64,000 nt of DNA from Elsinoe ampelina (Eukaryota). Positions 1 through 64,000 of this stretch are shown here, one piece after another. A program made the position numbers and the translations under genes. Numbering within the stretch: the first letter of the stretch is position 1; each line of letters starts with the position of its first letter. The notes beneath the pieces were generated by a model. That model had not been told where the DNA came from. It made no database searches and saw nothing but the letters and a program-made list of their open reading frames with translations. The stretch covers positions 221,437-285,436 of the forward strand of contig ML992514.1 of NCBI GenBank assembly GCA_010093995.1. Reading direction: 5' to 3'.

Positions 1-1490
1 GCGTACGCAAGTGATGTCCGCTGGAGTGGCTCAGTCACTTCTTGCCATGGTTCATTGGCATCTGTGGTACGCCTTGACAACTTGACAACCTCGCAGAACA
101 TCACTTTGTGGTCTCCAATCTTGACGGACTTGCCCTGTATCAGCCGACATCTGAGATGTGCCAGTACACCTGGAGAGTCGATATACACAGCACCTTCGGG
201 GTCAATATCGATTCTGGTATGTTCGAGGCTATCCACTTTCCGGAAGGGTTCGAGCAGGCTCATGCCCTTGTGAGCCGCAAATGGCTTCGCAATCTGCACG
301 CCCGCGGCGTTGGCACCGAGTAGATGCACGTCACAGTATCCGACCTGGTCGATCTTCTGAGCTGTTCGACTGTCGGCAAGCAAATTGAATGACACGACTG
401 GGGCAGGTCGAACAGCAACGCTTGCCAGTGAAGACACCGTGGATCCTCGACAACCCAAGAAGCGCTCCTCGGACGTGGATGCTTCATTTGGTAGTCGTGT
501 CGTGAGCACTGCCACGGGGTTGACGACCGAGCGCATGACATGACGAAAAGAAGCCTCGACAGTCGAGTCTTGAAGCTCTACGTTGGTGGTCTTGGGGCCA
601 AGTGACTTCCATGTACCACCAATTTGCAATTTCTGGATCCTGTTGACCATGTTCTCTACCTGCTTCGGATCGCCTGTGATTCGTAGCGGTAGCATCGGAG
701 GCCTCCCATTCACTACGAGCCGCGTGACACTCCTCGGGGCTTGCGCGCTTTTCCGACTAATAAGCCCTGCCGCAGACGAGATTGCTGCTTCTTCCATAGG
801 AAAAAGCATGGCAATCTCCCGTGGTACATCGACCGTCGTGGTCACCTCCACGACCTTGTAGTCCTTCAAAGCTGCTTGATGTGATCCAGTGCTCCAATTG
901 TTCAACCCTGCAACGTGGTCATGCAAAAGGCTTCCGCTTCGCAATCCAGCCGTGGCTTTCCGAGTCACTTCCACACTCGGTGCATCAGCGTTTCCATCTG
1001 GACGATCTCCGTCAGCTACTCGTGTGGTATGCCTTTTCTCAGCCACACCATCTGCACCCAGGCTGCGAGACAAGGACTGCATGGCGACTCTGACATCGCC
1101 AGCGCTGCCAGACAAGTACAAGACTGTGCCAGAGTCACATGGAGAGCCCAACTCGATGTCGCACCCTGTCAAAACCTGCAGCTCTTTCAACGTCTGGTGG
1201 TCTTTCAGTTGTTGAAGCTGATCTGTGGACAAGCTGACTTTTGCGGTAGTGGTTGGCTGAGATCCCGCCTTGGGATTCTGGTTCGTGTCGACACTCGAGC
1301 CATTGTCAGGCAGTGTTCTCGCGGTGAGATTACTTCTCGCGTTCCTGCGAGTTGTCGAGGACAAATGTCGTGATAGCGTCCGAGCATGGCAGGTCTGCCG
1401 CGGGAGACTGGTGTGGGAAAGTAGCGAATATTCGAATAAGGCGCAGAAGAACCTGGTTGAGGCGCGCCCTCCCCCTGGTAAGTCAAGCAT
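1..1490 (-). CDS. Putative mitochondrial flavin reductase-like domain protein with two degenerate KH-like segments (runs off the left edge)
   Basis: Manual translation gives an open frame from ATG 1490 (MLDLPGGGRASTRFFCAL...RTLSRHLSSTTRRNARS, presequence-like) to position 1. The distal part has flavin-reductase hallmarks: FRHVMRSVVNPVAVLTT, GSTVSSLASVAVRPAPVVSFN and LRCRLIQGKSVKIGDHKVMFCEV. It is absent from the ORF track, probably because no stop lies inside the window. Confidence 0.8.
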   Translation of the reverse strand, partial: MLDLPGGGRASTRFFCALFEYSLLSHTSLPRQTCHARTLSRHLSSTTRRNARSNLTARTLPDNGSSVDTNQNPKAGSQPTTTAKVSLSTDQLQQLKDHQTLKELQVLTGCDIELGSPCDSGTVLYLSGSAGDVRVAMQSLSRSLGADGVAEKRHTTRVADGDRPDGNADAPSVEVTRKATAGLRSGSLLHDHVAGLNNWSTGSHQAALKDYKVVEVTTTVDVPREIAMLFPMEEAAISSAAGLISRKSAQAPRSVTRLVVNGRPPMLPLRITGDPKQVENMVNRIQKLQIGGTWKSLGPKTTNVELQDSTVEASFRHVMRSVVNPVAVLTTRLPNEASTSEERFLGCRGSTVSSLASVAVRPAPVVSFNLLADSRTAQKIDQVGYCDVHLLGANAAGVQIAKPFAAHKGMSLLEPFRKVDSLEHTRIDIDPEGAVYIDSPGVLAHLRCRLIQGKSVKIGDHKVMFCEVVKLSRRTTDANEPWQEVTEPLQRTSLAY

Positions 1491-2767
1491 TTGTTGCAAT
1501 AATCAGCCTGCAAAGACACGAGGAATGGCATCCTCGAGACTGAATTTCTTCATGACTCGCCAAATGCTGATACATGACTCGCTCATTGCCCTTCTCTTGG
1601 ATATTGAAAGCTTCCTTGAACCGATGACATCCGACTTTGTGCAACCACCCCACCACGAACACCATTCACGACGATCTGTTCTTGCGCCATCACTTGAAAT
1701 CTGATTCGACGGAAAGATAGCACTGCTCCGCGGCAGCAATGACACGATCAAGGTGGGCTGTGTACCAGGCTTCCTATGCGCCCACATTCCCAGGCCTACA
1801 CAAAGGCAACCCTGATCGGTCTGGCTTGTACATCGGTTAACGCTGTGGAATGAAGCACTTCATACAGGCCCGTCGCAATGTCGTACATGTGCCGGTCCTT
1901 GCACTGCCACTTGATCGCACTGCAAACCGATCTACATCAGGTAAGGCGTGCCAGCGCAACAAGGCAAATTTGTTGTCAAGGACTTCAGACTGGGATGATC
2001 CAATTCATTGACCCCGCCCAAGACCCTTTGGAGCACGAGAAATGGTTGGGAACGATGAGGGGGCATGAGAGGCATGCAGTATGTGCAGCAGCATGGGAAA
2101 TCTGGCTGTGACTTCGCCTGACTCCCACCCAACGCTGCCGCTGGTTTCAGCTTCTCCGACAATGTGTAGGTGCCATGATCCAGTACTCTCTGTGCAAGAT
2201 CGGTCACCGTCTCTTCACCCCCATTATTCATGTTTCTCCACCTCAAAAGTTGCGCTAACGGTCATGTGCACATATCAAGATTGTCACTTGGTTTACGAAG
2301 ACTGTCAGCGATCCTCAAAACACCTCGTCACTAGGCGGAAGTACTCCTTGTGTCGCGATCCAGAACCCGACCCAAACTCCGATGACAGACACTGTTGGGA
2401 TGCAGAGGAGACGGAGGCGTATCCAGAAGTATCGGTGAATGATCGAGAGCAATGTCCGACATGTTTGAACGGCGACGTGACCATTGTGGTGGTGAGTCTA
2501 TGGGTCAACGCTCTGTCCGTCCTTCTGATAGATGATCAGGAATACGAATGAGACCCAGGGCACGAATCAAGGTAGCACATGGGATGATAACCTTTTTGTG
2601 GACCACCAAGCATTATTGAATGTATCATATCGATGCGGCACAAGCTCCGGCCAATTCATGAATGATCAATGCCGTCTCCATATAATTCTTTAGGGTTAGG
2701 GTCCAAGTTTTTCCCACACCTTACCCGTCCGAAGCACCAACACGTTCCCCATCCCACACCTCACACA

Positions 2768-3232
2768 ATGGCTACCTTGACCTCAATACGGCCATCGCTC
2801 TCCCCACGGCTTCTGCCCAAAACCCAAGTCCGCCATGCCACCCTCCTCAAACGCCCCAAACGCCCATGGACCTTCACCCAAATGGTCACCCTCTCAGACG
2901 GCTCCACCTTCCTGCACCGCACCACGTCGCCTCAGCCCATCTACCGCAGCACCAAAGACGTACGAAACACACCGCTCTGGAACCCTTCGAGTCAAAAGCT
3001 AGCGAACATAGAAGAGGATGAAGCGGGACGGTTAGCGCGGTTTAGGGAGAGGTTCGGGAGGGGGTGGGATAGCGAGAGCGCGACGAAGGGGTTGGATGAG
3101 GAGGCGGAGGAGCAGGTGGAGAGGGAAAAGAGGGAGGAGGAGAGTCTGTTGGATTTGATTGGGGAGGGGTATGATGGGAAGGCGACGGCGACAGGGGGCG
3201 GGGGGAAGAAGGCCAAGAGGGGGAAGAAGTGA
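2768..3232 (+). CDS. MRPL36: Mitochondrial ribosomal protein bL31m (YmL36)
   Basis: RPKRPWTFTQMVTLSDGSTFLHRTTSP...TKDVRNTPLWNPS...EDEAGRLARFRERFG. ATG 2768 (MATLTSIRPSLSPRLL) gives a presequence-like N-terminus. Confidence 0.88.
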   Translation: MATLTSIRPSLSPRLLPKTQVRHATLLKRPKRPWTFTQMVTLSDGSTFLHRTTSPQPIYRSTKDVRNTPLWNPSSQKLANIEEDEAGRLARFRERFGRGWDSESATKGLDEEAEEQVEREKREEESLLDLIGEGYDGKATATGGGGKKAKRGKK

Positions 3233-3534
3233 GAGGTTAATGAGGTTTGGGGGGACAAGATTCGCGGCCACGGATGAAGGAAGGTCCATGAAATTGCAAG
3301 CAACCGTGATGTTACCTCATGGTAAATGGTGTCTACGGGGAAAGGGCACTCAGAATGCGATGGGCTGATACCACAAGAAGGAAGAGGGTAGCAATGGCGA
3401 AACTAAAGGCGCTGGGAAGATGGCTACACGTGATATGTACATATTATATAGAGCAGCTATGAGGTCTGGCTATCTTGATAGGCAAGGATGTATGACTACA
3501 GCCGAGAAGGCACCACATCATGACCTTACATGTC

Positions 3535-5633
3535 TCACTCCTCCTCAACTGCATCTTGCTCAGACCCTGCTTCTTCACTCTCCGCTTCGTCTACCGCCAG
3601 CCTATTTAATATCTCGTGCTCACTTGGTCTGAAGGGCCACTCCAGGTACGCCACGACCAATTTCTCCAGCAAATTCCTCGGCAAAGCGAAGATCCGCAGG
3701 TCCTTCGGATCCAGCCTGCCACCATGCCTCGGATTCCTCAGCTCGGGCACCGCTTCATACATGTCCTCAGCCAAACCCGGGCAGAACGAGTTGAGTCCGT
3801 CCCAAAGACTTGTGCCTTTGCGTTGATACAGGCCCAAAATAAAACTGCGCATGACCGCGGTGCCCTCTTCTCGACTTGTGATGTCCGATGCAAAGTTGCG
3901 CTCCAGAGGATCGATCTCGAGTAGCATGAGTGGGATGTTGGGCCAGAATTCGTCTGGACGAGTCGCGAGTGGCTCGTGTGGTCTTCGGTCGAAGGCCAGT
4001 ACGGGTTCGTCCAGGAAAAGGCATCGTTGCTCGTCGAATGCTATGCGGAATCGCTCGGCGTGCATCTTGAATTCTAATGTATTCTTGCCGTGAATGCCGT
4101 CGCGTATGTTGGCTGCGCTCTGCATCAGACCCTCCTCCACAGAAGCTCTCGTCTTGAGTGGCATCGAAGGATAGTGCTGCCAGAAGGCTGCTTCTGCTTC
4201 GACTTGACGTTTGCCGAGTCGCATGAAGGTCGCGAATCGATTCTGACTTGGTATTGGAATCGGGTGGTATAACTTCTTGTCGAAAATGTATTTGTTCTCG
4301 TTACTGATGCGTTCCTTTTTTAGCTCTGCGAAGGTTCGATCGTCGTCCTTGAATGTCTTGCTGGCCTTCAACAGCGCCCGCACGGACTTCTCGTGTTTCT
4401 TCAATGTATCATGCTCAGGGGGGTTCTTCACATTGATATTCATGTTTTGAATGAGATCTTGAATGGAGTTGGAGCTTATACCCTCTGTCTCTACAGCAAT
4501 CTGAGGTTTCCGCCCGGCGGGCATTGTGATACCAGATTCCTGCATACGCTTTGATGTCCAGAAGCTCGAAAGCCATTCGAGTGAAAGGGGACGAGGTCTT
4601 TCAATAAGCGTTGCCCGTTTCTCATTCTGTGAATCGTCCAAATAGAGTGATGAACCCGCAACCTCTGAGATGTTGGCGACCAGGTCAGCAGAGGCTGACA
4701 TGGTCGTCCGGGCTTGAACGAGCCACGGAAGTGTGTGCTGTCTCGCTTCGTCTGGTCCCCAAAGTAACAGCTTGACCAGCCCATACTGATGGAACATGGT
4801 ATTGTTCTGTGCGCTGTGTATGAAGTGGCCAAGCGTTGTCGTGAAGCTATTGACTACGCCGGCTTTCTTGAAGCCGTCGACCACGTAGAACCGATGCAGG
4901 TTTCCTGTAACAAGAAGAGTTCGATTGAATTTTCGCAGTGCTGGATCATTCTTGGGAAGTGGCGTTCGAGGAGGCAAAAGACCGTCGTTGAAGATTCGCT
5001 CGTAAGTAGACCAGTACCGAAGGAGATGGGAGCCATGTAGGTCGGAGAACTTATATGTCTCATCCTTGCTGAGTAGGGGCTTTATGAACGGCTTGAAGTA
5101 TCTTGGCTCCGGTTCTATCAAGATATGCGTCCTCGGCTTGAGAAGGTCGTGTATCTTCTGGGACCAGAGACATGCTCCAGGATTCACGTCGATGATATCG
5201 CATCCATGATAATCCTCGAGATTCGCCCCGATGTAGCCGAGGGCATCATCTGACGAGCCGGTTAGCAGCTATTGGGCCTGGCAGAGTGACAGACATTACC
5301 ACATAATTCTGGACTGACAATATCTGATCTGGCATGGGATCGTACGCCACCTGAGATTACCGTGATCCGATTTGCAAACTGCTTGGCCAGAACCTTAGAG
5401 ATCGGGTACTTTGACGCTGCTTGAAAGAAGGTCTTTGGGCTTCCATATTTGCCCATAAAGGCTTCAAGACCCGGAGCAGTCCAGAACGGCTTGTGCAGGC
5501 GCAGTAAAGAACGTGGTATGTGGATAAGAGGATTGCAAATTATACAGCGGAAAAGCCGCGAAGCTAGTTTTGATTTCCTTGTGCCACGTGCCTCATCGTC
5601 CACCATCTTCCCTCCAACACCGACATACGACAT
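3535..5633 (-). CDS. MTF1: Mitochondrial transcription factor Mtf1-like (rRNA adenine dimethylase fold)
   Basis: Intron 5299-5250 (GTAATG...GCTAAC...CAG) joins IVSPELC/DDALGYIG...CDIIDVNPGACLWSQKIHDLLKPRTHILIEPE. Later motifs include LLVTGNL, MFHQYGLVKLLLW and AYLEWPFRP. The start codon is uncertain (5633 or a downstream codon). Confidence 0.72.
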
Positions 5634-5838
5634 AACTTCGACAGAGGACGGATTCGGACCATCATTGATCTAGCTCGCTGCTGGTCGAAAGCGAGCGCAT
5701 CATGGAGTGGAGCAGTGAGTAGGCTCAGAGCTCCTGTGCTTAGACAGCAAGAATTCGAGCCCGCTACGGTGTCGTGTGTTTATGCCCTCAGAGTCGACAC
5801 ATCCTGTAACACTGCCAAGGTGAGGGACAGCCCGCATC

Positions 5839-7296
5839 ATGAGTCGAGCTTCCGTCCAACGACCACGAAGCGTGGAAGAGATCGTGAAGGAGGCGCAAAA
5901 CTTCGACCACAAGACTCAGTATCCTCTTCGAATTGCAGTAAGGACAGCACAGAACATCCTCAACCAGGCCAACAATTGCGAACGCAATGGCAATCTACAA
6001 GATGCATACCTCTTCCTGTACCGACACGCCGAGTTCTGCATGTCCCAAATCGCGACCCATCCGGATAGGAAGCGGCCCGAATTCAAGCCGGCAGTTGCAC
6101 GGGTCACAAAGGAAGTCAAGGGAGATCTGGAGAAGCTCGAGCAGCTGAAGCCAGAGGTAGCTAAGAGATATGCACGGTATCAAGCGAGCTTGGAGAGAAT
6201 AGCAGCTGCACGTGAGAAGGAGAGACAACACAGACAAGGGTCAATATCAAGCGACTCCTCACGTCGGAGCTCAAGAGACTTTGCCTCGCCGGATGACGCT
6301 GTGTCAGCCGGGTATTCACAAGTGCTTCATGCTGGAGAGCACTCGGACTTGGCCCTTAAGCTGGCGCATCGCGAGCTGCGCAGGAGAGGAATTGAGCGCG
6401 AGTCGGTGGACATTCGTAACGAGCAGAAGGAGTTTGACGACCTTGCCCAGAATATACGTGACCTTGGGAGACGATTGGACCGTAGAGACAACATCGCAGA
6501 AGACACCCGGACTCCAAGCACGACCTTTGCATATCCGGGAGTGCAATCTCACCGTGATGTCCCCCTCTCTTCATCAGCATCATATGGCAATTCGGGAGCC
6601 CCACCTGCTTTGCCTGGGAAGACGCCACTATACGTCGATGGGCCTCCATCACTACGACCCAAGAGCACCGCCGTGGCGCCGGCAGCCGAGCCTCTCGCAT
6701 CTTCAGACTATACCTTCAAATCCACGGCCAAGACAGAAGCAGGCCTACCGCTTCGCCCGCTGTTCATTCCCACCGAGCTCCGTCCACGCTTCCTCTCCCT
6801 TGCCGGCCCCAACACCCGCTCCAATCTCGAAACGTGCGGTATTCTGTGCGGCTCCCTCATCTCCAATGCCCTTTTCATCTCTCACCTCGTCATTCCCGAA
6901 CAGATCTCCACCTCGGACACGTGCGACACAACCGAAGAAGGCGACAACGCACTGTTCGACTACGTTGACGGCCAAGAACTCATGGTCTGCGGCTGGATTC
7001 ACACTCACCCAACCCAGACTTGCTTCTTGTCCAGCAGAGACCTGCACACCAGCGTAGGATACCAGGTCATGTTACCCGAAAGCGTCGCCATAGTTTGCGC
7101 ACCAAGCAGAGATCCTGACTGGGGGATTTTCCGCCTCACGGATCCGCCAGGGAAGCAGGCGATTCTCAATTGCACGCAGCAGGGTTTGTTCCACCCTCAC
7201 GCACAAGGGAACTTGTACACGGATGCATTGAGCCCCGGGCATGTTTCAGAATTGAAAGGACTCCAATTCCAAGTCGTAGACATGAGGAAGGGATGA
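5839..7296 (+). CDS. sst2: AMSH/STAMBP-like JAMM deubiquitinase
   Basis: N-terminal USP8-dimer/MIT-like region; C-terminal MPN+ domain with ETCGILCG and GWIHTHPTQTCFLSSRDLHT. Single exon, 485 aa. Confidence 0.93.
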   Translation: MSRASVQRPRSVEEIVKEAQNFDHKTQYPLRIAVRTAQNILNQANNCERNGNLQDAYLFLYRHAEFCMSQIATHPDRKRPEFKPAVARVTKEVKGDLEKLEQLKPEVAKRYARYQASLERIAAAREKERQHRQGSISSDSSRRSSRDFASPDDAVSAGYSQVLHAGEHSDLALKLAHRELRRRGIERESVDIRNEQKEFDDLAQNIRDLGRRLDRRDNIAEDTRTPSTTFAYPGVQSHRDVPLSSSASYGNSGAPPALPGKTPLYVDGPPSLRPKSTAVAPAAEPLASSDYTFKSTAKTEAGLPLRPLFIPTELRPRFLSLAGPNTRSNLETCGILCGSLISNALFISHLVIPEQISTSDTCDTTEEGDNALFDYVDGQELMVCGWIHTHPTQTCFLSSRDLHTSVGYQVMLPESVAIVCAPSRDPDWGIFRLTDPPGKQAILNCTQQGLFHPHAQGNLYTDALSPGHVSELKGLQFQVVDMRKG

Positions 7297-7753
7297 ATTC
7301 GGTCTCTAATACAGAAACCACAGTATCACGACACAAATCACGATGTAATATCACCGCCACCCCACCGGCTCTCCCGCCGCGAAGCAGCATCGGCAAAGCC
7401 AAGCAGAAGAGCACATACAAAAGCCGTCCTCACTCCTCTCAGAGCTCGAGCTCAAGCAGGCGAGACAATGGTGCGCACCACTCACTCCCACCCCGTCTGG
7501 TCTCGCGACAATTACGACAGGGCCCGGAGCTGGCTTGCGCCAGAGCGGTGCATCGATCTATCGCGCGTAATACTGAGCAGAGATCATGAGACTTGATCGA
7601 ATGCTCCACCTGACCGCGCGAGTATATTGTGTATCAGAGCACATGAAGGGACCAAGGAAAGGTGGCAAGGCAAGCATCACCCGGGGGGGACAGGTCATTA
7701 GAAGGAATCAGGCGCTAGATATACCCAATAGATCCCCGACCAAAACGTCAGTC

Positions 7754-9647
7754 TCAATCCATGAATCCCACCCTCCGCTCCACTCCCTCCATACTATCCA
7801 GCATCCTGTCCAGTCCATCCACGCCGAGCTCGCCTTGCTCGAGTAATCGCCTGTCCACGCGAGTCGGGCTCTCGTCGCGCGTGAACAGCTTCGGCGTCTT
7901 CTGCTTTACCGCACTGAGGAGGTGAGTCCTGTACTCACCCACGACGAGCACGTCGCCTTTGAGGGCATTAGCGCCGAGTACGCTGGGTTCCTCGTCTTTG
8001 GCAGAGCCTAGAATGTGTACGCTCGTGATGATTTCGTTGCCCAGGTCGATACCGCTGAGGTCTTGCATGCCAGTGCCGTGGAGGGAGGGACCTTCGCGCG
8101 GGGCGTTGCGGGACCACCATTCTCGTATCGAGGGGATGGCGCATACGCGGGTGTTGTAGTAGATTACTGCTGCGTCGTCGCTGGAGCCGTGGGTGGAGGT
8201 GGCGCTGCGTACAGCAATACCGCCGCGAGGTCCATGGGATGTGGTGCTTGATGGACCGGAGAAGAGGCCTTCGCTTTTAGTACGGCGGGTGTTCGGAGTC
8301 ATGGGAGCTAGTTGGGCTCTCTTTGGTCTCTCAAATGTTGTGGATGTCTGTTCGGGCTCGTTGCCGATGAATGCTGACGCGGCAAAGGTAAGTGGTGACA
8401 ATTGAGAGCGGATGTTTGTAGGTGGTGAACTGTTCAGGGCATATAAGCCAATGGTCCCGTCCTCCAGAAGGACAAGGATTGAGACACCGCCGAGAATCCA
8501 CGCTGCGGACAGAACCCTCTTCCTGTGCGATAGAGCAGGAACCATTGGGTCCGGTGAAGTAGTGTATGGTGTGCTGAACTGTATGACAAGACGAGGAGAT
8601 AGTCTGGCAGAGCGCGAATCCGCCCCCGATTCTGAACTGGCAGACAAGTCGTAGGTGGAGATGTGACCCTGAACATCACCAACCAAGAGTTGTGCGTGGC
8701 GATCACTTGGATATGATGAAGGGTTGAAAGTTATGGTGGTTGCGAGCGAATCAAGGTACGTCGAGTGGAACGGTAAAGCCGTCTGGTGCGTCAAGTGCTG
8801 CACTGAATCGCTGGATAATATGGGTATGCTGTAGAAGTTCAAGCTTCCGGAGAGCTCGGATGTCGCGAGCGCCACCAAAAGGTCTTTACCGGAAGGTCGT
8901 GCTGGAGCACTCGACTGTCTCGTCGAATGACGAGTCTGCCGTTGCCGTGACTCATTCCGTCGATGTTTGTCTTCTGAGGCAGTCCATGTCATTGCGATAC
9001 TACGGGGCACATCCAGATGTCCAGACTGTTCCAGATCACAAATGCGGGCCCCGAGCTTTCGTTTGCGTTTCGTGGTTGCGGATGGTGGGTCCAGAGGGAG
9101 CGTGATGATCTTGGCCGATCCATTTTCGCATGCCACGGCGACAACGATCTGTTTTGTGAGGAGCGTGGGTACATCTGCTGAATCTCTGTCATTCTCGGGG
9201 GTTGGCAGTGGACAAATTGCAAGATGGATGACTGGACTTTGAAGGGGGAGTTCCAGATCTTGAACGACTGAAGGGTAAGGCTGATCATCATCTACGTCTT
9301 CTTCATCGGATTCGAAAAGCGCCTCATCGTCTGACTCTGGGTCTTTCTGTCCGTCTTGTTGATCCTCAGCACCGTCGTGTCCATTCGTGGTATTTCGTTC
9401 AGAACGGGACGTGAAATGAAGAGGTCGTCCGCCAGTCCAGGTGACGTAGAGTCCTTTTGATGATCCTGATAGGGTGATGAGCGAGCCATTGGAAGATTTG
9501 ATGGGATAGTTGCAGAGAGCTCTAATTCTTTGCGTTGAGCTGCGGCTGCAATTGGAATGAGCGGGCGGCAAAAGAGCATGAAGCTTTATCAATCACATAC
9601 CTGACTTGCAACCGCCGCCCAGACCGCACGACCTTTGGTCGTGACAT
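7754..9647 (-). CDS. NUP37: Nucleoporin Nup37-like WD40 protein
   Basis: ATG 9647 (MSRPKVVRSGRRLQV); intron 9600-9540 (GTATGT...CAG) joins in frame to YPIKSSNGS...VTWTGGRPL. Other motifs: IITLPLDPP, KRVLSAAWILGG and LAPMTPNTRR, recalled from Pezizomycotina Nup37. Confidence 0.72.
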
Positions 9648-9918
9648 GATGTGAATCAGTCAGATAGATTTCAGTGAATCTCCTGCTTCTCTCCCAACCC
9701 ATAATCGATGAGTCGCGCTCGTACGGGTTGCGTTGGAGATTTAGGGTGAGGAGGAAGAGGAAGCGGCAGCGCGTGGAAGTTTGAAGCTTCACGCGACTCA
9801 ACTTCACCTCATGCACTCACATGCGCCAGCACAACCAACCCCCAAGCCTGCGGATCGTTCTTGAGGCCAGTCTTCTCAGCAATCATGAATGTGCACACCA
9901 AGACATTCATGAGCTCCA

Positions 9919-12900
9919 ATGGCAATGATAACCTCTCTCGGGCTCCACATACCTTCCGCGCTTCACTACCTCGTCGCTGAGGGTATCCTCCCGCCCAATC
10001 CAAAGCAGGACTCCTATGCCTGGAAAAGTTATTCAACGGAGGATAGAACTGTCGAAGAGGAACTTCTGTGGACTCAGAAGCATGTGATCTACTCCAAGGA
10101 CGGCTATATACAGAAGGCGTTCAATTACGAAGAGAAGGATGATGCTGTCAAATCAGTCGTCCTGACTGAATTTGCATACCCGGCAGATGACCAGAAAGAG
10201 GCATCACGAAACGAACAACCCACGACCGACTCAAGCAGCAGAACGAACGATCCTGGACCGTTTGGGAGGCTTCGTCGCAAGAGTCGCAGATCTAGTGTCG
10301 CAACCCATCAAGAGCACAAAGTAGATCAACCAGACGTGTCAAACCAACGCAGATCCACGAGAAGAGCCCTGGTGGTTCTTCTGGGGAAACAATGCCACAT
10401 CCACTTCCTAACCGGATCTACGCACGTCGTGAGCGTCCCCTTCGATGTATCAGACATGTTCCCTTCCCCGGAGGGCCTCATCCTGCAAAGGAACACTCAG
10501 CCACGTCCGAGGTCTGCCGGTCGTGTGCCCGCACCGCCGCCGAATTCCTTCTTCTCCTCCCAGTCACAACTCTCTCCTCATACCAAATCACCACTGGGTC
10601 CTGGGAGGGGTCTTCCGAACTTCTCGCTGTTCGACTCCCCATCAAAGAGATTCTCATCCGCATCTGCCGTGGTAGCCGCTGGGACAGACATGGACGAGAA
10701 TGACTTTCCACACTTCTGGTCACTGACCGATCCAGTGTCAGACTTTTCAGCGATGGCATCCGCCACTGTAGCCCCTTTGCCTCGTCATCTTCGGAATGAC
10801 GATGGTGGAATGCTGATAGAGTACGACGATATTGACGCTTCGGAGATAATTATATACGTTTCCCCGCATGACGAATTGACCACTGGACCAAGCGCTGGAA
10901 AGGTGGCATTAATGTTTCTGATTACGATGAATGAAGAGCTTGATCAAATTACCATCTGGCAAGGCTGGTACCTGAAGCCCCGCTCATTGAGTGCTCTCAT
11001 GGCGGCCAGAAAGACTCTGCAGCAGATGAGAGAGGCACGTCGAAACTCGTTGAACACAACGACTACGGCTGGAAAGGCTACGGGTGTCCGTTTCCACGAC
11101 AAAGGACGAGAGAGCTTTGCCGCCACCGCAGAATTGCCAACCAAGAAGCCAAATACGAGGCGCAAGAAGGTCCAATCGAAGCCGAAATCTACCCTGGAGG
11201 AGGAAGCAGATATGGCACTCCGCATGGATCCAGATTTTATGGCGGGCCAGCAGCAATTGCAAGGATCTCGTAGGACAGGATCTATTCTACCCAGAGGTGA
11301 TCTTGCTATTCAAGATCCTACACGCGGACAATCCGCTGTTGGTGGAAACCACACAGCGGCTGCAAGAAGAGGGCCTTCGATGCGTATGTCACAAGATCGA
11401 CGCAGCTTCGGTACCTCCATGTATCGCAAAAGTCGTGGATCTGTCCCTGGTAGTACTTTTAGTAGAAGCTTCGGGCCGGACGACGAAGATTCCATGGACT
11501 TTGGTGATGATTCATTCTTGGACGGAAGTGAATTGGAAGCAGAGATTGCGAGAGTGACCCAACTATATCTGGCAACGCACGAATATGCCAGTGTAGAGTC
11601 GGCATTTGCTATTGGTGCCGAAGGGATGAAGCCGGAGCTGATAGTTCGCAAAGTACATGTTCTTCCACTATCGACTCAACGGCTATCTCATCAGAAGACT
11701 AAATGCAAAGATCGCTTCAAAGTTTGCACACTATCACGGCAGGCCCGCGAATCCACGAACTCCGCCGTTTCGATATGGATCCACGACAACGCCCTGCAAC
11801 GAACACTCAAGGCCAACTTTGATGTCGTCCTAGCTCCGATCGGCGACGTTCAGGGTGCCGATTCTATATCCGTACCTCTCATTGCGGTCCCGCTCTTCCG
11901 AGATCAAGAAATGGAGCAAGCGATTCTCGACATCATCAAGGTCGAGGACAGCTCGTGCAAAGCTATTCTCTCGATGACGGATAAGACGGCGCTTATGATA
12001 GCTCCCCATGATTCTCAGCCCTTCACTACAGATCTTCCGCAGTCCTCGCGAATCCATAACAAGGCGGACGTTCGATACGACCTTGATGCAGTAAGCCGCG
12101 AGGTCGGTTTGAATCGAACAGTGGCTCTGCCAAAGTCTATGTTGCGGCTAGTCGATTCCGTGAAGGCTGGGCATTTCAACATGAAAGATGAAGCTGGTCA
12201 GATTTTCGAATTTCAACTCAAGCTTCGCCCTCGAGATCCTCTGGTCAACAGGGCATTGCAAGTATCATGTGCAGTCTTGGATGGGAGACTGAAACGGGCC
12301 GGTCCATGGCTATGGGCGTCAGCATACAAACACTTGAGGGATCTGAAATCGGTCAACGACACTGAAGCGGAATTGGAGCTTGAAGCATTCATTATGTTCT
12401 TATTCAGCTTCTCAGTAGGATCATTGGGCCTGACCAGCTCGCGGTCTCGCAGAAGTCGGGCTCATCTTTTGGGTGTCACGAGCGGTCTTCTACCAATGGA
12501 GCCCGATGGGACTTCGAATACGAGGACAATTCTTCCCAAGCCATGGCAGCGTCTAACTTTGGGCTTGAACGTGGCCGGCAGCGATGCAAGACAGAGTCCG
12601 AGATCGAACAGGCAGTCCAATGGTTCAGCCACTCCGGCCAACACCGGCTCCGCCTCAATGTCATTGACCAACGTGGAGGCAAAGACGAGATCGATGCTGC
12701 ATGCTCTCCATTCGGAAGGACATACCTGGCTCATGGATTCAACTGACACGGTGGAAAGGGTCAATGCATCACTGAAGGCAATGCTGGCTGTTCAGCTTCT
12801 TCTCGAGGAGCTCAAGCTTTCTCCGACTGCTGATACTTCGGGAGAACGGGTCAGCAGAGTACTGGCTATGTGCCTGGCTCAGCTCGGCCATTACCTCCGA

Positions 12901-15900
12901 CGTGACCTGTGGGATTGGAATCTGGGCACTGTACTCGCAGCCGACTTTGGCTTCGTCCACGCTGGATTCTCAGATTCAGAAGTCACAGATTCCATCAAGA
13001 TCATCAGGACAAGATTCCCTGCGCCATTTTCAGTCAATCAATGGCTCAACGATGTATTGAGTCAAGGATATTGCTCTGATCACCCTGATCTCGCAAACAT
13101 ATGCGCTTTTGGTACTGGTCAGCCTGTAACTGGTCAGCCACACCCGGAGCAGATCATGTTGCTGCCCCGACTGACAATCTTGAGCCGATTTGTGAAGCTT
13201 ACATCAGGGAAATATCCAAGACCTAGTCAGGTCGTCGAGAACATGCAAGAAAGTGGCATGAGCGAGAGTTTCATCGCCACTTTACCAGAAGCAACTTCAG
13301 CATATCTTCGAGAATACATCACAAGGTGCCAAATTTCACCACCCTCGACCTGGTCGCCATCGTTGCTGCGCATGACAGATCGGGAGGACCTTGTGCTGAG
13401 TGGTCCATCAGAAAGCGGGCCCATAAGAGCGCCTGTGTACCAAAGGCAAAATCCGAGCGCGTCGATCGACTTGCAAGCAATCTTGAACGGAGCTGAACGG
13501 CCAATACCGCCTAGCAGATCACACGAAGCCGACAGACATGCCATCATTGCGCAGATCTTCTCAGAAGACCGACGTTTTGTCGACGCCGCACGACTGACAA
13601 ATGCCGCGAACCTGCAGGTCGCAGAATGTGCACCCAAGCCTGGCTTCTCCGATGAGGAACATCTCGAGCAACAGAAGAAGGTTATGCAATGGGTCATGAC
13701 GCGAACGGTAGCTCTGCCTGCAGGAAGTGCAATGATACACTATGAGAGCCAGAAGCCACTCATCTCTGAAAAGTTTCAGGTCCCAGGTTTCAGCACAATC
13801 TGTCAAATGAAACCCATGGACAACACGGTCAGCGCAGACAAGACTGGATTCACCGAGGAGAAGCTGAGCTGGGCATTCTTTCATGCCGGAGCATCTGCTG
13901 GATTGCATATTTCCAGAAAGGCTGCCGGTATTGACACTTCTTGGGTCGTCTTCAACAAGCCCGACGAACTCACGAACCGTCATGCTGGATTTCTGCTAGC
14001 TTTGGGACTCAACGGGCATCTTCGCAACATGGCGAAATGGCTGGCTTTCAAGTACCTGACCCCAAAGCATACAATGACCTCAATCGGTCTGCTCCTGGGC
14101 TTGTCAGCATCATACATGGGTACTATGGACTCGCTTATTACTCGCATGCTGTCTGTGCATATTACACGGATGTTACCAGCAGGAGCCGCAGAGCTCAATG
14201 TGTCGCCTTTGACACAGTCTGTTGGGCTTCTCGGAGTCGGTTTGCTCTACTACAATACTCAACATCGCCGTATGAGCGAGATCATGATCTCAGAGCTTGA
14301 GCAAAGGGACGTCGACGAAGCCGGCAATGCAGCCGACACTCTTCGTGACGAGTCATACCGTCTTGCTGCAGGCTTTTCGCTAGGACTCATGAATCTAGGC
14401 AAAGGCAGCAACCTCCAAGGACTGCAAGGCATGGGACTGCTCGAACGACTATTGTCTATTGCCATTGGACCACGGCCGGTAGAGCTTGTTCACGTCGTTG
14501 ACAAGGCCACTTCTGGCGCAACTCTAGCACTAACATTCATTTACATGAAGACCAACGACGCCACCATCGCGCGCAAGATCGACATCCCCGACACGCTGTC
14601 CCAACTCGACCACATCCGTCCCGACATCCTGCTTTTACGCGTCCTCGCCAAGAACCTCATCATGTGGAGCGACATCACCCCAGCAGAAGGCTGGATCAAA
14701 TCCCAACTCCCAGCCTACGCCTCCCACTACTTCTCCCCGAAGACCTCCGCCCTCCTCCCGCTCCTCCCTCTCCGCTCCTCGGAAATCCCCCTCTTCAACA
14801 TCATCACAGGCCACGCCTGGTCCCTCTCCCTCAAACACGCCGGCACAGCCTCCCCTGTCGTCCGCGATGAGATCCTCGCCTACCTCGACGTCTTCTGGTC
14901 CACGTCCCTGCAGCCAGCGACGTACTATGACGCTCAGCTCGCTCGGACGACGATCAGACGGTGTATTGATATGCTTGCCCTGTCTGCCGCGACGGTCATG
15001 GCGGGGACGGGGGACGTGAAGACGTTTCGCTATTTGAGGCGCTTGCATGGTCGGACGGACCCGGAGACGACGTATGGGAGTCATATGGCGGCGCATTTGG
15101 CTGTGGGGAGTTTGTTTCTTGGAGGGGGGACGTATACTTTCTCCACGAGCGATATTGCGATCGCGGGGCTGGTGATGGCGTTTTACCCGCTTTGGCCGCA
15201 GGAGGTGTTGGATAACGCGGTGCATCTGCAGGCGTTCAGGCACTTGTGGGTCTTGGCTGCGGAGGCGCGGTGTGTGGTTTGTCAGGATGTGGATAGTGGG
15301 AGGCCGGTGCAGATGGAGGTGAAGATCCGGTTGCGGGATGGGTCGGAGGTTGTGAAGACCGCGCCGTGTCTTTTGCCTGAGCTGGAAAGTGTGGCGAGCG
15401 TGGAGACGGTGAATATGGGGTGGTGGAAGGCGAAGTTGGATTTCGAGAGGAATGAGAACCACAGGAAGGGGTTCCGGGAGGGGCAGATACTGTGGGTGAG
15501 AAAGGCGCCGGCGAAGGAGGAGAACCCGGGGTTGTTTGGGAGGATGTTGAAGGGGTTGAATGAGAGGGACAATATGCCGGATTGGTGGAGGATGTGGGCG
15601 GAGCTGCTAAAGTTGCCGGCGTTGGAGTGTTTGGAGGAGAGCGAGTTGGGGTTGGCTATCCCGCCCAATGCGGTGAGTGGGGTGCACGAGGATGAAAAGG
15701 GGACGGTGCTGGACGATAGGCTTGTGCTATTGAGCGATGCAAAGTCTTGGGATCCGCAGAGGCTGTGGAACGTCCGTTTGCTGCTCAGCTGGGCGGGGAG
15801 GAAGCGACTCGAGGAGGATGGATCGCTGAATTGGTTGGGCGACGAGTTCGTCCGGAGACTCTCTGATATCATCCAGCGCCGCATGACGGAAGTCCATGGC

Positions 15901-15918
15901 GAGACAGTGGCTCAATAG
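9919..15918 (+). CDS. APC1: Anaphase-promoting complex subunit 1 (BimE/Apc1)
   Basis: 1999-aa single ORF with PC-repeat region: HAGFLLALGLNGHL, FKYLTPKHTMTSIGLLLG, ESYRLAAGFSLG, YGSHMAAHLAVGSLFLGGG, HLQAFRHLWVLA. Confidence 0.96.
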   Translation: MAMITSLGLHIPSALHYLVAEGILPPNPKQDSYAWKSYSTEDRTVEEELLWTQKHVIYSKDGYIQKAFNYEEKDDAVKSVVLTEFAYPADDQKEASRNEQPTTDSSSRTNDPGPFGRLRRKSRRSSVATHQEHKVDQPDVSNQRRSTRRALVVLLGKQCHIHFLTGSTHVVSVPFDVSDMFPSPEGLILQRNTQPRPRSAGRVPAPPPNSFFSSQSQLSPHTKSPLGPGRGLPNFSLFDSPSKRFSSASAVVAAGTDMDENDFPHFWSLTDPVSDFSAMASATVAPLPRHLRNDDGGMLIEYDDIDASEIIIYVSPHDELTTGPSAGKVALMFLITMNEELDQITIWQGWYLKPRSLSALMAARKTLQQMREARRNSLNTTTTAGKATGVRFHDKGRESFAATAELPTKKPNTRRKKVQSKPKSTLEEEADMALRMDPDFMAGQQQLQGSRRTGSILPRGDLAIQDPTRGQSAVGGNHTAAARRGPSMRMSQDRRSFGTSMYRKSRGSVPGSTFSRSFGPDDEDSMDFGDDSFLDGSELEAEIARVTQLYLATHEYASVESAFAIGAEGMKPELIVRKVHVLPLSTQRLSHQKTKCKDRFKVCTLSRQARESTNSAVSIWIHDNALQRTLKANFDVVLAPIGDVQGADSISVPLIAVPLFRDQEMEQAILDIIKVEDSSCKAILSMTDKTALMIAPHDSQPFTTDLPQSSRIHNKADVRYDLDAVSREVGLNRTVALPKSMLRLVDSVKAGHFNMKDEAGQIFEFQLKLRPRDPLVNRALQVSCAVLDGRLKRAGPWLWASAYKHLRDLKSVNDTEAELELEAFIMFLFSFSVGSLGLTSSRSRRSRAHLLGVTSGLLPMEPDGTSNTRTILPKPWQRLTLGLNVAGSDARQSPRSNRQSNGSATPANTGSASMSLTNVEAKTRSMLHALHSEGHTWLMDSTDTVERVNASLKAMLAVQLLLEELKLSPTADTSGERVSRVLAMCLAQLGHYLRRDLWDWNLGTVLAADFGFVHAGFSDSEVTDSIKIIRTRFPAPFSVNQWLNDVLSQGYCSDHPDLANICAFGTGQPVTGQPHPEQIMLLPRLTILSRFVKLTSGKYPRPSQVVENMQESGMSESFIATLPEATSAYLREYITRCQISPPSTWSPSLLRMTDREDLVLSGPSESGPIRAPVYQRQNPSASIDLQAILNGAERPIPPSRSHEADRHAIIAQIFSEDRRFVDAARLTNAANLQVAECAPKPGFSDEEHLEQQKKVMQWVMTRTVALPAGSAMIHYESQKPLISEKFQVPGFSTICQMKPMDNTVSADKTGFTEEKLSWAFFHAGASAGLHISRKAAGIDTSWVVFNKPDELTNRHAGFLLALGLNGHLRNMAKWLAFKYLTPKHTMTSIGLLLGLSASYMGTMDSLITRMLSVHITRMLPAGAAELNVSPLTQSVGLLGVGLLYYNTQHRRMSEIMISELEQRDVDEAGNAADTLRDESYRLAAGFSLGLMNLGKGSNLQGLQGMGLLERLLSIAIGPRPVELVHVVDKATSGATLALTFIYMKTNDATIARKIDIPDTLSQLDHIRPDILLLRVLAKNLIMWSDITPAEGWIKSQLPAYASHYFSPKTSALLPLLPLRSSEIPLFNIITGHAWSLSLKHAGTASPVVRDEILAYLDVFWSTSLQPATYYDAQLARTTIRRCIDMLALSAATVMAGTGDVKTFRYLRRLHGRTDPETTYGSHMAAHLAVGSLFLGGGTYTFSTSDIAIAGLVMAFYPLWPQEVLDNAVHLQAFRHLWVLAAEARCVVCQDVDSGRPVQMEVKIRLRDGSEVVKTAPCLLPELESVASVETVNMGWWKAKLDFERNENHRKGFREGQILWVRKAPAKEENPGLFGRMLKGLNERDNMPDWWRMWAELLKLPALECLEESELGLAIPPNAVSGVHEDEKGTVLDDRLVLLSDAKSWDPQRLWNVRLLLSWAGRKRLEEDGSLNWLGDEFVRRLSDIIQRRMTEVHGETVAQ

Positions 15919-15935
15919 TCCGAAAAATGCAAGTT

Positions 15936-16517
15936 TCACCATATTTTCCACCAGGGCTTTCCGCTCGAATTACCGTCCTGACCCGTTCTCAGCTTCGAAA
16001 ACAGCTCTTGATCTTCCTGCTCCTTTTTCTGGCGCCTGAGCTCCCTAGCCCGTTCCATCCTTGCTTCTTTCTGCTTCCGTTCAATCGCCTTCCTGTCCAT
16101 GATCTCCATGGCCCGCTTCATGCCTTCGCGCTCCGCATTTCTCTGGTATGTGCAGTACTGGTACATGCTGAATGAGGCAAAGCAGAAGGTACCTACAGCC
16201 CAATTGCAGACTGTAAACACCGGCGCAGACATGACTGCTCTTACGCCCCCAAGTGCAAACCCAGATCCGATTCCAGTCAACAGAGAGTCCTTGACGCAGG
16301 GTCTGGTTGCGAAGCTCGACCAGTCTTCGAGCTTTATTGTCTTCGCAGCTTCTATGACATTCACTCGGTCACCTTTCTCGCCGCCAGCGGTGTGCATGGT
16401 TCCGCCTGGCATAACATTTGCGCTGGGTCGTTTGACATCTTGGACTTCTTTCCATTGATCACCTTTGAAGGGCACGTAGCCCTCTCGGGGGTCGGTGGAG
16501 TCTTTGCCGTCAGACAT
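15936..16517 (-). CDS. COX20: Cytochrome c oxidase assembly protein Cox20
   Basis: PCVKDSLLTGIGSGFALGG...CNWAVGTF...YQYCTYQRNAEREGMKRAMEIMDRK; two TM helices and conserved cysteines. Confidence 0.9.
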   Translation of the reverse strand: MSDGKDSTDPREGYVPFKGDQWKEVQDVKRPSANVMPGGTMHTAGGEKGDRVNVIEAAKTIKLEDWSSFATRPCVKDSLLTGIGSGFALGGVRAVMSAPVFTVCNWAVGTFCFASFSMYQYCTYQRNAEREGMKRAMEIMDRKAIERKQKEARMERARELRRQKKEQEDQELFSKLRTGQDGNSSGKPWWKIW

Positions 16518-16685
16518 GGTAAGAGGCTAATATGTTGTCCTGTCTATAATGAAGCCGAGAAGGAGATTATAGTGATACAGGTCGAGGGTAATGTGTACAA
16601 GAAAAAAGCTGGCGATGATGTCGACGATTGCTCGCCCGGCGAAACGGACCGAAAATGCCGATCAGATTGCGGAGCGTTAATTGAA

Positions 16686-16708
16686 ACGCGTGAGACGCCA
16701 CGACGCGT
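16686..16708. promoter_or_regulatory. Two MluI cell-cycle boxes (ACGCGT) in the COX20/POL2 divergent promoter
   Basis: ACGCGT at 16686-16691 and 16703-16708, about 200 bp upstream of the POL2 ATG. MCBs are the established G1/S element of fungal DNA-replication genes. Confidence 0.7.
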
Positions 16709-16896
16709 TACCTTGCAGAAATGCGGGCGGTGGTCGTTCGGAGCGTTCTTCGTTCTTCATACATCTCTCTCAAGCAACCCCCTCCACACCATTGCCACGA
16801 TTCTGATTCGGCATTGTACGAGCACACAACACTCCAGACTCTGAACATGCAATAATCCACATTTAAAGTAATCCTCGACTACACGAACCGCCTGCT

Positions 16897-19800
16897 ATGG
16901 CGTACGGAGCTGGTCGACAATCCGGGGGAACATTTCGGCGCGTGGGCAAGAATGGACAGACATCCTACGGACCACGAAAGTCAAAGACGGTAGACGCAGG
17001 TTCCCTGCGGTCCTCAGAGATCACCTCACAAAATGAACGCCTTGAAGCAACGCGACTCGCCCACAAAATCGACGAGTCGATGGGATTCGAGCGATTCGAG
17101 GCCGGCAAGAAGAAGGAGGGATGGCTTGTAAATATGCACAGTACATCAGTCGAGGATGGTAAGGTGTTAGGTGGACGTGCTGGAGTCGACTTCTACTTCT
17201 TGGAGGAAGACGGCAACACGTTCAAAGCTACAGTCGAGTACGACCCGTACTTCTTAATAGCTGTGAAGCATGGGAAGGAGCCAGAGGTGGAGGAATGGTG
17301 TCGACGAGGTTTCGAGGGTCTGGTCAAGACTGTCAAGAGAGTAGAAAAGGAGGACCTGCAGATGCCCAACCATCTTCTTGGCTACCAAAGGGCCTTCTTG
17401 AAGCTGAGCTTCGCCAACGTCACAGATCTGATCACAGTCCGACGAGAAATACAACCTATCGCGGAGAAGAACAAGAGCAAGATGACGGCCATGGACACCT
17501 ACGCAGAAATGGCAAGCGCCACGGCTGGAATCGACATGTTTGACAATGATGTCGAGTACGACACTCGGCCAGGAAGCATCCTGGACGCCAGCGACTTTGT
17601 GGTCGACATTAGAGAGTACGACGTGCCGTACCATGTGCGTTTAGCAATCGACATGGATATTCGCGTCGGAAAATGGTACTTTGTCGAGGCAAAGCATGGC
17701 AAAGTCAGCTTGAAATGTAACGAGGAGCACTTGCAGCGTGCTGATCCCGTGGTCATGGCATACGATATCGAAACGACGAAACTACCCCTGAAATTCCCGG
17801 ACTCAGCCTTTGATCAGATAATGATGATCTCCTACATGATCGACGGACAAGGGTTCTTAATAACGAATCGAGAAATCGTATCGGAGGATATCTCAGACTT
17901 CGACTATACGCCGAAACCAGAATTCGATGGTCCCTTCATGGTTTTCAACGAAGCTGACGAGCGAGCATTGCTCGAGCGCTTCTTTGATTGCATCAAGGAG
18001 GCCCGGCCGACTGTCATGGTCACATACAATGGTGACTTCTTCGATTGGCCATTCGTAGAGGCTAGGGCTAGCATTCTCGGAATCGACATGTACCAGGAGA
18101 TCGGCTTCAGGAAGAACAGCGAAGACATCTATGTCTCCAATTATTGCGCGCACATGGATGCCTTCGCTTGGGTCAATCGCGACTCTTACCTGCCACAAGG
18201 TAGCAGAGGTCTCAAAGCTGTCACAGTTGCGAAGTTGGGCTACGATCCAGACGAGCTCGACCCAGAACTGATGACACCGTACGCTAGCGAGCGACCACAA
18301 GTCCTTGCAGAGTATTCGGTGTCTGACGCCGTGGCGACCTACTATCTGTACATGAAATATGTACATCCTTTCATCTTCTCGCTCTGTACCGTCATTCCAC
18401 TCGGACCCGACGACGTATTACGAAAGGGTACTGGTACTCTCTGCGAGATGTTGCTCATGGTACAAGCATATCAGAAGAATATCGTCCTTCCGAACAAACA
18501 CCAAGCGCCGAAAGAAGCATTCTGGGATGGTCATCTGCTGGAGTCTGAAACGTACGTCGGAGGTCACGTTGAATCGATCGAAGCCGGTGTGTTCCGCAGT
18601 GATATCCCTTGCAAGTTTGCCATCGATACTACAGCAATCGACGAGCTGCTGCATGATCTTGATGCTGCCCTTACTTTCTGCATCACAGTCGAAGAGAAAA
18701 AGTCGCTGGACGACATCACGAATTACGAAGAAGTCAAGTCTCAGATCGCTGAGCGCCTAATGCAACTCAAAGATACCCCGAACCGAAACGAATGCCCCTC
18801 GATATACCACTTGGATGTCGCCTCGATGTACCCTAATATCATGACCACCAATCGACTACAGCCAGACTCCATGGTCCAGGAATCGGACTGCGCAGCTTGC
18901 GACTTCAACAGACCTGGTAAGACTTGCGATCGAAGAATGCCTTGGTCCTGGAGGGGAGAATTCTTGCCAGCAAAACGGGACGAGTACAACATGATTCGAC
19001 ACGCGCTGGAGAACGAGCGATTCCCTGCCAAGTTCCCGAATGGTCTTGCCCGTACGTTTCAAGATCTCTCGGTGGATGAGCAGACCGGTCTTGTCAAGAA
19101 GCGATTACAGGATTACAGCAAGAAGATCTATCACAAGATCCACGATGCTAAGACCATGGAACGCGAGGCCATCATCTGCCAGCGAGAGAATCCATTCTAT
19201 GTCAATACTGTCCGCGACTTTCGTGATCGCCGATACGACTTCAAGGGCAAGCAGAAGGTGTGGAAGGGCAAGACAGACTCGCTCAAGGCCGCTGGGGCAA
19301 GCGCAGGAGAAGTGGAGGAAGCGAAGAAGATGATCGTACTCTTCGATTCATTGCAACTTGCTCACAAGGTCATTCTGAACAGTTTCTACGGATACGTCAT
19401 GAGGAAAGGCTCGAGATGGTATTCCATGGAGATGGCTGGTGTCACCTGCTTGACAGGTGCAAAGATCATTCAAATGGCTCGACAAATTGTGGAACGAATC
19501 GGTCGACCATTGGAACTGGATACTGACGGTATCTGGTGCATTCTACCTGCGACATTCCCAGAGAACTTCTCGTTCAAGATGAAGAATGGCAAGAAGCTCA
19601 CAATATCCTACCCTTGCGCCATGCTCAATCACCTCGTCCACGCCAAATTCACCAATCATCAATATCAGACGTTGACGGACCCAGCAAATTTCAAGTACGA
19701 GACACACAGTGACAACTCGATCTTCTTCGAAGTTGATGGACCGTACAAGGCCATGATCTTGCCAACGTCGAAGGAGGAAGACAAAAACTTGAAGAAGAGA

Positions 19801-22800
19801 TACGCTGTTTTCAATCATGATGGCAGTCTTGCAGAGTTGAAAGGTTTCGAGGTCAAGCGACGTGGTGAGCTGAAGCTCATCAAGATCTTCCAGACCCAAA
19901 TTTTCAAGTTCTTCCTGGACGGCACCACTCTCGAGGAGACTTATGCATCGGTGGCCAAAGTCGCTAATCAATGGCTCGATGTCCTGCACTCCCACGGCTC
20001 GACTCTTGCAGACGAAGAGCTCATTGAGCTCATTTGTGAAAACAAGAGCATGGCCAAGACCCTGGACGAGTACGGAGCCCAGAAGTCCACAGCTATCACC
20101 ACAGCAAAGCGTCTCGCCGAGTTCCTGGGTGAGCAGATGATCAAAGACAAAGGTCTGAATTGCAAGTACATTATCTCTTCGCGACCAAAGAATGCGCCGG
20201 TCACAGAGCGAGCTATACCAGTAGCGATCTTCTCTTCAGAAGAGTCTGTGAAGCGGCACTACCTCAGGAAATGGATGAAGGACGATCCAGGTGACATGGA
20301 TCCGCGGGCAGTCATTGACTGGGACTACTACCTGGAACGTCTGGGATCGGTCATTCAAAAGCTCATCACCATTCCTGCAGCACTCCAGAAGGTGCGTAAC
20401 CCAGTGCCACGTGTGGCACATCCGGAATGGCTGGACCGCAGAATCCGAATCAAGGACGACGTCTTTAAGCAGAAGAAGATGACCGATCTGTTCACGAAGC
20501 AGCCGCTCACTGACTTGGACGTGAATGCTCTTGCGCGGAATCCACTTGATCTGGAAGATTTTGGATCATCTGCTCTGAAGAAGGCGAAGATCGCAGCAGT
20601 CACTCAGGTCCATGGTAGTCAGAAGCGAAAGGCAAACGCAAAGCCAGCTGCCCCTGCAAACCCATACGACAGCCTACCAGAGAAGATGCCCTCGATCACC
20701 AAGAACTACTCGGGTTGGCTCAAGTACCAGAAGCAGAAATGGAAGATCCAAAAGCAAGCGAGGATGCGTAGACGACAGCTCTTTGGCGAGAAACGTGTTG
20801 ATGCTACTGACGCGATCGGCTCGTTCTTCCGCAACCAGGCAGAGATGCTGTTCATCTCGACATGGCAGATCCTGCAATTGTGCGAGACCGAGAGCCCCGG
20901 AGAGATCCGGGCGTTTGTCCTGATCGACAAGAAGATACACCAGCTCAAGGTCATCGTGCCTCGACAACTCTTCTTGAATCTGAAAGAGGACGATCTTCCA
21001 GATGTCACCATTGACGGTATCTCTGCTGAGAAAGTCACCAACTTTGCTCTGCCGAATGGTCACCCTTCCGCACATCTCTTTAAGCTGACCATGCCCGAAC
21101 ATGTCTATGTCAGAGAATCAGATAAGCTGGCGATGCTGTTCAATCATCCTAGCGTGGAGGGTGTGTATGAGAAGCAGGTTCCACTGGAGCTCAGAGCTCT
21201 GCTGGACTTGGGCAGTACTTGCACTTTCGATGAGTCGCAAAGGGGCGTCCTCGGCAAAGGTCTCGAGCAGGGTTTCGATCTACACTCTCTTCACCACGTG
21301 CCACCCAAAGATCCGTACCTGAATGAGGCACCACTCTCGTACCTGTATCTGTACCACGTAACCGCTGGCGACAGGCAAATCTATGCTCTCTTCAGCACCA
21401 ACAAGACCGAGGCAAGGATTATTATCTTGAACAGATCACGTAGTGAGCAAACGATGCCAAATGTTGATCGTCTGTACAGGGACGGCCTGATTGAGCGTCA
21501 AGACGCCAACAATGGTGAACCGTGGCAAGACGTGTTTGAATACCAGGAATTCCTCCACTTCCGGACGACCCAAGTAACGACAAAACGAAGAGCTTTGCAG
21601 GAACTCGGCGATGCGATCAAAGCCATGCAGAAGGACGAGACAATGGCTCAGATGCTGGTCATTCAATCGCAGCAGCCGCAGATGCTGAAGCATGAACTAC
21701 CGATGCTTAACCAATTTCCGACTTTGCCACTGCGGTCGCACAATGCAGACAAGCAATTACCACCACTTGGTTGGCAAGGCATTGCCGCGAAGCGCATAGT
21801 CGGCCACTACCTGGATCTAGGATCGTGGATCGCACATCTTGTGGGTCTGAGTAGGTACGGCAACGTGCCAATTTGCAACCTCGAAAGCGACGATCCCCGG
21901 CTGCTTATCGACATTGCATATGCTCGTCGTTTGCAGAAGGAACGTGTGGTTCTCTGGTGGTCGTCTGCCCCGAAGCCCGATCATGCTGGGTACGAGAAGG
22001 ATGATATTCTTGGTGCTCTGGAGGCGGTGGAGATGCCATCAGTCAACAACCCGGGCACTTACTCTTCGGTGTGCATCGACCTTTCAGTCAAGAACCTGGC
22101 CATCAACACCATACTTTCCGCGGCCGTGCTCAACGATGCGGAAGGAGCTGACTCCATGGGCTTCATGTCCGCGGCAGACCGAGATTCTGGTGGAGATACC
22201 GCGCACATCCAGAGTGAGAACTCGTTTGCTCAAGCTGGGATTGTGGCACTCCGAGAAATGGTCCGCACTTGGTGGCAGGAGGCATGTACAGGGTCAACAA
22301 TGGCTGATGTTATGGTTCAGCATCTTGTCAGATGGATCGAATCGCCGTCGTCGTTCTTGTATGACCGTAATCTGCATTACTATGTGCAGATGATGTCCAA
22401 GAAAGCTCTCCAGCAGTTGATGGCAGAGTTCCGACGTGTCGGGTCGCACATTGTCTTCGCAAGTCCGGGGCGATTGCTGCTGCAGACTAGCAAGAGCGAG
22501 GTTGGCAATGCTTATGCCTACAGTCAGTACATTCTCAAGACGGTCAACTCGAAGCCAGCCTTCAACTTCCTGGACCTTGCTATCACGGAATACTGGGACT
22601 ACCTTGTCTGGTACGATGAGTTCAACTACGGTGGCAAGGGTTGCACAGAGGTCGTTGGCGAAGCAGAGCAGGAATTGGAGACCATCATGCACTGGCAACT
22701 TGCAACAGCACTGCCATCAATTCTCCTCCCGGTGTTCAATGAATGGGTAATCGCATATCTCAACCTGATGCATGCCAGAAAGCGACCACAGATCATCGAA

Positions 22801-23667
22801 GGCACCCAACGACCCACCCAACTCCCCATCCACGCCTCCATCTTCGCCTCCGAATCCGACGACCAGACTACCCCTGGCGACATCCTCGCCGCCACCTTCT
22901 CTGGCCCCCTCAAGAAAACCATCGCCTCCCTCATCAAACGCCAACGCACCGAACTCCTCCACCCCGAACTCGCAAGCGACTGGACCTACCCCTCCCTCCC
23001 AGGCTCCATCTCCTCCCTAACCACGACTACCACCAAATCCAAATCCGCCGGTGGCGCAAAAGACGACAACCCCGTCCTCTCCCTCACCAAATCCATCACC
23101 CAAGTCCTCTCCCTCGACCGCACCATCACGCTCGAAGCCCGTCTCCTCCGCAAAGACCTCCTCCACCTATTCGAGATCCGCGAGTTCTCCCCGGCAGGCA
23201 CGTTCGCCAACCCCTCCGCCTCCCTGCCTCTACCAGGCGGCGATCTCACGTGCGAAGAGTGCTGCGTCCCCCGCACGCTGGACCTATGCAGGGACACGGC
23301 GCTGCTGGCCTCCTCGTCCCCGAACCCCGGGCAAAACGAGGTGGCGGACGCCCAGGCTCGGGCGGCGTTGAACGTGCGCTGCACGAACTGCGACGCGGCG
23401 TTTCCCGCGCTGAAGATCGAGGAGAGATTGATTGCGTACGTGCAGGGACTGGTGCACGCTTGGACGACGCAGGATTTGCGGTGCGCCAAGTGTAAGAGGG
23501 TGAGGGTGAATGAGTTCATGGAGCACTGTAGTTGCGCGGGGGAGTGGGAGGGGACGGTGGAGAGGGGGGAGGTGGTGAGGAGGTTGGAGGTGGTGGGGAG
23601 TGCGGCGGGTTGGTGGGGGATGGGGATGGTGGGGGGGTTGGTGGAGGGGGTGTTGAAGGGGGTGTAG
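16897..23667 (+). CDS. POL2: DNA polymerase epsilon catalytic subunit
   Basis: 2256-aa single ORF. Exonuclease YDIETTKLPLKFPD; polymerase motifs LDVASMYPNIM, KVILNSFYGY and LELDTDGIW; C-terminal Cys clusters CEEC...CTNC and CAKC...CSC. Confidence 0.98.
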   Translation: MAYGAGRQSGGTFRRVGKNGQTSYGPRKSKTVDAGSLRSSEITSQNERLEATRLAHKIDESMGFERFEAGKKKEGWLVNMHSTSVEDGKVLGGRAGVDFYFLEEDGNTFKATVEYDPYFLIAVKHGKEPEVEEWCRRGFEGLVKTVKRVEKEDLQMPNHLLGYQRAFLKLSFANVTDLITVRREIQPIAEKNKSKMTAMDTYAEMASATAGIDMFDNDVEYDTRPGSILDASDFVVDIREYDVPYHVRLAIDMDIRVGKWYFVEAKHGKVSLKCNEEHLQRADPVVMAYDIETTKLPLKFPDSAFDQIMMISYMIDGQGFLITNREIVSEDISDFDYTPKPEFDGPFMVFNEADERALLERFFDCIKEARPTVMVTYNGDFFDWPFVEARASILGIDMYQEIGFRKNSEDIYVSNYCAHMDAFAWVNRDSYLPQGSRGLKAVTVAKLGYDPDELDPELMTPYASERPQVLAEYSVSDAVATYYLYMKYVHPFIFSLCTVIPLGPDDVLRKGTGTLCEMLLMVQAYQKNIVLPNKHQAPKEAFWDGHLLESETYVGGHVESIEAGVFRSDIPCKFAIDTTAIDELLHDLDAALTFCITVEEKKSLDDITNYEEVKSQIAERLMQLKDTPNRNECPSIYHLDVASMYPNIMTTNRLQPDSMVQESDCAACDFNRPGKTCDRRMPWSWRGEFLPAKRDEYNMIRHALENERFPAKFPNGLARTFQDLSVDEQTGLVKKRLQDYSKKIYHKIHDAKTMEREAIICQRENPFYVNTVRDFRDRRYDFKGKQKVWKGKTDSLKAAGASAGEVEEAKKMIVLFDSLQLAHKVILNSFYGYVMRKGSRWYSMEMAGVTCLTGAKIIQMARQIVERIGRPLELDTDGIWCILPATFPENFSFKMKNGKKLTISYPCAMLNHLVHAKFTNHQYQTLTDPANFKYETHSDNSIFFEVDGPYKAMILPTSKEEDKNLKKRYAVFNHDGSLAELKGFEVKRRGELKLIKIFQTQIFKFFLDGTTLEETYASVAKVANQWLDVLHSHGSTLADEELIELICENKSMAKTLDEYGAQKSTAITTAKRLAEFLGEQMIKDKGLNCKYIISSRPKNAPVTERAIPVAIFSSEESVKRHYLRKWMKDDPGDMDPRAVIDWDYYLERLGSVIQKLITIPAALQKVRNPVPRVAHPEWLDRRIRIKDDVFKQKKMTDLFTKQPLTDLDVNALARNPLDLEDFGSSALKKAKIAAVTQVHGSQKRKANAKPAAPANPYDSLPEKMPSITKNYSGWLKYQKQKWKIQKQARMRRRQLFGEKRVDATDAIGSFFRNQAEMLFISTWQILQLCETESPGEIRAFVLIDKKIHQLKVIVPRQLFLNLKEDDLPDVTIDGISAEKVTNFALPNGHPSAHLFKLTMPEHVYVRESDKLAMLFNHPSVEGVYEKQVPLELRALLDLGSTCTFDESQRGVLGKGLEQGFDLHSLHHVPPKDPYLNEAPLSYLYLYHVTAGDRQIYALFSTNKTEARIIILNRSRSEQTMPNVDRLYRDGLIERQDANNGEPWQDVFEYQEFLHFRTTQVTTKRRALQELGDAIKAMQKDETMAQMLVIQSQQPQMLKHELPMLNQFPTLPLRSHNADKQLPPLGWQGIAAKRIVGHYLDLGSWIAHLVGLSRYGNVPICNLESDDPRLLIDIAYARRLQKERVVLWWSSAPKPDHAGYEKDDILGALEAVEMPSVNNPGTYSSVCIDLSVKNLAINTILSAAVLNDAEGADSMGFMSAADRDSGGDTAHIQSENSFAQAGIVALREMVRTWWQEACTGSTMADVMVQHLVRWIESPSSFLYDRNLHYYVQMMSKKALQQLMAEFRRVGSHIVFASPGRLLLQTSKSEVGNAYAYSQYILKTVNSKPAFNFLDLAITEYWDYLVWYDEFNYGGKGCTEVVGEAEQELETIMHWQLATALPSILLPVFNEWVIAYLNLMHARKRPQIIEGTQRPTQLPIHASIFASESDDQTTPGDILAATFSGPLKKTIASLIKRQRTELLHPELASDWTYPSLPGSISSLTTTTTKSKSAGGAKDDNPVLSLTKSITQVLSLDRTITLEARLLRKDLLHLFEIREFSPAGTFANPSASLPLPGGDLTCEECCVPRTLDLCRDTALLASSSPNPGQNEVADAQARAALNVRCTNCDAAFPALKIEERLIAYVQGLVHAWTTQDLRCAKCKRVRVNEFMEHCSCAGEWEGTVERGEVVRRLEVVGSAAGWWGMGMVGGLVEGVLKGV

Positions 23668-23949
23668 TTCATGGATACGAAGGGAGATATTGTACGGCGC
23701 ATGGGAGATTGTAGATGGCGTTTGTGTTTGGGTTGGGTCCGTGGCATAGCGGGTGATTTTAACGTTTTGCATGTTTGGGGTGGGTAGATAGAAATGCAAT
23801 GGTTCTTGAGAAGTCAAGTCTGTAATACATGATGCGGCCATGTTAGATACTACCTATCCGACGCGAGCCCTTGTCCGTCCCTTCGCGTGGTGCTGTGCTC
23901 CTTCCCAATCCCCAAGGCCGTGATGGGTCATCCTAGTCATGACGGATCG

Positions 23950-26571
23950 TTACCCGCCTCGTTCACCAAACTCCGCTGCCCATTCCTCGAACTCCTTCAG
24001 ACCGGCCTTGCTCACCGATGGCCTGATGTTCAAAAGCGATGCCTCAAAGTCTTGGAATGAAATCGGCCGTATCTCGTCCGGAGACATGTCCAGTAGTCTC
24101 TCCCCTAATGCTCGGAGTGGTCCCATTGCTGCGTCCTTTGCTAATGAAGTAATGTCCGAACCTGAAAAGCCTGTGGTTGTTAGACTCATGTGTGCAAGTG
24201 GGAGATGTGTCACAAGACTTACCATCTGTCAATAACACCAGCCGCTCCAAATCTTCCTCCGCCAGACTCGCCCTCTGCCTTTCGAGCAGCTTTCGTAATT
24301 GCTGTTTCCGCGTCTCTCCTTCCGGTAGGGGGATATACTGTCTCCTCACAAATCTTCGTCTGGCAGCCTCGTCGATTAGCCACGGCAAATTCGTCGCCGC
24401 TAGTACAAGTACTCTGCTCGCATCGCCTTCTTCTTCGCCCGTTTTGCCATCCCCTTCGTCGTCATGCGCTATGCGTCCTGCTGCTGCACGCTGGAGGTCA
24501 CTCCAGCCGACCAAGAATTCAGTCTTGACGCGCTCCAAGGCATCGTGGCCACCTTCACCTCTTCGGCCGAGTAGTGACTCGATCTCGTCGACAAAAACAA
24601 TGGACGGACCGCACAGCTTTGCGACGGCGAATAGAGCACGAACGAGCTTTTCTGACTCGCCAAGGTATTTGCTCGTCAGACTGCCTGCGCCAATAGAGAA
24701 GAATGTGCTGCGACTTTCGCTAGCGAGCGCGCGAGCGAGCATGGTCTTCCCTGTGCCTGGCGGTCCGAAAAGGAGGATGCCTCTGGCCGGTTCGCGAAGG
24801 CCGCGGAAGAGGTCGGGGCGGAGAAAGGGGTAGATGACGTTTTCCTTGAGGGCGAGCTTGGCAGTAGAGAGACCGGATATATCATCCCATCGGACTGGAT
24901 CACCACGGACGACGACCTCGTTGAGTATTTGCTTGGCGGCTGCAGCGTCGATGTTCGGTGGGAGGTGTTTGAGGACAGACTCTTTCTTTGCCAACCAGAG
25001 AGCCTCTGGTGATGGTGGAGACTCGGGAGATGATTGAGGTGGCGAAGGATCAGATGATGATATCGACGGATCTAACGCTTTCGGCTTCGTCCTCGGCTTT
25101 GCTGGAGCAGTGTGAGAATGTTCCAGCACTGGTTGGAGCTCTGACGAATCAAGCTGCTGTCGTGCTTGAGTTGCGGCCACCACACCGACAGCTTTGCGAG
25201 GTATACCCGCTGTAGCTGGTCGATTGGCGGAAGGGGAAAGCGGCTGATTAGCATTGCTGGGAGCCGAGCTGGCCCTTTGATCCCAGCGACGAGGTGGTGT
25301 CGCTAGTGGAGGATGTTTGTACTTGCTCGGTTGTGGAGGCAGGTATTCTTGCCTGTACGTTGGCATGACCATTGGCTGTTTCGTTGCAGCTGACGGCGAT
25401 TCTGATGTATAGGCTGGTGGCTCGTCCACCTCTTCGTGTGAGAAGCTACCAGTACTGCCAAAACTGGCTGCAGAACTCTGATGTCGAAGTGCATGAGGTC
25501 GTCTTGGATCATCGAGTGATCTCCTAGCATCAGAACCGGATCCATACCTCAGATTCCTGTCACGTTGTGAAGGCCCATATTCATCGTCGCTGTACTTTCG
25601 TAGTACCTGTGGCACTGATGGTCGATCAGATCTCTGTCGTGTGGATCTACCCTCGCCATTGGTGCTGATCAAGCTGATCTCACTCGTGCCAAAGCCAGTA
25701 CCAGTCCAGGCTTGAGTCGCTGCTTTGGCAGCTGCAGGAGGTCTACTTCTTGTGCTGCTCGAAGTCCTCCCAGAATCTCTCCTGTCCTTTCCTGACCTCA
25801 ACGTGCGGAGCATACCCTTCTTTTCCGGACTTGGTGTTCGACTTGATTTACGTGTGGTTTCTGGTCTTGGAGCAAGACTGGCTGAGGGAGGAGGAAAGGT
25901 GGCAGAGCTAGCTGGTATTGGGCTGCTTTTTGTCCGGGCGTCTTTGGAACTACTATTCCGCGAGGTGAAGCTGGGTCGTTTGGTCGGCATGGGCCGTGGA
26001 GGTAGGGTCGGAGGCGGAGTCGGCTTAGGTATGCTAGCATAGTCTGCAGGTGGTACAGTCCCGTCACCAAGCCAGCCTGGAGTAGGAGGGGCGTCACTGC
26101 TTCCTGTTATTCCAACCACCGGTGTCGCGGAATTTGTGCCTTTCTGCCCTGAGAGATCCGTGGTTGATGCCTTCTTCGCATCTTCTCGGCTCTCTCTTAG
26201 TGCCTCGAGTAAGTCGACCCGCTCTTTACACCTCACTTCCATCTGCCGGAGGGATTCGTGGAGAGCCTTCTCGGTTTCGGACCTCGGACGCCATCCGGAT
26301 GGCAGCTTGTAGGCATTGTGGTAGTATATCGCATCGAGAGCGGATCGCCACGAGCGAAGAGCTTCGGGTTCGTTATTCTGTCGAGAGATTAGCGTTCCAT
26401 CGCAGTACCTTGTGCTTGCCTTTGTTGACCTGACCAGTCCATGATGCCGCAAGCGATAGGGAGCTGCGTTATCGCACTTACCTGACTTTCAAAGTAGACG
26501 GCCGTGGAACAGATCAGATAGCAATCATCGTAGGTCTTCTGCATCGAAGACGAAGTCTTTGAGCGTATCAT
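23950..26571 (-). CDS. Meiotic-clade AAA+ ATPase (Yta6/Sap1, spastin/fidgetin-like)
   Basis: Exons 26571-26482, 26377-24223 and 24170-23950 with GTAAGT...CAG introns. Walker A GPPGTGKT, Walker B FVDEIE, AATNLPWLIDEAARRRF, and a Vps4_C-like end (IRPSVSKAGLKEFEEWAAEFGERGG). Confidence 0.92.
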
Positions 26572-27488
26572 GTCGAGTAGCAAGGGTCGAGTGACTGCGT
26601 GCGCGGCGCAAAGTGGGGAGGGGTGAACGACCAACACTCCTCGCTGTCCACATGCCTAATTGCCTTGTCGTGGTTTTGGGGTCGTCGTATGTTGTGTGGT
26701 TTGGCCTTGTGATGAAGTGAATTGGGCACAAAGTCAAACATACCTAGTTTGGCGATGCAGGCAATGCTCCACCCATGCAATAATTCGCGGCAGGTCGTTG
26801 AACGAGTGACGTCGGTCCCGCGGGTTCGGCGCACGACCTGATTCGGAAAGGCAGAGGCACGTGACCAATTTCGAAAAGCACTGGCAAATGCAACCAAGGC
26901 TCTCAATCATGCATTTGATTTTGATATTTGAATTCCCATTTTCACCTCTGAGCATCAACAGCTGGTACTTGACCGGATATACGGGCGTGTGTATTTATGG
27001 TGGACGATTAATGATGATTGGGCATCTCTTTGAAGTGTTCGCAGCTGCAGATCATGACCCACTTGAACGACGTCACGCGTCTAGCAGTCGATGGGAGCAT
27101 TGCATCTGGTAGTATAGCTTCATACAAGTCTTCACAAAATTCACTGTACTCTGGACAATTGATTGTTCAATGACTCTGTAGAACCTGCATGAATATTGTC
27201 CACCATGGTGCCTGACTAGCCGGCGAAGATTCGTTTTATTGGTCGCGGAGTGATGCGCGTCAAGCTGTATACGTGCTAGCGGGGCTGTGGAGGGGTTCAA
27301 GGGTTCGTGTCGGCGATCTGCGGCTCAACTTGTGATTCCTCTTGTGATTCCTCAAGGGACTCACCTTCAACCTCTTCGAGCTCACTGCTGCGGCGACGCT
27401 GCTGCTGTGTGCTCTGCTGCAAATTGACAATCCATAGCTGACGATTCTAATCAATTCACAGAACTACCAAGCTCCCTTCACCGCAGCA

Positions 27489-29263
27489 ATGGACTCAAAA
27501 GATACGCCGATCAAGAACCTCAAGATTCCCACCACTCACACGAGCCCCAATGGCAGTCAGCTACCTTCACCTCGCGGAGATGTGAAGTCGCATTCTCAGG
27601 CCTCGAGTCCGTCAATCTCACAACGCTCCTCTTTCATCGAGACAATGCGCGGTATTCACCACGCTCCCAACCAGACGCGCAGCCCTTCCCTGTCGCAACA
27701 AGCTCTCCAAGATCTTATCAACAACCCACCTGTCGGTCTTCAAGATCCGGGTGAAGCCAAATTTGCGGGCAGAGATTGGAGGACCATCAAGATAGGCGAG
27801 ATCATAGACCCTGAGGAGGTGCGATTCGTCCATACAAGCACCAGCGTCGAGGAAGTTACAAAGGTATACCACCAAAAATTCCCTTCAACGTCATTGGCAT
27901 ATCAGGGTCCCCTGGTAGTTTATATGCGACATTGAGAGGGGGATTGTCACAACCATTTGGGCTAATCATGACCAGATCTTGACTACCTCTGGTGCACCCA
28001 ACATGGTTCTCATCCGCAAGGAGCGCAACATGAAGATTGCTGTTGGGGCGTTCGATTACGACGACCTGATAGCCTATCTTCTCCTGGTGACTGAGCTTGC
28101 GCGTCCGGCGGGAGCGGAGGATAAGGATATTACGAACGTCCTACAAAGAGCTCGGTCCAACAAGCCAATCCCTCTCGAGGATATCAAGTACATACTCAAT
28201 CGTAGGGAACCACCTGTCTACCTCGAGCATACCGCACTCCTTCCAAGGGCTGTCGAGATTTTCGGTTCCGGGTGCCACAGAATCATCGTGAGGAGAGAGG
28301 CATCGCTGAACGTGGCGGGAATCCTCTCTCAATTGCGCCTGGTGAGATTCTTTTGGGAAAACGTCAAGAACTTTCACGTCGTCGAAAGACTTCATGCCAA
28401 ATCAATCAGGGAACTCGAGCTTGGCAGCCACAGCGTCATATCCATCAAGTACGTTGTTGGTCCGAAAACGTTTGCCGAGGACAATACTGACGAGTTGTAG
28501 CGGGGACCAGCCCCTCAAGGAAGCACTCATACTGATCAACACCATGGGCATCTCCAGCTTACCTGTCCTCGACGCTCAGAAGAATGTCATCGGCAATATA
28601 TCTCATGTTGATGCACAGGTGCGAACTGCATTCCTCTTGTTTCAAGCGTCATGCTGATTTGGCTAGCTCCTCACTACCACCGCTGCTCTACCACTCCTGG
28701 ATTCCTCCTGCACACACTTCATCAGCGTCATCCTCTCGGAGAGGGGCATGGTCAATGGTCGCGACTCCTATCCTGTCTTCCATGTGGTTCCTCAGTCCAC
28801 CTTGGCCCACACGGTCGCAAAGCTGGTGGCGACCAGATCGCATCGCATGTGGGTGGTCGAGTCCGCCTCTCCTGCCAGCAGCGTGCCACCCTCGCCGAGC
28901 CTGAAGCCATCTACGAACGCGGCGCCTCCACCTCTGTCTCTCAGCCCGACCCGCAACGACACCCACCACACGGGACCGCCTTATACCCCTGCTGGAGTCG
29001 CGGTGAGCAGCGGCCAGCTACCAGGAGCCAATCTCAGCGGTCGTCTCACAGGCGTGATCAGCTTGACGGATGTGCTGAATCTCTACGCTCGAGCCAGCGG
29101 TCTTTCTCCTGCGGACCCGGAACTGCAGAGGCGCCGCAGGAGGACAAGCAGTAGCAGTAGCGTTAGGAGCGCAAGCGTCAGGGGTAGTCTCGACGGAGGT
29201 GGTAGTCGCACTAGCATGGATATGGCCAGGAGCATTGGGGACGTCAGTGGTCCAAGGAGGTAG
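27489..29263 (+). CDS. SDS23: Sds23/Moc1-like CBS-domain protein
   Basis: Exons approximately 27489-27863, 27976-28448, 28501-28618 and 28667-29263. Motifs [82 protein letters not shown]. Confidence 0.9.
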
Positions 29264-29853
29264 CGGAGTCCTGCCAGGATACTGCAAAGACGGTGAGAAA
29301 TCACTACACAAAAGGTGCGATGGGCAAGCACCGGTAATGGATCACGACACTGGTATGGGAGCTTCATGTCATCACGAGCTGCATGGCGGACGGCGTTTAC
29401 ACGGGATGGCCAGCAAAGAGCCGTCGTGATGATTGAAGCTTTGGGATAGATAGGCACGGCAACATACTCTGCCATTGAATGGATCTCTTTTCCATCGGAC
29501 AAGTATCAGGCCAGGGACAATAACGTCTGGGGGGCAGAAAGGCATGATCTGGGGAAGGACGGGGGGACAGAGATCCTTTTCTTGGGATGGCGGAAGTGCT
29601 TCTCCACACTTTCTCCACCTTTCCGACAGGCAAATTTGTTCACTCCGATTGGTCAAGCACACTCCAAAAACCTTCTCCTACGCCTTCACGATATGAATCG
29701 GATGAAAACCATCTCCGCGTTGCCTTGGACTTGCGAACCGTCCCCCAGCCGAGTTGCACAAAAGGTAATTGCATATATATTGCTTTGAAGGTCCCAGGTT
29801 TGTTCTAGTCTTCTTTCCAAGTATCACCATAAACCCTAACATATCCATCCAAC

Positions 29854-31367
29854 ATGATATCTGTTTACATGGTTGCAGCCGCCTGGCTCGGCTTAGTAGT
29901 ACTTTACAAGCTCACTATCACTCTACGCGACGCCTACTTTACTCCTCCGCGTGCTGTACCTGGACCATGGTACGCACCACTGACAGCTCTGCGTCTCAAA
30001 TACGCCGTCATTACCGGTACCCGGACCGACTACATCCACTCGCTCCATCAGCGCTATGGCTCCTTCGTCCGCATCTCCCCTAGTGAGACCTCAGTCGCAG
30101 ACCTACCAGCGACAAAGGAGATTCATCGCATTGGAGCCGGCTTCACCAAGGCAGAGATGTATCGTAATATGCGGACTGGAGCACCAGATGGACCCGAGGG
30201 TGTCTTCACCATGGTCGCGCCAAAGCAGCATGCCGCACGAAGGAAGTTACTAGCCAGAGGCTTCTCACAGATCTCTTTGCGAGAGAGATGGGAGCCTCTT
30301 GTGCATGAGCGTGTAAAGCTGGCAGTCAGCCGGATGAGGGAGGAGACAGCACGGGAGGGCAAGGCCGACGTGCTCAAGTGGTGGCTCTTCATGGCAACGG
30401 ATGTCAGTGCACACGTTATGTTCGGTGACTCGTTCCACATGCTTGAGAAAGGCGAAATAAGTGGCTTCCGTTCTGGTCTTTACAGCCCACTCACCCCTAC
30501 CAGAAAGTCGACTACATCAAGGCCATCGAAAACTCCATGCTCGGCACGGCCATGCTGTCCGAACTCCCCCTCATCCACAAAATCTGCCGCCTTATCCCCC
30601 TAACCTCCTTCCGCAACATCTTCCACGCCAACCAGATCCTGCTCTCCCAAGGCCGCCTCGCCATGCGCACCATCAAATCCACCCAACACACGTCCAACAT
30701 CTTCGACCAAATCGTCGCCCAGTCCGAAAAAGGCGACTCCCTCCTCACCGAAGAAGAAGTAGTCTCCGAAGCCGCCAACCTCATCCTCGCCGGCACCGAC
30801 ACAACAGCCAACACAGCAACCTACATGACCTGGGCCATCCTCTCGCACCCCTCCGCCCTGGCCTCCCTCCGCGCCGAACTAGCCACCGTCCCCTCCCCCT
30901 ACTCCGACGCCAAACTCGAACCCCTCCCCGTCCTCTCCGCCTGCATAGAAGAAACCCTTCGCCTCTACGGCGCCGCCCCCTCCAGCGAACCCCGCACCGT
31001 CCCCGACGGCGGCGCCAAACTCGGCCCGTATTTCTTCCCCGCCAGCACGACGGTCAGCACCCAGGCGTGGACACCGCATCGCCACCCGGAGATCTTCCCG
31101 GAGCCGGAGAAGTTTGACGTCAAGCGGTGGTTGGACGGGAGGGCGACGGACGCGATGAGGGCGGCCATGGCGCCGTTCGGGCATGGGAGCAGGGTTTGTC
31201 TTGGGGTGCATCTGGCCAGGATGGAGTTGCGGTTAGCGGCGGCGGAGTTTTTCGGGGAGTGTGAGGGGGCAAGAGTGCATGAGAGTACGACGGGGGAGAC
31301 AATGGGAGTCGTGAATCATTTCTTGATCGCGCCGAGGGGGGGCAGGTGTGATATTGTCGTTGAATAG
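29854..31367 (+). CDS. Cytochrome P450 monooxygenase (one intron with atypical donor)
   Basis: N-terminal TM helix, PGPW, LHQRYGSFVRISP, I-helix AGTDTT, EETLR and heme motif PFGHGSRVCLG. The two ORFs need an intron at about 30457-30503. Confidence 0.9.
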
Positions 31368-31490
31368 AGAGGTGGTCGGGTGATCAGGTAGGGTGGATGT
31401 ACCCTGGTAGGACTGGAGGTAGACTGATAGAAGCACACTGTGGCAGTACAGATAGGACCAGGTTTTTAGAACCACAAGCAGAAAACCTCT

Positions 31491-31889
31491 TCACTTCCCC
31501 ACCGCCAACCCCTCCACCTGTACCCTCCTCAACACCTCCCCCACCCACGTCCCACAGTCCCCTGCGGGCGGCTCCGGCTTCGCCTCGTACAAAACCCTCT
31601 CGTCCCACGGCGGCGGCGTCCCCTCGGCAATCTCCTCAAACTCCCCCAACGATCCCTTCTCGATCGTACAGACCAGTTCTTTCCCGCGGAACTCGGGTAC
31701 CTGGCCGAAGGTGTACGCGGGTCTGCGCTCGTACTCCATCCCTGACCCGACGTTGCCCGTGACGTGGTAGAAGCGGCCTGCTGTCTGCCCTTCTTGTTGG
31801 GCGGGGACGAGGGCGATGCCTTGGTGGTCGGTGCCCGAGGGTTGGCGGAGGTGGACGCGGTAGATGTTGTAGTGGGTTGTTTCGGCCAT
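31491..31889 (-). CDS. Small fungal protein, DUF6540-like
   Basis: 132 aa with YNIYRV...DHQGIAL...GRFYHVTGNVGSGMEYE...PPP...DCGTWVGEVL. The pattern resembles the DUF6540 family from memory. Confidence 0.65.
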   Translation of the reverse strand: MAETTHYNIYRVHLRQPSGTDHQGIALVPAQQEGQTAGRFYHVTGNVGSGMEYERRPAYTFGQVPEFRGKELVCTIEKGSLGEFEEIAEGTPPPWDERVLYEAKPEPPAGDCGTWVGEVLRRVQVEGLAVGK

Positions 31890-32225
31890 GGAGGTCTGTT
31901 TCTGGTCGGGATGCTAGCTGGGAGGTATTCTTGCGGGTGGGTATTCTCCCTAGTATGAATTTCTCGGGGGTAAGAGCATAGGACGAGTATGAATCTCTCT
32001 GGTGGGAGCATGGGATGGGAAGGAGAATACCTCTCTGACTTACTTTGGGATTGGGAGTGAAGGCGATGTGGTTGTACATGGTGCCTGATTGTGGCACGAC
32101 TGTCGGATCCGAAAGCAGGTCACGTGCCTGCCCCGCCTTTGGGCAGAATTCTGCTGGGTTCCAGAAATATCTGAAGTCGACCACCATCACAACTCAAGCT
32201 TGACACGACTCTAGGCAATCTAAGC

Positions 32226-32483
32226 ATGTCTTCGCACGCAAAGGAAAGCACTACGACAGCCTCGGACAAAGCTGGCGAGCAAGCTTTCACAGACTACTAC
32301 CTCCGGCAAGCCACAAAAGAATTCGGCGACGACCTCGCCAAACTGCAAAAAGCCCCCGATTTCAAGAACGGCAGTCTGGAAATCATTGTCGAAGCGCTGA
32401 AGCAAGGCCGCACGACCATCAGCGAAAAGGACCGCGCTCGCATTGGCAGGACCGTACTGGAGAAGAGCGACAAGGAGGAATGA
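32226..32483 (+). CDS. RSA3: Ribosome assembly protein 3 (Rsa3) domain protein
   Basis: FTDYYLRQATKEFGDDLAKLQKAPDFKNGSLEIIVEALKQG matches the Rsa3 motif as I recall it; 85 aa. Confidence 0.78.
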   Translation: MSSHAKESTTTASDKAGEQAFTDYYLRQATKEFGDDLAKLQKAPDFKNGSLEIIVEALKQGRTTISEKDRARIGRTVLEKSDKEE

Positions 32484-35468
32484 GCAACCCGGGGAGGCGG
32501 AGGGGTCTTCAAATCCCAAGCTTGTTCTGTACGACCGCATGATCTGCTCAGGAACAAAGAGATCTCAGCCATGTCCAAGGCTGTGCGACCCTGAGATCTG
32601 CACATGCAGATGTTCCCGCATGCCAGCGCGCCCGTACGACCGCATAGCCGCTCAATACTGCAAGAATCCTCCAGTGGCGAGGGCGGATGCGGTGGCACAT
32701 TTGGGCTTGCGAGAAGGGACGAGCGGCACATCGTATCGTACCTCTCTGGCGGGACGATGAGGGTGGAGATCCGGAGAGGATGCGCGAACGCTTGTCAGTG
32801 GTGGATCTGCTTGTGGTTGTGGTAGTTAGCCTTCTCGTGCAGAGATTTCATGCAAGATCTCATCTGCTGTACCCCTGCACTGGCGGCATGCGAGCGGTCC
32901 CCACTGTGTCCGAAAGCTCTCTGGTGGGGGTTGTGAGGTGGCGAACGATGGTTGGAGGGGATGAGGTGTTCCGACTTCATCCTGATGCAGTCTTATCAAG
33001 GAGCAGGACGACGCAGTGGTAGTGCTTAACCGGTTCCTTGTCCAGTGGTCAGGCCGATGAATGAAGCTATCTGAGACATGATTTGATCTTGCAGCATTGT
33101 GATAGCAAGCGTGAGGCGGACAGATCCGGCACATGTGCCAGGTACACAAAGATCTACAGTAAACATTATTGTTCGGGGGATATTTTTCTCTCGAAAGAGA
33201 GGGGCACGCAAGGTAGCTGGTCATTGCAGGCCCGCGGAGTATTCGCCCTGCATGTGACGCAACTCCCCTAGAAGAGTTTCAGTGTCGAATGACAGCCGCT
33301 GACAGCATAGCTCTCTCGCGCAATCTTCATACCTATCAAACAGCCTGTTATGCCCGTCGGACGGTGACCGAGGTCGAATCGTTTAGGGCCCGAAAAGGTA
33401 AACAGTATGTGGAGCACCCAGCCAAACTTGAGTCACGAGGATCGTCCTCGACATCGAGATCAAATGGCGAGTCTGGCAAGAAAGATCCACGCACAGCGAA
33501 AAGTGAGATCGGATCGCCAGACATGCAAGATACGGTTCCGCTAGCGTACCATTGAACCAATGGGAACTGCTAGCGGGCTGCCCGCGCGATGGGCCAAAAA
33601 CATTTGTGTTCTTCCAAGCCGACAAACGGGAAAAGTGAATTTGCAGGCTGATGGCAGACATCTTGGGAACTTGGTTCAACAATAGGTCCAAACTCGCAGA
33701 TCTTTTGAGATTTCCCGCTGTCTTCCTCACACCCCTTCAGCGATCGGATCCGCTATTGCTCACACGGAAGACAGATTTGATCGCCAAGCTAGTGGTGCCG
33801 CAAAGCCAGAGGGCAAAGACGGCGGGGAATTCAGCCGTGTGGTGGAATGTCGGTCTCTGCAGAAGGATCCTCCGTGCGATAGGGATGGCCTCAGATACGC
33901 GTGGCCCTAAGTCGGTGTGCTGACAGACCGCTATACAGCATAGTTTCCCTGCTTCAACACTTTAGATAAGGCTGGTAGTTTGGGCTCGCAAGGATGAGAG
34001 AAAGTAAGCACTCGGGGACCATGGCGTCCGACTTGGGGGCATCGAGGAATGACGTCTGATGTGTGAACTCCCGTCTGCTGCAGTGTTCGAGAATGCGGGG
34101 CCAAAGCGGGTCCGAAACGAAACGAAAAAGAACCCAGCAACGGCTCTCAAGCCCTTGCGTGTCAAGCTTGTCGCATCACTTGACCTCGACAACTTGCCTT
34201 TCTCGACAACCACAAGAGCATGCTCACCTGTCTCAAAGATCCGTGATCTCGGCATTCGTGGACACGCAACATTCCTCCGACACGTTTTGCGGTGTTTCGA
34301 CCTTCTTCATCCGGGAGGAAAAGCGGGGCGTGGTAGTTTTGCGTTGCCAGCTTGCAAGCGTGAGGTTTTCGATCCTGACTGACAACTGTGATAAGGTTTG
34401 GGTAGGACCCGGCTGGGGATGCCAATCACACGGCGCCAACGATCGCTTGGACCGCGCAACGTGGGCGGGCGGGAGAAGGTCACAGTTTCCGCTGCCCTCT
34501 GTCGCTGCCAGACTTGCCAGACTGCCAGGCCAGGGACCTCCCAACAGCCAAAAGTGACTGGGTAACGAGCCCCTCCCACCACCGGATCCTGGCTGCTTTT
34601 TGCTCCAGTCCACCCATCTGGCACCGAACACGTTCCCTTCGTTCGCCAATCTCGGCCGTCTCTCGTGCCTCTGCCGCGTTCATCGTACCATATCTGTGCT
34701 AGGCCCGCTCCGCTCCCCGACCCTTGCGCAGATGCCCTCAGGATCTGCCTCTTCCATGCCGCACCAAAAGCTTCTGTCCCAAGAGAAGTAAATCGGCCGT
34801 GGGTCGTGATCCACGGCGCTGCTGGCTGTGCTCACCTCACCCACGCCGGTTGTTGGTTTTTGTAATTCCTGACTGAGATTGATGATGCGCCAGGGACTGG
34901 CTGTGCCTTCTCTTGCTTGTCGATTGATAAACCCGGAGAGGCCCACCGCAACGCTTGCCTTACCAACCTCCGTTGTTACAGTAATATCAAAGAGCTGCGT
35001 ACTCACCGCGCTTGTTTCCAATTCATCAAAACCAGCCTAGCGACAATAAAACCCTCAATTGAGCACCGGGCTGTCGTGAACCGTCAGAGCCTGCACGCGA
35101 TCGAGATTCCGACCCTCTGTGCAGCAGCAGATCGAAGGCTAGAGGAGCTTCCCCTCGCGCACAATCCCCAATCTCCGAACCGCCCGCTCCACCTTTTTTG
35201 CCCGTGGCAGCCAGCTACCAATCTATCTACTCAAGTACCTCGAGACACTCCTGCTCCGTCTCTTGCCATACCACCGTCCTTGAGATATCCCACAACAGAT
35301 ATCCACGGTTATCCTCTGGAGATCTGGATATTAGTCCGGCAACACCGACTTGCATCGGCGCGTTCAGCTCCTCCCTTGTCTGAGCTGTGCCACCTGACTA
35401 GCTTCGAAGCCAACATCAAAGGCAGCCCAACACCTTCTGCAGATACGACAAACCACCCACCATAGAAC

Positions 35469-36849
35469 ATGCCTCCCGTACGGACGGCACCGATCATCAA
35501 GCCCATCAAGACGGAGCGCACTCACGAAGAGAACCAGGAGAGGTAGCTACTACCACTTCTATTGCATGCACACATGGCTGACCTTTTTGTGCAGAGCTTA
35601 CATTGCTGCCTCGCGTCGAAGTGATCGCAGTCTGGAAGCCCGCGTGGAGTCTGCTCGTCGTGCCTCAGAGATTCACAAGCGCCGGACTGGTCGCTCGCTC
35701 AGGGTGACCGAGCAAGATGTCGTGAACGAGGAGATGTACGAAGAAGAAGACGATGACCTACCAATGCAGTACCGCCGCTTGACTGCCCACCTCCAGACCA
35801 GCAACGCCGAGTTTGACCGTAGACTCGCTGCATACCTCACCAACCATGTCGCTATGAGGACTGCGCTTGGACAGGCTGTCAATCAGAACAATATGTACCC
35901 GAACGCACCTCAGTTCGCGGGTCAAGGATCGCACATGCCTCAGTCGCCTTTCGGCATGCAGCAAAACATGGGACCTCCCCAGCAGAACAGATCGCCTATG
36001 GCGTTCCGCCAGTCACCCTACCCTGTTCCCCAGCACGGCATGAAGCCTGGCATGCACAGCCGCTCAGCTTCTATTGCCACTCCCAACGATGTTCAGAACT
36101 TCAACAAGCAATTCAACCTTCAAAACCCCGACGGACGACGCAGCTCTCTACCTGTCCACGCAGTGCCCGGCGCTCCTGGCCAACAAGATCAAAAGCCAAC
36201 GACGAGCATTGCGAATCTCAAGTACGAGCACGGTGCAAGCTCGATGCTTTCGCCACCAAAGTCCGAGTCCGGCAGTTCTCAGACTACACCTCAGCCACAA
36301 AGCCAGCAGCTCAGGCCATCCGAGTTCCCTAACCCGTTCGACATGTCAGCCATCAATCCAATGTCAGCAGGCCTCGGAGCCATGCCCTTCTCGACCACTC
36401 TTCCCCTCGAGTCACAGCAGCTGTTGGGTGGCGGCTCATTCGACTTCAACGATCCAATGACTGCTATGTTGATGGGCCAGGACTTCAAGCCAAACCAGCA
36501 ATTTTTCTCCACCAACCCAAATGAGCTGAAGGTCAAGTCCGAGTTCTCCACGAACACTGGCTTCGAGGGAATGAACCAGACTTTGGCTCCTGGTTTCCTT
36601 GATACTTCAGTTGGTGGTTTCAACAATGCTTCCGCGCCGAACTCCGCCTTCACAGACGCTTCTCCTTTCGCGACGTCAGCAGGTGGTTACGGCATGGGTT
36701 TTGAGAACGCTTTCAACAACCCTTTCAAGACCAATTCCTTCAGCGGTGGGCTGGCGAGCGGAGAAGTCACGCCTGCCAACGAACGGGACTGGCAAAATTT
36801 GATTGATGGCACTGCCTGGGATGAGCCATCATCGCAGAACGCAACATAG
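35469..36849 (+). CDS. Conserved uncharacterised Pezizomycotina protein, putative transcriptional regulator
   Basis: Exon 35469-35542, intron 35543-35594 (GTAGCT...GCTGAC...CAG), exon 35595-36849. N-terminus RTHEENQERAYIAASRRSDRSLEARVESARRASEIHKRRTGRSLRVTEQDVVNEEMYEEEDDDLP, followed by a Q/P/M-rich region. Confidence 0.85.
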
Positions 36850-38044
36850 GTCAAACGCAATTGAAGTTCGCCCCTTGCTTCTTGCTTTCGAAAGATGTTT
36901 TTACTATTCATTAACCAGACCGAGGCAAGCCTACTTCAACAGACTCAAGCTACATTAGATTGTCGGCTTCGCATGAGTCTTCCGGACGCCCTCACGCCTT
37001 CACGAAGACTACATGCGACGAGGAGAGATGATACATGTCTTATCATCGACGTCCTTGCAACGATATACGGTTGCAATCAGCTAGGCTGCCTCGCTCGCGT
37101 CTGCCGTCCTCCGTTTGGAGAGACTGCGCAGACCGTCACGACTCTTCTTTTACTGTCTAACGGCCATGGTATACCCCTTTTGATTTTTATGTGGATACGG
37201 ATGAGCAATGTTTGTATTATTTACTGAGGAGTATTGGACTGATGGAGCGGTGATACTCTTCGCTCTCGAGCAACAATAGAGACGAAGCTTTTGCTTTTGG
37301 AGAACATGTCAGACCCATAGCTGGTAGTACTTTGAGTACACTGCTCTATACAGTACACAATGACCACATCTATCCTCTCATCTCCCTCACCACCCTGATC
37401 ACCATGATGGTTCCTGCCATTGCTCTCCTCGCTTATGCTTCAAACCCTTATCTCATCTACCTCTTCGAATTCCAAATCACAACCTCGCTTCCCTGATCTG
37501 CAACACAGCCCATCCCAACCCAAACCCCCAGCCCCATGCCGTCGAGATCGCGACGTTCGAGGCCCACGTCCCTGACAATCGCGAGCCTCCGCCGAGCCCG
37601 GGCGTCCAAACCCAGCGGCCCAAGCTCCCCAGCTCCACCAGAAAAACCGCAAAACACTCGGGGGGAAGTCGCTCCGCGTCTGGCGCCCACCCCGACGTTT
37701 TTTTCTGACGTCACAACCGCCGACCCACCGACGAACCACTTTTACCTTTTTTGGCTCAGGGCTGGTTTCCGACGATTGAGGTGCCCCGAAAAAAAAAAGA
37801 GCCCCGCCAAGCCTCCCTCCCAGATCGATACCACCGGGGCAAACAGCTCTGATCGACCACGGATCCCGGCCACACGGTAGGGGAGCAAGCAGGAGAGGCA
37901 GAAAATTCAATCTGTCGTGCTGCCCGCGCGGATTCTCCGATCTGGATCTGGTGGACGAACCTGCAATCTGGGAACCTGGACGTGGGCGGTCTGACGTCGC
38001 TTCTCGTCTGAACGTGGGGGGCGCCCGACTGTCGCTACGACTAC

Positions 38045-40522
38045 ATGGCGGCTTTGGATCCGAAGTCACTGGCGGGGAGGAAGCGTAAGCGGAAGGGAGG
38101 ATTGATGCAGGGAAAATGTGATCTTGGCGAGGTGGTGAGGAGGTATGAGGCTGGTGCGAAGGAGACGCGCGGTCAGGCGCCCGCCGGTGGGAGAGGGGAG
38201 GTTGGGGAGATGAAGACGCGTGGTCAGGCCGGTGATGATGGGGAGGGTGGTATTGAGAGGGATGGGGGACGGGGAAGTGACAGGTCCGAGAGGAATGGTG
38301 ATGGGATGAAGTTGAAGGTGGAAGGCACTGGCATGGAGGGAGGGAAAGGAGCGAAAGGAGCGAATGGTGCGGCTGGGCAGACACCGCTGCGCTCTGGCAA
38401 ACCCGCTACCTCGGGGGACTCCGCTGTGAAAGGCACGGCAGGGGGTCTGCCTATCGTTGCTCACCGCCAGCAGATCATCTCTGCTGTGGAACGACATCCG
38501 GTCGTGGTTTTGACGGGTGAGACGGGTTCGGGTAAGTCCACGCAAGTACCGCAATATCTCCTCTCTCGAAATGTTGGGTCATCAGCGACGAAGAAGCTGA
38601 AGATTGCTGTCACTCAGCCGCGACGAGTCGCTGCTACCTCGCTGGCGAAGAGGGTGGCGAATGAGATGCGCTCGCCCCTGGGTAAAGCGCCGAAAGCAAA
38701 GGTCGGCTATTCCGTGCGATTCGATTCGAATGTTGGGAGGGACAATGAGATCGTCTACCTGACGGAAGGAATGCTCTTGATGGAGCTTCTGCGAGATCCC
38801 GGCTTGACGCAGTATGGTGTTGTGGTGGTGGATGAGGTGCACGAGCGAGGTGTGGATGTGGATCTTCTACTGGGATTTCTCAAAGGGTTGGTTAGAGATG
38901 ACGGCGAGGGAGCCAAGAAGAGGCGCCAGAAGAAAGTCGGCAATTTGAAAGTGGTGGTCATGAGTGCCACTGTCGAGGTGGAAGGACTGACCAAGTTCTT
39001 TGGCGATCAAGACGCTCAGGATGCAGCAGAAAGTCAAGCGCCGGTAGCTGCAGTCTTGGGCGAGAACGAGAAGACTTCGAACGGGAACAGTGATGGACGT
39101 CACCAAGACGTGACACTCGTTCAGGTCGAAGGACGACAGTACCCTGTGCAGGTCAACTACCTGCCTGAACCGGTACAAGACTTTACGGAAGCAGCATTGA
39201 AAGCAATCCTCCAAGTACATTGCAAGGAGCCTATGCCTGGAGACGTGCTGGTCTTCATGACCGGCCAGGAAACTATACAAGGCCTGCAGAAGAATGTCGA
39301 AGAATACGCAAAGAGTCTGGGTCCCGAATTCCCAAAGCTTCTGGTACTACCCATCTACGCTGCCTTACCGCAAGCAGCACAACAACGAGTGTTCGAACCG
39401 GCCCCGTATAACACTCGAAAGGTCATCTTAGCGACAAACATTGCCGAGACATCCATCACCGTCCCTGGAGTCCGCTTCGTCATCGACAGCGGTAAGGAGA
39501 AGCGCAAGCAGTTCCGACCACGCCTCGGCCTCGAATCACTCCTTGTCAAATCCGTCTCCAAATCGTCAGCCATTCAACGCAAAGGTCGTGCCGGTCGTGA
39601 AGCCCCCGGTAAATGCTGGCGCCTCTACACCGAGCAAGACTACAACTCCCTCGAGCAAACCAAAGCCCCTGAGATCCTCCGATGCGACCTCGCCGACGCC
39701 GTCCTCAAGATGAAAGCCACCGGCATCATGGACGTCCTCAACTTCCCCCTCCTCACCCCTCCCTCACGAGAAAGCATGGCCCGCTCCCTCCTCCACCTCT
39801 ACCACCTCACCGCACTCACCTCCACCGGCACCATCTCCCCCACCGGCCTCGCCATGTCCCGCTTCCCCCTCTCCCCCTCCTACGCGCGCGTCCTCCTCGC
39901 CGCCTCCACCCCCGAATCCGCCTGCCTCCTCCCCGTCATCGACATCATCTCCTGCTTCTCAGCCGACACCACCATCTTCCTCAACACGGACACCGAAGAA
40001 GCCCGCGACGCCGCCGTCTCGTCCCGCGCCGCCCTCCTCCGCCGCCAAGGCGACCACATCACCCTCCTCGCGGCGGTGCAAGCCTACGCCGCCGAACCCA
40101 CAGACCGCAAAGCGTGGTGCGCATCCCGCTTCGTCTCCCACCGCGCCATGGCCGCCGTGATGGACATCCGCAAACAGCTCCGCGCACAGTGCCTGGCGCA
40201 ACGCCTGCTCACGTCCGCACAAGTGGCGGCTTACGACGCCGAGGGGAGCGCGTCCGCGGATGAGATGCTGGGGGAGAGGGTGATGAAGTGTTTCCTGCTC
40301 GGGTTCAGGCAGAACACGGCGAGGTTGATGCCGGATGGGAGTTATAGGACTTTTGTGGGGAATCAGGTTGTGGCGGTGCATCCGAGCTCGGTGTTGTTCG
40401 GGAGGAGGGTGGAGGCGGTGGTTTTTGCCGAGTTTGTGTTCACGAATAGGGCTTATGCGAGGGGGGTCGGGGTGGTGCAAGGGCGGTGGGTGGGGGAGGT
40501 GTTTGAGGATCAAACTGGGTAG
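38045..40522 (+). CDS. DHR2: DEAH-family RNA helicase Dhr2/Prh1-like
   Basis: GETGSGKSTQ, TQPRRVAA, DEVHER, MSAT, LATNIAETSIT and QRKGRAGR, plus HA2/OB regions (HPSSVLFG). Single exon. Confidence 0.88.
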   Translation: MAALDPKSLAGRKRKRKGGLMQGKCDLGEVVRRYEAGAKETRGQAPAGGRGEVGEMKTRGQAGDDGEGGIERDGGRGSDRSERNGDGMKLKVEGTGMEGGKGAKGANGAAGQTPLRSGKPATSGDSAVKGTAGGLPIVAHRQQIISAVERHPVVVLTGETGSGKSTQVPQYLLSRNVGSSATKKLKIAVTQPRRVAATSLAKRVANEMRSPLGKAPKAKVGYSVRFDSNVGRDNEIVYLTEGMLLMELLRDPGLTQYGVVVVDEVHERGVDVDLLLGFLKGLVRDDGEGAKKRRQKKVGNLKVVVMSATVEVEGLTKFFGDQDAQDAAESQAPVAAVLGENEKTSNGNSDGRHQDVTLVQVEGRQYPVQVNYLPEPVQDFTEAALKAILQVHCKEPMPGDVLVFMTGQETIQGLQKNVEEYAKSLGPEFPKLLVLPIYAALPQAAQQRVFEPAPYNTRKVILATNIAETSITVPGVRFVIDSGKEKRKQFRPRLGLESLLVKSVSKSSAIQRKGRAGREAPGKCWRLYTEQDYNSLEQTKAPEILRCDLADAVLKMKATGIMDVLNFPLLTPPSRESMARSLLHLYHLTALTSTGTISPTGLAMSRFPLSPSYARVLLAASTPESACLLPVIDIISCFSADTTIFLNTDTEEARDAAVSSRAALLRRQGDHITLLAAVQAYAAEPTDRKAWCASRFVSHRAMAAVMDIRKQLRAQCLAQRLLTSAQVAAYDAEGSASADEMLGERVMKCFLLGFRQNTARLMPDGSYRTFVGNQVVAVHPSSVLFGRRVEAVVFAEFVFTNRAYARGVGVVQGRWVGEVFEDQTG

Positions 40523-40966
40523 ATGTGTGAGGGATGAGGGCGGGTGGGTCATGGAAGGGGGGAGGGGATGGGGATGGGTCACGTTGTATTGTTCGGAGCA
40601 AGAGAGTGTTGGAGAAATTGCAGATGTGTATTAGCTATGCTAAAAAGAGCTGGTTGTGGTATCGATGATACTTGAGCTTCCTACGCCGAGGAGCTGAGTG
40701 AGAAATGCGTGGCGAAAGACTGCTAAAGCTGTCTGATACACTTGCATGTTATGAATGCTGAGTAGAGAAAGCTGAACGCCGAAAGGATTGTGAGAAAGCT
40801 CATACTTGAGCTGGCGACCACGGGTGCAGCGCTGTGCAAACTTCTCGTCGTACACGTCCTTTTGCCAGCTGAAATGTCGGTGTGGCTAAAAGCTTCGAAA
40901 GCTGTGTTGATTTGCTGCATTCGGCGATGTGTCGATTTCGGTGTTGCATGCAAATCGTCGACCTCT

Positions 40967-42622
40967 TCAATCAACCTCCATCCTCCCACCCAACATGCCA
41001 TGCTCATGGTATCTCCCACACACCCCACCCCTTGGCCCCCTCTCCACCCCTCTCATGCCATTCCACTCCTCCATCCCCTCCTCACTGCTCCCGAAAAGAT
41101 CCTCCCAGTTCAACCAAGGCTTACAAGGTCCCACATCCCCGCCCGTCAACGCAAACTTGCTATCCCCATTCTCCAACCCCCTCCCCTCCACCGCCGCGAT
41201 CATGCACTCCACACAGTACACCCTATCGCAAGTCATGCACCTCTGGGGATGCACGAACCTCGGCGACCCATTACCCCCCGCCACACCCTCAGCACCAGTC
41301 ATACTCTCGGTATCATCATCCACCACCGCCGTGCCATCGTCCTGGGCAGTCTGCACCCCAGCCCTCCTCGCCCTCGCCCTCGTCAACCTCTGATACCGTC
41401 CCAACGCCCTTCCCCCCTGGCCAATCCCCTGAGAAGCGGCGGTCCAACCGGGATAACTACCAGGCACCCCCCCAGCGGCAGCAGCAGCAGCGACGTGCGC
41501 CGCCGCCCTCGCGACTAAGTACTCCTGACTCGCAACCCCGGGCCCGACGACAGAGCGACACCCCTCGCACGCCTTGGCTTCGGGCCAGGAGCGGGGGCGC
41601 CAGTCGCGCATGCGGTGGCGGGCGATCATGTCCCTGCCTGGCCGCTTCATTTTGACGACGAGGTCGCGGAGGAAGAGAGGGTGCCAGTCGTCTTTGTGGG
41701 TTTGCAGGAGGCGGTCGGTTTTCTTGTAGGTGAAGAGGTCGAGGATGAGGTCGCGGAGGGGGGAGGAGGGGCGGACGCCTGGGTTGGTGGTGGGGAATGG
41801 GCAAGGGTGGGGGACTTTGGTGGTTTTGCTGGGGGGGTGGGAGGGGTGGAGCGGGGTGTAGACTGTGGTTGATGAGGGGGTGGGGAGGTCGGACACGAGA
41901 GCTGGGGGCGAGGTTGTGGGGTCGGAGGTCGCTGGGGTTTCGAGCAGACTGTTCCGGCGGGTGCTGCATGCGCAGTGGTGCAGGCTCATGTACGAGCAGC
42001 AGTCCCCGTAGAGGAGCCAGGTGTCTGAGGGGGTGGGGACGGAGTTGGTTGTCTCGGACAAGCGGGCGACGGTGTCGATGATGTGGTTGCTCATACTGGT
42101 GGTGAGGAGACGATCGCTGAGAGCGTAGAGGTCGATGAGCAGGAAGTACTTTGGACTGCCGGCAGAGTTGCGTAGGTCACCGTCGGAATGAGACTCCTGG
42201 ATTTGGACACGCTTGGGGCCTTCTTGAGACCTGCGGGAACCCATAGCTGGATCGACTTCTTGTGGTGGAGCGCAGTTGGTAGCGCCAGCAGTTGAGAGAG
42301 AGCCAGTGTAGAGCCATTGGACGAACCACTCGAACATCTCTGGCTTCTCCTCGGGTAGGGTCACAGTCTGTGAGGCGGACTCTGCGAAATGACCCTGGAG
42401 AGCAGCGGCGAAGAATGGTGAGACTGAAACTAGAAGCTCCGTGTGGAGGAGGAATTTGACCTGAGCTGGTCCGACAATGACTGTAGCCATTTCGTGCATC
42501 TTGCGGAATCTAGTTCTGAGGATAGTCCTTGGGATCGGGAACTGGATGGTGGGTGCACGGCGGAGGTCGCTAGTGGAAGACTCGGAGTCTGAAGCGTTGG
42601 GGGTATCGATCTGCATGACCAT
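40967..42622 (-). CDS. BTB/POZ-domain protein with Cys/His-rich C-terminus
   Basis: TVIVGPAQVKFLLHTELLVSVSPFFAAALQGHFAES...LPEEKPEMFEWFVQWLYTGSL is a fungal BTB motif. Later LIDLYALSDRL, WHPLFLRDLV and C...YHEH. Confidence 0.88.
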   Translation of the reverse strand: MVMQIDTPNASDSESSTSDLRRAPTIQFPIPRTILRTRFRKMHEMATVIVGPAQVKFLLHTELLVSVSPFFAAALQGHFAESASQTVTLPEEKPEMFEWFVQWLYTGSLSTAGATNCAPPQEVDPAMGSRRSQEGPKRVQIQESHSDGDLRNSAGSPKYFLLIDLYALSDRLLTTSMSNHIIDTVARLSETTNSVPTPSDTWLLYGDCCSYMSLHHCACSTRRNSLLETPATSDPTTSPPALVSDLPTPSSTTVYTPLHPSHPPSKTTKVPHPCPFPTTNPGVRPSSPLRDLILDLFTYKKTDRLLQTHKDDWHPLFLRDLVVKMKRPGRDMIARHRMRDWRPRSWPEAKACEGCRSVVGPGVASQEYLVARAAAHVAAAAAAGGVPGSYPGWTAASQGIGQGGRALGRYQRLTRARARRAGVQTAQDDGTAVVDDDTESMTGAEGVAGGNGSPRFVHPQRCMTCDRVYCVECMIAAVEGRGLENGDSKFALTGGDVGPCKPWLNWEDLFGSSEEGMEEWNGMRGVERGPRGGVCGRYHEHGMLGGRMEVD

Positions 42623-43602
42623 GATGGAGAGCTATCGAAGAGGTCGACCGAAGTGGCGGGGCTGGTAGGAATATGCTTCAAAAAGTGTCTGGGGTTGGAT
42701 AGCTGGTAGGCTAGAAAGGCTGAAGAGTTGGAGGGCAAGCCCTTGGGAAGAACGAAGGTGGCGGGGCGGACAGAGGTGGCGGAGGAGTGTTGTGTAGTGG
42801 TGTAGGTTGTAAGAGGGGGTAGGTCGATTTATATATCCAGCTCTTCTCGCTTCCACGCGGCTTCACGGTTGCGCAGGTGGCGGTGTATGAGGTGTTGTGA
42901 CCTCTATGACTGTGCCTGGCGCTGTGCCGATGACAAGCGGAGGCACGAGGAGGTGGTACTGCGCAGGTGGTAGTAACTGGCAGTGCCTCGAGGGGCACGA
43001 GTTGTAGCTTCTGCAGGTCGGAGGCGGTGGCAGCGGCTATCAAATGCTTTCGACGAGCTTGGAGTGCCTCGGTTTGCCGGAGAATCTGCTGGCACAGGAC
43101 GTCGGTACGGATCGTGCGGCCAGGGGAGTATTGCGCTGCCTTGGAGGGGAGGTGATGCAGAATCTGCAGGCACAAAATGAGCATGAATCAGTGAGCTCAC
43201 GGAGACGAAGAGGACGAGGAGACATTTTGACATGAATAGGCAGCAAGTGAGCTGGTTGACAAAGCATGTGGATGCAAGCAATTGTGCTGCAAGCGGGAGG
43301 ATGCAAGGTGGGCATGTGGTGAGAACAAAGACGTGCACGGATAAAGTGAGAATTAGAACAACCGGATTCTTCTATTCACCTATTCTGCATGCATCTGCAT
43401 GGATTACCAGTGCGCCGAGAAGAGAAGCCATGTGGAATGCTGCGAGACGGATCCGGCCGGCCTCACATTCCTCAGCCACATACATGGCGGACTAACGAGA
43501 ACAACGCTCACGTCCAACTAAACTGGGGTATCATCAACGGACACAGCGTCCTATTTCTGCCCTCCATTCTGTACCTGACCTGATTCATCTGTAAGCAATC
43601 AC

Positions 43603-45069
43603 TTATTTCTTGGACTGCGTGGTTGGCTGACCAAGTCTCGAGTAGAGCATGTACAGCGCCATTTGATTGCATTCCTGTGTGCCAGTGATGGTGACAAGAC
43701 GTTCGTTGCTGTTGTCTTGAGGTTCGTTGATCTTGATAACACTGCCGGAAAGCTGTCTGATCTCGTTGATCTTCGCTCCCTGCTTCCCGATAATGGCGCC
43801 GACCATGTCATTGGGAATGAAAATCTGCTGTGTCAGAGGCTGATTGGGCATACCACCACCTTGTTGAGGAGGAACAGCATGACCCATCTGCGGCTGAGCA
43901 TGACCAGCATATGGAGTCGGAGGTTGGCCAGCAGCGGCATACTGTTGACGTGGAGATCCGGCGCCAGCATAAGGCACGGGAGTCTGAGGATGAGCTGGTC
44001 CAGGTTGGCCGTTGTATTGTTGGCCCGCGTAACCCTGCTGGGGAGGTCCACGTTGGCCTTGTTGACGACAGTTGTAGTATTCTGGTTGACCCCATTGACC
44101 GCCGACCTGGTGTGGGACGTAAGGAACCACCTGCATGCCCCCAGGAACAGCGCCAGTAGGAGCACCGTGGCGAGTAGCGTATGCAGAAGCGCCGATGCCA
44201 TTAAAGCGTTCAGTGAGTTGTTCCTTGAGAGTGCTGCCGACATAAAAGGTCGCAATGTGAATGGCATCAGCAACACCAAGGACCACGAGTGAGCGCTCGG
44301 TCGAAAGAGGGAGGCACTGGTCAGATGCGTTGAGACGAGCCCCAGAGGCTTCTTGGATCTCACGAATGCGGACGCCACCCTTGCCGATGATAGATCCTAT
44401 CAAGATATGAGGGATAAGAAGGCGGAGAGGATATGTCTTGGACTCTGGAGTGCTTGGGGATTCCATGGGCTCATTGTTGAGTGTGCGGATGATTAGACCA
44501 AAGGCTTTGGCCACAGCGTCGACCAGGCCTGAGACGGTCAGGATGCGCTCGACGGCGCCCCTCGAATATTCGCTGACTGTGCACTTGGCACCGGACAGCT
44601 TCCTGATGAGAGAGACGTTTTCGCCGCCCTTGCCGATCACGGTAGCAGCTTCCGAGCTGGAGATGATGGAACGGAGGTGGAGCCACTGACTTTCGTCGGA
44701 ATGGTGATTGGTGGTGGACAACGCTGCGGCTTCAGCACCCGTCGCGGCAGTAGCTTGCGCCGGCTGTGTCTCAAGAACCTGTGCAGCAGTGGGCATGCCG
44801 GCAGGACCATCCACGGCTACGGGCTCTACCAAGGGAGCACTGTCTCCGTTTGTGACCTCCCCGGCATCCGGAACCACCTCATCGGCAGTAGTGGTATCGA
44901 CAGCTGCTGCATCCTCTACGGTTCCATCCTCTTCTGGCTGTGGCTCTGACACCTTGTCGAGGGCAGGACGCTTGGCGTCAGGCTGTTCGGTCGGACCGGC
45001 AGGTGATGAGGGATCTTCCAGCGGACGCTTCTGTGACTGGGCAGCGCCCTCTCTGGGCGAAGAAGACAT
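43603..45069 (-). CDS. rnc1: Triple-KH RNA-binding protein (Rnc1/Pbp2/hnRNP K-like); the last few codons may be spliced differently
   Basis: Three KH domains with VIGKGG, IIGKGG and IIGKQG loops; ends ERLVTITGTQECNQMALYMLYSRL. A possible terminal intron 43631-43589 would move the stop to 43551. Confidence 0.9.
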   Translation of the reverse strand: MSSSPREGAAQSQKRPLEDPSSPAGPTEQPDAKRPALDKVSEPQPEEDGTVEDAAAVDTTTADEVVPDAGEVTNGDSAPLVEPVAVDGPAGMPTAAQVLETQPAQATAATGAEAAALSTTNHHSDESQWLHLRSIISSSEAATVIGKGGENVSLIRKLSGAKCTVSEYSRGAVERILTVSGLVDAVAKAFGLIIRTLNNEPMESPSTPESKTYPLRLLIPHILIGSIIGKGGVRIREIQEASGARLNASDQCLPLSTERSLVVLGVADAIHIATFYVGSTLKEQLTERFNGIGASAYATRHGAPTGAVPGGMQVVPYVPHQVGGQWGQPEYYNCRQQGQRGPPQQGYAGQQYNGQPGPAHPQTPVPYAGAGSPRQQYAAAGQPPTPYAGHAQPQMGHAVPPQQGGGMPNQPLTQQIFIPNDMVGAIIGKQGAKINEIRQLSGSVIKINEPQDNSNERLVTITGTQECNQMALYMLYSRLGQPTTQSKK

Positions 45070-46387
45070 GTTGGGTATTGGTAAGGTTTGAACGACTCTG
45101 CACTGTGTGTACGAAGAAGAGATTGTGTGAATTATCTCGATTTATTTTCGACGTCTTATGTACACGACGGTGCTTCGGGTAGGGTGGTGGGAAGGGTATA
45201 TATTCGGATCGGAGGGGGTGAAGGAACGAGGTGAATGTGCTCGGGAAGGATGTCCAGCGAAGGATGGGTAGTGTGAAAGGAGGCCGGGTTGGTGTGAAGG
45301 GAGTAAGAAACAAGGCGCGGGTGGTATTCGAGAAAGGAGGGTCGTTATCGTTGCTGGTGAAGGGTAGGATGGAGGGAGATGAAGGTGTAGTTGGTTGTGC
45401 AGGTGTTGTGCAGTGAAGGTTGTAAGCTGCGAAAGCGCAAGGGCCAACAGAACAAACGACCGTCTCTTTCTTTTCCTGCTGTCAATACCTCTCTTGGGAG
45501 CGCGCTCAAAATTTGTCGCAAAGAATACGCGTTGGAGACGGTGACGATGTCTGAAACGACGTGACTGAGTGTGAGAAAAGACGTGGGGGACGATGAAGCG
45601 CAACGGTCGTCGAAGGAGAAGCCTGAACGAGGAAGTGTCAAAGTGGGAGAAGAGGAAGTGGGAACACCTGGTCTTGTGCGACACGGTGACTAAGCTGGTG
45701 ACGCTAGTCCGTTTGCGGCCAGGTTATAGACATGAGGTTGCTTGCGGTGAGCGTGGTCAGTCTCTCCGAATGTCCATGGATATAATACTTGGTGAGCTTG
45801 TAATCTTTCAGATCTCCTGATAGCCATTACCATCGATGGTATGGTACAACCGCCAGTACTTTTGATGCGGCCAGCAGGTAGAAGATGCTCTGTGGGCCGG
45901 CGTTTTGGCATGAGCTACATGACAGCATATATATCAATCCAATCAATGACATGCAGCAATGTGCTTTTTGGCATCATGAGTGTTCGTCTGCAGGCGTTGG
46001 ACAAACTATGCAAAACCTGTGACGATTCATGGCAGATCGTGTGATGCCCCCAGCCAGTCGTGAGTGCCTGCTTTTGCTCTCCCCAGGCTGAGAAAAATGT
46101 ACCTTATACGCGAGAAAATCCAAACAACGGCCTCTCTTCCTTCTTCCATCCCTTCCGCCCTCCGGACTCTGTCCATATTCTTCCCAGAGACTGCGTTGTC
46201 GTCAAGTCCATCGAGGTGGATTTAGCTATCACACCTCGTCCAAGCAGCCCAGCCTCACTGTTCGAAATCACTCGTGTCACAAGCCCTTCGCTGCCACAAC
46301 AGTCGCGTCATCCCAGGCTCCATTGCATACCGCCCCACCCCGATCATACATACACACATTTATTTGATCACCCAGAGCCTCACAAAC

Positions 46388-48623
46388 ATGGCTCATACTC
46401 AATTGGCCTGTCAGTACACGCCGTTTGCTTACCCTTCATCATGAACGATCCTAACTATGCCTAGACCGCACCTCCAAAGTTATTGGTATCCTTGATGCTA
46501 CTCCAGTATACGAGCCTCTGTCTGGATTCCAAAAGTACGTCACCCAGCTCCTCAGCATGTCAGCAATCTGATCCATTCTAGGCCTGAGGGCAACTTGCGT
46601 TGTGCCACTTATTCTCCCGACGGTCGCTTCTTTGCATGGGCTTCTCCAGAGCGGTAAGAATCGTGTCACCCACATCATGCCCCACTCATACTAAGTATTG
46701 TCCAGTGTCTTTGTTGTCGATGCCGCTAGTGGCGCCATCAGTACCACGCTCCCCACTGAGAACGTCTTCGAACTCTCCTTCTCACCACTTGGAACTTACA
46801 TCATCACCTGGCAACGGCCCAGTAAGGACGAAGAGGGGAATGCTGTAAAGAACTTGAAAGTGTGGAGGACACTCGATGACGGGGCCGGTGCGCAGGGCGA
46901 GAGGACACCAATTGGCCAATACGTTCAAAAGTCCCAGACTGGGTGGAACCTCCAGTACACCGCCGACGAGAAGCTCTGCGCTCGTTGCGTGACAAATGAG
47001 GTCCAATTTTACGAATCACACGATCTCGGTACAGTCTGGAAGAAGTTACGTCTGGAAAGTGTAGCCGATTTTGCCGTTTCCCCTGCCACCACCAACCTGT
47101 CAGTCGCTGCCTTCACTCCGGAGAAGAAGGGTCAACCAGCTTCCGTCAAGGTCTTCAAGGTCCCTCAATTCGATTCGCCTGTTTCGCAGAAGAGCTTCTT
47201 CAAGAGCGACAAGGTCCAGCTCAAGTGGAACCAGGAAGGAACCAGCGTCATCGCTCTTGCTCAGACTGATGTCGACAAGACCAACAAGAGTTATTATGGC
47301 GAGACCAACATGTACATTCTCAGTGCTAATGGAGGCTTCGAATCCAGGATCACCCTGGATAAGGAAGGTCCGATCCACGATGTGACCTGGTCCCCGAATT
47401 CCAAGGAGTTCGGTGTCGTCTACGGGTACATGCCAGCAAAGACGACTATCTTCAACGTACGGGCTGTAGCAACAAAGGATTTCCCGGCCGCTCCCCGCAA
47501 TACTATCAGCTTCTCGCCACACGGTCGCTTCGTTCTAATCGCCGGGTTCGGCAACCTTCAGGGCGACGTGGACATTTACGACCTTGACAAGAACTACAAC
47601 AAAGTCTGCACTCTGAAGGCCAGTAATGCCAGTGTTTGCGAGTGGAGTCCGGATGGAAAGCACATCCTATTCGCGACCACTAGCCCACGCCTTCGTGTCG
47701 ACAATGGCATCCGCATTTACCATGTCAGTGGCGCCATCATCTACAACGAGGACATGACTGAGCTCTACAACGTCTACTGGCGCCCACTTTCCGCGTCTCA
47801 GTATCCTCTCGGAGATCCCTTCAATCCTGCTCCAACACCTCATCCGTCTGCGGTCGCCTATCTCGGCACCGTCAAGACACCATCAAAGCCAGTCGGCGCT
47901 TACAGGCCACCAGGTGCTCGTGGCACCGTGACGCCTCTCGCTTTCAAGCGCGAGGACGAAGGTGGTGCAGCCTTCATCCGTGATGGTATCAGTAGCGGAG
48001 GTACTAGTACCGGTCTCAATGGCTTTGGTAAGCCTCGACGTCGGGAGGTTCCTGGTGCTGAATCTGCTGAGCCTCTCCCTCCAGGAGCTGCACCTGGCGG
48101 TGGTGTTAGTCTCACCGGAGCCGGTGATGACAATCTCAGCAAGGCAGCTCTCAAGAACAAGAAGAAGCGCGAGAACAAGAAGGCTAAAGATGCCGAAACA
48201 GCACACAATGGCAACGGCAATCTGACTGCACCGGGAACCAACGGACATGCGACACCTTCCCGGAGCCCTGACCGCCGCGAGCGTCCAAGGAGCAGGTCCA
48301 AGACTGGTCAAGACCCACGCCCTCAGTCTAGGAGACGCGAGGGCAGCAAGGCTCGTGGTCCCCCCCGATCTGCTGCTAATGGTACCACTGTCCAGACCAA
48401 TAATGTTCCTGCTGCCGCGCCTGCTCCCGATCTTACCGTCACTAGTCCTGGCGGTGGCTCTGCCTACGAGAAGAAGGTCCGTGCACTACACAAGAAGCTC
48501 AGGGCCATTGAGGATCTCAAGATGCGTCAGGCCGGCGGTGAAAAGCTCGAAGCAACCCAGGTCCAGAAGATTGCCACCGAAGAGTCCGTCAGGAAAGAGC
48601 TCACTGGCTTGAACGTGGACTAG
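46388..48623 (+). CDS. EIF2A: Eukaryotic translation initiation factor 2A
   Basis: Three short 5' introns give MAHTQLAYRTSKVIG...PEGNLRCATYSPDGRFFAWA. Motifs DKTNKSYYGET, GPIHDVTWSPNS, AGFGNLQG, ATTSPRLRVDNG and AYRPPGARG; C-terminal KKLRAIEDLK. Confidence 0.95.
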
Positions 48624-49289
48624 CATTGCCCTCGCGGCCGAGACCTTGGGTCGAGTGACACTACCAAGCGAGACTACCTGGGTATCAGGGCGAAGATCTT
48701 CAAGGCGACACAGCAATACCATGGGTTGGCTGCATCTGGCAACGAGTGGGACAAGCCAATCGAGTTCAGTATTCCAGTCGCAAGTCCTAGCACGGATTTC
48801 GACCATCAGGTGGAGAGACTTCGCTACCTTGTCGATCACACCGACTTCGATCCTGATCTTCCTGTTGAGGAACGGCAACCTCTTGGCAAACGTCCCGACT
48901 CTGTCGTTGGTGGCCATACTATCGAAGAGCAATACGACTATGTTCCTCGTCTAGCGATGGACTACAACGCCATTCCGTGGCAGGCTATCATCGTCGCAGA
49001 GCGATTTCATGGCCGAGATGAGCGGCGTTATTTCACTAGATCACAAAGGAAACAGCTCAACAAGGAGAAAGAGGTTGTCAAATCACCATGCATGTGCTTG
49101 GGGTGGGTATTGGATCCGACAGAGAGGATCAACACCTGGCTGTGGGAAGTCCATGAGGGGTACTGGATGGGCCCTCTGACTTCAGGTGCCGATCTTAAGA
49201 GGTCATCGCGCCATGCTGTGGCGAATCGGCCGAATCGTGAACGGGCGAGGAAGCGATACGCGCGCGCAGGCATGAAATGTCCTGTCTAG
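48624..49289 (+). other. Stop-free frame continuing in frame after the eIF2A TAG (221 codons): readthrough extension or separate orphan ORF
   Basis: No stop from 48624 to the TAG ending at 49289, in the same frame as eIF2A. The first in-frame ATG is at 48957. Confidence 0.5.
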
Positions 49290-50278
49290 TGGCACTGAGA
49301 CGACTACGTAGAAATATCAAAATGACAACGCTCGTGACTCTCACTTCCTCCTGCTATGTTCCCGTGTTTGTCTCTGGCGCTTTCGATCGCGTTGCTGTCC
49401 CTGTCGAGTCAGCAGTGTGTGTGTGGACTGTCTTCTGTTCAGCGGCCATTTCCTATAACGACGCTCAGATAGCCGCCTTTTGGAGACGGTGTGGGCACTT
49501 GCTATCCAGTATTCCTGGCGATATTTGGTGGTTTCTAGTATCCCCTGTTCTTTTCCGTTCTATACACGCCGGTATTCCATCTGTCTATCGCATCCCGTCG
49601 GCGACTTGGCGCCGTCAAAGACCCCATCCCGGGGGCAGCGTTCGCCACTCCGTCGGGAGAGCGGGGTGTCTGCTGTGGTTGCTGCACGCCACTGATTGTG
49701 ATGAATCTGACTTCTTTGTGTCGCTATGTGTGGGTAGAATATACTGTGTGGTTTTTGGGTCGTTTTGATGGATACTGGTGGAGCTGTACCCAGATTACCG
49801 TTCGGGTGGTTTTTGTTGGTGGAGATGGTATGAGTCCGTTTGCGAAATCGGGTTGACTTCGTGAGGTAAGCTCATTTCCACACGGAATTGACACGGACGC
49901 CGATGAACGCTCGGAGAAGGATATGAGCGGCTAGGGGAGGCTAGATAGAGTACAGTCTGGCACTGTGACATCGCGCAGAGGTCGTTGGTGGTGGTCTGGC
50001 AGCGGTGCAAGACGGTGGATGGGTCTTGGCATTGACTCGGAAACCAGGGGCGAGGGCGCCGATGATAATACAAGGCGAAGACACGTGAGGATGAGAGTGA
50101 AAGGGACGGAGATGACAAAAGGATATCAAGATGCCGATTCACGAGTCAAATGTGTCTATACATGCTATACACGCGCGAGCAATGTTGCCGTCCAACCCAT
50201 CGCTGCCATGCACCATATATGCTCGCCTCCCATGGGAAAAGAGGCCGTGATCACGAGCCGGACGCCCCTCCCACCTCT

Positions 50279-52779
50279 CTAGCCCAGACCACCCCTACCG
50301 CTCTTCACCCTCGCCTCCACGGGCAGCAACATCCCCTCCCCACCCTTCCCAAGCGCCATACCCTTCTCCCAGCCCATCTTCTCCATCAACTTCCGCCCAA
50401 AGTTACTCTCCGCAATCTCCGGCGCCGTAGCACCCACGACTTCACCATGTCGATACCCAACAGCCGCAGAGTCGAATCCGCCTCCTCTACCCGCGCGCTT
50501 TGGTCCCTGCCCCTTCCCTCTTGGACCCTTACCTGCTCCATTGAGGAAGCCCCGTTGCGAGATACGCTCCACACGATCCCACTTTCGCTGGTCAAACTCG
50601 CCTGTCCGAGCGCGCTTTGAGAAGACAGTGAAGCGATTCTTGCCGCTCCCCCTCGAAGTACTGGTCAGGTCAAAGACGTGGGCGATCTCATGGAGGAGTT
50701 TGCGTTCCTTCTTCTCCATGGGCGGCATGGCTTTTTGCTGCATGTCGTCGTCGTCGAGGAAGTCCTCGATCTCGCGGCGGAGCTGCGCGAGGGAAAGACC
50801 GTCGGCGAACTTGATCTGGATGTCGGGACGGAACTTGTTGGCTCTGCCGCGGCCGAGGAGGCCTTCGGCGCGGAGCTCTTCTCGCTCGACTTTCTTTGCA
50901 GCTTTCTTGGCGCGGTCGTTGGCCCAGGAGGTTTGGAGGTCGGAGATGAGGTCCTCGTCGGAGAGGGCTGCGAGTTCTTCAGGTAGACCGCCGGCGGACT
51001 TGCGTCCCTTCTTGCCGGCAGGACGAAGCGAGGGTCGTTCGAAGTCCATGACGTCGAAGCCGCCGTAGGGATCCTGATCAAGGACGTCGGCCATGAGTGA
51101 GGCAGAAGGGAACGTGTCGCGTTGCTTCTTCTTCCCACCACGCTTCGGTCTCTTGTTGGCGGACCGCGCAAGGAGCGACTCGAGACCAGCCTCCGCTTCT
51201 GCAAGCTCGTGGTTGGTAGGGATTTCTGAGTCATCTAGAAGTAGAAGCTCATCAGACCCGAGACCAAGTTCTTCTTGTTTGGCAAGCATGCGGGCAATCT
51301 CTTCATCGGTCATCGCGTCCATTTGCCGTTGGCGCAGGTCTGTCTCGTCCTCCCATCGCTCCTGTTCGGTGTAGTCAAGGTCAGAGTCGAGCTCAGAATC
51401 ATCGCCAGGATCCGAGGTGCCATCCTCGTCATCCTCTCCATCGTTCTCGTCATCGTCATCCTCCAAGTTCGACAGTAATGCACTAACATCGGTCATATCC
51501 ACATCCGTCGTGGGTACGGAGCTCAACTCCTGCCTTCGATTCTTGCGTCGAGATTTGTTCTTGACGGGTGCAGATGCGGATGTCGGCTCCACTTCATCAT
51601 CGATCTCCTCCTCGTCACCCATGACGCTCGACACCCAGTCGCTCTCGCTGTGCTGGAGCGCGGAAACAGCGGCAATGAGGTCATCGCCCCCGCTCATGTT
51701 TGCGATATAGTCCTGCAACATTGCTTCCTCATCTTCATCCTCCTCCATGTCTGGATCATCCATGATTCTGCCGAATGATTCTCTTGCGAGTGACTGACTG
51801 CCACGAGTGACCTTCTGTTTCTTGTTCTTCCTACCCTTGCTCTTCTTAGTTTGAAGCGGTCTATCCTTCTTCCAACCCCCGACGGCGATCTTCGAGGCTG
51901 CCGGTGCCGATTGAGCATTCAGACTGGGCGTGTGCAGGTCTGTCACGTTTGGCGCGGGTACAGCTGGCAGTGGAGGTTTCGAGCCGGGCACCTGGGATAC
52001 CGAGGTAGTCTTGGCTGTTACTTCTGTTACTTGAGCCGGGCCGGACGGCGGTGCTCGAGTCGCGGGTGCCGGAGCAGGTGCAGACTGCTGCGCTGGGGGA
52101 TCGTCTCTAATGGTGACTTTATTTGACCTTCCTCTGAACACCACCACCTCGTCCTCACTGCCATCGTCCTCCAAAGGCGAGACGTCGCAAACAACTGGGA
52201 CTGAGCCGGTGGGGGCCAGAGTCTTGTCGCCGATCGGATCGACCACGAACAGGTCTTGTGGCGGATCTTGCAACGAAACATCCGAGGCGTCTCCACTGGG
52301 AGTATCCTGACCAGAAGTCTGAAAAGCCGACAGCTCCGTGGTTTCCGCTTCCATCTCGAGGCTAAGCCCCTGCTGCGGTGGCGAAGTCCTGTCTGGACTT
52401 TTGATGTGCATCTGCGCCATTGCTCCATCGCTGTCGTCCAGCTCGCTATCAAGCTCCTGTCTGCTCTTATCCTTCTCGTGTTCATCTGGAATCTTCGACT
52501 CGTCCGACGGATTCATGTTTCCGGCACTAACGAAGCGCATGCTCTGGTGTCGAAGCTTTACCGAAGGTGACCATTCCGAGTGATGCCGTTCTGTGCGAAG
52601 TGCTTCATCCCTCATAGAGAAGAATGGAGAGGAGTTACCGCCTTGGACGAGGTTAGCGGATTCAGCGAAGGAGGTTGCAGTCAAGACGCACTGCTCTCTC
52701 TCGAGAACTTGTCATTGAAGCTCTTCCGCTTGGGCGTCTTCTGCTGGTTGCCACCTTTGGCTTTGTGTCTCTTCGGCAT
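50279..52779 (-). CDS. SQS1: Sqs1-like R3H and G-patch domain protein
   Basis: ATG 52779 (MPKRHKAK); an intron GTGCGT...GCTAAC...AAG joins it to FSMRDEA...KLRHQSMRFVSAG. R3H-like PPMEKKERKLLHEIAHVFDLTSTSRGSGKNRF; G-patch SNFGRKLMEKMGWEKGMALG...GRGGLG. Confidence 0.88.
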
Positions 52780-53253
52780 GTTGATCACTATTGACGCGAG
52801 TGGCAGAAGAGTGACCTGAAGAAGTGGTCCCTTTAGCAAAGAGGCTGCCAAGGTAAGCAATACAGAGACAACGAAGGAAAAGTTGAGTATCTCTGACGGC
52901 AAATAATTAATGTATGATGACACAGATCTCGCTACCGCATTGGGCAAGCGCGGGGCATTCCGCAGGCGATCCAGGGACCTTTCATGGGCATGCTCATCCC
53001 CCAAATGACCTCCGAATGACTTCTAACCATCTGGTGTTCATGGGCTGTTCCACGCACCGACTCTCCATACTCCAGAGACACCCGGATACCAACAAGAGAA
53101 GTTATACTTCCGCAGACCTAATGTTTGTCTCTACCTGACCCAAGTTGTGCTTGAGGTCATCCACCGCTCTCCGCTTCTCCGCATCCCTCTCCGGCCGCCG
53201 CCTACCTGAGTGTTTACGGTGACATAGCCTCCTCATTCACACTATCGCCAGCC

Positions 53254-54588
53254 ATGAATAGCAACGATATCACGCGCTACGGCAAGCGCTTTGTGCAGTA
53301 TTTCTGGGACCCTTTGCCCGCCAACGAGAGTACCGAACCGATCTGGTGCCTAGGCGAGCGATACAACTCACACCCAATCCAGCCCCCGCAAGCAGACCAG
53401 CGATCTCAGAGTCCACCATCTACCTCGTCTGCCTCATCCTCCCTACCATCTACTGTCGATACGAGTTCATCGACGAAAGAGAAAGACCCCGAGACATCTT
53501 CCATCGACATAATCGAACGAACTGAGTCCGCTGAAAGAGATGAGGCTCTTTCCAAGGGTTGGCCTGGTCCCTTCCTTGACGATGTCTACACACGGATATG
53601 GCTCACATATCGCAACAACTTCCATTCGATAGCTAAATCCTCGGATCCGGCAGCGACTAGCGCAATGTCTTTCTCCACACGACTGAAGCAGCTTGGTAAC
53701 ATTGGTGGTTTCACATCAGATACAGGCTGGGGATGCATGATACGGTCAGGGCAGTCCTTGTTGGCAAACACACTTGCTATGCTGGAGCTGGGTCGGGACT
53801 GGAGGAGAGGGGAACAGATCGAGAAGGAAACGGCCCTGGTTGCCCAGTTCGCGGACGATCCCTCCGCCCCATTCTCCATCCACCGCTTCGTCGAACACGG
53901 TGCAGCTGCATGCGGCAAGCATCCTGGGGAGTGGTTCGGACCTTCGGCGACAGCACGCTGTATCCAGGCACTCGTCGACGCGCATCATCCCTCATCGCTA
54001 CGAGTCTACGTCCGTCCAGACGACTCAGACGTTTATGAGGACACCTTCTTATCGACTGCAAAAGGCAAGGATGGCACGTTCAAACCTACACTTATTCTCC
54101 TCGGTACTCGTCTCGGTATAGACCGAATCAACCCTCTCTACCACATCGCTCTTGCACAAGCCCTTACGAGCCCACAGAGCATAGGGATCGCAGGCGGTCG
54201 CCCAAGCAGCAGCCATTACTTCATCGGCGTTCAAGGCGACGGCTACTTCTACCTCGACCCACATTTCACCCGACCTGCCATCAATAAGAAGCCCACGACG
54301 GAAGACGTAGCGAGCTGCCACACCCGCCGCCTCCGACGGATAGAAGTAGGAGAGATGGACCCCAGCATGCTTCTAGGCTTCTTGATCCGCACAGAAGAAG
54401 ATTGGAAATCGTGGCGGCGAAGCATTGAAGACAAGGAGCGCGTCAAGGGTAAAGACGGCAAAGGCAAAGGCATCATCCACGTACACGACAAGGAACCAGC
54501 CTTCGGCGACGAGCAAATGGAACGGGAGTCGGCCGTGGACGATGTAGTGAGCTGCGACGACAGCGACGGGGAGACGGTGACGAGTTGA
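53254..54588 (+). CDS. ATG4: Autophagy cysteine protease Atg4
   Basis: FTSDTGWGCMIRSGQSLLAN (catalytic Cys), GEWFGPS, GIAGGRPSSSHYF and YLDPH (Asp/His). Confidence 0.96.
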   Translation: MNSNDITRYGKRFVQYFWDPLPANESTEPIWCLGERYNSHPIQPPQADQRSQSPPSTSSASSSLPSTVDTSSSTKEKDPETSSIDIIERTESAERDEALSKGWPGPFLDDVYTRIWLTYRNNFHSIAKSSDPAATSAMSFSTRLKQLGNIGGFTSDTGWGCMIRSGQSLLANTLAMLELGRDWRRGEQIEKETALVAQFADDPSAPFSIHRFVEHGAAACGKHPGEWFGPSATARCIQALVDAHHPSSLRVYVRPDDSDVYEDTFLSTAKGKDGTFKPTLILLGTRLGIDRINPLYHIALAQALTSPQSIGIAGGRPSSSHYFIGVQGDGYFYLDPHFTRPAINKKPTTEDVASCHTRRLRRIEVGEMDPSMLLGFLIRTEEDWKSWRRSIEDKERVKGKDGKGKGIIHVHDKEPAFGDEQMERESAVDDVVSCDDSDGETVTS

Positions 54589-55448
54589 GCAACCAACCAA
54601 CCTTTTGGAGATAGGAGCATCTCAGTGACGAAGACACGAGTAATGAAAGCACGAGCAAGGACGCCCGAACAGGACTACCAGAAAGATCACAGAGCAGAAT
54701 CAGATCACAACCTCTGCCAAAGCAAAAGATCAATCCTCTCTCCAGTGGAACCAATCACGTCCCCCTCCCGTCGCGTGAGGCTTCGCCGTAGGGCTGGGTT
54801 TGTTTATCTCTCCCGCCAAGCCAAGTCGTGATCTTGCCAGACGCGTCGGGGGGTCGGGCTGTCCGGGCTTGAGATCCCCCCCACCTTTTCGCTCGTTTTG
54901 CTTGCTGGTTGCCTTCCCCTCGCGCTTTGTCCCCTCGCAGCTGCTCGTTGCATTCTGTCGTTGCGGCTCTGTGCTTGAGCTCCTGTCGTGTCCTGTCAAT
55001 TGGTCGCGTGAGGTTCGCGTTTTGTATTTTGATATTGTTGCGAAACATGCTGAACTTGTAGTGTTTGTACCATAGTAAATGGTCAAGTAGAAAAGTCGAT
55101 ATCAATTTCATGTTGCAATGTGGAAGACAGGTCAAATTGTAATGGTTCAGATCATTCAGATTTGCTTCGTGAACAGCTACTCTGAAGTCATAATGTACAC
55201 GACCAGCTGCTCTCTGCTGCCCACTCCCTTCTACCTGCAGCATTCATCATGATAGCTCATGCCTCCAAGCGAAGCCCGCCCCAGCCAGTTGCAACTGAAA
55301 CATTTCCCATCCCATGACCGCATTATCAAAAAAGAAAAGTCACCCATGCGCAAACTCCTGCTGACGACCGCTCCAGGGTGGCGCTGGTATCAGATCGGAT
55401 GACGAAAAAAAAAAAAGGAAAGCCGTAACGAGAAGAGCATCAAGCACT

Positions 55449-57125
<1,677 letters not shown>

Positions 57126-57546
57126 TAATGCGGTTATGGCTGGGTTTTCTTTGGTTTTCTCATGGTGTCCAACGTTCGCATGCAAGCGAAATAGCATGAT
57201 TAGCTTTTCCATCATGACTACGGTCTGAGGACAAGCAGCAGAGGATGAGGTTGTACATTACGCTCATGAAGTCTAGAGCGCTGGGCGGACACGAACAATT
57301 GAATCTGATACCTTGAACTTCATACTTGATCTCAATTTCTGAATGTGACTGCATTTCATCCATACTGCCTTGCGAAGTATTTGCTCAAATCGGACTCTGT
57401 AGCAGCATTCCACATGGCGCGTCAAGGGAGACTTCCAGCACAGGCATGAGAGCCAAGAACAGAAAGCGATTGCAGACCATATGCATTGAGAAGGTCTGTC
57501 TGATACTATGTTCATGATTCTACCTTGCTCATCTCTACTGCCCAGC

Positions 57547-58111
57547 TCAAAGATCCATGTGCGGTGGAGCTGCTTCTTGTCAGTACCCGTCCGTGCTCGA
57601 CTTTTGGCCAGAATGAACATACGATCTCGGATAGGCGCAGGCAGATTCCTCTCGTACTTGCTGCCACCTGGTGCCGTCGGCGGTCTGTACGGATCTGGGT
57701 GCTTCCACTTCTTGAGCAGAGCTTCTGTTTGGTCCATCAATTCCTGTGACACCTGGTCAGCCCCTCTTCCTGAAGATCATGCTGTGCCACGAGTGCCAGT
57801 GATCGGACAATTGCTCGACTCTTTCAAATGCTTGTGTCCGAAGGAGGGGTGGTAGAAGCATACGAGCTCCATCCGTCCCACATGATCATCGACATACCCT
57901 CTGTTGTCTTGGTTCCCTAATGTGTCTGTTCTTCTCGAATAATGATCGGATGTAGAGAGCTTGACCACGCCATAGTGCTCTGCTGACTGCCCAGTCGAGT
58001 GCGAGCTTCAGTGATCTCCGGTAGAGGCGGCTGTAGGTTACGCATTAGTATTGTCTATAATCCAGCTTGCTCCGGAGTTTCATACATGGGTGTGATGGCC
58101 GAGTTGGACAT
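57547..58111 (-). CDS. NDUFB9: Complex I accessory subunit B22 (LYR family)
   Basis: Four exons giving MSNSAITPIRLYRRSLKLALDWAVSRALWRGQALYIRSLFEKNRHIREPRQQR/ELMDQTEALLKKWKHPDPYRPPTAPGGSKYERNLPAPIRD/PPPHMDL*. Confidence 0.93.
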
Positions 58112-58549
58112 GATGAAGATTGCAGCGCGTCGTCGCTGGCGGCCGAGGAAGCTGCCAATGGGGCCGGAAGCTATCGAAACTGCAGCCGGATGCAGTACAG
58201 TTTCAGTCAATGTCCGGACAGGTCGTCAATGGCTGTAGAGAGTGAATGGTGGTCGTACACAAACTGACGAATAACGAACGCTCGAATTGCCGCGACCTGA
58301 TGTCTGGCTGCGGCGCACAGATGCTTGGCACTTTTCGGGACAATCCGCGGCAGCGTGACGTTCGGAGCGCAGATCCGCGATTACCCTGCACTGGACTTCC
58401 TGCTTGCAATGTTTGCGTCCCGTGAAGCCCAGTCACTTGCTACTGTGCATCCTCTTCCTCCTCTCACTTCTCTCGCTCCTCCAACCTTTCCGACAGCTTC
58501 GTGCGCTGTCGCTGATTCCCTACGGCTTGCTTCCTGAATGATCACAAAT

Positions 58550-60239
58550 ATGTCGAGCAGTCAATGCTTGAGAAGAGCTGCGTCGAGCTCCTTGAGGCCG
58601 GCTTCGAGATGCTCTGCTAGCTTTGTTGTCGGCAGGAGCTCGGTTTCAAATTTGCGATCGCTTTCCTCCTTGACCTCGTCGAGGAGCTCGCTACTCTCCT
58701 CCTCGTCTTCTCGGTATGGCTAATCGGATCCCAAGTCAATGCTGTCGCTGAGAAGAAACAGGATACCTTCGCACCTGCTCCGCCCGTCCGCCATCAACCT
58801 CCAACAGTCCCGACATTATGGTCAGCATAGCTTTGCTTCCGGAATGATAGCTGTGACTGACACGAAACAGCCGAAAAGATTGTTCAGGTGCCTCAAATGG
58901 CTGAATCTATCACGGAAGGAACCTTGAAGCAGTTCTCGAAACGTATGCATTGCGGAAGGATTGGTCATAGGAATGAATATTGACATGGCTCAGAGATTGG
59001 CGACTATGTTGAGCAAGACGAAGAGATTGCGACCATTGAGACTGACAAGGTGCGACCACTTTGGAGTCAATTCATGCGCCAGTTCTAACAAGCACAGATT
59101 GATGTCGCCGTCAACGCGCCAGAAGCCGGCACTATCAAGGAATTTCTGGTCAACGAGGAGGACACGGTCACCGTGGGACAGGATCTCGTAAAGCTTGAGC
59201 TCGGCGGTGCACCATCAGGAGGCGGCAAGGACGAGGCCAAGTCAGAGCCAAAGGAGCCAGCGTCGGAAAAGCAGGAGACATCTTCACAACCCGACGGTGG
59301 AAAGGAGAAGGAGACACCCAAGGAGGAGAAAAAGCCAGAGCCAAAGCAGGAAGAGTCAAAGCCCGCGCAAGAGTCGAAGCCAGCACCACCACCTCAGAAG
59401 GAATCAAAACCTGCGCCAAAGAAGGAGGACAAGCCCAAGCCCAAACCAGAGTCTGAGCAAGGACCATTCGGTGGTAGCCGTGAAGAGAACAGGGTAAGGA
59501 TAGCCTACTGGGTACTAGAACAGGCACTGACACATTTGAACAGGTGAAGATGAACCGCATGCGCCTGAGAATCGCTGAGCGCCTAAAGCAATCTCAAAAC
59601 ACCGCCGCCTCACTCACCACCTTCAACGAAGTCGACATGTCTGCTCTCATGGAATTCCGCAAGCTCTACAAGGACGAAGTGCTCAAGAAGACTGGCATCA
59701 AGCTCGGCTTCATGTCCGCCTTCTCTCGTGCTGCCTGTCTCGCCGCCAAGGAAATCCCTGCCGTCAACGCTAGCATCGAAGGTCCAGGTTCTGGCGACAC
59801 GATCGTCTACCGCGATTACGTAGATATCAGCGTCGCTGTCGCCACCGAAAAGGGTCTTGTGACTCCTGTCGTCCGCAACGCAGAAAGCATGGACCTCATC
59901 GGCATCGAGAAGGCCATCGCTGATCTCGGCAAGAAGGCCAGGGACAACAAGCTCACGATCGAGGACATGGCTGGTGGAACCTTTACCATCTCCAACGGCG
60001 GCGTTTTCGGCTCTCTCTACGGTACTCCCATCATCAACCTGCCCCAGACAGCCGTGTTGGGTCTGCACGCCATCAAGGATCGACCAGTCGCTGTCAACGG
60101 CAAGGTCGAGATCAGACCGATGATGTACCTCGCGCTTACGTATGATCATCGTCTATTGGATGGAAGGGAGGCCGTGACCTTCTTGGTCAAGATCAAGGAG
60201 TATATTGAGGATCCGAGGAAGATGCTGTTGGGCGTGTAG
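58550..60239 (+). CDS. KGD2: 2-oxoglutarate dehydrogenase E2 (dihydrolipoamide succinyltransferase)
   Basis: Presequence, lipoyl domain [13 protein letters not shown]...[13 protein letters not shown], and catalytic domain ending [14 protein letters not shown]. Five introns. The ATG could be 58538 or 58550. Confidence 0.96.
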
Positions 60240-60420
60240 AGCATGGTCAGGGAGGAGGGGTGAACAAGCAAGCAAGCAAGCGGGTGTCAATACCAGTTTC
60301 CATTCCGTGCCTGTCTAATACTTTTGTCCGATCCTCATGTGAAGTGTCGAGTAGTCAGTGATGACGCCGTCTATAATCCCTGTCCTTCTTTCCCGACCAA
60401 ACCTCTACGCCAGCAAAGGA

Positions 60421-61761
60421 TCACAACTTCGCCCTCTCCTCTCCCGCCCCTTCCTGCTTCCCGCCACCCTGCACACTCTCGCCCATCCTCTGCCGCAAAA
60501 CCCCCTCGCACCAATTCCCCATACACCCTACCAACCCCCTAATCTCCCCCTCACTATTCCCCGCATGCAAACAAACCCTCACCCTCTCCTTCCCCTTGGG
60601 CACCGTAGGCGGGACAATCGGCCTCACCACGAACCCCGCAGCCTGACACCACCCAGCCAAACCCCTCGGATCAGAAGTCTGCACGGAGAAGATGGGGCTC
60701 CGAGGCACCGCCGTGTCAACCCCCAAAACATCCCTCACTTCCTCCGGGGGGTAAGCCGCCCGCAGCCGCCGGTGGAGATCAAGCAGGAGGGTGTGGAAGA
60801 GGGCCATATTCCCTTCCACCTTTGCGATGAGGGGGAGGGTGGAGTCGTCGCGCATGAGGCTGTATGCGGACTTGATCAAGGCGAGGGAGGGGAAGGAGAG
60901 GAAGGTGGTGTAGATGAGTGGGCGGGCGTAGTTGAGGAGGTAGGACTTGATGTTCTCCGAGCAGAGGATCGCGGCGCCGTTGGCGGAGAGGGATTTGCCG
61001 AATGTGTGGAGGCGGATGGAGATGCGGTGTTCGAGGGCGAGGGAGCAGGCGAGGCCGCGGCCTTGGGGACCGAGGACGCCGGTGGAGTGGGCTTCGTCGA
61101 GGACGAGGTGGATGTTTTGTCGCGCGGGGAGGGGGATGAGGGTGTCGATTGTGGAGAGGATGGGGGTGAGGGGGGCGAGGTCGCCGTCCATGGAGTAGAT
61201 TGCTTCGAGGGCTATGAAGAGGGAGGAGGAGCCGGAGAGGATGGAGGGGAAGGTGCTGAGGATGCTCTGCAGGGTGGAGGTGAAGGCTGGGATCGAGTTG
61301 TGGGAGAAGGAGAAGCGTTGGGTGGAGGGGACGCGGGAGGCGCGCATGCCGTCGTGGACCGAGGCGTGGATGAGGGAGTCGTAGAGGATGATGTCGGTGG
61401 GTTGGGGGAGGGTGGAGAAGATGGCTGCGTTGGCGTCGAAGCCGGAGTTGGTGAGGAGGCAGGTTTCGGAGTTGTGGAAGTCGGAGATGAGGCGTTCGAG
61501 AGAGATGGCATAGGGGGTGTTGCCGTCGAGGAGTCTTGAGCCTCCGGAGCCGAGGGGAAGTGTGGATGAGGTTAGCTCGGACAGGAATCGTGCTTTGAGT
61601 AGTGGTGAATGTGACAGAGACAAGAAGTCATTGCTGGAAAAGTCTACTGCATTTGGGCCTGGAAGAGTGAGTCTCCTCAGCGTTGAGCTTTGGTGGCGAC
61701 GCTCGAGTGAGGTTGTGATGGCCTTGTCCAGCGCCGATGGCGGAGTTGTCTTGTCTGTCAT
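60421..61761 (-). CDS. bioF: 8-amino-7-oxononanoate (KAPA) synthase, peroxisomal
   Basis: DFSSNDFLSL, GSGGSRLLDGN, NSGFDAN, YDSLIHASVHDG, YSMDGD, DEAHSTG and HTFGKS (PLP lysine); ends in the PTS1 tripeptide -AKL. Confidence 0.95.
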   Translation of the reverse strand: MTDKTTPPSALDKAITTSLERRHQSSTLRRLTLPGPNAVDFSSNDFLSLSHSPLLKARFLSELTSSTLPLGSGGSRLLDGNTPYAISLERLISDFHNSETCLLTNSGFDANAAIFSTLPQPTDIILYDSLIHASVHDGMRASRVPSTQRFSFSHNSIPAFTSTLQSILSTFPSILSGSSSLFIALEAIYSMDGDLAPLTPILSTIDTLIPLPARQNIHLVLDEAHSTGVLGPQGRGLACSLALEHRISIRLHTFGKSLSANGAAILCSENIKSYLLNYARPLIYTTFLSFPSLALIKSAYSLMRDDSTLPLIAKVEGNMALFHTLLLDLHRRLRAAYPPEEVRDVLGVDTAVPRSPIFSVQTSDPRGLAGWCQAAGFVVRPIVPPTVPKGKERVRVCLHAGNSEGEIRGLVGCMGNWCEGVLRQRMGESVQGGGKQEGAGEERAKL

Positions 61762-62082
61762 CTCGAGGGTTCAGATGGAGCCAACGCTCCTCGACAAGTG
61801 TTATGAAGGTCCAGGAAGCATGATTTGGGTCGACAAAGCACGGAAAACGGCTTGTGTCGGCGTTGAGAAGAGGATGAGCAGGCTGGGAATCTAGGATAGT
61901 GAGATGGAGTCAATTTCGAGAGCCGCGAAATCTTGGCAGACCTCGGCCTCAAGCCTTCAATTGCTTGGGAATTTGCTCATTTCATAACCAGCGAGGTCGG
62001 AAGTATTTTCTTTCTCGTCTGATCATGGTACCTATGTATATCAGCTGACCTTTGACAAAGTGGTGTTGGGACTGCAGCAGAT

Positions 62083-64000
62083 ATGAAGAAGCAGGTTGGC
62101 TCATTGCTCTTCGACAAGCTCAACGTCTTTCAAATATTTGGCGCAAACACTGGAGTGGGTAAGACGGTCGCAAGCATAGCCCTCAGCAGACATCTCCATG
62201 CGAAGGAGGGAGCCCTTTTGTACCTGAAGCCTGTACAGACTGGATCCGGCGACTCTTTCGACGCCAGGTATGTTTTCACTATCGGTACCTCGGTGACAAT
62301 GACTCACCCGATATAGACATGTCAAACGTCATATGTGGGATGCTAGGCAAAAGACCTTGTTCTCGTACGGGTATCCTGTGAGCCCTCATCTTGCAGCAAG
62401 ATATGGTTCATCGGTGAGAATGCTTGTCAGTGGCGAGAAGTGATGCTGATGGCTGCAGAAAGCCTGTGACGACGACACCATCCTGCAGGCCATCCACAAG
62501 GAGCTCTGCGCCGAAGCGAAGCAACGGACCGACTGGGTGCTGATCGAAACCGCCGGGGGTGTTCTCTCGCCTGCTCCATCAGGCTCTCTCCAGGCGGACC
62601 TGTACAGACCGCTGCGCCTTCCCGTACTCTTGGTCGGCGACAGTCGACTGGGTGGCATCGGATCCACCATCTCGGCTTGGGAGTCATTGCGTATCAGAGG
62701 CTTCGACGTGGATGGGCTGATACTTTTCAAAGATGAAATCTACGAGAACAGCGACTATCTGATAGACCACTTCCGCCGACAGGATCATAGTATGTCGGTC
62801 GCAGTGCTCGATCCCCCACCCCCACAATGCTCAGACGATACGCTTGACCAGTTCAACATGAGACGTTACTATGACAAGCAGACAAAGTCGGAATCTTTGG
62901 GAACGTTCAAATCGGACATTCACCGTAAATTGGAACAGAGGAGGGAAAAGCTCAATTCGCTATCTGAACGCGCGCATCAGAGCATCTGGCATCCATTCCT
63001 ACAGCACACGGAGAGAAATCCCGAAAATATCCTGGCAATCGACTCGGCCTATGGCGACCATTTCCAAGCCGTCGTACCATCCAAGGACTTGGGTCCGGTT
63101 GGCACATCCATCCTGAAACCAGCATTTGATGGCTCAGCATCGTGGTGGACGCAAGGCCTGGGTCATGGAAACCCTGAGCTCGCACTGACGGCTGCCTACG
63201 CGGCAGGCAGATATGGTCATGTCATGTTTGCCAACGCCGCACACGAACCTGCTGTCGCATTAGCGGAAACCATGCTCACTCGTAATAACACCATGGGTCA
63301 GACGAATGCAAGGAACAAAAAGCAGACACGAGCCTTTTACAGCGACAATGGAAGCACTGCCATGGAAGTTGCGGTCAAGATGGGACTGAAAGCTGCAGCC
63401 AAGCGATATGGTTGGGGGCCAGAGGATCGAATAGAGATTGTTGGCTTGAAAGACAGTTATCATGGAGACACAATCGGGGCAATGGACTGCTCCGAAGGCA
63501 ACATCTACAACGAAAAAGTGGAATGGTACTCGGGCCGAGGTCACTGGCTTGATTATCCCCGAGTGGCGATGAAAAAAGGTAAATGGGTAGTATCACCTCC
63601 TGCTGGCACTGAAGACATCTATGGACCACCCCAAGAGTTTCAAGAGCTGCAAGACGTTTTCAATATCTCCGATCGACGCGAGACGACGAAGAAATACCGG
63701 GAGGTGATACTGAAAATGCTCAATCACCTGGTTCGTCAAGGACATAAGCTGGGTGCTCTCATCATGGAACCCGTGATACTCGGCGCCGGAGGAATGAATC
63801 TTGTGTTTGTCAATCTTGTCATGATAGCATGTGCAAAGCTAACAATTTTGCAGAGATCCCGTCTTTCAGTACGCCTTGTACAAGGCAGCTGTGGAGGTAC
63901 GGCAGCAAAAGACTCCACTCGAAGAATCAACACTCGAGACGATTAGTGCGGAAGAGGACGAAGAGCTCGAGCAGAACGGACTCGAGCTCGACGGGCGAGA
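62083..64000 (+). CDS. bioDA: Bifunctional dethiobiotin synthetase / DAPA aminotransferase (runs off the right edge)
   Basis: FGANTGVGKT, YLKPVQTG, PVSPHLAA, IETAGGVLSP and GDSRLGGI (BioD); IWHPFLQH, FDGSASWWTQGLGH, SDNGSTAMEVAVKM, SYHGDTIG and MEPVILGAGGM (BioA). Introns at 62268-62316, about 62414-62458 and 63805-63853. Confidence 0.95.

Follow-up and report, generated by a model that had tools for sequence, protein, structure and literature searches.

Does the eIF2A gene of Elsinoe ampelina encode, besides its canonical product, a longer protein made by recoding of its UAG stop codon? An initial annotation of the window (the whole 64,000-nt stretch of DNA analysed here) described an eIF2A reading frame that continues for 221 codons past the stop, and proposed a regulated isoform made by readthrough, by A-to-I editing or by splicing out of the stop. 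The open frame is confirmed; on the long isoform as proposed, the evidence cannot tell. The reading tentatively favoured here, at a probability of about 0.42, is an orphan open frame in a long 3′UTR, with at most a background leak through the UAG-C stop.

The eIF2A gene and the frame behind its stop

The gene and the frame that follows it comprise these features:

46388..48623, + strand: eIF2A coding region of 693 aa in four exons (46388-46409, 46465-46534, 46582-46652 and 46705-48623)
48621..48623, + strand: canonical eIF2A stop, TAG followed by C, in the context GAC-TAG-CAT-TGC
48624..49289, + strand: in-frame open frame of 221 codons plus its own TAG (49287-49289), from the ORF list and translation
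48957..48959, + strand: first in-frame ATG, residue 112 of the open frame, heading a possible 110-aa downstream ORF

Spliced at the joints seen in RNA contigs, the gene yields a product of 693 aa with a single terminal stop, its last exon lying in a frame that spans 46695..48623. Pfam PF08662 (beta-propeller translation initiation factor) is matched at E 8.3e-81, which assigns the product to the eIF2A family, and the translation of exon 4 is 100% identical to an eIF2A-domain protein of 693 aa that its source assigns to Elsinoe ampelina. Annotated orthologues from the same order are 695-699 aa long, all near the canonical length, and come from E. fawcettii (91% identical to the protein of this species), E. 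australis (84%), Sphaceloma murrayae (83%) and Myriangium duriaei (80%). No annotated orthologue carries an extension.

The position of the stop is conserved: in each of the 62 relatives whose stop is readable, the eIF2A C-terminus falls at the alignment position seen here. A recent nonsense mutation at TAG 48621 is rejected because the C-terminus aligns with those of all relatives. Yeast BSC (“bypass of stop codon”) genes, found by genome scanning, consist of adjacent in-frame ORFs split by one stop, and several of them are strain-specific nonsense mutations in longer genes. The eIF2A locus likewise has two in-frame ORFs with a single stop between them, but here the stop is ancestral and its position conserved.

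As initially described, eIF2A closes with ...KELTGLNVD and the TAG at 48621-48623, C is the next base, and 221 open codons follow up to the TAG at 49287-49289, with the residues as quoted. The first in-frame ATG is indeed at 48957, with none within 48624-48956; it has a purine at -3 and G at +4. In the gene-free DNA of the window, 3.5% of trinucleotides are stops, giving a probability of ∼4e-4 per gene that 221 codons stay open, so that a few such open frames are expected per fungal genome. Among 48 distinct relatives in which the post-stop frame is complete, its median length is 8.5 codons and its maximum 157, and 0 of 48 reach 221. A 157-codon in-frame open frame past the eIF2A stop is present at loci L037/L038; its translation is junk-like and the locus is rich in long ORFs in all frames.

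The statement that no convincing antisense gene accounts for the open frame also stood, in that antisense ORFs at 48486-48950 and 49028-49285 lack a Pfam match and have low coding scores. An antisense origin is rejected, as the minus-strand frames score -0.40 to +0.01, hold 5-14 stops and have no Pfam match. Searches of the region found no tandem repeats, Rfam family, dispersed repeats or transposon signal. There are no tRNA genes within the 64-kb window, and therefore no suppressor tRNA is visible there.

The transcript and its 3′ end

Transcription across the locus involves these features:

46160..49343, + strand: eIF2A transcript from RNA contigs, with a 5′ end at ∼46160 (where adapter abuts in contig X1) and a probable main 3′ end at ∼49343
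48615..48713, + strand: candidate stop-removing intron (donor GTGGAC, ACAG end), rejected as major isoform
49294..49343, + strand: putative 3′-end processing region, with TACGTA at 49305, A-rich sequence and, at 49343, the end common to two contigs
49344..50090, no strand assigned: weakly transcribed T-rich spacer between convergent genes, covered by contig X1 to 50090
50279..52711, - strand: convergent neighbour, an ORF that probably encodes a G-patch protein, judged from its sequence

RNA contigs from three sequencing runs cover all or part of the gene: X1 (46160..50090), X2 (46162..49343) and X7 (47838..49343). X1 and X2 are recognised as RNA from their spliced introns, the three GT..AG introns of eIF2A being removed in both. 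All three contigs run unbroken over 48621-49343, which includes the stop and the whole open frame, and this bears out the continuous transcript that the proposal called for. An mRNA ending before 48750, named at the outset as evidence against an extension, was not seen, the contigs reaching 49343. Contigs lose rare variants, and overlapping same-strand transcripts are inseparable in them.

Several observations converge on the end of this mRNA. The sole TAYRTA match of 48624-50279 lies in the segment 49294-49343, as do four of the eight 30-nt windows with the highest AT content in 48624-50279, the maximum of 0.67 included. Past 49343 the depth drops from 13.4 to 2.9 in X2 and from 41.9 to 2.95 in X7. 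We infer a poly(A) site near 49343; the 3′-end signals lie 5-54 nt downstream of the stop of the open frame. Because the X2 and X7 contigs end at 49343 beside the only poly(A)-signal-like AT-rich patch, the open frame would fill a 3′UTR of ∼720 nt, taking up 221 of the ∼240 codons between the eIF2A stop and the putative poly(A) site. A 3′UTR of 720 nt is long for a filamentous fungus. Beyond it, low-depth RNA pieces lie in the spacer at 49550-49813 (X2) and 49365-49711 (X7), with an AT skew of ∼-0.4. From the eIF2A stop to the convergent neighbour there are 1656 nt here versus 816 nt in L053, the only syntenic locus, which has the same neighbour; this amounts to ∼840 nt of extra sequence in this lineage.

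Removal of the stop by splicing fares poorly. The genuine eIF2A introns (n=3) are 47-55 nt long and have the donors GTCAGT, GTACGT and GTAAGA. For the intron 48615-48713 suggested initially, GTGGAC and ACAG are present, 99 nt apart, but the donor is non-consensus, a CTRAY motif is lacking and RNA joints give it no support. With no junction in X1, X2 or X7 and a length twice that of the genuine introns, it is rejected as a major isoform. A very short in-phase intron of only 36 nt, from GTCAGG at 48588 to the AG of TAG, was also considered and has no supporting RNA joint. It is very improbable that either intron, the 99-nt one or the short one ending at the AG of TAG, is used in a minor splice isoform that removes the stop and fuses eIF2A to the open frame. 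The GT and AG dinucleotides exist, 99 nt would keep the frame, and rare variants are missed by contigs; against this, X1 (depth 376), X2 and X7 contain no such joint while the genuine introns are seen in X1 and X2, and GTGGAC, with no CTRAY branch motif to accompany it, is poor beside the three donors in use.

Coding signature and the search for homologues

Composition divides the open frame into two parts:

48624..48998, + strand: coding-like part, ∼125 codons, all but the last 14 upstream of ATG 48957 (3-periodic Markov score)
48999..49286, + strand: tail with no coding signature (score -0.05 to -0.015), Arg-rich near its end

In sliding windows over 48624-48998, the 3-periodic Markov score is 0.14-0.21 bits per codon, is frame-specific and shows no dip across the stop. 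The first ∼125 post-stop codons stand at the 53rd percentile of real coding windows, about the median. For the 111 codons ahead of the ATG (48624-48956), the score is matched by 1.1%, 0% and 0.6% of 180 gene-free windows (K=1, 2 and 3, respectively), and the in-frame 3′ flanks taken behind other genes (n=14) all rank below these codons. Across flank frames, 41 of 42 score lower than the first ∼125 codons. At each codon position, the base composition of the open frame agrees with that of the genes in the window. The last ∼95 codons are not coding-like, sliding windows being below zero from 49149 on. Taken as a whole, the ORF that starts at ATG 48957 stands at the 15th percentile of coding windows, and 3-17% of null windows score as high. 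The initial impression that the codons look gene-like accordingly holds from 48624 to ∼49000 and fails for the rest of the open frame. This coding support is a composition signature from a single genome. AlphaFold2 run on the extension without an alignment gave a mean pLDDT of 37.5, which is uninformative.

No relative was found to share the segment. It is absent from 80 of 80 related fungal loci, in which eIF2A identity is 49-77% (lowest E 0.54 with tblastn and 0.31 with blastn); in these more distant relatives, the tBLASTn comparison suggested at the outset returned no in-frame segment behind eIF2A. The extension contains 0 Pfam families and has 0 matches in the PDB, and a word-indexed protein search with it gave 0 of 133 candidates scored at near lengths and 0 of 939 at longer lengths. 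Among 1.84 billion representative proteins there were three matches, all internally repetitive proteins aligned in 6-12 short stretches, and no true homologue. The ESM Atlas, searched with the whole extension and with residues 1-130, returned no usable match and a low recognition score of 1592. An exact look-up of the 221-aa and 110-aa forms was empty, the 110-aa protein being absent from a collection of 15 billion proteins. In a metagenome scan with the extension, 0 of 72 pattern matches were confirmed. A literature search, which is a weak check, listed 10 of 270 matching papers, and no title among the 10 is about a readthrough isoform of eIF2A.

Stop context, editing and the rival readings

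Known leaky motifs are of the UGA-CUAG type and the UAG-CAR-YYA type. Compared with known leaky contexts, GAC-UAG-CAU-UGC fits only at +4 C and +5 A, and has C rather than A at -1, so that it falls short of a leaky context. Readthrough is promoted by a +4 C and, for UAG in yeast, by A at -1 and -2 (PMC12233894). The small GC-rich stems noted initially are present as sequence, but shuffled sequences fold as stably as the RNA around the stop. Folds of 41-103 nt gave z values of +0.99 (103 nt), +0.33, +0.87 and +1.88, and no stimulatory 3′ RNA structure was found, since, of 200 shuffles, 116 to 193 reach equal or greater stability. The UAG lies in a hairpin loop of the 61-nt fold, with an ensemble frequency of 0.28, and this fold too is no better than shuffles.

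The A>G change at 48622 expected of editing was not found in contigs X1, X2 and X7, in which rare variants are lost. In fungi, UAG is edited more often than any other triplet, and stop-loss editing sites are present in 403 Fusarium graminearum genes (PMC13123824). PMC11156358 documents A-to-I mRNA editing only in Sordariomycetes and one Pezizomycete (Pyronema); neither an Eurotiomycete nor a Leotiomycete showed it, and it is listed there as undetermined in other classes.

Known systems resemble this locus in part. Peroxisomal readthrough extensions are ∼10-20 residues long and end in a peroxisomal targeting signal. Fungal cases of this kind share with the isoform proposed for eIF2A a housekeeping gene, an in-frame extension past a leaky stop, and one mRNA giving a short and a long protein, but they use a short UGA context (PMC4207609); here the context is UAG-CAU and the extension is 221 codons long, ends ...MKCPV without a peroxisomal targeting signal, and is known from one genome. 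Sexual-stage stop-loss editing in F. graminearum, for example of DBF2, also involves a UAG stop, with the A following U, and draws its extension from the 3′UTR, and such extensions have low sequence conservation outside close relatives, as here (PMC13123824; PMC11156358). The DBF2 extension is 24 aa, disordered and acts as a degron, with its UAG in a conserved hairpin (PMC13123824), whereas here the extension is long, its first half is coding-like and no stable hairpin is predicted. Documented cases of such editing are limited to Sordariomycetes and Pyronema (PMC11156358), whereas E. ampelina is a Dothideomycete with no A>G in its contigs. Long readthrough extensions in Drosophila also show a protein-coding signature beyond the annotated stop; these metazoan cases have multi-species conservation and footprints (PMC3840789), while here there is a single-genome composition signature alone.

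On the favoured reading, eIF2A would be made as the canonical 693-aa protein ending at the conserved UAG 48621-48623, and ∼720 nt of its mRNA would follow, up to polyadenylation near 49343. This unusually long 3′UTR would be filled by the 221-codon frame, a lineage-restricted orphan that is neither spliced to eIF2A nor detectably edited in the RNA examined. Extended protein would come only from background leak of the UAG-C stop, and there would therefore be no established, programmed isoform. While the open frame, the conserved stop position, the continuity of the mRNA and the absence of homologues are direct results, we infer that function is lacking. The orphan-frame reading explains the coding-like first 125 codons poorly, having to take them as chance (∼1 in 100) or as coding sequence that is young or in decay.

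That signature is the main strength of a genuine recoded isoform, a possible explanation that nevertheless remains doubtful. Near-cognate tRNA decoding of UAG-C, or A-to-I editing at an unsampled stage, would append as many as 221 residues, of which the first ∼125 would be under selection and the others a tolerated tail. The frame follows the stop in phase and without interruption, and the mRNA spans all of it, with 3′-end signals 5-54 nt past its end. Most of the coding signature, which begins at the stop, precedes the first ATG, an arrangement simply explained only by translation entering from eIF2A. The +4 C (PMC12233894), the frequent editing of UAG in fungi (PMC13123824) and the position of the UAG in the hairpin loop of the 61-nt fold point the same way. 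Set against these are the 80 loci, with eIF2A 49-77% identical, that lack the segment, the orthologues annotated without extension, a context only partly leaky with no stimulatory structure, and the A that contigs show at 48622, though contigs drop rare variants. The reported lack of editing in an Eurotiomycete and a Leotiomycete (PMC11156358) and the shortness of known fungal readthrough and stop-loss extensions, with 24 aa in DBF2 (PMC13123824), also count against it, as does the tail, which is not coding-like. If such an isoform exists, it could be an Elsinoe-restricted, young extension that adds ∼25 kDa (calculated) to eIF2A and whose first ∼125 residues are already shaped by selection; the odds of this are well below even. 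To our knowledge, no cellular readthrough extension proposed so far in a fungus is as long.

Two further readings dispense with recoding. A separate small protein, improbable on balance, might be translated from ATG 48957 (110 aa) or from a near-cognate codon upstream, on an internally started transcript or on the eIF2A mRNA itself. Orphan genes are common in fungi, the ATG has its purine at -3 and G at +4, a poly(A) region lies directly past the stop of the frame, and contigs cannot resolve overlapping same-strand transcripts. The coding-like part, however, is mostly upstream of that ATG, with a score near zero from ∼49000 and the ORF at the 15th percentile; 48624-48956 has no in-frame ATG, and the RNA contigs show no splice signal supplying an upstream start. 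The 110-aa form is missing from the collection of 15 billion proteins, and no homologue of any length occurs among the 1.84 billion representatives. Only slight weight goes to a relic of formerly coding DNA (a lineage-specific gene remnant or an inserted fragment) that is young and so still stop-free, and in frame by chance. A coding signature without a start codon and the ∼840 nt of extra spacer relative to L053 would suit a relic, but no parent or paralogue was found, though the eIF2A of this species is in the searched collection, there is no repeat or transposon signal, and the start of the relic must fall in phase, no more than a few codons from the eIF2A stop.

If the orphan open frame is not translated, the locus is a caution: a genome is expected to contain a few long in-frame frames behind stops, even ones of moderately coding-like composition, and such post-stop frames need comparative or translational support before they are believed. 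If it is translated, the amount of one isoform of a core translation factor would depend on termination efficiency, the locus would be a rare 3′UTR caught turning into coding sequence, and fungal annotation would be hiding long recoded forms.

The eIF2A gene, its stop codon and its transcript

The eIF2A gene of the window has four exons, the last of which encodes the C-terminal residues ...KELTGLNVD ahead of a TAG that is followed by a C. As the initial annotation proposed, the same frame then stays open.

46695-48623 (+), frame of the last eIF2A exon
48621-48623 (+), eIF2A stop codon TAG
48624-49289 (+), extension of 221 codons in the eIF2A frame, closed by TAG 49287-49289
48957 (+), first in-frame ATG after the eIF2A stop, residue 112 of the extension
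47883-48485 (-), 200-codon antisense open frame
48486-48950 and 49028-49285 (-), further antisense ORFs

Exon 4 matches the Pfam eIF2A family (PF08662, E 8.3e-81) and is 100% identical to a 693-aa eIF2A-domain protein source-named Elsinoe ampelina. Since the RNA-defined exons join to exactly 693 aa, the canonical eIF2A product ends at the TAG. Comparison with 80 fungal metagenome loci (49-77% identity over the best segment) gives a C-terminal match in 63, and all 62 loci with a readable stop terminate at the identical alignment position (...KEL.ALG..E-stop). This agreement argues that the TAG is the ancestral eIF2A terminator and rules out a recent nonsense mutation. The 51 distinct eIF2A stop contexts in this set use TAG (23), TGA (20) and TAA (8).

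Contigs assembled from two sequencing runs, X1 and X2, have three GT..AG introns spliced out (joints 46409/46465, 46534/46582 and 46652/46705, within the examined region 46000-50400), which identifies both runs as RNA. The X1 contig covers 46160-50090 at depth 376, and the X2 contig spans 46162-49343. A contig from a third run, X7, covers 47838-49343 at depth 41.9, whereas the gene's 5' portion has a depth of 0-2.3, which is not how DNA would look. The three contigs pass over the eIF2A stop and the entire open frame unbroken; the mRNA is thus continuous over both, although contigs cannot reveal a second transcript initiating inside the region. The contig starts, with adapter abutting 46160 in X1, suggest transcription initiation near 46160 and a 5'UTR of ~228 nt (46160-46387).

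The contigs reach 49343 rather than stopping before about 48750, where polyadenylation would have spoken against a long isoform. Two runs from different studies, X2 and X7, end exactly at 49343, after which depth drops from 13.4 to 2.9 and from 41.9 to 2.95, respectively. Just upstream, at 49305, lies the sole TAYRTA-like element within 48624-50279, and 49294-49339 contains four of the eight most AT-rich 30-nt windows of that interval, including the 0.67 maximum. The remainder of 48624-49293 has one AT-rich window (49029) and no TAYRTA-like element. These features point to a main poly(A) site near 49343, which would give a 3'UTR of ~720 nt, 221 of whose ~240 codons belong to the open frame. 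Beyond it, 49344-50090 is a T-rich spacer between convergent genes (AT skew about -0.4) that is weakly transcribed, appearing as shallow fragments in X2 and X7 and as a continuation of the eIF2A contig in X1. A 175-codon open frame at 49241-49768 (ATG 49322), with a hydrophobic translation and negative coding scores, looks non-coding.

Homology and coding signature of the extension

By sequence comparison, the extension appears to be an orphan. It has no Pfam match with E up to 1, and a word-indexed protein search finds nothing among 133 near-length and 939 longer candidates. An exhaustive search of 1.84 billion representatives returns three matches, all repetitive proteins aligned over 6-12 short stretches and regarded as spurious. 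The PDB, the ESM Atlas (recognition 1592, low) and an exact look-up yield nothing, and an AlphaFold2 model from the single sequence is uninformative (pLDDT 37.5). The segment is absent from the 80 related loci (best tblastn E 0.54, best blastn E 0.31); closer relatives have eIF2A proteins 80-91% identical to this one. Of the 37 listed loci whose sequence extends more than 1200 nt past the eIF2A stop, one, L053, keeps the gene order KH-like (-), eIF2A (+), G-patch-like (-) seen at 43603-52711. Its convergent spacer measures 816 nt versus 1656 nt here, which would leave ~840 nt of extra spacer sequence in this lineage.

The two antisense ORFs opposite the stop region and extension also match no Pfam family (E up to 1), in keeping with the view that no convincing antisense gene lies there. 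The antisense frame at 47883-48485 overlies the low-complexity eIF2A C-terminal tail and probably just follows from codon composition.

Base composition at codon position 1 is A.24, C.27, G.33, T.16 in the extension and.25,.25,.33,.16 in the genes of the window, and codon-position composition is flat in the following 660 nt. The codon-usage log-likelihood of the extension is higher than that of any of 3000 stop-free Markov simulations. A three-periodic Markov model, blind to stops and built from 15 other long ORFs, gives the 111 codons that precede the first ATG 0.10, 0.15 and 0.08 bits per codon (orders 1, 2 and 3), values reached by 1.1%, 0% and 0.6% of 180 gene-free windows; the remaining five frames score +0.01 to -0.40. 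These codons outscore each of the 14 other genes' 3' flanks read in frame, as well as 41 of 42 flank frames, and their score falls at the 53rd percentile among real coding windows under cross-validation, with the nulls being small sets from one 64-kb window and the case itself selected from a genome-wide screen. In sliding windows the signal (0.12-0.21) runs from the eIF2A coding sequence over the stop without a dip, is approximately zero from about 49000 and turns negative from 49149. Together these scores place the coding-like unit at 48624 to ~49000, directly adjoining the stop, with most of its length before ATG 48957. The description of the codons as gene-like therefore holds, in a frame-specific manner, up to ~49000 and fails beyond it; this signature counts in favor of the initial annotation. 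The ORF from ATG 48957 is mostly not coding-like (as a whole, 15th percentile of coding windows, with 3-17% of nulls as high).

Proposed recoding cues at the stop

The GC-rich stems 3' of the stop do not stand out as structure: folds of 41-103 nt around or after it score z = +0.33 to +1.88 relative to dinucleotide shuffles, of which 116-193 in every 200 reach equal or greater stability. UAG-CAR-type sequences are leaky readthrough motifs. The context here, GAC-UAG-CAU-UGC, has the favorable +4 C, but just the first two positions of the motif fit and there is no A at -1. In yeast, UAG readthrough is enhanced by A at -1 and -2, according to PMC12233894.

An intron at 48615-48713 had been offered as a way to remove the stop. 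It would have a GTGGAC donor, no CTRAY branch motif and a length of 99 nt, and no joint near 48615/48713 is present in the X1, X2 and X7 contigs, from which rare variants drop out; the verified eIF2A introns are 47-55 nt long with donors GTCAGT, GTACGT and GTAAGA. The intron and RNA-structure ideas are both rejected, and a splice removing the stop is highly improbable.

Elsinoe is a Dothideomycete. PMC11156358 names Sordariomycetes and Pyronema as having documented A-to-I mRNA editing and reports that none was seen in Aspergillus nidulans or Botrytis cinerea. PMC13123824 reports stop-loss editing in 403 Fusarium graminearum genes, among which the characterized DBF2 extension is a 24-aa disordered degron. 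No letter other than the reference occurs at 48622 in the contigs, where low-level editing could escape because rare variants drop out.

Weighing the explanations

The explanation given most weight, tentatively and with a probability of about 0.4, is an ordinary long 3'UTR bearing an orphan open frame, with at most background leak. Stop trinucleotides make up 3.5% of gene-free DNA in the window, so 221 open codons have a chance of ~4e-4 per gene, and by length alone a few comparable cases are expected per fungal genome. In 48 distinct complete contexts from the related loci, the frame stays open after the eIF2A stop for 8.5 codons in the median and 16 on average; two reach 50 codons, one 157 and none 221. 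The median is below the ~17 codons that a 4% stop frequency would predict. An unrelated fungal metagenome contig (L037:1510-1980, identical sequence in L038) has a 157-codon in-frame open frame after an eIF2A TAA-G, with a junk-like translation in a locus rich in long ORFs in all frames, and shows that long chance frames do arise behind eIF2A. Chance must nevertheless absorb both the 4e-4 open frame and the ~1-in-100 composition result, a burden that is acceptable only in view of the many genes screened.

A genuine readthrough or edited eIF2A isoform is possible though doubtful. Entry of translation from eIF2A accounts for the phase, for a coding signal that sets in at the stop and for where the poly(A) signals lie, but it draws no support from context, structure, conservation, editing biology or any known fungal case with so long an extension. 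Separate translation of a downstream ORF is unlikely, and an independent gene starting at ATG 48957 is a poor fit, since most of the signal precedes that ATG. Slightly less likely still is a relic of coding DNA, which needs a parent that left no trace and a boundary coinciding by chance with the eIF2A stop.

Because the eIF2A stop shows neither the context nor the structure characteristic of programmed readthrough, the extension is treated as a candidate rather than an established member. If real, it would belong to the known class of stop-codon readthrough and stop-loss genes and, compared with other fungal cases, would be unusual in its length, its UAG-CAU context and its translation-factor host gene.
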